A stretch of DNA of 63,313 nucleotides, the filler included, from Octopus bimaculoides (taxonomy: Eukaryota): the NCBI RefSeq assembly GCF_001194135.2. It is 6 parts of 6 records of this genome, joined end to end, with 100 filler letters (N's around TTAATTAATTAA, not from the genome) between each part and the next. Parts side by side here need not be neighbours in the genome. Positions count along the whole stretch, not along the records: positions 41,367 to 49,088 come from NW_026425249.1; 5 more parts are not named here. One strand, given 5' to 3'. A program made the translations under genes and the position numbers. Of this stretch, positions 1 through 63,313 are shown one piece after another; positions within the stretch are counted from its first letter, which is position 1, and each line of letters begins with the position of its first letter. Under the pieces are notes generated by a model, which did no database searches, was not told the DNA's origin, and saw nothing but the letters and a program-made list of their open reading frames with translations.

Positions 1-1402
1 ATATGTATGTATGAATGTATGTGTGTGTTTTGCAATGTAACGTAAAAACACACATACGTTAGTGTCGCTTCGCATAGAAAGATGCATGATTAAATTTTCG
101 TATATGCCTTTAGAAGTTTCAAGTTTATTTTAATGATAAATCTCTTTATACCCCATTTTACTCCTTTTCTGAATGTCTTCTATTTTTTGCATGTTTTGCA
201 TTTACCAACATAATTGAATAGAAATATATGGCATTTGTATTGAAACGTAGCTGTAAAACTTTATACAAAACTATGGCATGCTATCAAATGCCAGTTGAAA
301 TATTTTAAAGCTATTAGTTGCAAATAAATTTGAACAATGTCCCTCTTCGTACCCCTGTGGCTATAATTGAACTATCAGAAATGCTGTTTTATGAAAACCT
401 ATTATTAACGTGGCTGAATCGCTTAGCTCACCTTTGCCTAATGTGAATATTTCTATTCTTTTCTTTGGAAATCAACACTTGCAAGTAGCATTGGGTGTAG
501 CGTATAATAAAACATTTGAAACTATATTTTATTTACTACATACTGAATTTAAATAACAATTATATAGGTTATGAGACTGACTATATTTTAAAGGTTTATG
601 AAGTCATTACTTGGTCACCATCTGTTGATCATTTGTTAGGCAAGTCACTTGTCAGTTAAATATTCAAATGTTCAAATTTAGTCAAGTTCAGTTCCACAGA
701 AGATAGATATAATCGATAAGATTATGCAATATCCATCTAGAAAGGGTATTAGAGAGAATTACATCTCCACCATTAGGGACGTTTTACTAAGACTAGGTTA
801 ACTTTCATTAGAATGTGTTATGGGCTTAAATTCTTCTCACCGTCGAAACTATTTCACACTAATTCGTTGATTGATCTATGAGTGGAACATCTGTCAAATA
901 TGTCAAAGATTAATTGTTTTTAAATAAATTGTGGTTAAGCTGTAACACAGCTTAACACTTCTACCTGACTATTGAGTCTTTTTAGTAGAGTTCATTCTGT
1001 TGCTAGAATTCCGACCAAGTCTCTGGTCAAACAATAACTCGATATCTGGATGTGAAGTTTCCAAAAGAATCTTTATGACACAGTACCACACACTGTTAGA
1101 GTACATGCGAGCCATCCTTTCATGTTTTCTTTTTCTGGCAATAATTACCAGTTGCGCTATCTACATGAGTCACATCAATATATCACTTGTGATTTTTCCC
1201 TTCTTCTACGTATTATTAGAGGCCTTACAATGACAAGGGACCAATGTGACTTCTAATTCAATTATAAAATGAAAGTCTCCCTGAAATATCAGGTAAAACT
1301 AACAGAAAGGCTCAATTCACATATTAACCACTTCTATCCTATTTGTGTATTGATCAGTTTTATGATTTTTTTGAATGAAATAACAAACACTCTGGCGCAA
1401 GA

Positions 1403-1562
1403 ATACTGAAATGCGCGTGCGCACACACACAAACATACACACACGAATGCACATAGACACACATCTCCAAATGTATAGACACATACTGAAATGCGCGTGC
1501 GCACACACACAAACATACACACACGCACACACATAGACACACATCTCTAAATGTATAGACAC
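1403..1562. repeat. Two-copy ~80-bp tandem repeat (CA-rich)
   Basis: ATACTGAAATGCGCGTGCGCACACACACAAACATACACACACG...ATGTATAGACAC starts at 1403 and again at 1483. Confidence 0.85.
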
Positions 1563-1899
1563 ATATACACGTGAGGCACACAAACGCGCACTGATATTTT
1601 ATATAAAAAAATACAGGATTGATTTGCGATAGAAGATCAACTGAAAGAAACAGTAATTCTGAATATACAGGCCACGAAAGGTATTCGAGGACACTTAATT
1701 ATCTGTATATTACTTTCTTCAACCCAATTACAAGATTTTCGTTTCTTTCAGAGATCCGTCGCCCCAATGGCATATGAAATGCTAACACCACAATGACAAA
1801 AATCATACAGTTGTTGTCGCGTGTGCAGAACATAGTGATTTAAAAATTGTCATGGTATTTTGTTCACGAATCAAAGAGACAAAAAGCTTTCTAAACGCT

Positions 1900-2700
1900 C
1901 AGACACAAGACTCAGCAATTCATCCAATAGGTTAAAAAAATTATTGATGATGATCACAGAAATTTGATGATAACCTTCGCCAAAGAAATTCAGGTGTAGA
2001 AGTGAACTATCAGAACTGTGGCGCACAAGGACATTCGAATGTACTGAGGACAAGCCAATTCATGACTAGAAAGGCACCGGAAAGCCGTTTGATTCGTGCC
2101 AACCGGTTACTTAAAGTAAAAATCCTCATGAACATGGTATGCTTTGGTTTTTTTCTAATGAGAAAAACTTCCCAAGATCAAAGGTTTGACAGGAAACTCA
2201 GTGACGGTTATCTGCAAATCCTTCTGATGTCCCTAAACTGATGCACACTCAGTTTTCGACAACTGCGATGGTTTTAGGAGTGTTGAGTAACAAGTCTAAC
2301 CAGCTTTCTACAGGATCTAAGTGTTAATGCTACTGGATACGTTGAGGTGCTGGAGGTAGTTATTAGGCCCTGGATGGATGATGTACGAAATGGAAAGCCA
2401 TATAAATTTCATCAAGACTGTACTTTCTTACAAAACCTACCTAACCCATTAGATGACAGACAATCTTTACGACTATGTAACACTAAACCTGTGGCCTCCA
2501 AACTCACCAGGTTTAAATCCCATGAACCACTACGTTTGAAGCGCTGTTGAAATAGAAACTCAGACATCCTTAACAGAAGGCCGCTTTTTTGTATATCATG
2601 TCCAAAATGAATAAGGACTATTTAGCGTAGGAATGTCAACGATTCTGGTACTGCATGGAAACAATCATTGAAGCTGAAGACAGATACAAGGAATAATCTT
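1900..2700 (+). mobile_element. Decayed Tc1/mariner-superfamily transposase fragment (maT/DD37D-like)
   Basis: Frameshifted translation gives MHTQFSTTAMVLGVLSN, VNATGYVEVLEVVIRPWMDDVRNGKPYKFHQD, LWPPNSPGLNPMNHYV and a C-terminal METIIEAEDRYKE*. These match the Tc1/mariner catalytic and WPPxSPDLNPxD motifs. Confidence 0.75.
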
Positions 2701-2885
2701 AGAAGGCAACTTATTGAGAACACGAGTATAAATGCTTATAAAAATACATTTGATTTCTGCTAGACTAGAGCTGTTTTATTAAATGACCCAATACGTCCTC
2801 AAATACTTCTCTCACCCTGTATACACATACGCACATACATTGATGTATGTATCTATATGTATGTATAAATGCATGTATACATACA

Positions 2886-3400
2886 CAGGCGTAGCTGTGT
2901 GATGCAAAGCTTGCTTCCCAACCACATCATTCCGCGTTCATCCTTACTTCGTTGCTCCATGGGCAAGTATCTTCTACTATAACCCCGGGTAAACTAAAGC
3001 CTTGTGAGTGTATTTGGTAGACGAAATCTGAAAGAAGCCCGTTGCATATATATGTGTGTGTGTATGTATGTATATACGTACGAGTGTGTGTGTGTGTATG
3101 TGTGTGTATGCGTGCGTCAGAGCGTGTGTGTGTGTGTGTTTCTGTGCGAGTGTGTGAGTGTGCGTGTGTGTATCTATGTGTATCTATTTGATGTGGGTTT
3201 GTGCTTGTGTTTTGTTCCCCACCACCGCTTGATAAAGGGTGTTGGCTTGTTTGAGTGCCCATAACTTAGTGGTTCGGCGAAAAAAAGTCCAACAGGCTTA
3301 AAAAGTAAGAACTGGAGTCAATTTTAATCGACTAAACACTTCATGACGGTGCTCCCAGCATGGCCGCAGTCTAATGACTGAAACAAGTAAGAGAATAAGA
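2886..3400 (+). mobile_element. Bipartite SINE with internal (TA/GT)n microsatellite (family A in this window)
   Basis: 5' half GCTTGCTTCCCAACC...GCCTTGTGAGT.ATTTGGTAGACG.AA.CTGAAAGAAGCCCG and 3' half GGTGCTCC.AGCATGGCCGCAGTC.AATGACTGAAACAAGTAA. The same sequence recurs about ten times in the window. Confidence 0.8.
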
Positions 3401-3403
3401 ATA

Positions 3404-3452
<49 letters not shown>

Positions 3453-3640
3453 AGATCGAAACAGTATTATTTCTAATATGTATAATATCTCATCTCTCAT
3501 TTAGGTCGTCCCGTAGGACGCCCCCGTATATATATGTATGTGTGTGNNNNNNNNNNNNNNNNNNNNNNNNNNNNNNNNNNNNNNNNNNNNNNNNNNNNNN
3601 NNNNNNNNNNNNNNNNNNNNNNNNNNNNNNNNNNNNNNNN

Positions 3641-3695
<55 letters not shown>

Positions 3696-4209
3696 CACAC
3701 ACATATACACACGCATATACATATACACATGCACACATATTAATATTACGCACGCTCACACATACACAGGTGTGTGTGTAAATGCCAAATGTATATTCCT
3801 TTTCAAAATGTCATGTTTTTTTTTCATATCGCAAACAAAGATGTGTGCAATATTCAGCGGTGACAAGTGGTCAATAAAACCACATTATAACTTCAAGTCT
3901 TTTAGGTACTAGTGCGCTGGAGACGGCGTTACCAAGCGGTAGTTTGTAGAGACGGAGACAGAATCAAAATTTATTGGATTCACCTATTATTAGTTGCTGG
4001 GCGAGGTTTTTGATCTTATATTTATATACATGCATCAAAGTAAAAGTTGTTATTAGAATATACTAAACATACATTCAACACAAACCTACAGACAAAGAGT
4101 GTATGTGTCTATAAATATACATACGTATGTATGTATGTATGTATGTATGTATGTATGTATGTATGTATGTATGTATTTATGTATGTATGTATGTATATAT
4201 GTATGTATG

Positions 4210-4248
<39 letters not shown>

Positions 4249-5384
4249 NNNNNNNNNNNNNNNNNNNNNNNNNNNNNNNNNNNNNNNNNNNNNNNNNNNN
4301 NNNNNNNNNNNNNNNNNNNNNNNNNNNNNNNNNNNNNNNNNNNNNNNNNNNNNNNNNNNNNNNNNNNNNNNNNNNNNNNNNNNNNNNNNNNNNNNNNNNN
4401 NNNNNNNNNNNNNNNNNNNNNNNNNNNNNNNNNNNNNNNNNNNNNNNNNNNNNNNNNNNNNNNNNNNNNNNNNNNNNNNNNNNNNNNNNNNNNNNNNNNN
4501 NNNNNNNNNNNNNNNNNNNNNNNNNNNNNNNNNNNNNNNNNNNNNNNNNNNNNNNNNNNNNNNNNNNNNNNNNNNNNNNNNNNNNNNNNNNNNNNNNNNN
4601 NNNNNNNNNNNNNNNNTATATATATATATACATAATATATAAATAGATACACAGACACACACATTTATATATATATAAATGTGTGCGTGTGTCTGTGTAT
4701 TTATTTATGCATGTATACATTTGTATATAAGTATACACATTTCTATGTATGTACATACATGTGACCCAGTGTTACGATCAAGTTTAATGACATATTCGCT
4801 GTAAAAAATAGGGCACCAAGAACATAAGGTGTCATCAGCCATGAAGTGAGAAGGAATTTAATGTTAATTCGTTTAGTCTTTCGTTTATGCTACTTCAGAG
4901 ACTCGCTTACTCCTTCCTGATTACTGAACGAGTATTTCATGTATTAATACATTTGACCAGCTTTTCGCCGTTGGGTACATATAGCCAAACCAAACCTAAG
5001 CATAGTTACATTACACATGTGACCATCAATACTGTACGTCGACAACCAAGGAGAAGTATGAGAGTCCTTAGAGTATCTATATGTAACGATCATTACAGTA
5101 GCTTAACAACTAGGGTGAGCAAGAAAGCCCTGATGATGGTTTTAACAGAAGTTCAAACTAATTTACAAACATCTTCCATGGCTGCTATGGATCCCGTCGT
5201 TCTTTAACAAGGGGGTTGTAAATAAGTTGAAAATATTTCAGCTGTACTTCTAATGATAGCTTTCTTTATAATTTTAATCGAATACATCCTGTCAATGATC
5301 AATTTGCAGACACACAGAGACACCCATGAACATATATATCTACATACACATATATGTATACGTTTGTATGTATGCGGAAAGCTG

Positions 5385-5666
5385 ATATCTTAAATATTGA
5401 GGCGATGGTGCACAAGCACCGGTTACATTAGGCCAGACACCCTATTAGAATGAAGGATAGCAGGATCCCTAAACAGGTGGTATATGAGGAACTTAGTGGA
5501 AAGAGACTCCGGCAGAAACCAAGGCTGCGATTTAAGAAGTGTGTCAACTCCTCATTAAAGGCCTGTGATATGCAGGAGACCGACTAGGAGAGCAATGCCT
5601 ATCATCGCCACAGATAGAGGATGCAGGTTAAGGAGGGGGTCGACACCTTTGAGAGCGCACTTATTC

Positions 5667-5670
<4 letters not shown>
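5385..5670 (+). mobile_element. RTE-clade LINE 3' fragment
   Basis: Translates as RLH*ARHPIRMKDSRIPKQVVYEELSGKRLRQKPRLRFKKCV...D*ESNAYHRHR*RMQVKEGVDTFE, the typical RTE ORF2 C-terminus, followed by (TA)n. Confidence 0.75.
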
Positions 5671-5712
<42 letters not shown>

Positions 5713-5999
5713 AGTGTCTGAAATGACAGCAAATTCCTCATCTACTAGAAAGATAATGTCGATGAGTTAACATCAATTAATATCTGTTAAAACCAGTCGC
5801 CTCTGAAATTTAAAGACTTCGATCAAAGAAATTAATTTTGTTGTTATATATAATGGCGAAAAAATCATGACAATAAATGTGTCATGTTTCTCGTTGTTGC
5901 CTATCTTTTCTCATACTTCGCTCTCTGACACACATCTGGAGAAAATTTTCTCTAAGTAGTTTTGTTATGTAAATGTATGTCACACACAAGATGTGGTCT

Positions 6000-7500
6000 T
6001 TTCAACAGTTCTCTAGGGTGGAATCAGAATTTTGCGCCAGTACCATTTCACAAAATATAGCATTTTTGGGAACCCTACTGCTTCTCATCATGCCACAAAA
6101 TTTTCCAATGCAATAGCAGTGTGAAGACAATATATTTAGCAATTGGTCACTTTCCGGAACTTCCTTCATGACGTGACCGCGCCTCTTGTTGAAAATCGAC
6201 CTCAGTAATTATTAGCTGACGTTCTCGAGAATTTTGATTTGGCAACAGTAAATAAAGTAGTTTCCAACAAGATTAGGATGGAGACTGCTCGGTATACTTC
6301 GGTCATCTTATTTCAGTGTAATCGAGGGTTTAACCGAACTGTGCAAAAGAATGTCTGACACTTTGGTAAGTGACTAGCGGAGCAGGTGACTCTTTACTAA
6401 GTGACAATTGATTATTTGCTAGGTAACTAGTGTTTTCATTATTTGTTATAGACGCTGTCAAGATGTGTAAAGTATTTTACTGTACTGAGCGAGGCATCAT
6501 TTGAGATGATGAGTAGATATTAAGTATTTGGCAGAGGTATTTGGTATAAAAAACAAAACAGTGGTTAGGTCTTTTAGATGCTGAAGAAGTTACGAAAAGT
6601 CAAGGATTGTTGATTTTTAACTCCAGCTAAGTCCTAATAGAGGATGCTTATGGTTGCAGGCGTTCCAGCTTTGACCATTCTGTTTTCTGTTCATACAAAA
6701 TGTGTAATTAAGACTAGATTACTTTTTGTGTTCTCTTTTAAGTCAATAAGTTGTGAGTATATTATCAGGTAGGGTGGTCAGGTGGACGTTCTGTCTTTGG
6801 CCTTATAAAGAGTAAACTGAATATTGGTTAGTATTTGTGCAAGAGAGTGAGTCGTCGTATTGAGATGTTGTCAGTGTCGAAGTGGATATCGAGTTATGAA
6901 TATAAATGTCATGAACTTAATCTCATTTCATTGAAAATGATAGAAAATATTGCATTGGTTAATGATTACAAGGAAATGTGTGGATGTATCGAAGTGAACT
7001 AGTGTCTTCCCATCTAGCTTTTGTAAAAATGTTATGTGCAGAACCATGTTTTGTTCCCAACTCTGTAATACGAAGTTTGGTTGTGAAAATTATGTCAGGG
7101 GTTCTATTGGTCTCAAGTTTCGTTCAAGAAGGTTTTGCTTTGCAGACGATGGTGTGAGTTGTTCAGTAAAACTGTGTGGACTATTCTATAAACAATAAAC
7201 AATAAACAATAAACAATAAAGCGATACCTGGGTAACTGGAATCGCTTCCTTTGTTCTTATTAAGAGAAAGGAAGATTGCATCCGTAAATTCTGGCAGTCC
7301 TCCCATTACTTAGATTACCACAGTTAAGTAGAGATAGTCTCCTGCTGCAATGTCAATAGTTATATAATCCTTGTTTCAGATTTGATGTATCTAGGAACTG
7401 TTACTTATAATTTCTGTCTCGTCCAGCCTCTGAGAGAACACAAGAGAGAAATATTGTTCTTGTTGAGATTTTCTCTCTAAACAGACTCTTCTCATCTTTT
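6000..7500 (-). mobile_element. Highly decayed retroelement, possibly Penelope-like
   Basis: The minus strand has broken remnants resembling the MGTxxAPxYAN and RYIDD regions of Penelope RT. No intact frame remains. Confidence 0.3.
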
Positions 7501-7674
7501 TTGACAAGGAATTTGAAATCTTATATTCAGCTGATTTTCAGTAATTATAGATTCCCTTGTTTACACAGACTCTGGAACTAACTGGTGGGGGTTGTGGGGG
7601 CGAGATTAACACATCGATGTAATTGTACTTGTATGCAATATATGCGCGTGCCTGAGTTCGACTGGGAATCAAGC

Positions 7675-7776
<102 letters not shown>

Positions 7777-8949
7777 TTACACACTCTCGCATATATCCAG
7801 TTTTATTGCACCAAAAATTTATTGATAATCAATTAAAGCGTTTTTGACGAGAATTGGATTATTTTTTATTAACACTTCAAGGTGTTACTATTGTTTAGCC
7901 CTAGTTTAGTACCGATTGAGCACACCTGTAGTCGAAAGGTATTCCAACCATGACTATCTTGCCTTTTACAGGAATTTTTTTTTTATCTCTGGAATACATT
8001 ACCCATAGTAACCATTTTAAAAGACGGTTGGGTGTACTTTGAAGAAGCTTTAGCTGCCATTTCTACCAGTTCGAGGGAACAAATTGTCTCCAAATAGCCT
8101 AGAAGAAACTTTCTCATTGGTTTTTTATCTACATTCAGTGTCCGTTAATGTTGGGTCACAAACAAGGTTGACAAGTATTCTTTTTCTTATATTTTAAAGT
8201 AAATAGTTTGATAGTTAACCACAGATCACTAAACAAGAGTATGTAATAAAGCAAGAGTCACATCACACATAAACATTATACGTGAGGTATGCGTTATAAT
8301 TTTCACTAAATCATGGTTTGCTTTCAACAACCTCGACACCCTTATACAATCACTGGACTATTCATGCAGGCACTAATCATAAGAACAAGGACAATTTCAT
8401 GTTTGTCAACATAAACTACTCTCATTGTACAAACATCATATAAGAAGTTATTGTTTACCTGACCCATTATTCTTCATGGTAAGAGATGTCCATTTTATTT
8501 GCTTAGAGAAATCGAGTTTGCTGTTATTACGCTGACGTATATTATTTCTCCGGTTAAGACTTTGCATAAAACAGGTGTCTCTATTGTAAGAGAGAAGTGA
8601 GCTAGTGTGTATTGAAAACTGTTCTTTTGCCCTTCAAGGACTGAGAAAATATTGGGAAAAATTTAACCAAACAACATGAATCTATACAAGTCTGCACGCT
8701 ACCTCGCTTCACCGCACGTCTTAAGGTTCTCTATGAAACTCGTTAACAGACTGGGAGAAATTGATGATTAAAAAACACGTGAGAAATTATTGAAATCTAC
8801 AAATATGTTTACTGTACAACTTATAATCAATTTGTGAAGAAGTCACATATCCCTGACATAACAGTACCACACCAACATTTGGGCGGAGACAAGACGTACA
8901 ACATCGAAACAAAATTACTATTATTATTATTATTATTGAGTAAGAGAGC

Positions 8950-9290
8950 AGTGCATTTATTCGCATATCCAAGAGTATGGTTGCTTTCTCGATTTTTGTG
9001 AGCTTTTCTGGCGTGTGCCTATACCATCTTTTATCTGTTGTTATTCCATAGTGTTGGCATAGCTTCCAGTGTATGTAGGTCCTACAACTGTCGTGTCTGT
9101 GAATATATTCCTTCTTAGCCAGGACTGGGCAGCCGGAGATAATATGGTTTATTGTTTCGCCACATATCCTGCAGTTACTTGTTATGTTTCTTTGCATTAT
9201 CTGTTTTTGGTAATTTCTGGTGGGGAGGCTTTGGTCTTGTGCTGCAATTAAAAATCCTTCAGTTTCTGCTTTGAGTCCGTTGCTGTTCTA
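8950..9290 (-). mobile_element. R4/Dong-like non-LTR retrotransposon fragment
   Basis: LKAETEGFLIAAQDQSLPTRNYQKQIMQRNITSNCRICGETINHIISGCPVLAKKEYIHRHD...IHWKLCQHYG...WYRHTPEK...TILLD is the CCHC knuckle region that precedes the REL endonuclease in R4/Dong elements. Confidence 0.8.
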
Positions 9291-9320
9291 GTTTTAGTTT
9301 GGATCTCATTTGTTTTATAG

Positions 9321-9482
<162 letters not shown>

Positions 9483-9573
9483 TGTTAGGTAGTATGATTT
9501 CTTGTTTGTATTTGTCAGCTTCCTTAAATNNNNNNNNNNNNNNNNNNNNNNNNNNNNNNNNNNNNNNNNNNNN

Positions 9574-9585
9574 TTAATTAATTAA
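9574..9585. other. Artificial scaffolding linker TTAATTAATTAA inside a 100-bp N spacer
   Basis: Self-complementary 12-mer with stops in all six frames, flanked by 44 N on each side. Five identical instances occur in the window. Confidence 0.9.
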
Positions 9586-9629
9586 NNNNNNNNNNNNNNN
9601 NNNNNNNNNNNNNNNNNNNNNNNNNNNNN

Positions 9630-9661
<32 letters not shown>

Positions 9662-9663
9662 AT

Positions 9664-9714
<51 letters not shown>

Positions 9715-10194
9715 GTTATCACATTCATGCCAACAAATTTTTCCTTATGCTTGTATATATGCGCGCAAGAGTGAGTATATTAACGCTGCATTATCAAATG
9801 TATAAGATTTTCCCTCTACAATCATGGGATCACAGGTTCTATCCCTGTATGTAGCATGTTAGACAAACGAATTTTATCATAATCTCTGATTGATTGAAAC
9901 ATTTTAAAGGAAACCTATCGGGTGTATTATATAGGGAAACCTTGGTCATAGACACCCCTTTGTCAAGCCCTATTTTACCTTACTATATGTCTGAAAAAAA
10001 TGATACAGGTATATGTTGAAGGTTCAGCCACTCTCAAACCAGTTCACTAATTAGATAATTCGTTTGAGCTTCCAACTGAATAAACATCATCGAAAACAAC
10101 GGATATCCATCTATATTTATGCATGTACACAAGTACTGAATTGTGTTAAATTCGTACCTGTGCCTGTCTAATGCGTATGTGTATGTGTGCGTAC

Positions 10195-10244
<50 letters not shown>

Positions 10245-11153
10245 NNNNNNNNNNNNNNNNNNNNNNNNNNNNNNNNNNNNNNNNNNNNNNNNNNNNNNNN
10301 NNNNNNNNNNNNNNNNNNNNNNNNNNNNNNNNNNNNNNNNNNNNNNNNNNNNNNNNNNNNNNNNNNNNNNNNNNNNNNNNNNNNNNNNNNNNNNNNNNNN
10401 NNNNNNNNNNNNNNNNNNNNNNNNNNNNNNNNNNNNNNNNNNNNNNNNNNNNNNNNNNNNNNNNNNNNNNNNNNNNNNNNNNNNNNNNNNNNNNNNNNNN
10501 NNNNNNNNNNNNNNNNNNNNNNNNNNNNNNNNNNNNNNNNNNNNNNNNNNNNNNNNNNNNNNNNNNNNNNNNNNNNNNNNNNNNNNNNNNNNNNNNNNNN
10601 NNNNNNNNNNNNNNNNNNNNNNNNNNNNNNNNNNNNNNNNNNNNNNNNNNNNNNNNNNNNNNNNNNNNNNNNNNNNNNNNNNNNNNNNNNNNNNNNNNNN
10701 NNNNNNNNNNNNNNNNNNNNNNNNNNNNNNNNNNNNNNNNNNNNNNNNNNNNNNNNNNNNNNNNNNNNNNNNNNNNNNNNNNNNNNNNNNNNNNNNNNNN
10801 NNNNNNNNNNNNNNNNNNNNNNNNNNNNNNNNNNNNNNNNNNNNNNNNNNNNNNNNNNNNNNNNNNNNNNNNNNNNNNNNNNNNNNNNNNNNNNNNNNNN
10901 NNNNNNNNNNNNNNNNNNNNNNNNNNNNNNNNNNNNNNNNNNNNNNNNNNNNNNNNNNNNNNNNNNNNNNNNNNNNNNNNNNNNNNNNNNNNNNNNNNNN
11001 NNNNNNNNNNNNNNNNNNNNNNNNNNNNNNNNNNNNNNNNNNNNNNNNNNNNNNNNNNNNNNNNNNNNNNNNNNNNNNNNNNNNNNNNNNNNNNNNNNNN
11101 NNNNNNNNNTATATATATATATACACACATGTACATGTATATGTATATGTATA

Positions 11154-11193
<40 letters not shown>

Positions 11194-11687
11194 CAATAAT
11201 CTGATACTCACGCGCAAAAATAGTAAGTGCTCATATGTATATATGTGCACACATATACAGCAGCAGGAAGAGAAGGGGAGAAAGAGCAAAAGAGAAGCAA
11301 GACAAACAAACATGCACTTTTAATCTTAGAATTCAGTTATTCGTTTCAAACTTTTATAATCCCGATTGAATATACATCCATTACACACATATAAGAAAAT
11401 CTATGTACACGTTTGCACACACACACACACACACACATAGGCACATACTCACACGCATATACACACGAACGCATGCGCGCTCACACACAGACATATATAT
11501 ATATATTACATGTGCATATATGTACATGTGTATATATATATAAATATACATGCAAGTATTTACATTTTTCACATTGCCGTAAACAGACATTTACATATAT
11601 ATATATATATGTATGTATACTTACATGTATATATACGTGTGTGAATATATATATATATATATAGATAGATAGATAGATAGATAGATG

Positions 11688-11739
<52 letters not shown>

Positions 11740-13874
11740 TATTCTATATTATTTGTAAATATAATACGCACAAAAATATGTTTCTACTAATAAAATGTGA
11801 CGAAATTCTGCTGGACTTCTCATCCACCAGAATTTCGTTGCAACACATTGAATTGCCAAAGTTCCATTCTATTATGCTTATTTGCATCAACGATGTCCGC
11901 ACGAGAATTCACAAAGGAACGGTAAATGTCAATTTTTACCATAAAATTGTTTGATGTATTTTTTAAACAAGTAAATATAGAAAATATATTCCGTAAGAAG
12001 AGCACGATTATATATTTTTTTTTTTTTGTAAATGCTTTCAGCGGAATATATTCAAGCATATCACAACAGCTGGCTCATTGTTGTGTGCTATTTTGTACTT
12101 GGAAATTTTATCGGGAGGTCATTTCCTTCTTCTTTGTTTTTCTTCCTGTTTCTAAAATTCATTTTCAAGTCTATTCCACTCAACTTCCATACACGTCTCA
12201 CAGCTGATTCGAGTGTAATATAGCTATTATACGGAAGAGTTACTAGGACCCCATATAATGTTTTTCTTAATATTTTGGAAGGTTTCTGCATATTTAGTGG
12301 ATAACTGCTATTTTGATCTACTGTAGTGCTCATTTTATCCTCTTTATGTGTCTAATAGGAACAGCTGATATAGATATTGTCGAAACAATTATAGCTTTCC
12401 CAATCAAGTATTGTATAATCTGTTTTTGTTTTCGCTATCCAGTATTACATAATAGGCATATTCCAATATCTTCATCCCCTTTTGTCTTTCATATATTTTA
12501 TAACATATCCCGTTGTTCGTTTTATCCTTGGTCATAGATATCTCAAAGATCAGGTCATGGATGTATGTCGCATTTATTTATTCCTTTTGCGACTAAAGTC
12601 TGTGAATGTATATGTAAATGTGTTGGTATGCATAATATTTGAAGACACACACACACACACACACATGTATAATATACACACACGCGCACACAAACACACA
12701 CATGCATGAATGCGGTTCAACAAATGTTATAGAACTGCAATTAACAATTTTTAAGCATGGTGAGTAGCATCTATGTGTTTTAGATGTTTGTTTCTTAATC
12801 GAATGATCATATTCATATTTTCAAATGATTTACGTGTAGATCGATTACGACAGTGATCTTACTATACCTACACTGAATGTTTATAAACATTGATTACGCT
12901 GAAGTTATGTTGTCTTTTAATACAATCATTCAGCGTAGATACAACCTAGGCTTCATGGCTGTAATTTATAGACAATGAAGTCACATTTCAAACATTAAAT
13001 GCTGACCGTCGTCAAACTTGTTTCACCTTATGTTTTGTGTATAATGTATGTTTAGCATCGTACTATTATATATGTGTTGAACTGCTCACTAATTGTCTGT
13101 TTTGTTGCAAATTATATAGATATAATGTTATGCATATGTAAATGCTTCAAAAATCGTAACAATAAGATTTCTATATTTCTAGACATATCTCTTTGTAGAA
13201 AATAACACATACACCATACACGTTTACAATAAACTGCGAAATATTCATCGAAGCAAATATGATATTTCTACAGAGAGAATAAATGTTGCTAGTAGAATCC
13301 CTACGTGGATGTTCTTACAGATCTTCGTCTACAAATGAAGCAATGGACAGGCAAATGCAGGAAAAAAATCAAACGCTGATCAACAAGAATTTGTCTGACA
13401 AATTAAGAGACCTTACAATAGAACAATCCAACGAAAACATAATGATACAGATTTGTGAAACACTGCACATATCAAAATAATCAATCCATTCTTAATAGGA
13501 TTTGAAGTTATGCAAACACTAGAATAGATGAATGCATTAAAGAAGTTTTAGATATTTAACTCTGAAACAAACCAACACGGATAATATAAAAGACAAAATT
13601 ATAACTGAAAAGTATCAAGTGAATAACTCGCTTTGAAATGTGTAAGTCTTAATAATGTTATATTAGACATATTAGTACGTTATTTTACCATGGATTCACT
13701 GTTTATCCAGACGAATCAGTTGTAGTGCACTGCGCCCACATGCTGCAACGCAAATCTAACGGGGAAAACACAAGAAGGAAAGACATTAATGAACTACAAA
13801 GTACCTAGAAAATTTGACGTTTATGTATGAAAGTACTAAATGTTAGACGATATTACAATATTTACAAATACAAG

Positions 13875-14075
13875 GGCGGCCATCTAGCAGAATCGTCATC
13901 ACGTCAGGTAAATTAATAAGGAGCCTTTCTTCTTTTTCGGAGCTAACATTCAGTCGAGATCAAATTTGCCTTTTATCTTTACGGGTCCGATAAAGTAAGT
14001 ATCACCTGAGCACTGGGGTCGATGTAATTGAGTTATGCCCTCATCCGGAATTGCTAACTTTGTGCCAAAATTTGA
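13875..14075 (+). mobile_element. tRNA-derived SINE (family B), degenerate
   Basis: GGCGG...GCAGAATCGT...TTTGCCTTTTATC...GTCCGATAAAGTAAGTA...CACTGGGGTCGATGTAAT...CCAAAATTTGAA is shared with the copies at 30105, 46559 and 62286. Confidence 0.7.
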
Positions 14076-14664
14076 AGAAAATATGTAAAAATACAGTGTA
14101 AATTACTCGCCAACATAAAGACATAACTTACTAATGACATATTCATCCATCAAAGTTTCGAGACTAGCATTAATATCTATGGGAATCACAGTGATCTTTC
14201 ATGATATCTGCAGGCTGCAACAAATAAACCTCACTACAATCTTACGAGGAAATAATATTCTAATAAACATTGAAGAATGAGTTAGCTATTTTATTAGAGT
14301 GCTATCTGGGTTTATCAAAGCAATGGTGTATCTTGTAGTGTCTATTTCTTTTATATCTCTTGACTATGATCACTTTCATCCTAGATTGTAAATGAGAATT
14401 ATTATTTCATAAACATTGTTTTAAAATTCATCATAAATATAAACTATCAAATTCAAATACATTTGCATTGGGATTCATTAACCCACAAAAGAGTACCAGA
14501 AGTGCATTCTAGTCACCAAATCCAGCCAATACACATACCAAATAGCCACACACACACTCACCTACTTATCCATCAATCTGTCTATCTTATTATCTATCAA
14601 TCAATCAATCAATCAATGTATCTATCTATCTGTTTGTCTGTATGTGTGTGTCTCTCTCTCTCCC

Positions 14665-14695
<31 letters not shown>

Positions 14696-17039
14696 CTGTA
14701 TATGTATATATATANNNNNNNNNNNNNNNNNNNNNNNNNNNNNNNNNNNNNNNNNNNNNNNNNNNNNNNNNNNNNNNNNNNNNNNNNNNNNNNNNNNNNN
14801 NNNNNNNNNNNNNNNNNNNNNNNNNNNNNNNNNNNNNNNNNNNNNNNNNNNNNNNNNNNNNNNNNNNNNNNNNNNNNNNNNNNNNNNNNNNNNNNNNNNN
14901 NNNNNNNNNNNNNNNNNNNNNNNNNNNNNNNNNNNNNNNNNNNNNNNNNNNNNNNNNNNNNNNNNNNNNNNNNNNNNNNNNNNNNNNNNNNNNNNNTATA
15001 TATAGTTTCTTTATACTTAATTAATTTTTATAGTTTATTCTAAGGAAACGAACTTGGTAAATTGTATCGAAAATTGTCCAGCGGTTCAATACTTCCTAAC
15101 GATTTCATTTTGTATAAAGTTGACAAATATGCACATAAATACAACATACGCACACGCACATGGAAATTCATATACGCGTGTCTTTGTGTGACGACATGAT
15201 TGTAGGTGTACATAAGTATGTGTATGTCTATATTAAGCTACAATAACGTAGCTTAGTAGACCTCAAAATGTGGCTCCTCTTATGAGAGCAATGATCTGAA
15301 ATCCGAATGTATTGCAGATAACAATCTCAAACTATTACGTTACGTTTCTTACATAGTCAGCTCAGTTTTGTTTTTCCACAAATGGATGCTCCTATTTAAA
15401 AGTGTTATTTCTATCATTAGTGATTTCTCCTGCATCAGATTTTATTCTATCTTCACATTCTGTATATCTCTTTTAATTCCCTTCTCGTTCCTTCTGTATC
15501 CATACACATCTCTTGTTTTTCTGTAGCTATTTTATTGTACTCTTATGTAACTAAGATGGGACAATACATAGTAGTTTAATAGAATTAGATCTCTTCAAAC
15601 AATAGCCCGAATAAATTCCACCATTTTTTTTATTGACAGTCAAATATTTTTTTTCTTTTTGATGCTAAAGAATCTAATAAAAAATTGCAAGGCAGAAAAA
15701 TCTTGAGTCTTATTTTAAGATACAAACACGCCAATCAATACCATGGTTATCTATCAATTGCTAACGGATAGATTTAGTTCCAAACAAATTATAATCGAAT
15801 ATAATATATTGTTAAATAGAAACTAATCGATCGAATTAACATCATGAAAGTACTATATATGAATCAATTTTATGAATTCAAACATATCTTGTTGGTAGAT
15901 CAAATGAAATACCAAGATATATATAAAACAAAATGTAATAATAAAAGGCCCCTTTAATTTAAATACTCAGATTCCGGTAAAAATACTGCAATCAGTTTAA
16001 TGCAAATAACAATAGAAATACATTCGTACAAACTGAAAATATTCCAAGTAGTGTCTCATAAAATTCAATATCGGTTATTCAAACATCATAGTCTTCATTT
16101 TTGCTATCATTCCCTGTAATACATCCATCATAAAGTGTTGCAAAAATTAATTAAAACGTCGTTTTATTATCGAATATATCTCACTTGTCTATATTTCTCA
16201 TGTGTAAACACAAGATTAATATCGAGACGAAATAAAATTCATAGAATTACTCATTATACGTTTGTTTTATATTTGTATTTTTTAATTAATTTTTTCTTCT
16301 TAAATTGAAGTCTTGAAATAGAAAGATATTAAATATGGCGGCTTTTCATTGCATATAATAAACATTTATTGGTAAAATTGATGGTATTGAACTCCAATAA
16401 AATTATTTATTATTGAATAACCAGATATGAATTAAAAATAGTGATGTTGTCAAAGAAGTGTAATGCATATTATTGAGTGCAGATCGTGGTCTAATATTGC
16501 ACATATCGATAAATGTATACCTAATAATTTGCGCGTAAGATTTACAATTTTTAAAGTTAATTTACATCACTGTTTCTCCATTCTATCTCTATTTGGATAT
16601 AAATGTGCTGGTATATCTATATATCTATGTGCATATTTTTTATATGCGCAAATTTATGTGTAGGTATACATTCATTCATTCATTCATTCATGCATGCATG
16701 CAAACATATATGCATATATTCATATATAGATACATATATGCATACATACACACACGCACACATGCATACATACATACATACATACATACATACATACATA
16801 CATACATACATACATACATACATACATACAATGGAACTCGGTCAGAATTTCTGGACAGAAATATAACGTTTTCTGGTAAACTGAACCTCCACGCTTATAG
16901 AATTATAGCGTATGTGGTTGAATATTCCTATACATGTGTACATTTAATGCAATTCTCAAATGCATCAATTTCTCTCTCTGATACACCTTCAAATCAGATG
17001 CACAATCTCTTAACGGTCTTCCAGGTATATATATCCCTT

Positions 17040-17235
17040 TTACTCTTTTACTTGTTTCAGTCATTTGACTGCGGCCATGCTAGAGCACCGCCTTTAGTCG
17101 AGCAAATCGACCCTACGACCTATTCTTTGTAAGCCTAGTACTTACTCCATCGATCTCTTTTGCCGAACCGCTAAGTTACGGGGATGTAAACACACCAGCA
17201 TCGGTTGTCAAGCGATGCTGGTGGGACAAACACAG

Positions 17236-17271
<36 letters not shown>

Positions 17272-17545
17272 ATATATATNNNNNNNNNNNNNNNNNNNNN
17301 NNNNNNNNNNNNNNNNNNNNNNNNNNNNNNNNNNNNNNNNNNNNNNNNNNNNNNNNNNNNNNNNNNTATATATGCATATATACGACGGGCTTCTTTCAGT
17401 TTCCGTCTACCAAATCCACTCACAAGGCTTTGGTCGGCTCGAGGCTATAGTAGAAGACACCTGCCCAAGGTGCCACGCAGTGGGACTGAACCTGAACCCA
17501 GAACCATGTGGTTGATAGCGAGCTACTTACCACACAGGCACTCTT
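17040..17545 (-). mobile_element. Bipartite SINE, family A (reverse orientation)
   Basis: Reverse complement of the element at 2886-3400 and 35148-35500, including the internal microsatellite and gap. Confidence 0.8.
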
Positions 17546-17854
17546 GATATATATTTCCAACATGTATATACTTACAACTCATACTTCTCGAGGTTTTACG
17601 AAATGTCACTTCTCTGTGATTCAAAATATTGTGATCTAAATATTTCACTCATGATTCCAAGGCTACCTCCCTATTCGGCAATACTGTACCTAAAACATAC
17701 ATACACATGCGCGCGCACAAACACACGCACACACAAACTCCCCCCCACACACACAAACACACAAATACACACACACACAAACGTATATACGTATGTATGT
17801 GTATGTATGGCTCCATGGAATGATAGCTGGATAGTTCGGCGTATAAATGGACAA

Positions 17855-17902
<48 letters not shown>

Positions 17903-18256
17903 GTATGCATGTATTTATTTATACCACTCAGATACACACACTTGAGTATACATGCATTTGTGCATGTGCAATATGACTCGCTGTGTGTACGAGCATAATC
18001 ATTGAAATACAATTTAGTGCATATTAGGATAATGACTGTCATTTTCATACTTTATTAAACTATAATCCTGCAAAATAAAGATGCCAGAAATAAGATCATC
18101 CTGCCAAAATTTTACAATTGAAAATTATTTTTTCAACGAATGGAGTGAATTAAGTGTTGTATTCTTTTTTTATCTATAGATAACTTTGTAAATATTTTCC
18201 TAGGCATCTCCTCTCTCGTCAATTCAATCTATTTAATTATATGCATACATAAACAT

Positions 18257-21078
18257 TAAGGTGACACTTAGTAATAGGTAACTTGGGGAAAATCAAAATT
18301 CTGCTGCTCCCACTACCTAACCCTGTTGCAATCAACAAAAAACAGAGCATGCAAAATTTCAGCTCAATCGTATAACTGCTAGGCGACCTTCAAAGGCCTT
18401 GATATTAGAACGATTGATTCTGTTCAAAACCGGTATACTATACCCTATCTCGACCCTTTTCTTTTTTCTTCGTAGAGAAATTCATGTGGACACATTCCGA
18501 CATCCTCAGCAAATGTTTAAAAACGTCCTAAATCAATTTTAGTTAAAGCTAATTTGAAATAAATTCCTGAATTAACATGACAAAATTAAGAAATATTAGG
18601 TCTCCTTAATAAACCACACAACTTCTAAAAGGGAAACACATTTTTATTTACAAAAATAATTTCTATACTATCAAAAACAGAATGTGAACATTGAACACTG
18701 AATATTGAATATTAGTTTTGCATAAGTGGGGATTTAGTGGTAGTTGGGTATGTTGTACGGTTTTCGGTAACGATTTGTAAAACAAATTGTTTCTGAGTTT
18801 CATCTTTTGTGAGAATGTTGTTGTAATCCTGTATGAATTTGGTACTTCCTTCTGCAGCATCATTCACAACAACTGTCTTCTCAAGTTTTTCTAATCCTTT
18901 TATATAACCAGGATCATCCTTCCATATTGAAGGGTCTCTGTCGAGGAAATCGGTGCTGTCGAGGAAATCGGTGCTGATAGAAAATATCATGAAGAACGTT
19001 TTTTTCCCCCAGGAGTTACAATAGACGAAAACCCATGTTTGTAAAGGATGAAAAGTCATGTTGGTGCAGAATGTACCTGTTTAGTTACTTCGTCTTCTTC
19101 ACCTTTATCTGCTTCCAGCATACCTGGAGCAATACTTGCCTTAACCTCTGATGGAACATTGTCATCAAATACGGATAGAGCCACAATTTCGGGAGGTAAG
19201 TACCACAGATAGTTAGAAAACTCTTCCGCAGCAGCCTTACTGATTTCTGGATGAATATCGTGATAATTTATCAGTTGAAACATGAATAAGAAATCATGAT
19301 AAGGTGTTTTAATTGCTTCTGATGACGAAAACTGACTCGAACGTACACTCGCGCAACAAAAATACATAGATCTCCTCCGCAGGAGACAGCTGTATTTGAT
19401 TTTGAACAGGTATATCTTGTATGCATAAATTGCTTTTGACATCCACCTAATGATATACAGCTTCTGGTGTACGAATCGATATCCCGTTCTTCAGAATTCC
19501 GCCACGAAAGATCATCGTTAACTCCAACAATTCTCGGTAATCATCTCACTGTTGTTTCTGCATAGAAAGGTAGTATTCCAGAAATCCAAGAATGGTAGAG
19601 CGGGCATCGTCAGGCACTTCATTGCTACCTTCTTGTTCGGATTCGTCCAGGTATCTCTAAATCTTTTGAAAAGTGCCAGATCTGAACCAGACGTTGTACT
19701 CATCAATGAGTCGAAACAGCTCCTAAAAACCAACTACAAAAAGTGATGACGGCAGGTAAGTACAACAGGTCGCGTTTGAACATTATTTTCTAGATTTGTG
19801 CAGACACCATTTACTCAACCTCTGTTGCTTGGTATCGTATCACAGTTAAGTGCCTGAATTTCGTCGGTTATAGCCATGGCTTGCTGTTCTCCTGAAGATG
19901 TTGGAATTTCAGAAACACCCAATAATTGCTTCTTGCCTTGAAAAGTTACTATTATTGCCAGTCAATCAAGCTTTTCAACGCCTGTGAGTACTGGGAATTT
20001 TCCTTCATTTGTGCTACATTTCTGTGTGTATGTAATTTTTTTCTAAGACGTTGAAAAGAAGGTCGATTTATTACCAGGTTTACAGTATCACGTCCGAAGC
20101 TTTTGCAGCAGCCATTAATATGTAAACCCCATTTTTGTCAGTGATTTTGTACCTCAGACGGGGAATAAAAATCTGCAATATACCTCAAGTTGCTGGAACT
20201 GTTGCTGCTGCTGTGGTTGTTGCTGCTATTTGCTGAATGAAGACAGAGGAATTTTCACTGACGGTACCACCACCACCAGAATTGTGACTGCTTCATATTG
20301 AATCATCAGTTTCTGACGTAGCAAACTGATGAATAGTGAAATTATGTTCCATTTCTTCATAAGGCCTGTTTTTACTAACAATGTGCTTCAGTGCACTTTC
20401 TTCTTTGTGCTTTAGCTTTTGATCTATATCAACCATGGTGCCCGGTCGTACATTTTGGTGCTGAAGCATTCAGAAATTCTTATCCACTTCAATTTTCATC
20501 TGACTCAAAACATCTGAATGAGCTCTGTCAAAGAGATCGTCCATCATTTCCGTCGAACGTTTGCCTGTAGTTCTAGTGAAATTTTTCTGTAAACCATTTA
20601 TCATAGAATTTGATTACCTTATCAACGAAGTGGTCAGATCTTCTGGTATGAATTCGTGCTCTTTGCGAAAAAAATGGAACTTCTTGAATTACTAATGCTG
20701 CACTCTACATCGTTGTAAAAATTACAACTCTTACACTGTACATAAAAAGAAAAACACGCTTTAAACTCACCAATTCCCACGATTTGATTGGACATGGAGC
20801 CTGCAAGACACACATGAAAATCTTTTCTTAGCTTGACCAACCTGAACACGAGGATGCCATTTCACAGGTCTAGGAAGAACACATCACAGAAGTCACTTCG
20901 CACCCGCACAAACAAAAGAAAAAAGGAAGAAATAGCTATCGAAGGCATTATATTTGGTCACAAAATAAGTATACAAAGCACATAACATTATAAAAACTGA
21001 GAGGTTATAAACATGGTGTTGCAACTTTGTCAGGGCTACCAACACAACATGGGGAGATCTATATCCTAATGCCCCATA
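18257..21078 (-). mobile_element. Decayed DNA transposon, hATm-like
   Basis: Minus-strand remnants include MMDDLFDRAHSDVLSQMKIEVDKNF*MLQHQNVRPGTMVDIDQKL, FSNYLWYLPPEIVALSVFD and VVNDAAEGSTKFIQDYNNILTKDETQKQFVLQIV. The termini TAAGGTG and (reverse complement) TATGGGG resemble TAGGG-type hATm ends. No TSD is recognisable and the subfamily assignment is an inference. Confidence 0.6.
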
Positions 21079-21526
21079 ACAAAATGTATGAGTGCTTACA
21101 ATTTATTACGAATAAAGTAACTTATATTTACAAACGCGGATAAGTCATATCAGTTCACTGTTTATCACTAACGTATATTACTTAATATTGTATTTCTCTA
21201 CACTAATATTAGGTGCATTACAATTCTTTCAACGAACGGACGCAACTCACAACCTCATTCACTCACGGCTGCCCGCCGCGTGGATGACGATGAAAAGTAG
21301 ATGACAGCGAAATGTACCTGGGCTCTGTCCCCAGCTTTGGAAGTTGTCTTCGCCATTATATTTATTGTCACTTATTCTTCTGATACCAAGAATAAGCCTG
21401 AAGCAGTTTTTAATTTAAGAAAAAATTGTATAAGAGATAATTTTTTATCTGAAAACATGACATATATATATATATACATACGTACAAACATACCTGCACA
21501 CACACGCACACGCTCACCCATACATA

Positions 21527-21576
<50 letters not shown>

Positions 21577-21890
21577 CGTGAACGTCAATGCATATGCTTG
21601 AGCGTATACGTGTTTGTCCGCGTGCGTGCGTGTGTAATGCTGTACTAGTTATTGCAATTAATTAAAATTAACATATGCAGGTTGTTTCATATATTTTGTA
21701 TCTTTTAACAAATTGTATTAATCCATTATATATTTACTTGTGGCATATATATTATGGAGTAAAGGTGTAATCTCGGTAATCTACGTGCATTAATATATTC
21801 TGCCTATTGCATTTTCGGTTGAATATATGTAAACTCCACTGTAATTGTCAATGGATGTTTTCCCATCTAGATTCTGAAGTATATTATTAT

Positions 21891-22026
21891 CCCTTTGAGC
21901 CTGTAACACCGGTTTACCGGTGGATGGCTTACTTTTCTCTCTACCGTACCACCACTCCATACCATGGCGCCGGTGGAGTGCCAGGTATATGGTAAAATAA
22001 GGTTCTGGAGGTCAGGGCTCAAAGAG
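21891..22026. mobile_element. 136-bp piggyBac-type MITE
   Basis: Terminal inverted repeats CCCTTTGAGCC / GGCTCAAAGAG, flanked by TTAT (degenerate) and TTAA. Confidence 0.65.
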
Positions 22027-22386
22027 TTAATGTCAATTTGACGCCTTACATACAACCTTTTTATAGTATATTTTGGCTCGAAATAATAATGTCGGCCGTA
22101 TTACTTCTTTTTTTCAACTTTTTTCCTCATTATATGATATTTCAATGCATATAAAAGAATACCATTATATTTATTGGTTGTTTAAAATTTGTCGTATGTA
22201 TTTTTTGCCTTATTACTCAAGGTACACGATCATAGCTCATAGTTGATAATTAAGAATGATATTATGTTCATGTTGCGCATATGCAGCGTATAACAGCAAC
22301 TGTTATAACTCTTTGTTATTTTATCCAGAAGATACTTTGCATACGTTTCTTGTATGGAGCCTAACTTGAAAGTGATATATCATAAA

Positions 22387-23413
22387 ATGAGAGTATTGCA
22401 TGCTAGGATCGTAGTGTGCTTTATTCCCACTCTAGTGGTTGTTTGTTTCATCCAGATACGTCAAAACGTTTTCAGTGTGGTAATTACTTTTCTTTTTTAT
22501 TGGGGATGAATGTGTTAATGTAGTATGTAGGAATTCCCAATAATGTTTGTTGGGAAACTAAGGATGTTTTTCACCACGTTTTTCCTCAATTACTGCCGCA
22601 ATGTCATTTTTCTTCTGTCAATCAACCAACATATTTGCAGTGTTATACTTTCTTCTACATATCACACTTCGTTGTTACAAGATGGATCTTTCATGCTAAT
22701 GATATGTATTTTCGTGAGCAGCGTTCTTCTTTAGAAGAAAATTTATTCTGCCTAGATCTCCAATAAAGCTCATACTTTGGGAAACCATTTCATTACTGGA
22801 TTCCTAGTTCTTAGAATCACGTTGGCAATTTCTGGCAAATTCACCTCCCATCTTTTATCACTGGATAAAATAATTACCAATCCAAAGCAATGGATTGGTG
22901 CAAATATAAATCTATGGATATTATACTTTGCTGTATGGTTCTGGCTTTTAGTTTTCAGAGTCGATATTACTTCAAGGCCGATATGCTAGTAAACCTAATC
23001 CCATGTTCAATATTCATCCGGTTTTACAGCAGTATGCCAGTCTCTTAAAAGTATTAAATCAAGATGTATGTTTTGAAGATAAATTTCTGCCTCCTACCAC
23101 CACCGAGTTTGGAAGACCTGATTTATATCGTTATTCAATAAGTTGGAATAAACTCACTTGATTAAAAGACCAATATAAGACTCGAATAGGACACGCATTT
23201 CAAAAACACATTGTTAAAATGTCTACTGAAAACATTGGGAAATAGGAATATTACAGAGCTTTTTTTCACTCTAAGAATTTTGCTACTAACATTAATGTGC
23301 TAAAAAATGATCTGACTTTGAGGCATGTGTCATGTTTTATCCACCGCAGGTCTGACTTCAAGAACACCTTGCTAGTGGGACAGGGTGGAGGATACTTCAT
23401 GGAAGACCGTTAA
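22387..23413 (+). pseudogene. Decayed ~340-codon reading frame, family uncertain (possible type II membrane, PA14/glycosyltransferase-like)
   Basis: Stop-depleted frames: 22524-23048 has 3 internal stops in ~175 codons, and 22952-23413 has 2 internal stops in ~154 codons. Roughly 11-13 stops per frame would be expected at this AT content. An AAAATG-initiated hydrophobic N-terminus MRVLHARIVVCFIPTLVVVCFIQ starts at 22387. Confidence 0.5.
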
Positions 23414-25929
23414 TAGGGAGTGCCGATTCAATAGGCTTTCTTTAAGATTGCGTATCTCTGAAAGTAAAGGCTATTTTTTGTAACTTTCTCAAACCATAAT
23501 TCAACATCAGTTCAACTAATATACATTTATATACATCGCATACAATATATCATTAAAAAGCAATTACCCGTGATTACCTCTCAATATGCTGAAATGCACA
23601 GCTAATCAAAAGACAGATTGAATGATATTGTACGTGAAATAAGTACAGTATTTAATATTCCGTAAATTTCACGCACAAATAAATAAACAGAAAAACCTGC
23701 ATTTCTGCCATAAAATTATCCATAAACTCACTGAAAATATACCGCTTTATATTTGAAGTGTGCAAATTATACTGTGAGTATTAGATGTTTCAACATCGCA
23801 CACACAAAATAATGCATTTTAAATATTCATGAATTCCTTCAATAAGACTACAAATAATCATGAGGCACTGAACCATGCGAAAAATTTCAATATATATATA
23901 TATATATATATTTATATTTTCCGATTTTAACATATACCTCCAACACGCAAACCCTTACATATAATGATGTATGCTCACTACTAGCATATTATTAGAGTCT
24001 AACTACAAATATAATTGCAGAAGGAGTATGGTAAGGACACGTAAAAGATTTCAGTACCTAACAAATAAGGTTATAAGTAGACTGACAATGGTCGGTCAGC
24101 AATCCAATTTGTAACACAGCGATGGCGTTCTGATAATATTTGCCGAATATAAAACGCGGCAGATAACCAAATGAGAAAACCTTATTATTTATTCACGGTC
24201 AAAAAACGGGTAGAATCTAATATTATCATTGGCATGAACAGTAGCCCCAATATCAGAAAATAATAAAAAAAATCAGAGAAAACAGATATACGAATCTAAA
24301 ATAAAATGTATATCTATACTGCTGGATTTATAAAGGCCCATATCTGAATTGAGCCCAATGTACATTTCATAGGATAGTGAGCAAGCAATACTGTTAGCAC
24401 ATCGGGCAAATTGCTTAGCAAATTTCATCAGTTTTTACGTACTGAGTTCAAATTCTGCCAAAGTCAGCTTTGATTTTGATAATTTCAATGTCGATGGGAA
24501 AAGCACTAGTAGACTACTTGGGGTCAATATAATTGAAAAAAAAACCCTCCCCGATATTACTAGGCTGGAGCCAAAATTTGAGCCCACCATATTTAAACTT
24601 CATATTTGCGGATCTATGTAATTATGTATACGGTAATAACCGAAAGCGGGGATATTCCCAGTACCAATTACAATGTCTAATTCTCTCAGACGAAAAATGA
24701 AATCTTGACTTAGGACTTAAGAGAAGGCACAAGCAAATTCATTCACAAGACAATAGTACAAATAAATACGTGTGGAATCGAAACATGTCAATCGTTTGGT
24801 CAGATGAGTGGTAAGCTGCAAATATATGATCCAGACATGCCCTGATTTCATTGGCTGGTAGTTGAGCAGTGGACGTGCATGCATGCACTAGTGCACATGT
24901 GTGTGCACGCGTGCGGTGTGTGAGATGTTTTGAAGGCATCAATGTAGAAGTTTAATGTGTGAAGTTATAGAAATTTTCTGAAAGATTATCCAATGAAATT
25001 AAGGCATCTGCGATTGGTCATTCTGCACGTTAACAGAATCTTGTAGACGTAAAGATGACATAAAATGTATTATCCTTACGGAGGCAACATGGAGCATTTA
25101 ACAATGTTTGTTCGTGACATTGGAAATGTTAAATGATTAGGAAAATTACCAGTGATTGCCTAATTGGCGTTAGCGCAGCTCGTGAAGCTAGAGGACTCAA
25201 TATTACTCGTTTTCATCGTTACATCGCGTATTTTCACTTCAAATCTAATATGGTTGAAGGATAAGGGTAGCATAATTCAAAAAGGCAAAGCTGTCATATT
25301 ATTTAGATTCAAGAACATTGTGTAGACCCAAATATATAACGTTAGGGTTTTAAACCCACATATGCTTCAAGTTTTGACAAAAATAACCGGATTATCCAAT
25401 CTGAGGACTTAACCCCCTTTTTCATGAGTGATATGGTGGATAAGACGGCCTAAATTTCTTTAGTAAGTTGAGGCCCTCGTGAGAATATCCTCTATCTTAA
25501 AAGACTGATATAAGATCCTAAACCTTCGATAAAATTAAAGATCATGTAGTAACGTAACTCAAATCTGAACTCGAAAAGTATTTGCAATTTAAGATGGTAT
25601 ACACTGATAAGTTAAGCCTTGCATGTAAGTACTAATTTGTATAAATGTAGTTTGATTGTCAATATATCTATGGTTATGCATGAAATACTGAATACAAAAT
25701 GCTTGAGAAATAAAATGCACTTACCTGTTTAACACATGAGACGTTGGGGAATTAAATCAACGACTTGAAATAATAGGTTTTAGCAAATGAAAAAGATTTG
25801 TATTGAAATGCAGAATTAACAAATGCGTGCTAATGAAATTACCGTTAATAAGATGTCTGCTTATACACATGAAACATTTTTCATTGCGGTTCTACATTTT
25901 TGTTGATCAGTTAATTTAAAACCATCTTA

Positions 25930-26301
25930 CGCTTTGCTTGAGTGGCCCAGGTAAAATTTTATTTGTTGCAACCCAACCAATCCTTAGCGCATATTCCATC
26001 TGTGTATAAAATTTCCAGAAGATCATTTGAAAACTTTAAAGAGTATGGCAGAAAATAACATTCATATGAGAATTTGCATTAAAATATCCGACTGATTTTT
26101 GAAAAATCGATCCTGATTGAAAATTAACGCTTTCTTAAAAATTCCAAGTGCATATGTGACCACGTTGACATAAACTCCACAAACGTGTCATGTTTCTTCA
26201 AGATCGGTTAGATAGTCTCGGAGTAGATAAAGTAAAAATAAAAATCACAAACACACACACACAGACACAAACAGACAGAAATTGCCGTTTATGTATATAG
26301 A
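25930..26301 (+). mobile_element. Possible non-autonomous Helitron/Helentron-like element end
   Basis: Ends in (CA)n-CAGACAGAAATTGCCGTTTATGTATATAGA, the layout of HINE/DINE-type 3' ends. The 5' boundary is not defined. Confidence 0.3.
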
Positions 26302-29113
26302 AGTACCTACCAACCTACGTACATTCATATATACATGTATACGTCCATGTGCGTGCCTGAGCATGTGTGTGTGCGCACGCGTATGTATGTATGTATATAT
26401 GCGTTAGCATATCTGCATTAGTAAGTACCCGCGTGTGTTAATGTGATATACCAGCTATATATGTAATATTCTCCAGGGTCGTTTGAAATTACTAAACCTT
26501 CATTAGATACAAAAATCTAAACCTTCATTAGATGCAAAAAATATTCTACTCACAAAAGGTTGAATATGATAACGAAAATAATGTACAATGTAATATTCCA
26601 GAAATTAAGAAAATGATGCTAAATCCTGGAGCACTGGGCGAACGATAAATTCTCATCATATACAAATATAGTTCTTGGCAAGAGCAAATTGTATCAAAAC
26701 ATTCAGAAGTCGGAAACACAGCATGAAACCACTTCTATATCCCATCTAAATTTAATCGTCTTGAGAGAGTGTTCTTCAAGAACTAAAACACATAAAAATA
26801 CTCCGTGTATGGATGAATAGATCGGAAGAATAACATTAACCTAAAAACGTAATAACGAATATTATATGAAATATACATTTACAACGTTATAACTACGGTA
26901 CGTGCAAAATATTTTTAAGTATATCTCAAATATCTAAATAGGCATAGCTCGTAAATATACCTCACATATCTAAATATTCTGCAATGTAACATGAACCAGA
27001 TTAAAAATAATACTTTTATGTATGTATTGCTTAATTTTCTGATGACGTAGGTATAATTCAAGAAATGCTCTTACGATCAAATCAACGAACACACGCTAAT
27101 ACACGTTACACTCAAATAGACAGGCAGGCTCTTTCACAAGGGATGTGATCTTTTAGCATGCATAAAAAACTGGCATTCAGTATATGAATATCTTAAATGA
27201 TGTTTGAAATGTAGGCTATTAAAATCAAACCCAGCGACATGATATCCTAACCATATCGTTCGGTGTTCTGCGTGGCACCTTGGGCATGTGTCTTCAACTA
27301 CACGCTCAGGATGCGTAACCTTACTCAAGTGTGAGGGACATTTCGAAGTAATGTGTATAAATGACTATACGTAGATATGCTAAACACGCTCACGAATGGA
27401 GAACAAAGGCATAATTTCATAATTATGTCAATGAGAATTTTAAATGATCCCCTATCACAAATACCGAATGATTGTTGTAAACTATGGAAAAGCTTTCAAA
27501 ATAGAGGAAGACAATAGTTAAAATTAAGATAAACAGCATTAAGTTGAATTTCATGGTTAAGAACATCAGATCCTCGTTCATTGTTCGTAAAATGAAGTTT
27601 GAACTCGCATTGCGTTGGAAATACCACACGATCATTTTCATTACAAATCCCCCTTCTTCTTTATGAGATACAACGTCGTTGATAATGGATTTTCTCTTTG
27701 CCAACTGCGGCAATGTAAAAAGGACCAATCAAGTTATCGCACTGGCTTATTTAGCCTTGAGCAACACCGCAATAATTGTAGCCTTGCGCAATACTAGAAA
27801 TCATTATTATTACTTCATTTCAATATAACACGAAGTCGTGTTTAAATAATATGTGTCTATGTCGGTAAGGAATAATATTTAAAAATCAAAAGATAAATGT
27901 GTAAAACTAAAATCAGTAAAGTTAATCAATAATTATACAGTATGAGGAGTCTGGTAAATTCTACAAGCATGTTTCCGAACAAAACTTTCTATCAAATACA
28001 TATATTGCTTCAAGGCAAATTGTGAAGTTATGAGGCTTAATGTTTATGCTTTACGACTTATGTTCATAAGGTCAGGGGTTAAAAAATTAGTCAAGGTCAC
28101 ATATTTTATATTTTGTCAAAGGTCATCTTATTGCGTTGCTGTAGGTTTTTCAACTAATATGAGGGTGTATCCTTATTTCCATTTAGATTCCATAAACCAG
28201 ATATTCTAACCGGTCAAAATCGGGCGGAGCAAGAAGTTGTCAATGACTGCAGCGATAACATATGCACCTGAAACAACTAGGGGTAGCATGCTGCACGTCA
28301 CGAAACTTTACTCAAATGTGTGGGGCTTTTTGATTTAGTGTATATAAATGGCAGAACAATTTCTCATTCTAGAAATGTTTATAGCGATGAGGTTGAATTG
28401 CATAATCAATAATCAGATAATAAATAAATAAAAAAGTATAAAGCAGCAATTGTAGACAACTGTTATAATCTAATAATATTGAATATCAATATATAACATC
28501 AACCAAAATTTCGAAATCAGAGAATATTGTAATATACACTCGCATAAAACTACACACTGGTAAGAGCATATAGATGAGTACAGAGTCAAATATTATGCGT
28601 TAAATACACATGCGCTTGCTCATACCGAAAGGTTGTTGCCATATATATAGTATGGATATGATTTTAGCTCTTCTGTGAGCAAAAATCAAAACCACGACTT
28701 CCACCCTGGTTAGGATTTAGACAATTCAGAAGCGGACCTTTTTATCAAATTCTCTATCCCAACAAATATTTCATCTTAGCTTAGGATATCAAAGGTATGT
28801 GCCACCGAGGACATCGTATCAGTCCAAACACAATGATGACTTATATGTTTTGGAGACAATAATAGCTGGTGCTATTCTATATTTACTCAAACATTATACA
28901 CACTGATATCTACCTTAAGTATATTACAAGTGCCTGTACCAATAAGAATATCTGTTTAATGTATCGATCTATATTTATCTATGTATCTAGTTATTTTCGT
29001 AAATATGAATGTGAGTATGTACCTGAATATATTTACACGTACGTACAAACATACACAGAGATATATATACATAGAAATATATATATGCATAAATATATAC
29101 ATATATATATGTA

Positions 29114-30567
29114 CACAGACATGCCAGAAATATATAGACACCTTTGATTTTCAAAATGCTTGATCTAAACGTCTTAATATGTCTTCAGCGGTGTAGAATT
29201 TACAACGTAATTATTCTTTTCTTCATTTCAATTGCCATTATATTAAATATTTGCCAAGATTAACCATGCCACGCACAAAACAAATTCAGCAGAATCTTCA
29301 GATTTTCAAAAAGTCGTATTGTTGCACAATATGAGGCTGGTCTGAGCCAGCGAAAAACTGCCGAAAAATATTCAAATTCCTCTTGCTACTGTTCATAGAA
29401 TTACAGTGCAATCCAAAAGCGAAGGAAAAGAATCAACAGGTTCTCGTCCCGGCCGACCTGGGCCCTCGCAAAGGAACCCAGTTCGAAGGCTTCTGACTTT
29501 TCAAAACAGCTAGAAGTTAGTCCAAGAACGTGTGTTACATATCTGCATAAGGTTGGGTATTATGGACGGGCAGCTAGAAGAAAACCTCTCCTTCAACCAA
29601 CTAATATCATGAAAAGAAAGAAATGAGCTAAGGAGATATCAGAAAAATACAGTTTCGTTTGGGATAGAGTGATTTTCTCAGCTGAATCCAATTTTGCATT
29701 ATTTTCAGATAGTGGACGTGTTTGGGTCTGGAGGCTTCCCAATCAAGAATTTGATTTGAAACGACTCCAACTAACTGCGAAATATGGCGGTATCTCTGTA
29801 ATGGTATTGGGAGAAATCAACAGCAACGGTCGTTCTGAGATGATCGAATGTTTTGGAACCATAAACTCCGAAAAATACAACGAAATACTTAAGCAAGGAC
29901 TATCCTACTTGCGATGTACTCACACGATAACATGGACAATGGAGCTCCAGCCCACACAGCGAAAAGAAAGCAACAATGGCTGACTGAAAATGGGATCAAA
30001 TATTTTCCTTTGCTGAGCCAATCTCCTGACATGAACCCACTTGAAAATATTTGGAGCATACGAGATACAGTTATACAAAAAGCTCGACAGAAACCTAAAT
30101 CTAAGCCGGCGAGATGGCAGAAACGTTAGCACGCCGGGCGAAATGCGTAGCGGTATTTCGTCTGCCACTACGTTCTGAGTTCAAATTCCGCCGATATCGA
30201 GTTTGCTTTTCATCTTTTTGTGCTCGATTAAATAAGTACGAGTTACGCACTAGGGCCGATACAATCGGCTTAATCCGTTTGTCTGTCCTTGTTTGTCCCC
30301 ACAGTGTGTAGCCCCTTGTGGGCAGTAAAGAAATAAGAAACCTAAATCTAAAGATTAATTGTTTCGATTGTTGCGTGAAAAGTGGACAAAAATTCCACAA
30401 GAGACAATCACAAAGCTCATCGGTTCAATGCCAAAAAGAGTTTCTGAATTAATAATTGCAAAGGGAATGTCAACTAAATATTAAAGTATGTAGTCCTACC
30501 TATCGATTACATTTGAATGAAAGATTTTGAAAATTAAAGGTGTCTATTTACTTTCTGCATGTCTGTG
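29114..30567 (+). mobile_element. Full-length inactive Tc1-like transposon
   Basis: ~44-bp TIRs (CACAGACATGC.AGAAA..A.ATAGACACCTTT.ATTTTCAAAAT) with TA on the left and CA on the right. The broken transposase reads MPRTKQI...SRPGRP...AARRKPLL...WDRVIFSAESNF...KYGGISVMVLG...DNGAPAHT...QSPDMNPLENIW...SMPKRVSELIIAKGMSTKY*. Confidence 0.9.
30105..30335 (+). mobile_element. Family B SINE inserted into the Tc1 transposase
   Basis: Perfect 16-bp TSD AGAAACCTAAATCTAA at 30089-30104 and 30336-30351. Confidence 0.9.
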
Positions 30568-30977
30568 CATATGTACACACACACACATGTATATATGTAT
30601 TTAAAAATTCATTTAAAAATTTCATAACGTGGGTAGAAATTGATATTAATCAATTAAAACCAGTGGCCTAGCATATTTAAAAAATGCGAAATGTAATTAA
30701 TATACACACACATGCATACAGAGAGACAAACCTGGACGCGTGCACACAGACATATAATAGACAGATATGCGTGCACGTGTGTGTACGTTGAATGTTTGCA
30801 TGCAAGTGTGTGTATGTATGTTAGACGTCTTTCTATACCACAGAACAACGCTTCTTAGAAAACAGATTAACATTTGAAATGAGAATGAAACCAAGAAACT
30901 TTTTAATGCTTTTCTATTATAGACGCTGAAAATTGGCAAAATATGTCGGTACGCTAGAAGCAAGATTATTGCGTTCT

Positions 30978-31014
<37 letters not shown>

Positions 31015-31024
31015 NNNNNNNNNN

Positions 31025-31057
<33 letters not shown>

Positions 31058-32033
31058 ATATAGATGTACATACACTGCGCGCGCATACATACAAATATAT
31101 ACTAGACATTATAATAGGTCACCTTGAAATATTAAATGCTATCAAGTGCAATAGACTCAATAACAGGCACAATGAACTATATAAAGTAACAGTATGTCTC
31201 TACGTATGACAAAGAAATTGAGACTTTGATAAGATTTAAACAATGTAATATATTTTACTTCTGTAGTACGTATCATCAATCTTCTGATATCATTGCACGT
31301 ACATCTCTCCATTATTTCTATCTATGTGAAATCATACCATAAATAGATAAGGAAATTAGGGTATGGCTATTAAACTCGGTAATCAATAAAATTATTTGAC
31401 GAGACTACAACCAATAAATCCAGTGAAATTAGAATAATCGATGCAATTATAAATAGCACCTGCTCATGCAGCTACGCTTTACATGCACACAGACAAACCT
31501 GAAATTCAAATAAAAACAAGACATAAGCGTGTGTGTATCAGCGTGCACACTCTTATATATATATATACATATATATGTGAGTGTGTGTGTGTACATATAT
31601 ATGTACGTATGTATATGTGTGTTTATGTATACGCGTGTGTAAGTGTGTGTGTGTGTGTGTNNNNNNNNNNNNNNNNNNNNNNNNNNNNNNNNNNNNNNNN
31701 NNNNNNNNNNNNNNNNNNNNNNNNNNNNNNNNNNNNNNNNNNNNNNNNNNNNNNNNNNNNNNNNNNNNNNNNNNNNNNNNNNNNNNNNNNNNNNNNNNNN
31801 NNNNNNNNNNNNNNNNNNNNNNNNNNNNNNNNNNNNNNNNNNNNNNNNNNNNNNNNNNNNNNNNNNNNNNNNNNNNNNNNNNNNNNNNNNNNNNNNNNNN
31901 NNNNNNNNNNNNNNNNNNNNNNNNNNNNNNNNNNNNTATATATATATATATATATATATACATATATATGTGAGTGTGTGTGTGTACATATATATGTACG
32001 TATGTATATGTGTGTTTATGTATACGCGTGTGT

Positions 32034-32079
<46 letters not shown>

Positions 32080-33127
32080 TATTTTAAAACAAGAATATTA
32101 TTATTGGACGTAATGTCGAAATATCTCTCAGTGAATCCGAAAATAGAAAGCAAAATAATTTTAGATTTTCAATTTCTAAATCGTTTTAGAATTTCAATTT
32201 AATATTTTTTGCTATGTATATATATTAATACATAAACACGTTTTATCGTACCCCACTCTCGCTCATCCAGAGGCCTGTGCATTATATAATTCCCATATTT
32301 TAAACGAATTTGCTCTTAGTGCTACCTCCATAGAACACAAGTGTTAAAATGTTTAAATACTAACCAAGTCGCTTATAGAACTATTGACAACGAGGCAGAT
32401 GCATACAGACCAACGCACATCCTTTTTGGTAGCTATAAGAGAAACTAATTCCTATACTAACAATATTATAGCATACCTAATTAATAGCCCCACCTTCTAA
32501 ATTAAAATAGAAAATTGCTGAAATAACGGAAGCAACAAATACAGGAACTGTTCTTTTGGGAACTCCTAAAATACAGGAACTTCTGTTCTTTTGGGCACCC
32601 CTAAACAAATTGCTCTACAAAACAGCTGGCACACATTTACTAAGTTTCTAAATACTGGGCTATGTACTTTTGACCATTGTACTATCAAAGCAAAAGATTA
32701 AAGGCAATACAGCTCTTGACGAAAAATATTGCCACATTCTACAACTAACTAACAAAATGGACACGCCTTATAATGCACACCTGCTTTCAAGGTTCTCCTA
32801 AGTGAATAAATTGTAAACAATAATATAACACCAAATTTAATCCATGAATATTTGTTTACAACACCCTCAACATAAGAATACAACCTAAAACCAATTACGA
32901 CTCCACTCAAACCCACAAACCCAAGGAACGGTTCATCTCAGCAGAGACTACATGAGGCTAAAATGGCAGACTGATGATGGCTTAACTGACCGAAACTTCG
33001 AAGTAACTGTCAGTAATATTTTGGTTCAAAATCATAATTTTGTATTCTACAAAAAATATTGAGTAACCCATTACAATAAAGTAAGAATTTTTAAAAAAAT
33101 TATAAATAAGCATGAAATCAAATAGCG

Positions 33128-33182
<55 letters not shown>

Positions 33183-33243
33183 ATGTGTATGTCAATATAN
33201 NNNNNNNNNNNNNNNNNNNNNNNNNNNNNNNNNNNNNNNNNNN

Positions 33244-33255
33244 TTAATTAATTAA
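33244..33255. other. Artificial scaffolding linker TTAATTAATTAA
   Basis: Same linker inside an N spacer. Confidence 0.9.
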
Positions 33256-33299
33256 NNNNNNNNNNNNNNNNNNNNNNNNNNNNNNNNNNNNNNNNNNNN

Positions 33300-33330
<31 letters not shown>

Positions 33331-34713
33331 GGTGGCAAGCTGGCAGAAACTATTATTATTATTATCACCATCATCATTGCAGTAAGATGGCAGAATCATT
33401 AGTATTTTGGACAAAATGCTTGACAGCATTTTTCGCAGCTCTTCATATTCTGAGTTCAAATTCCACTGAAGTTAACTTGGCCTTTCATCCTTTTGGAGTT
33501 GATAAAATGAGCAGCTCTTGAATGCTGGGGGGTCAGTGTAATTGACTTACCCTCTCTGTCAAAATTGTTGGCCTTGTGCCTTTAGTAGAAAGGATTATTA
33601 TTATTATTACTAGCTGAACTCGTGCCATCAAATATGAAGGTTAATGGTAGTATTTTATATATAAATAAGGTACATAATAATCACAGATACAAACATTCAC
33701 ATACTTCCCTTGTACATGCACACACACACATATATTCACATGAAGTTGAAACGCTGTTTGAGTTTTTCTTTTCAGCATTGACTGTTCACCATTGCACACA
33801 CACACATTCACATACCTCCCTTTTACATACACACACAGTTGAAGTGGTCCTGCTACCAGTTTGCCTTCACCCCTTCCTTTCTCATTCATATGTTGTGATG
33901 GAGAAAAACACAAGAGTATTATTATTAGTAGTAGTAGTAGTAGTAAGAAGATAGCAAACTGGCAGTCATTAAAAAAATTGGACAAAATGCTTAGCAGCAT
34001 TTCTTTTAACTCTTGACATTATGAGTTCAAATTCTACGGTCAACTTTCGTCTTTCGTCCCTTCAGGGTCGCTATAAAATAAGCACCAATTGAGCACTGGG
34101 GTTGCTGTAATTGATTGACCCCCAACTCCCTGCTAAAATCACTGGACCTGCCTGAATATTTCTAATAATTACTATCTATATNNNNNNNNNNNNNNNNNNN
34201 NNNNNNNNNNNNNNNNNNNNNNNNNNNNNNNNNNNNNNNNNNNNNNNNNNNNNNNNNNNNNNNNNNNNNNNNNNNNNNNNNNNNNNNNNNNNNNNNNNNN
34301 NNNNNNNNNNNNNNNNNNNNNNNNNNNNNNNNNNNNNNNNNNNNNNNNNNNNNNNNNNNNNNNNNNNNNNNNNNNNNNNNNNNNNNNNNNNNNNNNNNNN
34401 NNNNNNNNNNNNNNNNNNNNNNNNNNNNNNNNNNNNNNNNNNNNNNNNNNNNNNNNNNNNNNNNNNNNNNNNNNNNNNNNNNNNNNNNNNNNNNNNNNNN
34501 NNNNNNNNNNNNNNNNNNNNNNNNNNNNNNNNNNNNNNNNNNNNNNNNNNNNNNNNNNNNNNNNNNNNNNNNNNNNNNNNNNNNNNNNNNNNNNNNNNNN
34601 NNNNNNNNNNNNNNNNNNNNNNNNNNNNNNNNNNNNNNNNNNNNNNNNNNNNNNNNNNNNNNNNNNNNNNNNNNNNNNNNNNNNNNNNNNNNNNNNNNNN
34701 NNNNNNNNNNNNN

Positions 34714-34744
<31 letters not shown>

Positions 34745-34752
<8 letters not shown>

Positions 34753-34965
34753 GTGTGTATATGTTTGTGTCTGTGTTTGTCCCCCCCAACATCGTTTGAC
34801 AACTGATACTGGTGTGTTAAGGTCCCCGTAACTTAGTGGTTCGGCAAAAGAGACTGATAGAATAGGTACTAGGCTTACAAAGAATAAGTCCTGGGGTCGA
34901 TTTGCTCGACTAAAGGCGGTGCTCCAGCATGGCCACAGTCAAATGGCTGAAACAAGTAAAAGAGA
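34745..34965 (+). mobile_element. Family A SINE, 3' half
   Basis: GTTTGTCCCCCC.ACATCG.TTGACAAC...CTAAAGGCGGTGCTCCAGCATGGCCACAGTCAAATG.CTGAAACAAGTAAAAGAG. Confidence 0.8.
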
Positions 34966-35147
34966 AGTACTTATTATCCACATTCCTAGCATTGTAATGT
35001 GACTGATGTGTAACGTTTCCTGAAAGTCAATGGGTAAAACTGAGACCTTCAAACAACTGCTTGTGATGACTGAATTGCTTCTTTCTAGATCAATCTTATA
35101 ACATTAAGATAGAAAATATATATATAGATATATATATATGTGTGCAG

Positions 35148-35500
35148 ATGTGGTAAGAAGCTTGCTTCCCAACCGCATGGTTTCGGGTTCAGTCCCACTG
35201 CGTGGCACCTTGGGCAAGTGTCTTCCATTATAGCCTCAGGCTGACCAAAGCCTTATGAGTGGATTTGGTAGATGGAAACTGAAAGAAGCCCATCATATAT
35301 ATATATATGTCTGTGTTTGTCTCCCACCATCACCTGACAACTGATGTTGGTGTGTTTACATCCCCATAACGTCACAGTTTGGCAAAAGGGACTGATACAA
35401 TAAGTACTGGGCTTACAAAGAATAAGTCCTAGGATCGATTTGTTTGACTAAAGACGGTGCTCCAGCATGGTCACAGTCAAATAACTGAAACAAGCAAAAT
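35148..35500 (+). mobile_element. Family A SINE, near full length
   Basis: TGTGGTAAGAAGCTTGCTTCCCAACC...TTCAGTCCCACTGCGTGGCACCTTGGGCAAGTG..., internal (AT)n, then the 3' half. Confidence 0.85.
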
Positions 35501-35505
35501 AATAC

Positions 35506-35549
<44 letters not shown>

Positions 35550-36069
35550 CAGCGTGGAAGGTGTTTATAAGCCATTTAAAATAACACACAAAAACCGTTA
35601 GATTCATATATATATATTACAAATTAAAAATTAAAATAAACATAATCCTGCATTACTTGTTGCCACACGTAAAGCTAAGTTTTCCTCCATATCTGTTTCA
35701 AGACAAGTGTTAGTGTCAAAGCTATAAAACATGCTCAGACATGATTTTTATGGACAACAAACACCAGATCTTTCTCTTGAGCTTTTACTGTGTTAGGTTT
35801 AACCTGAATGGTTTGAAGTGGAAGGTAGGTGGTGGGGGCAGATTTGCTGAGCAGAAATCAACCTGTTGCTTGATATTGAGTATTAATGCGAAGATAATAA
35901 CCTCTTTGTTCATTATTTACATTGGACGGATATGTGACTTCATCTTGTTTGTTGTTACCACAACATTTCGGCTGATTTACTCTCCGTCCTTCATCAGGTG
36001 TCCTGGTAGGCTTTTGAACCCAACCCTGGGTTCTCATTCCTAAAGTATCTTTCAATGTTATTATTATTA

Positions 36070-36330
36070 TTATTCACGTCGTGCGGGTGACACGTAAAAG
36101 CACCCACTACACTCTCTGAGTGGTTGGCGTTAGGAAGGGCATTCAGCCGTAGTAACTCTGCCAAATCAGATTGGAGCCTGGTGTAGCCATCTGGTTTCAC
36201 CAGTCCTCAGTCAAATCGTCCAACCCATGCTAGCATGGAAAGCTGACGTNNNNNNNNNNGTTTCACCAGTCCTCAGTCAAATCGTCCAACCCATGCTAGC
36301 ATGGAAAGCTGACGTTAAAGGACGATGATG
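36070..36330 (+). mobile_element. SINE-like repeat (family D)
   Basis: CACTCTCTGAGTGGTTGGCGTTAGGAAGGGCATTCAGCCGTA...CCATGCTAGCATGGAAAG.TGACGTTAAA then (GAT)n. A related copy lies near 50330-50380. Confidence 0.6.
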
Positions 36331-36654
36331 ATGATTATTATTGTTGTTGTTGTTATTGTTCAAGTCACTGCTTGGAATCGAACTCGGAATCTTGGAGTTA
36401 GTAGCCTGCGCTCTTAACCACTATGCCATATGCTCATTCCAAGCAGTGACCTGAACAATGACAATAATAATAATAATAATAATAACAATATCGCAAAATG
36501 CCTTGGGAATGAGAACCCAGGTTCAAAATTTCCCCAAGACACCTGAAGAAGGCTGGAGGGTATATCAGCCAAAACGTTGTATTAACAACAAACAAGATGA
36601 GGACAAATATCCGTCAAATGTAAATATGAACCCATGTTGGGGTGGAAAATTATA

Positions 36655-36925
36655 CTCTATTTTTGTTTTACTTGTTTCAGTCAATAGTCTGTGGCCATGC
36701 TGGGGCACTGTCTTGAAGTATTTTCATTTGAATGAACTGACTCTAGTACTTATTTTTTCTAAGCCTGGTACTTATTCTATCGGTTTCTTTTGCCGAACTG
36801 CTAAGTTACAGGAACATACACCTACACCAGTTATCAAGCGGTGGTGGCAGACAAACACACACATGTATACATGATGGGCTTCTTTCAGTTTCCATCTACC
36901 AAATCCACTCACAAGGCTTTGGTTA
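36655..36925 (-). mobile_element. Family A SINE (reverse, 5'-truncated)
   Basis: Reverse-complement match to family A. Confidence 0.7.
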
Positions 36926-38424
36926 CCACTCAGACATGGCTTGCACCTATCTCCAGGAATGGAATATCATCTTAACCCTTTGTGCCTGTGAATACACTTG
37001 AGAATGCATGATTTCATTTGACTGAAGCCCTGAAAGGTACAAAAGTATGTGGCCACATATTTTTGTGTTTATGACCAAAAATAATGATGTTTCAATTGAT
37101 TAGAAAGCTATAACCCTAGAAGATACAAAAAGCAGGTGGCCAGTGGTTTTGTGTTTACTCACTGTGTGTGTGTGTGTGTGTGTGTATCTTAGTAGCATTG
37201 CTTTACTCATTGTCTGCCACCAAGCCTAGTATGTGCACTCATTCTGAATTTATGTTAACTGTCTCACCCCATCTCTCTATATACAATGTGTGTATAGCAT
37301 GACTAGAGAAATCAAATAACCAGCATTTATATTAGCTGCTATTATTATTATTATTATCATTATTATATACATATACAGTGGCAGAACCATTAACGAATTG
37401 GTCAGAATGCTCGGTAGCGTTTCATCTTCATCTTTACATTCTGCACTCAAATTTCTGTCAATGTCGACTTTGCCTTTCAGGGTAAAAAAAAAAAGTAGCG
37501 ATCAAATACTGGGGTAAATGTAATCACCTTCCCCCTCCCCTCAAAAAAACTGCTGGCTCTATGCCAAAATTTGAAATTATTGTTATAGAGAGATTTTGTC
37601 TTTATAAAACCATATTGCTTTGGGTTATTTCTCAAATTATCCAAACAACCAAAGGAATCCAACGATTGACAAACCAGCTGGCAGTGGTAGAAGGTTTACC
37701 AGCCTTTCCTTCTGCAATTGTAGAAATTCTAACACTAGTTTCATTTTTTCATTCTGATATCAAAGCAGATGAGCAGATGAAAATGGGAACCCCTAATCAC
37801 AAGCTGTTGAGCATTTGCATGTATTTACCATAGAAGTCTGTGGAAAGTACAAATTGTACAAACAAGATTGGGTGTTAGTATAGTATGTGGTCTACCACAG
37901 TGTCAAGTAGTATAGCCAGATACTTCAGATATTTCAGAGATAAAACACTTCATACATTATAAAGGAATTACACTAATAAGAAAAATTGAATCTTATTTTA
38001 TTTTATATGATAAAGAAACTACACAGATAAATCAAGACAATCCATTTTAATGATAAACACTTCTTATGTCATTAAGGAACAATACAAATAAATCTTTCCT
38101 CTTCATCACCCAGCAGTAGTTTTTAAGGTAGTTAACCCTGGCTATACTATTTACTCGGCCTGGTAGAAATAACAGCCAAATCTAAAAATTACATGGCACC
38201 ATTTTTAAAAGATCCAAGACATTAGATAATGTTTCTCCAGATTGGATTGGACTGGATTGCCAATCTTCAGTCCACGGCAGGACGAAGTCCTTAGCAAGTT
38301 CTTTCTGTCAACCACAGTCTGACGTGAATTTGCACTCGAAATCATACTGGTTTGGTACATGGCCTCGGTATGGTTTCACAGGGTGCAGTTTTTAAACTCT
38401 TACCCAGGAGTTGTTAAGTCAATC

Positions 38425-38560
38425 ACATCGACCCCAGAGCTCAACAGGTACATATTTTATCGACTCCGAAAACATGGAAGGCAAAGTCGACCTCAGCGGA
38501 ATTTGAACTCAGAACTATAAGGGCAGCCAGCATGCTAACGATTCTGCCAGCTCGTTGCAG
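38425..38560 (-). mobile_element. Family B SINE (reverse)
   Basis: AAGGCAAAGTCGACCTCAGCGGAATTTGAACTCAGAA...CTAACGATTCTGCCAGCTCG. Confidence 0.75.
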
Positions 38561-39552
38561 ACACCTCCCAAAAATAATAGACGAGATACGGTTTGAATAC
38601 CTTTGATCATTTGATCGTAGGTTTACTTGAACAGAGTTGACGTGAAGCTGAAAACAAAAACTTGAGCCTCTAGACATTATCATAATATATGCAGGTGCAC
38701 GCACATGCACACGTACGCGCCCGCACACAAACACACACAGCGGAACAGCATTACTCTTTAGTAGTTTTGACAAACGACGTTTGTTTATATAAGTGTCAGA
38801 ACAAAGACATCATCTGTTGAGAACATTAACAAGAAAACTTTGTGACACCAACATATACAATAAGCATTTATTTATATATTCGATTGTCAACAAAGTAACG
38901 GACATCTTTTCAAAAACAGAAAGATTGGTGTCGTATTTAAACCAGCGTGTTGTTGTGTCTATGAACCGCATAACCGAACTACCTGCTGCTATCAAAACTG
39001 TAAGAATTATTTCAAAGATGAAGAAATCTCATCTAAAGCTATTTACTTTCTAAACAGATTAATCTGATATTGATCTAAAACTTGTTTTCTCTTCCTTAGA
39101 AAGTGTGGGGGTGAATGAGAAGGTGGTCACCCCTCAGGCAGTTTGTGTGAGTTTTTCGATTCTGAGATATCCTGATTCATGCTGGAAAATCAATATTTAC
39201 AAATAGCAAAAGTGAGTGGACCTTGGAGTTTGTAGCGAGTTGTCTGGTGTGCTCTGTTGCGAATTTTGTTTAGAACGTTGGAAGAAAGTCAGAAGGCGAA
39301 TGTATGAACGAACTCAACATACTATATTTGAGGAGAGGTAACCCTCTCGTACAAGCGGTAGTAAGTGATATTACAATTTTTAAGTAAATGTTGAATAAAA
39401 TGTGTGGGAACAGAATGTACAATTGCGAGGGTTGGGTGACAGGAAGAGTTTCAACAGGCTCTTTGTAGCTTAAATGATTCCAGGAGTTGCATGGCATAGC
39501 TGATTTTAGAGTCATGCTCGCGTATCAAAATATGAGCTACAACTCCCTAGTT

Positions 39553-39640
39553 CAGTGGTTCCCAAAGTTTTTAGAGATACGACCCACTATTTACAACACC
39601 AGTTTATGGCGACCCACTTAACTCTACTGGGTCAAAACAT
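39553..39640. mobile_element. hAT-type terminal fragment
   Basis: CAGTGGTTCCCAAA terminus followed by GCGACCCAC-type subterminal motifs. The partner end was not found. Confidence 0.4.
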
Positions 39641-39922
39641 TAATGAAAGAAATAAATTTATTTCAGATTACATTTTCATTGAGGCCTGTTAGAAGGATGA
39701 GCCTGTTTCTTGCTACGCTCAATAATAGAATTAGCATCAGGTTCAATGCGTGATAGTTTCAGCCGTAAAGAATTTGAGAGCTGCAGTTTATTTCGAAATA
39801 AATCCTTCGATACCAACAAGTGAAAATACATCCAAATAAAATTTCAGGACAAGCAAAAATGACGTAGCAACGTTCAGGTTTATGTACAGTATCTGTACGG
39901 ATGTATGTGATACAAGGCTAAG

Positions 39923-40010
39923 GCAGTGTGCAGGATGTGCCAGCCAGTGTAAATCTGAAGCAGTATGCAGGATGTGCCAGCCGGTGTAAAACTGAAGCAG
40001 TGTGCAGAAG
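39923..40010 (+). repeat. 37-bp tandem repeat (~2.3 copies) in a Cys-rich decayed frame
   Basis: GCAGTGTGCAGGATGTGCCAGCCAGTGTAAATCTGAA starts at 39923, 39960 and 39997. Confidence 0.85.
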
Positions 40011-40372
40011 TGCAGAATATGCCAGGTGTTTGACAACACAAAACGTACATGAAAAGGCAAAAAGAAAGCAATGTGAAAGCGAGAAGCAAAGAGGCATGCA
40101 AACAACAATTTAAGTCAAGCAAAAATGTCAGAAACAGCGAGCAAGTGTCCTGAAAAGCGAAAGAATAAAGATGTAAGAGAGTAAAAAGGCGGAAAGGGGT
40201 CAGTTCATATAAAGATTGTTTGAAGGAGACAAGATGCCTGAAAGTGTCGAAACGGCGGCTGAGTAATAGTAGAAATTACAGCAGCGATTGCTGTACCTGA
40301 TGTAATTTCACAAACCGAAGCTTTGCATCAGAGATGGAGAGATGCTGTAACGCGAGTGCAGTACAGCGCAGT

Positions 40373-40481
40373 AACTACATGTACTTATCGCGCTACTAAT
40401 AGTTTCCCGTAAATGCGTACGTTCATCAGGCGTCAATCACTTGTACGGGAAACTACTGTAGTGTGATAAGTACATGTGGTT
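40373..40481. repeat. Inverted repeat / ~109-nt hairpin
   Basis: AACTACATGTACTTATCGCGCTACTAATAGTTTCCCGTA pairs with TACGGGAAACTACTGTAGTGTGATAAGTACATGTGGTT across a 32-nt loop. Confidence 0.85.
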
Positions 40482-40506
40482 TAAACATTTAGTAATAAAT
40501 AAATAT

Positions 40507-41012
40507 ATATTAATTTGCGCATTCAATCCAACTTAACTTCGATATGCTGGTAAGAACGCCTTAGACTGCGGTAATCAACCTGAGAAATCATCTTGTATAG
40601 GCATTAGGTGCTTTGAAAAGCACAGATTACATCGGTAGCCGAAATTTCATCAGAACCGGTTGGTTGTACATTCGTCAGAACCAGCGGATGGGACTGTTGT
40701 AAACTGTGCATCATCAGCAACAGGCACCTAGGCCTCGAATATCAGAACAAAAGTCAATCAAACACATTTAGTTTAACACTGACTAAACAGTCAGTGATGT
40801 CGTAAAAAAGCTGGCGGGATGTGTATAAATTAGCTGTCAGCGACGGAAGCAGTTTTCGTAACGAATATTAATTTGCACATCCAACTTAACTTGGATATAT
40901 TGTTAAGAATGCAATAGATTGCGGCAATCGTCCTGAGAAATAAATCTCGTATAGACGTTGGGTGCTAAAAAAGCATACATAATATCGGTTGACAAAATTT
41001 CGTCTGTACCGG
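40507..41012 (+). repeat. Diverged ~150-bp direct repeat (40507-40660 and 40865-41012)
   Basis: Shared skeleton ATATTAATTTGC..AT...CCAACTTAACTT.GATAT...G.TAAGAA.GC..TAGA.TGCGG.AATC..CCTGAGAAAT...GGTGCT...AAAAGCA.A.A.TA.ATCGGT...AAATTTC.TC.G.ACCGG. Confidence 0.75.
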
Positions 41013-41310
41013 CCGGCGGGATTGTTATATCGTATGATTTCTGCATAAATCGTTTGTTGCTGATAATGCACTTCCAACACACCTCGCCAGCTTTCCATGC
41101 CTTAGGACAAGTCAGACGGAACTTTTTGTGCTGCTTGGCAGCGGTTTGTGAGTGGGCGTTGTACCGGTGGAAAAAATGTATTCGGACCTTAGTGAGTATG
41201 AGCTGTCCTCAGCGGAGGAGGAGCTCGTTAAGGCGGTAAATAGAATGGATGAGCATTTGGAAAGCCNNNNNNNNNNNNNNNNNNNNNNNNNNNNNNNNNN
41301 NNNNNNNNNN

Positions 41311-41322
41311 TTAATTAATTAA
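41311..41322. other. Artificial scaffolding linker TTAATTAATTAA
   Basis: Same linker inside an N spacer. Confidence 0.9.
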
Positions 41323-41366
41323 NNNNNNNNNNNNNNNNNNNNNNNNNNNNNNNNNNNNNNNNNNNN

Positions 41367-41918
41367 CATGGTTCCGAGTTCAGTCCCACTGCGTGGCACC
41401 TTGAGCAAATGTTTTCTACTATAGCCTCGGGCCGACCAAAGCCTTGTGAGTGGATTTGGTAGACGGAAACTGAAAGAAGCCCGTCGTATATATATATGTA
41501 TATATATCTATATATGTGTGAGTAAAAATAAATACAAAAAAAAAGGGTTTTGTATGATCGTGTATAGAGGAATATATTATTTTATTTAAAAGAGTTCCAA
41601 CTCTGTCTGTTTTTTATGTTTTTTATTTATATTCTTGTAAAATTTATGTGGGATATAGAATATGGAATATGTCTTATTGAATATATGAAATATTGAGTGT
41701 TCAATATAAAGGATTAAATATATATAAAGGATTAAATATATATAAAGGATTAAATATATATATAAATATATAAAGGAGAATATGTATTTTCTATACCTTG
41801 TGGTATTTCATCATGGCCGGTATGACAGACTGTAACAGACTATGTATATATGTGCGTGTATATATTTGTGTGTATGTGTTTGTCCCCCTAGCATCGCTTG
41901 ACAACCGATGCTGGTGTG
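41367..41918 (+). mobile_element. Family A SINE, truncated at the inverted repeat
   Basis: The 5' half is intact. The 3' half stops at GACAACCGATGCTGGTGTG, where the consensus would continue TTTA. Confidence 0.75.
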
Positions 41919-42028
41919 CGACATTTAAGCTTGTTCATATATAAATCCACAAGCGCGCACACAGACACACACACACGTTCGGTCGCAAATTCACATTTAA
42001 GATTTTAGATGAGTCGCGAACCTTAATA
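41913..42028 (+). repeat. Left arm of a ~115-bp inverted repeat (partner 44463-44576)
   Basis: 41936-42028 is the exact reverse complement of the right arm apart from one CA unit. The outer ~23 bp has a few mismatches. Confidence 0.92.
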
Positions 42029-42076
42029 TTCATTAGACCAGGTCATCAGCAAAGCAATGAAGAAGAAAACAAGATA

Positions 42077-42612
42077 CGAGGGGATACCCCCAAAGTAATC
42101 GGAAACGTTCCCGTTGTAGTTCGGGCTTCCGCCGGTGAGAAGACACTTTATGCAACCCTCAGGCATCAGTCAGCCAACCGGCGTCGTCCAGTCGAGTCGT
42201 ACTGCTACATGTTGTGTCTTTTGCTTTGCAGTGTATCTTCCCTGTTCGTCGATTTTTTGCGATGGCTGAAACGATGGAACAGCGTGCTTCCGTGGAATTC
42301 TGTTCTCTGCTGAGGAAAAGGGCAGCCGAAACAGTTACCATGCTTCAAACAGCTTACAAGGACACTGCTATGAGCGAAACACAAGTTTACACAATTTTAG
42401 GAATGGTCAGTTGTCGTTTGAAAAGAAACAACGGAGGCGTCAGAAAGCATCACTTTGCAAGAGTTGCAGCGTTGCTTCGAACAGTGGAAAACGCGTCTGG
42501 GCCGATTCAGTGCTTCAAATGGAGAATATTTGAAGGCGATAAAAGTATAAACATGTAAAATTAAGTGATTATAATAACAGCAAAATTCTGGTTTCTTTTG
42601 GGTACCCCCTCG
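42077..42612 (+). mobile_element. Internally deleted mariner element (536 bp)
   Basis: TA-flanked TIRs CGAGGGG.TACCC..AA.G.AA.C. It encodes an N-terminal HTH remnant MAETMEQRASVEFCSLLRKRAAETVTMLQTAYKDTAMSETQVY. Confidence 0.88.
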
Positions 42613-42626
42613 TATATAAAAAGAAA

Positions 42627-43009
42627 GTGGAGGCGCAATGGCCCAGTGGTTAGGGCAGTGGACTCGCGGTCATAGGATCGCGGTTTCGATTCCCAGACCG
42701 GGCGTTGTGAGTGTTTATTGATCGAAAACACCTATAAGCACCACGAGGCTCCGGCAGGGGATGGTGGCGAACTCTGCTGTACTCTTTCACCACAACTTTC
42801 TCTCACTCTTACTTCCTGTTTCTGCTTTGTGCCTGTAATTCAAAGGGGGTCAGCCTTGTCACGCTGAATATCCCCCGAGAACTACGTTAAGGGTACACGT
42901 GTCTGTAGAGTACTCAGCCACTTGAACGTTAATTTCACGAGCAGGCTGTTCCGTTGATCGGATCAACTGGAACCCCTCGACGTCGTAAGCGACGGAGTGC
43001 CAACAACAA
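42627..43009 (+). mobile_element. tRNA-derived SINE (family C), full length
   Basis: A-box GGCCCAGTGGTTAGG, B-box GTTTCGATTCCC, and 3' end GATCGGATCAACTGGAACCC.CG..GTCG.AAGCGACGGAGTGCCAACAACAA. Confidence 0.88.
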
Positions 43010-43034
43010 TAAAAAGAAAAAACCAAGGACTTAC

Positions 43035-43454
43035 ATGTATTTTTGTTTCGGTTTGCAATAACTTGTCAGGTCGTCTTTGAACACACGTCGTATTTATAGT
43101 GACTACTTCAATAGTGTAGGGCACGAAATCATCCCGATACTCGCTCTTCAGGGCGGAAGCGTTGCCTGGAACCAACATATGGACCTTTTTGGTCGACTGT
43201 CCGCACTGGCCCCCTAAAGATTTGCAGCGGCCGTGGTATACATATTTCGGGTAGCGCGATTTATCGTCTGAACGATTTACCACGGTTTCACATGGGGTGA
43301 CCAAATGAGGCTTCTCTTCGTTGACATCCTCGAGTGAATTGTAAACAAATGCATCAAACTGTGTGCGATGGGCGTTGTACGATCTGATGAATAAGTCGGA
43401 TTTCACTTGCAGGTTGTTACAACACCACGTGATCAGAGTAAGCAACAGGATCAT
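43035..43454 (-). CDS. Secreted IL-17-like cystine-knot protein (140-codon coding exon)
   Basis: Pyrimidine tract plus CAG acceptor directly before the ATG at 43454, and a CAT|GTAAGT donor at 43035/43034 (phase 0/0, 420 nt open). Signal peptide MILLLTLITWCCNNLQVKS. The segment C-ETVVNRS-DDKSRYPKYVYHGRC-KSLG aligns without gaps to human IL-17A [27 protein letters not shown]. The C-terminal strand is YTIEVVTINTTCV. Confidence 0.72.
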
Positions 43455-43500
43455 CTGGATCGAGAAGAAACAACACATAGATGTACAATCTAATAATATG

Positions 43501-43531
<31 letters not shown>

Positions 43532-44462
43532 NNNNNNNNNNNNNNNNNNNNNNNNNNNNNNNNNNNNNNNNNNNNNNNNNNNNNNNNNNNNNNNNNNNNN
43601 NNNNNNNNNNNNNNNNNNNNNNNNNNNNNNNNNNNNNNNNNNNNNNNNNNNNNNNNNNNNNNNNNNNNNNNNNNNNNNNNNNNNNNNNNNNNNNNNNNNN
43701 NNNNNNNNNNNNNNNNNNNNNNNNNNNNNNNNNNNNNNNNNNNNNNNNNNNNNNNNNNNNNNNNNNNNNNNNNNNNNNNNNNNNNNNNNNNNNNNNNNNN
43801 NNNNNNNNNNNNNNNNNNNNNNNNNNNNNNNNNNNNNNNNNNNNNNNNNNNNNNNNNNNNNNNNNNNNNNNNNNNNNNNNNNNNNNNNNNNNNNNNNNNN
43901 NNNNNNNNNNNNNNNNNNNNNNNNNNNNNNNNNNNNNNNNNNNNNNNNNNNNNNNNNNNNNNNNNNNNNNNNNNNNNNNNNNNNNNNNNNNNNNNNNNNN
44001 NNNNNNNNNNNNNNNNNNNNNNNNNNNNNNNNNNNNNNNNNNNNNNNNNNNNNNNNNNNNNNNNNNNNNNNNNNNNNNNNNNNNNNNNNNNNNNNNNNNN
44101 NNNNNNNNNNNNNNNNNNNNNNNNNNNNNNNNNNNNNNNNNNNNNNNNNNNNNNNNNNNNNNNNNNNNNNNNNNNNNNNNNNNNNNNNNNNNNNNNNNNN
44201 NNNNNNNNNNNNNNNNNNNNNNNNNNNNNNNNNNNNNNNNNNNNNNNNNNNNNNNNNNNNNNNNNNNNNNNTATATATATATATATATATCAACGGAAGA
44301 CTGAAACAACATTTTGTATTATTCATTCTCCCTTACATCTGTTTCATTGCTTAATAGGAATTACATAGGTGCACATGTAGAAAATTATGTGAGGCATTTA
44401 TTAGTAATTCTTCTAGGATGAATAATACCAATTTTTCCGGTCTTCTTTTTTCTTTTCATTTG

Positions 44463-44576
44463 TATTAAGGTTCGCGACTCATCTAAAATCTTAAATGTGA
44501 ATTTGCGACCGAACGTGTGTGTGTCTGTGTGCGCGCTTGTGGATTTATATATGGACTAGCTTAAAAGTTGCACACC
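44463..44576 (-). repeat. Right arm of the ~115-bp inverted repeat (partner 41913-42028)
   Basis: TATTAAGGTTCGCGACTCATCTAAAATCTTAAATGTGAATTTGCGACCGAACGTGTG...GCGCGCTTGTGGATTTATATATG is the reverse complement of the left arm. Confidence 0.92.
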
Positions 44577-44830
44577 GTGCGGACTTTTGTAGAGGGCTGA
44601 TTGGGCCTGCGGCCCAAAACTGAAGGCACCTAAACAGCATGGCTGTAATGACTATATTTATGTGTGTTTGTCATTGTGCTTGTGTTTGTCGCCTCCCCCA
44701 CACACACCTTGACAGCCGATGTTGGTATGTTTATATCCCTTAGTAGTTCGGCAAAAGTGACCGATAGAATAAGTACTAGGTTGTGATCCAGCATGGCCAC
44801 AGTCAAATGACTGAAACGTATTAAACAAGG

Positions 44831-45217
44831 TGTTGGCACTCCGTCGCTTGCGACGACGAGGGTTCCAGTTGATCCGATCAACGGAACAGCCTGCTCGTGA
44901 AATTAACGTGCAAGTGGCTGAGCACTCCACAGACACGTGTACCCTTAACGTAGTTCTCAGGGGATATTCAGCGTGACACAGTGTGACAAGGCTGACCCTT
45001 TGAATTACAGGCACAACAGAAACAGGAAGAAAGAGTGAGAGAAAGTTGTGGTGGAAGAGTACAGCAGGGTTCGCCACCACCATCCCCTGCCGGAGCCTCG
45101 TGGAGCTTTTATGTGTTTTCGCTCAATAAACACTCACAACGCTCGGTCTGGGAATCGAAACCACGATCCTATGACCGCGAGTCCGCTGCCCTAACCACTG
45201 GGCCATTGCGCCTCCAC
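44831..45217 (-). mobile_element. Family C SINE, full length, inverted relative to 42627-43009
   Basis: The reverse complement aligns end to end with the + copy, about 90% identical by eye. Confidence 0.88.
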
Positions 45218-45807
45218 ATTAAACAATAAAAGAATAAAAGAATAAAAGATTGTACACATGTAAAACGAGAGAAAGGAAAGACTGAAGATATTCAGTTTAA
45301 TGAATGATGTATATGTATGTGTGTAATCATTTTAGCTGTCATTGGTAAAGTTGTTTAGCCCCAGGTCAGTCTTGACCCAGACAGACCTATGATCAAAGAT
45401 GTTCCAGATGTGACAAATCCTGTCTTTTATTCCGGCATAGTGTATCTAGGACTACATTATCTAATGTGTCCTTCCTTGTTGTGGTTTAGCCCCAGGTCAG
45501 TCCTGATCCAGAAGACTTGTGATCAAAGGTGTTCCAACTGTGACCATCCTGTCTAGGACTACATTATCTATCTCGTTGTTGTTAAGCCCTCCATTTGTGC
45601 TGGTCCAACACATCTATGATGAAAGAGGAATTACTTTGTTGTTGTTAAGCCTGCGCGCGTGAGCGAATCAGTCCTGGGGTCGATTTGTTCGACTAAAGCG
45701 GTGCTCCCGCTTGGCCGCAGTCAAATGACTGAAACAAGTAAAATGATAAAATACATAACGTGTGTATGTATGTGTGCATGTATGTGTGTACATATATATG
45801 TGTGTGT

Positions 45808-46120
45808 GTGGAGGCGCAATGTCCCAGATGTTATGGCAGCGGACTCGCGGTTTCGATTCCCAGACCGGGCGTTGTGAGTGTTTATTGAGCGAATACACAT
45901 AAAAAGCTCCACGAGGCTCCGGCAGGGGGTGGGGGATGGAGACCCCTATTGTACTCTTTCGCCCCAACTTTCTCCCTGTTTCTTGAGTAACGCTGCAGTG
46001 GACTGGCGTCCCGTCCAGCTGGGGGTGGGGAACACATACGCCATAGAAACCGGGAAACCGGGCCCATGAGCCTGGATAGGCTTTGAAAGGGCGCATAAAT
46101 AAATAAATAAATAAATAAAT
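45808..46120 (+). mobile_element. Family C SINE head with a different 3' tail
   Basis: Same GGAGGCGCAATG head and CCACGAGGCTCCGGCAGGGG core, but the tail is GACTGGCGTCCCGTCCAGC...GAAAGGGCGCAT(AAAT)n. That tail is also seen at 62130-62275. Confidence 0.75.
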
Positions 46121-46558
46121 GTATGTACGTATGCATGTATGTATGGGTTCTTTTTCTCCTATTTTTAATTATGAGAAGTGGGTTTCTAACAAACAAACAA
46201 AGCTTGATCTTTGAAATGTGATAAAAATAAATTCTCATTTTGAAATTGAGAAAAGTCTTGCATTTCTTTATTGTTCGGCTTACAGATTATATTTGTAATT
46301 TGCGAGTTAGTTATTCGAATTCTTTTTCTGCCAACCCCAGCTTTTCGAGTTTGTCACTTATATATTTACTAACGAAATCGAATGCACCCATGGTATGAAT
46401 GTGAATTTGTAATCTGGGTATAGAAGCTGGATTTTCGAAGAGATAATCCCATCAGCAGGGAAGCTGATCTCCATGATGGTGCATACTTTTTCTTATCTCT
46501 TTCTCTTTCTCAAAACGATAGTTTTGATGAGAATGTTCCATCAACATTCCTTTTATTG

Positions 46559-46965
46559 AAGGCGGTGAGCTGGCAGAATCGTTAGCATGCCGGGCGAAAT
46601 GCTTAGCGGTATTTCGTCTGCCACTGCGTTCTGAGTTCAAATTCCGCCGAGGTCGACTTTGCCTTTCATCCTTTCGGGGTCGATAAATTAAGTACCAGTT
46701 ACGCACTGGGGTCGATATAATCGACTTAATCCGTTTGTCTGTCCTTGTTTGTCCCCTCTGTGTGTAGCCCCCTTGTGGGCAGTAAAGAAATAGGTATTTC
46801 GTCTGTCTTTGCGTTCTGAGTTCAAATTCCGCCGAGGTCGGCTTTGCCTTTCATCCTTTCGGGGGTCGATAAATTAGGTACCAGTTGCATACTGGGATCG
46901 ATCTAATCGACTTGCCCCTCCCCCAAAATTTCGGGCCTTGTACCTAGAGTAGAAAAGAATATTCC
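46559..46965 (+). mobile_element. Two tandem family B SINEs (full copy plus 5'-truncated copy with an alternative tail)
   Basis: TTCTGAGTTCAAATTCCGCCGAGGTCG.CTTTGCCTTTCATCCTTTCGGGG occurs twice. Confidence 0.85.
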
Positions 46966-47587
46966 TTGTGTTGCTATGCATATATGTGTGTGCGTGTGTG
47001 TATGTATGTATGTATGTGGCATGATGATCATTGTGGAACCTCGCTGACCCAGGGCTAAAATCTACAGCAAGAACAACATCAAATTACATACGATGAAAAG
47101 AAAGGAAAAAAAGAACGAAAAGAAATGTCTTATACATACCTTATTTCTTGACATTGTCATCATCAAATATATATATATAATATAATATAATATATCAATG
47201 TATATATATATATATACCGGTGTTTGGTAGGGAACGGCCACGGGAATAGAATTTTAAAGACGAACGGATCAACAGTCAATTCTGATATAAGATATATATA
47301 TATTTGTGTGTATGTGTGTTGATGTTGCCGGCGTCGGATATAGGAAAAACCTGATGTAGTTAGGTTTAAATGGTTACATAAATTCTAATGTGTGTTACAG
47401 ATTTCTTATGCATTAACATATATTTTATATAGATATAAATATATATTTTCATGTATCTATATATATATATTAAATTTATATAAATATATTTGTGAAGGAA
47501 AACAAAGAGACAGTGTGTGTGTGTATTTTGTATAAATTAAAGCGGTGTTAAAGTCGTCTGCTAGCAGCGAATGTGTGTATATATGTA

Positions 47588-47622
<35 letters not shown>

Positions 47623-48201
47623 NNNNNNNNNNNNNNNNNNNNNNNNNNNNNNNNNNNNNNNNNNNNNNNNNNNNNNNNNNNNNNNNNNNNNNNNNNNNNN
47701 NNNNNNNNNNNNNNNNNNNNNNNNNNNNNNNNNNNNNNNNNNNNNNNNNNNNNNNNNNNNNNNNNNNNNNNNNNNNNNNNNNNNNNNNNNNNNNNNNNNN
47801 NNNNNNNNNNNNNNNNNNNNNNNNNNNNNNNNNNNNNNNNNNNNNNNNNNNNNNNNNNNNNNNNNNNNNNNNNNNNNNNNNNNNNNNNNNNNNNNNNNNN
47901 NNNNNNNNNNNNNNNNNNNNNNNNNNNNNNNNNNNNNNNNNNNNNNNNNNNNNNNNNNNNNNNNNNNNNNNNNNNNNNNNNNNNNNNNNNNNNNNNNNNN
48001 NNNNNNNNNNNNNNNNNNNNNNNNNNNNNNNNNNNNNNNNNNNNNNNNNNNNNNNNNNNNNNNNNNNNNNNNNNNNNNNNNNNNNNNNNNNNNNNNNNNN
48101 NNNNNNNNNNNNNNNNNNNNNNNNNNNNNNNNNNNNNNNNNNNNNNNNNNNNNNNNNNNNNNNNNNNNNNNNNNNNNNNNNNNNNNNNNNNNNNNNNNNN
48201 N

Positions 48202-48240
<39 letters not shown>

Positions 48241-48305
48241 TGTGTTTGTGTGTGTGTGTGTGTCTGTAGATTGCGCAACTTCCGCTCCTTTGATTCAACA
48301 ATAAT

Positions 48306-48377
<72 letters not shown>

Positions 48378-48747
48378 TACTACTACTACTACTATTACAA
48401 TAAACAAGTACTTACTTTTGGAATGTGTACTTACGGATGGGTGTACGTACGAAAATCTATGAATGTATTACACATGCATANNNNNNNNNNNNNNNNNNNN
48501 NNNNNNNNNNNNNNNNNNNNNNNNNNTGTGTGTGTGTGTGTTGGGGGGGGGGGGGTCGGAGTTGTTTGTTAAATATAAAACTTCCTGTTTTTTTATCGTT
48601 TACGATTGCCGGACGATAACTCTTCGCAGAACATAAAAATAGATGTACATCGAAACTTAGATGTATACATGTGCACATTATCTACGTATCTGTCTATGAA
48701 TGTCTGAGTGTCCACCCACACCTAAATAATGTGAGTGTGTGTCTTCC

Positions 48748-48786
<39 letters not shown>

Positions 48787-49132
48787 AGGCGTGCGTACAC
48801 ACACACACACACACGCATACATACACGCTCACATACACGCGCATACAGATCAATGCACATATACCTCACACATAACTCCCCCACACACCACACACACAAC
48901 ACGCACATACACGCACACACAACATACCCGCGCACATGTATCACGGTCCGATGTTCCTGAAACAGCTGTTAAGTATCCCACCCGTGAGGGATCGATGCTA
49001 AATGTATCGAAAAAATTGTTGTGATTAAATGCTCATATCTTCCATCTTCCATCTTTCGTTCACCGTATATATATATATATATATATATNNNNNNNNNNNN
49101 NNNNNNNNNNNNNNNNNNNNNNNNNNNNNNNN

Positions 49133-49144
49133 TTAATTAATTAA
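49133..49144. other. Artificial scaffolding linker TTAATTAATTAA
   Basis: Same linker inside an N spacer. Confidence 0.9.
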
Positions 49145-49214
49145 NNNNNNNNNNNNNNNNNNNNNNNNNNNNNNNNNNNNNNNNNNNNACAAACACACGC
49201 ACACACGCACACGC

Positions 49215-49264
<50 letters not shown>

Positions 49265-63272: not shown

Positions 63273-63313
<41 letters not shown>

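What the first reader, a model, noticed from the sequence alone, without database searches (positions are those of the whole stretch)
41913..44576. IL-17-like exon enclosed in a near-perfect ~115-bp inverted repeat: candidate gene-carrying cassette
Seen: arms 41913-42028 and 44463-44576 are reverse complements, identical over ~92 bp except one CA unit, and so much more similar than the SINE copies here. They bracket a mariner, a SINE and the entire coding exon. The left arm truncates a family A SINE, and no TSD is evident. Established knowledge: octopus IL-17-like genes are expanded in a tandem cluster, and foldback/Pack-type elements can carry host exons. Inference: either a TIR-bounded unit that captured or mobilised a cytokine exon (a possible mechanism for IL-17-like expansion), a recent local inversion-duplication scar, or two insertions of a young repeat.
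Basis: partly seen in the sequence, partly recalled or inferred. Interest (0 to 1): 0.7.

Follow-up and report, generated by a model that had tools for sequence, protein, structure and literature searches.

The report
Inverted repeat flanking an octopus IL-17-like exon
A real 116-base inverted repeat sits on either side of the middle exon of an octopus IL-17-like cytokine gene, but it looks like an ordinary local duplication scar or a pair of short repeats in the introns, not a mobile element carrying a gene.

Summary
The piece is Octopus bimaculoides unplaced scaffold LGKD02130388.1. The inverted repeat is real and lies at the stated places: 41913-42028 versus the reverse complement of 44463-44576. 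It matches at 110 of 116 columns, and the inner 92 nt are identical except for one CA unit.

Three corrections apply:
- **Different contigs.** The arms lie on contigs joined across the 740-N gap. Both gap edges are (TA)n, so enclosure, spacing and orientation rest on scaffolding.
- **Similar age to the SINEs.** The arms have 3.5% substitutions and the local SINE pair 4.5%. All four substitutions fall in the outer 23 nt.
- **Not the whole coding sequence.** Relatives have two IL-17 domains in at least three exons. This is the middle exon, with the same splice boundaries, so the arms lie in its flanking introns.

The cassette reading is not supported: there is no target-site duplication, no homology beyond the arms, no other copy in the 22-kb scaffold and no near-identical parent gene.

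My best reading is a local inverted templated copy joined to a truncated SINE through GGTGTG microhomology (confidence 0.4). Two copies of an unknown dispersed repeat, or a scaffolding error, remain open. Genome-wide copy number could not be tested. Interest is low.

The parts
41913..42028 (+). Left arm of the inverted repeat (116 nt). It lies downstream of the exon, in the presumed intron 2 or 3' flank of the minus-strand gene.
44463..44576 (-). Right arm of the inverted repeat (114 nt, one CA unit shorter). It lies in predicted intron 1, on a different contig from the left arm.
41830..41918 (+). 5' part of a SINE-A copy that stops at ...GATGCTGGTGTG. Its last 6 nt (GGTGTG) are also the first 6 nt of the arm homology, so the junction has microhomology.
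   Evidence: alignment to the copy at 44643-44722. (the second copy continues GGTATGTTTATATCCC...). (the 3' part of the SINE is not found after either arm).
42075..42615 (+). Internally deleted mariner-like element with terminal inverted repeats and TA on both sides.
   Evidence: TIRs 42074-42089 / 42600-42615, 94%. (HTH_48 E 0.068, below the cut-off). (frames).
42624..43022 (+). SINE-B copy with an A-rich tail. It ends about 7-12 nt from the exon's splice donor. The read-through ORF of the exon terminates inside it.
43035..43454 (-). IL-17-like exon. It carries the ATG, the signal peptide and the first IL-17-like domain. The acceptor is ccag|ATG and the donor is CAT|gtaagt.
43532..44271 (.). 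Assembly gap (740 N), bordered by (TA)n at about 43507-43531 and 44272-44290. It lies in predicted intron 1, and no exon crosses it.
44643..44830 (+). Second SINE-A copy. It begins about 65 nt outside the right arm and is on the same strand as the first, so it is not part of the inverted repeat.
44831..45220 (-). SINE-B copy inverted relative to 42624-43005 (91.1% identity). The order is arm, SINE ... arm, SINE, so the two repeat pairs do not form one palindromic duplication.
   Evidence: I13, I14, I16..
47140..47163 (-). Predicted exon 1 of RefSeq model LOC128251557 (MMTMSRNK, donor AAG|gtatgt). It lies outside the inverted repeat. Relatives start at the ATG of the next exon, so this may be a 5'UTR exon or a prediction artefact.
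   Evidence: No homology to a relative's 5'UTR.

Best explanation
The two arms are a genuine 116-nt inverted duplicate. They lie in the non-coding DNA on either side of the middle exon of an otherwise ordinary IL-17-like gene with at least three exons and two domains. They are not the ends of a mobile cassette.

**Most likely origin (inferred).** A single local repair or replication event, either a templated insertion or a template switch, copied about 116 nt of intron-1 sequence (the right arm, as source). The copy was placed in inverted orientation at a break inside a SINE. Before the mariner and SINE-B insertions are counted, that SINE lay only about 65 nt downstream of the exon.
- The join used the GGTGTG that the SINE and the source share.
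- The SINE's 3' part was lost in the event.
- The first ~23 nt synthesised picked up the four substitutions.

**Consequence (inferred).** The likely outcome is neutral. If the gene is transcribed, the pre-mRNA would carry a near-perfect ~110-bp intramolecular duplex bracketing a 420-nt exon. That geometry elsewhere favours exon circularisation or skipping and ADAR editing.
For: **Shown**
- The repeat is exactly 116 nt. No homology continues on either side, inner or outer.
- There are only two copies in the 22-kb scaffold, about 2.4 kb apart.
- The left arm abuts a 3'-truncated SINE-A. The SINE's continuation is found neither after the left arm nor after the right arm, so this is a breakpoint rather than a clean insertion.
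- GGTGTG at the junction belongs both to the SINE (the second copy has GGTATG at that position) and to the right arm.
- All four substitutions lie within 23 nt of that junction. If they were placed at random, (23/114)^4 is about 0.002.
- There is no TSD.
- The exon's acceptor and donor sit at the same positions as in relatives. An mRNA contig and a genomic contig of a relative are identical exactly from the ATG to the donor. Relatives carry a second IL-17 domain in a further exon. The exon therefore sits in normal gene context.
- The arms would pair as RNA at -188.8 kcal/mol, against -49.3 +/- 3.4 for shuffled partners.

**From established knowledge**
- Microhomology-mediated template switching produces short inverted copies of nearby sequence (MMBIR model, PMC2621351, listed).
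- That such synthesis is error-prone near junctions is my own recollection (Carvalho et al. 2013, Nat Genet). I did not read it here.
Against: - The copy number of the arm in the octopus genome is unknown. No tool here holds that genome, so a dispersed repeat family cannot be excluded.
- The microhomology is only 5-6 nt, and the SINE sequence at that position rests on one other in-scaffold copy.
- The second junction (TTAATA|TTCATT) cannot be analysed because the ancestral sequence is unknown.
- The arms lie on different contigs across a gap, so orientation and spacing rest on scaffolding and on a gene model whose evidence I could not see.
- The clustering of substitutions could equally reflect gene conversion of the inner part between two older copies.
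Confidence: 0.4

Rival explanations
1. The arms are two independent copies of an uncharacterised short dispersed repeat, or a fixed fragment of a larger transposable element. They happen to lie in opposite orientation in the two introns.
For: - Both copies have the same sharp boundaries.
- Their overall substitution level (3.5%) resembles that of the SINE-B pair in the same piece (4.5%), so the age is comparable.
- The region is saturated with repeats: at least three SINE families and a mariner in 6 kb.
- The arm contains a CA microsatellite core, like other octopus repeat junctions (D17).
Against: - There is no third copy in about 13 kb of assembled scaffold, nor in about 6 kb of relatives' contigs.
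- For two copies to fall within 2.5 kb by chance, the family must be very abundant, on the order of 10^4-10^5 copies in 2.7 Gb (my estimate).
- The arm has no hairpin or TIR structure of its own (z -1.3) and no poly-A or TSD.
- The inner 92 nt have 0 substitutions where about 4 would be expected at the SINE rate (P about 0.02).
Confidence: 0.3
2. This is a scaffolding or assembly artefact. The 3.35-kb contig that carries the right arm (44272-47622) is mis-oriented or misplaced, so the arms do not really enclose the exon as an inverted pair.
For: - The arms are on different contigs of a heavily gapped Illumina scaffold: 8 gaps totalling about 9 kb in 22.3 kb.
- The scaffold is unplaced in the v2 assembly.
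- The contig has self-complementary (TA)n at both ends, so its sequence cannot orient it.
- Both contigs carry SINE-B copies that could confuse read pairs.
Against: - The RefSeq model joins an exon on that contig to the IL-17-like exon on the same strand, with consensus donor and acceptor.
- Relatives do have an upstream exon spliced exactly at the ATG.
- The two arm sequences are themselves each embedded in unique flanks inside contigs, so both copies exist somewhere.
Confidence: 0.12
3. This is a micro-inversion scar. A ~2.4-kb segment containing the exon was inverted by staggered breaks, duplicating the 116 nt between the nicks as an inverted repeat at the two ends.
For: - An inverted duplication flanking a segment, without TSD, is the signature described for Drosophila inversions (PMC1885836, listed).
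- The arm boundaries are sharp.
Against: - Inverting the segment would put the exon on the opposite strand from predicted exon 1. The present arrangement is the co-oriented, spliceable one.
- The model does not explain the truncated SINE or why substitutions cluster at one end.
Confidence: 0.08
4. The arms are the terminal inverted repeats of a non-autonomous DNA transposon (Pack-type or foldback-like) that carries the IL-17-like exon and could spread it.
For: - The arms are long and near-identical, their outermost 7 nt are identical, and they bracket a host exon.
- IL-17 genes are expanded in this species (PMC8353272).
Against: - No TSD of 2-12 nt exists at any offset, except palindromes internal to the arms.
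- Substitutions lie in the subterminal region, while the inner part is identical.
- The exon keeps the family's native splice boundaries and has a co-oriented upstream exon outside the arms.
- It is only one exon of a two-domain gene.
- No close copy of the exon exists anywhere in the protein databases.
- No other arm copy is found in the scaffold.
Confidence: 0.07

Closest known systems
Templated insertions and template-switch inverted duplications (FoSTeS/MMBIR, polymerase-theta end joining)
   Same: A short inverted copy of sequence from a few kb away. There is microhomology at the junction, a deletion at the acceptor site (the SINE's 3' part is lost), no TSD, and base changes clustered next to the junction.
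   Different: Only one junction shows microhomology that can be read. No ancestral or empty allele is available. The event is inferred from one haploid reference scaffold with a gap between the two copies.
Pack-type gene-carrying DNA transposons (Pack-MULE, Pack-CACTA) and foldback elements
   Same: Long inverted termini bracket a fragment of a host gene, together with nested transposable elements.
   Different: There is no TSD, no evidence of other copies and no parent gene copy. The exon sits in its native splice context, and the most diverged part of the arms is near the termini.
Reverse-complementary intronic repeats flanking circularised exons (for example, inverted Alu pairs in human circRNA loci)
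   Same: About 110 bp of near-perfect complementarity sits in the two introns, roughly 1 kb on each side of a single 420-nt exon. The predicted duplex is -189 kcal/mol.
   Different: No transcript data were available. Expression of the gene, intron 2 and any back-splice junction are untested.
Staggered-break inversions with inverted duplications at the breakpoints (Drosophila; PMC1885836)
   Same: An inverted duplicate flanks a segment, without TSD.
   Different: The scale is far smaller (2.4 kb). An inversion would disrupt the exon 1 to exon 2 orientation that the present arrangement preserves.
Molluscan expanded IL-17 family (Pfam PF06083; O. bimaculoides 31-36 genes, PMC8353272)
   Same: The exon product aligns to the IL17 profile over positions 8-77 of 81. 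It shares the SRYP motif and four invariant cysteines with relatives that pass Pfam's threshold.
   Different: The window protein itself scores below Pfam's cut-off (14.5 against 24 bits). It lacks two cysteines present in its relatives and is at most 37% identical to any other protein. Its second-domain exon is missing from the assembly. No tandem neighbours are visible on this scaffold.

Membership tests
TIR DNA transposon carrying host sequence (Pack-type / foldback) | Terminal inverted repeats | tested here: met
   116/114-nt arms, 94.8% identical.
TIR DNA transposon carrying host sequence (Pack-type / foldback) | Target-site duplication directly outside the termini | tested here: not met
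   The scan covered k = 2-12 and boundary offsets -15 to +30. Only palindromes internal to the arms (TTAA, AGCT, ATAT) appear, and they are trivial in an inverted repeat. The outer flanks CCGATGCT and GTGCGGAC do not match.
TIR DNA transposon carrying host sequence (Pack-type / foldback) | Several genomic copies sharing the same termini | not testable with these tools
   No octopus genome collection is available. There are only 2 copies in the 22-kb scaffold and 0 hits in the viral, prokaryote and metagenome collections. The peptide bait failed together with its control.
TIR DNA transposon carrying host sequence (Pack-type / foldback) | The captured fragment is a copy of a parent gene elsewhere | tested here: not met
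   The best non-self protein is 37% identical. The exon retains native acceptor and donor positions and has a co-oriented upstream exon outside the arms.
Template-switch / templated-insertion inverted duplication | Microhomology at the breakpoint junction | tested here: met
   GGTGTG is shared by the SINE-A end and the arm start. This is shown at one junction only and is 5-6 nt long.
Template-switch / templated-insertion inverted duplication | The source sequence lies nearby and homology is confined to the copied tract | tested here: met
   The second copy lies 2.4 kb away (this depends on the gap estimate). No flank homology was found.
Template-switch / templated-insertion inverted duplication | An allele or orthologue lacking the copy exists (empty site) | not testable with these tools
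   No other octopus assembly or reads are reachable. The look-ups found nothing.
Interleukin-17 family (Pfam PF06083) | Match to the family profile above the curated cut-off | tested here: inconclusive
   The window protein scores 14.5-14.6 bits, E 0.044-0.048, below the cut-off of 24. Its homologue P0002 (E 1.4e-14 to the window protein) scores 30.7 bits, above the cut-off. All 7 subfamily members hit IL17 at E <= 0.1.
Interleukin-17 family (Pfam PF06083) | Conserved cystine-knot cysteines | tested here: met
   C63, C85, C92 and C132 are invariant across the 7 aligned relatives. The top 21 PDB profile hits are all IL-17A, though weak at E 0.08-0.6. No structure was predicted.
Intronic complementary repeats that drive exon circularisation | Complementary sequences in both introns flanking the exon | tested here: met
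   The arms lie about 1 kb upstream of the acceptor and about 1 kb downstream of the donor, with cofold energy -188.8 kcal/mol. This is conditional on the scaffold join and on a downstream exon existing.
Intronic complementary repeats that drive exon circularisation | Back-spliced transcripts | not testable with these tools
   No RNA-seq access. No transcript of this gene appears in the protein collections.

The most novel reading that the evidence does not exclude
The arms are the termini of a low-copy, TSD-less or TSD-eroded inverted-repeat element that carries a single IL-17-like domain exon with its splice sites. Such units would have helped shuffle or multiply IL-17 domain exons in octopus. 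This could also explain the two-domain architecture of this subfamily.
Probability: 0.06. Interest if true: 0.7.

Novelty: new member of a known kind. Interest (0 to 1): 0.2.

Why it matters
If the cassette reading were true, it would give a concrete mechanism for the IL-17 expansion in cephalopods and a rare animal example of exon capture by a DNA element.

The evidence points instead to an ordinary small structural scar in repeat-rich intronic DNA, so the finding matters little for that question.

Three modest points remain useful:
- This IL-17-like subfamily has two IL-17 domains in separate exons, and the RefSeq model here is truncated by the assembly.
- The repeat creates a long intronic duplex around one exon. 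That could be checked for circular RNA or editing in a species known for heavy RNA editing.
- It is a reminder that inverted repeats spanning assembly gaps in this Illumina scaffold cannot be taken at face value.

Tried and rejected
1. **Genome-wide copy number through proteins.**
   - I built a six-frame peptide bait from both arms, plus a SINE-B control peptide, and ran it in the search for homologous proteins.
   - There were 8000 candidates and none scored. The control also failed, so the result is uninformative.
2. **Exact 25-mer of the arm core.** It has no hit in viral, prokaryote-genome or metagenome collections. That is expected, since none of them holds octopus DNA.
3. **Independent assemblies of the locus by exact-protein look-up.** The read-through exon ORF, the O. 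vulgaris relative P0002, a 141-aa ORF next to the right arm and the mariner ORF are all not on record.
4. **Logan contigs of relatives**.
   - I checked only the first (L002) for the arm, and it had none.
   - All of them are short, 1.1-2.9 kb.
   - They were still useful for establishing gene structure.
5. **The arm as a self-folding MITE.** Rejected: DNA fold z-score is -1.3.
6. **One element inserted into a single SINE-A.** This would have made the right outer flank the SINE's continuation. Rejected: the alignment is no better than shuffles.
7. **One larger palindromic duplication comprising arm plus SINE-B.** Rejected: the order is arm, SINE ... arm, SINE rather than mirror order, and no flank homology exists.
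8. **Haplotig explanation.** Rejected: homology stops at 116 nt on both sides.
9. **Verifying predicted exon 1 by homology to a relative's 5'UTR.** Not significant.
10. **tRNA scan of the SINE heads.** Nothing was found.
Full report
**What the piece is.** The exon product matches one database protein exactly: 'uncharacterized protein LOC128251557, partial [Octopus bimaculoides]' (P0001). Its gene lies on the unplaced 22.7-kb scaffold LGKD02130388.1 of GCA_001194135.2, fetched as L001. Window position = 55295 minus L001 position.
- The scaffold has eight gaps.
- The finding's piece is bounded by gaps of 2662 and 1016 N.
- The piece consists of contigs 41367-43531, 44272-47622, 48202-48480 and 48527-49088.

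**The gap, tested first.**
- The 740-N gap at 43532-44271 has (TA)n on both edges.
- No exon or genuine reading frame crosses it. The long 'ORFs' across it are runs of X.
- It lies in intron 1 of the RefSeq model.
- The left arm and the exon are on one contig, and the right arm is on the next.
- (TA)n is its own reverse complement, and the second contig has (TA)n at both ends. The sequence therefore says nothing about that contig's orientation.
- The only support visible here is that the RefSeq model joins an 8-codon exon (47140-47163, donor AAG|gtatgt) to the exon at 43035-43454 (acceptor ccag|ATG) on the same strand.
- I could not verify that first exon by homology to a relative's 5'UTR.

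**The observation.** The inverted repeat is real and lies where stated.
- 41913-42028 pairs with 44576-44463 (I15 and I17).
- It matches at 110 of 116 columns (94.8%, E 2e-48).
- The inner 92 nt are identical except for one CA unit. The four substitutions are at 41920, 41923, 41932 and 41935.
- With simple repeats masked, the longest exact inverted match is 52 nt, against 10-14 nt in shuffles.
- Homology stops sharply at both ends. Neither inner nor outer flanks align better than shuffled sequence, apart from the TA microsatellite.

The arms bracket three features:
- a mariner-like deleted element, with TIRs at 42074-42089 and 42600-42615 and TA flanks and a weak HTH_48 hit at E 0.068;
- a SINE at 42624-43005;
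- the exon.

**Corrections to the observation.**
- *Age of the arms.* The arms are not much younger than the SINEs overall. They carry 4 substitutions in 114 nt (3.5%), against 17 in about 380 nt (4.5%) for the SINE pair 42624-43005 / 45220-44831. What is unusual is the distribution: all four lie in the outer 23 nt, and random placement gives about 0.002.
- *No single palindrome.* The two repeat pairs run arm, SINE ... arm, SINE, not in mirror order. They are therefore not one palindromic duplication.

**The exon and its gene.**
- *Family membership.*
  - The product hits Pfam IL17 only weakly (14.5 bits, E 0.048, cut-off 24).
  - An exhaustive HMMER scan found just two real relatives: P0002 of O. 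vulgaris (37% identity, E 1.4e-14) and P0004. Two further hits are low-complexity proteins.
  - P0002 passes the Pfam cut-off at 30.7 bits.
  - A profile search added four more relatives. All seven subfamily members hit IL17.
  - The top 21 PDB matches of the profile are all IL-17A, although weak. 'IL-17-like' therefore stands, through transitive homology.
- *Two domains.* The alignment shows that full-length relatives (P0002, P0008, P0009) carry a second IL-17 domain after the part encoded here.
- *Exon boundaries.*
  - Comparing a spliced transcript contig (L005) with a genomic contig (L006) of the same relative gives the exon limits.
  - The two are identical exactly from the ATG to ...TCTCGG. 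In the genomic contig the ATG is preceded by ...ttttgtag, and ...TCTCGG is followed by gt.
  - A second genomic relative shows the same pattern.
  - The window exon has the same boundaries.
- *Family structure.* The family therefore has a 5' exon, an exon carrying the ATG and domain 1, and a domain-2 exon. The window exon is the middle one. Its domain-2 exon is not in the assembled part of the scaffold, which explains the 'partial' label.
- *Other differences.* The window protein lacks two cysteines that its relatives share.
- *No cluster visible.* The scaffold holds only this one IL-17-like exon, so no tandem cluster can be seen here.
- *Background.* O. bimaculoides does have 31-36 IL-17 genes, often in tandem (PMC8353272).

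**Testing the cassette reading.** Five results speak against a TIR-bounded mobile unit:
1. There is no target-site duplication for any length from 2 to 12 nt at any plausible boundary.
2. The substitutions lie just inside the termini, while the interior is identical.
3. The exon sits in the family's native splice context, with a co-oriented upstream exon outside the arms. It is only one exon of a two-domain gene.
4. No close copy of the exon exists in the protein collections.
5. No further arm copy occurs in the scaffold or in the one relative's contig I checked (L002).

The arm alone does not fold like a MITE.

**What it most likely is.**
- The left arm abuts a SINE-A copy cut off at ...GATGCTGGTGTG.
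- A second SINE-A copy continues with GGTATGTTTATATCCC... at that point.
- The missing 3' part of the SINE follows neither arm.
- The left junction is therefore a breakpoint with loss of sequence, not a clean insertion.
- Its GGTGTG belongs to both the SINE and the arm, giving 5-6 nt of microhomology.
- Combined with the nearby source copy, the strict 116-nt tract, the absence of a TSD and the substitutions clustered next to the junction, this fits a local templated copy made by template switching or end joining (MMBIR model, PMC2621351).
- With the later mariner and SINE-B removed, the copy lies only about 65 nt from the exon's donor.
- I hold this at 0.4.

**Rival readings.**
- Two copies of an uncharacterised dispersed repeat: 0.3.
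- A scaffolding error: 0.12.
- A staggered-break micro-inversion (PMC1885836): 0.08. The exon 1 to exon 2 co-orientation weakens it.
- The transposon cassette: 0.07.

**Consequence.** If the gene is transcribed, the arms would form a near-perfect duplex in the pre-mRNA (-188.8 kcal/mol, against -49.3 +/- 3.4 for shuffled partners). The duplex would lie about 1 kb on each side of a 420-nt exon. From established knowledge of circular RNA biogenesis and ADAR substrates, that geometry favours back-splicing, exon skipping or editing. This is inference only.

**What could not be done.**
- A peptide-bait workaround failed together with its positive control.
- Collection scans were empty, as expected.
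- Exact-protein look-ups for independent assemblies found nothing.

**Verdict.** The repeat is real and the exon is IL-17-like. The enclosure rests on a scaffold join, the exon is not a whole gene, and the mobile-cassette idea is not supported. This is an ordinary small structural feature in repeat-rich intronic DNA, and interest is low.

Noticed in passing
window 43035-43454; relatives P0002, P0008, P0009; loci L005 and L006: This IL-17-like subfamily has two IL-17 domains encoded by separate exons. The RefSeq model here (148 aa, 'partial') stops at the donor after domain 1, and the domain-2 exon is absent from the assembled scaffold. It may lie in the 2662-N gap or on another scaffold.
   Followed up: yes
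window 47140-47163 (minus strand): Predicted exon 1 encodes only MMTMSRNK. Relatives start at the methionine that opens the next exon. This is probably a 5'UTR exon with an upstream ATG, or a prediction artefact.
   Followed up: partly
window 43035-43454, product residues about 105-120 of P0001: The window protein lacks two cysteines that all six relatives share (…C…C.Y becomes …NASAL…VPY) and has a 5-residue insertion there. It may be a diverging or decaying family member.
   Followed up: no
window 42624-43022: A SINE-B copy is inserted about 7-12 nt downstream of the exon's GTAAGT donor. If the donor is not used, the reading frame runs 23 codons further and stops inside the SINE tail.
   Followed up: partly
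window 42075-42615: An internally deleted mariner-like element of about 540 nt. It has 16-25-nt terminal inverted repeats, TA on both sides, and remnants of the transposase N-terminal HTH and C-terminus in different frames.
   Followed up: partly
window 45807-45984, 46608-46727 / 46793-46913, and 45350-45425 / 45481-45554: A third, older SINE-B fragment (80-82% identity to the other two). There is also a tandem partial dimer of another SINE family (90.9%) and a 76-nt direct repeat (85.5%). Repeat density is very high throughout.
   Followed up: no
window 41704-41762: Three exact tandem copies of an 18-nt AT-rich unit (ATATAAAGGATTAAATAT).
   Followed up: no
window 48307-48394 and 48543-48555: A long (ACT)n trinucleotide microsatellite of about 29 units. 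A run of 13 G lies close to a 46-N gap, separated from it by a short (TG)n stretch. The poly-G next to a gap may be a sequencing or assembly artefact.
   Followed up: no
L005 1-20: The Logan transcript contig of the relative P0008 begins with an Illumina adapter fragment (GACGTGTGCTCTTCCGATCT), so its first 20 nt are not biological.
   Followed up: no
protein hits P0003 and P0005: Two significant-looking hits of the exhaustive protein search are long, highly repetitive low-complexity proteins (2990 aa and 635 aa). They match only short stretches and are spurious for family assignment.
   Followed up: partly
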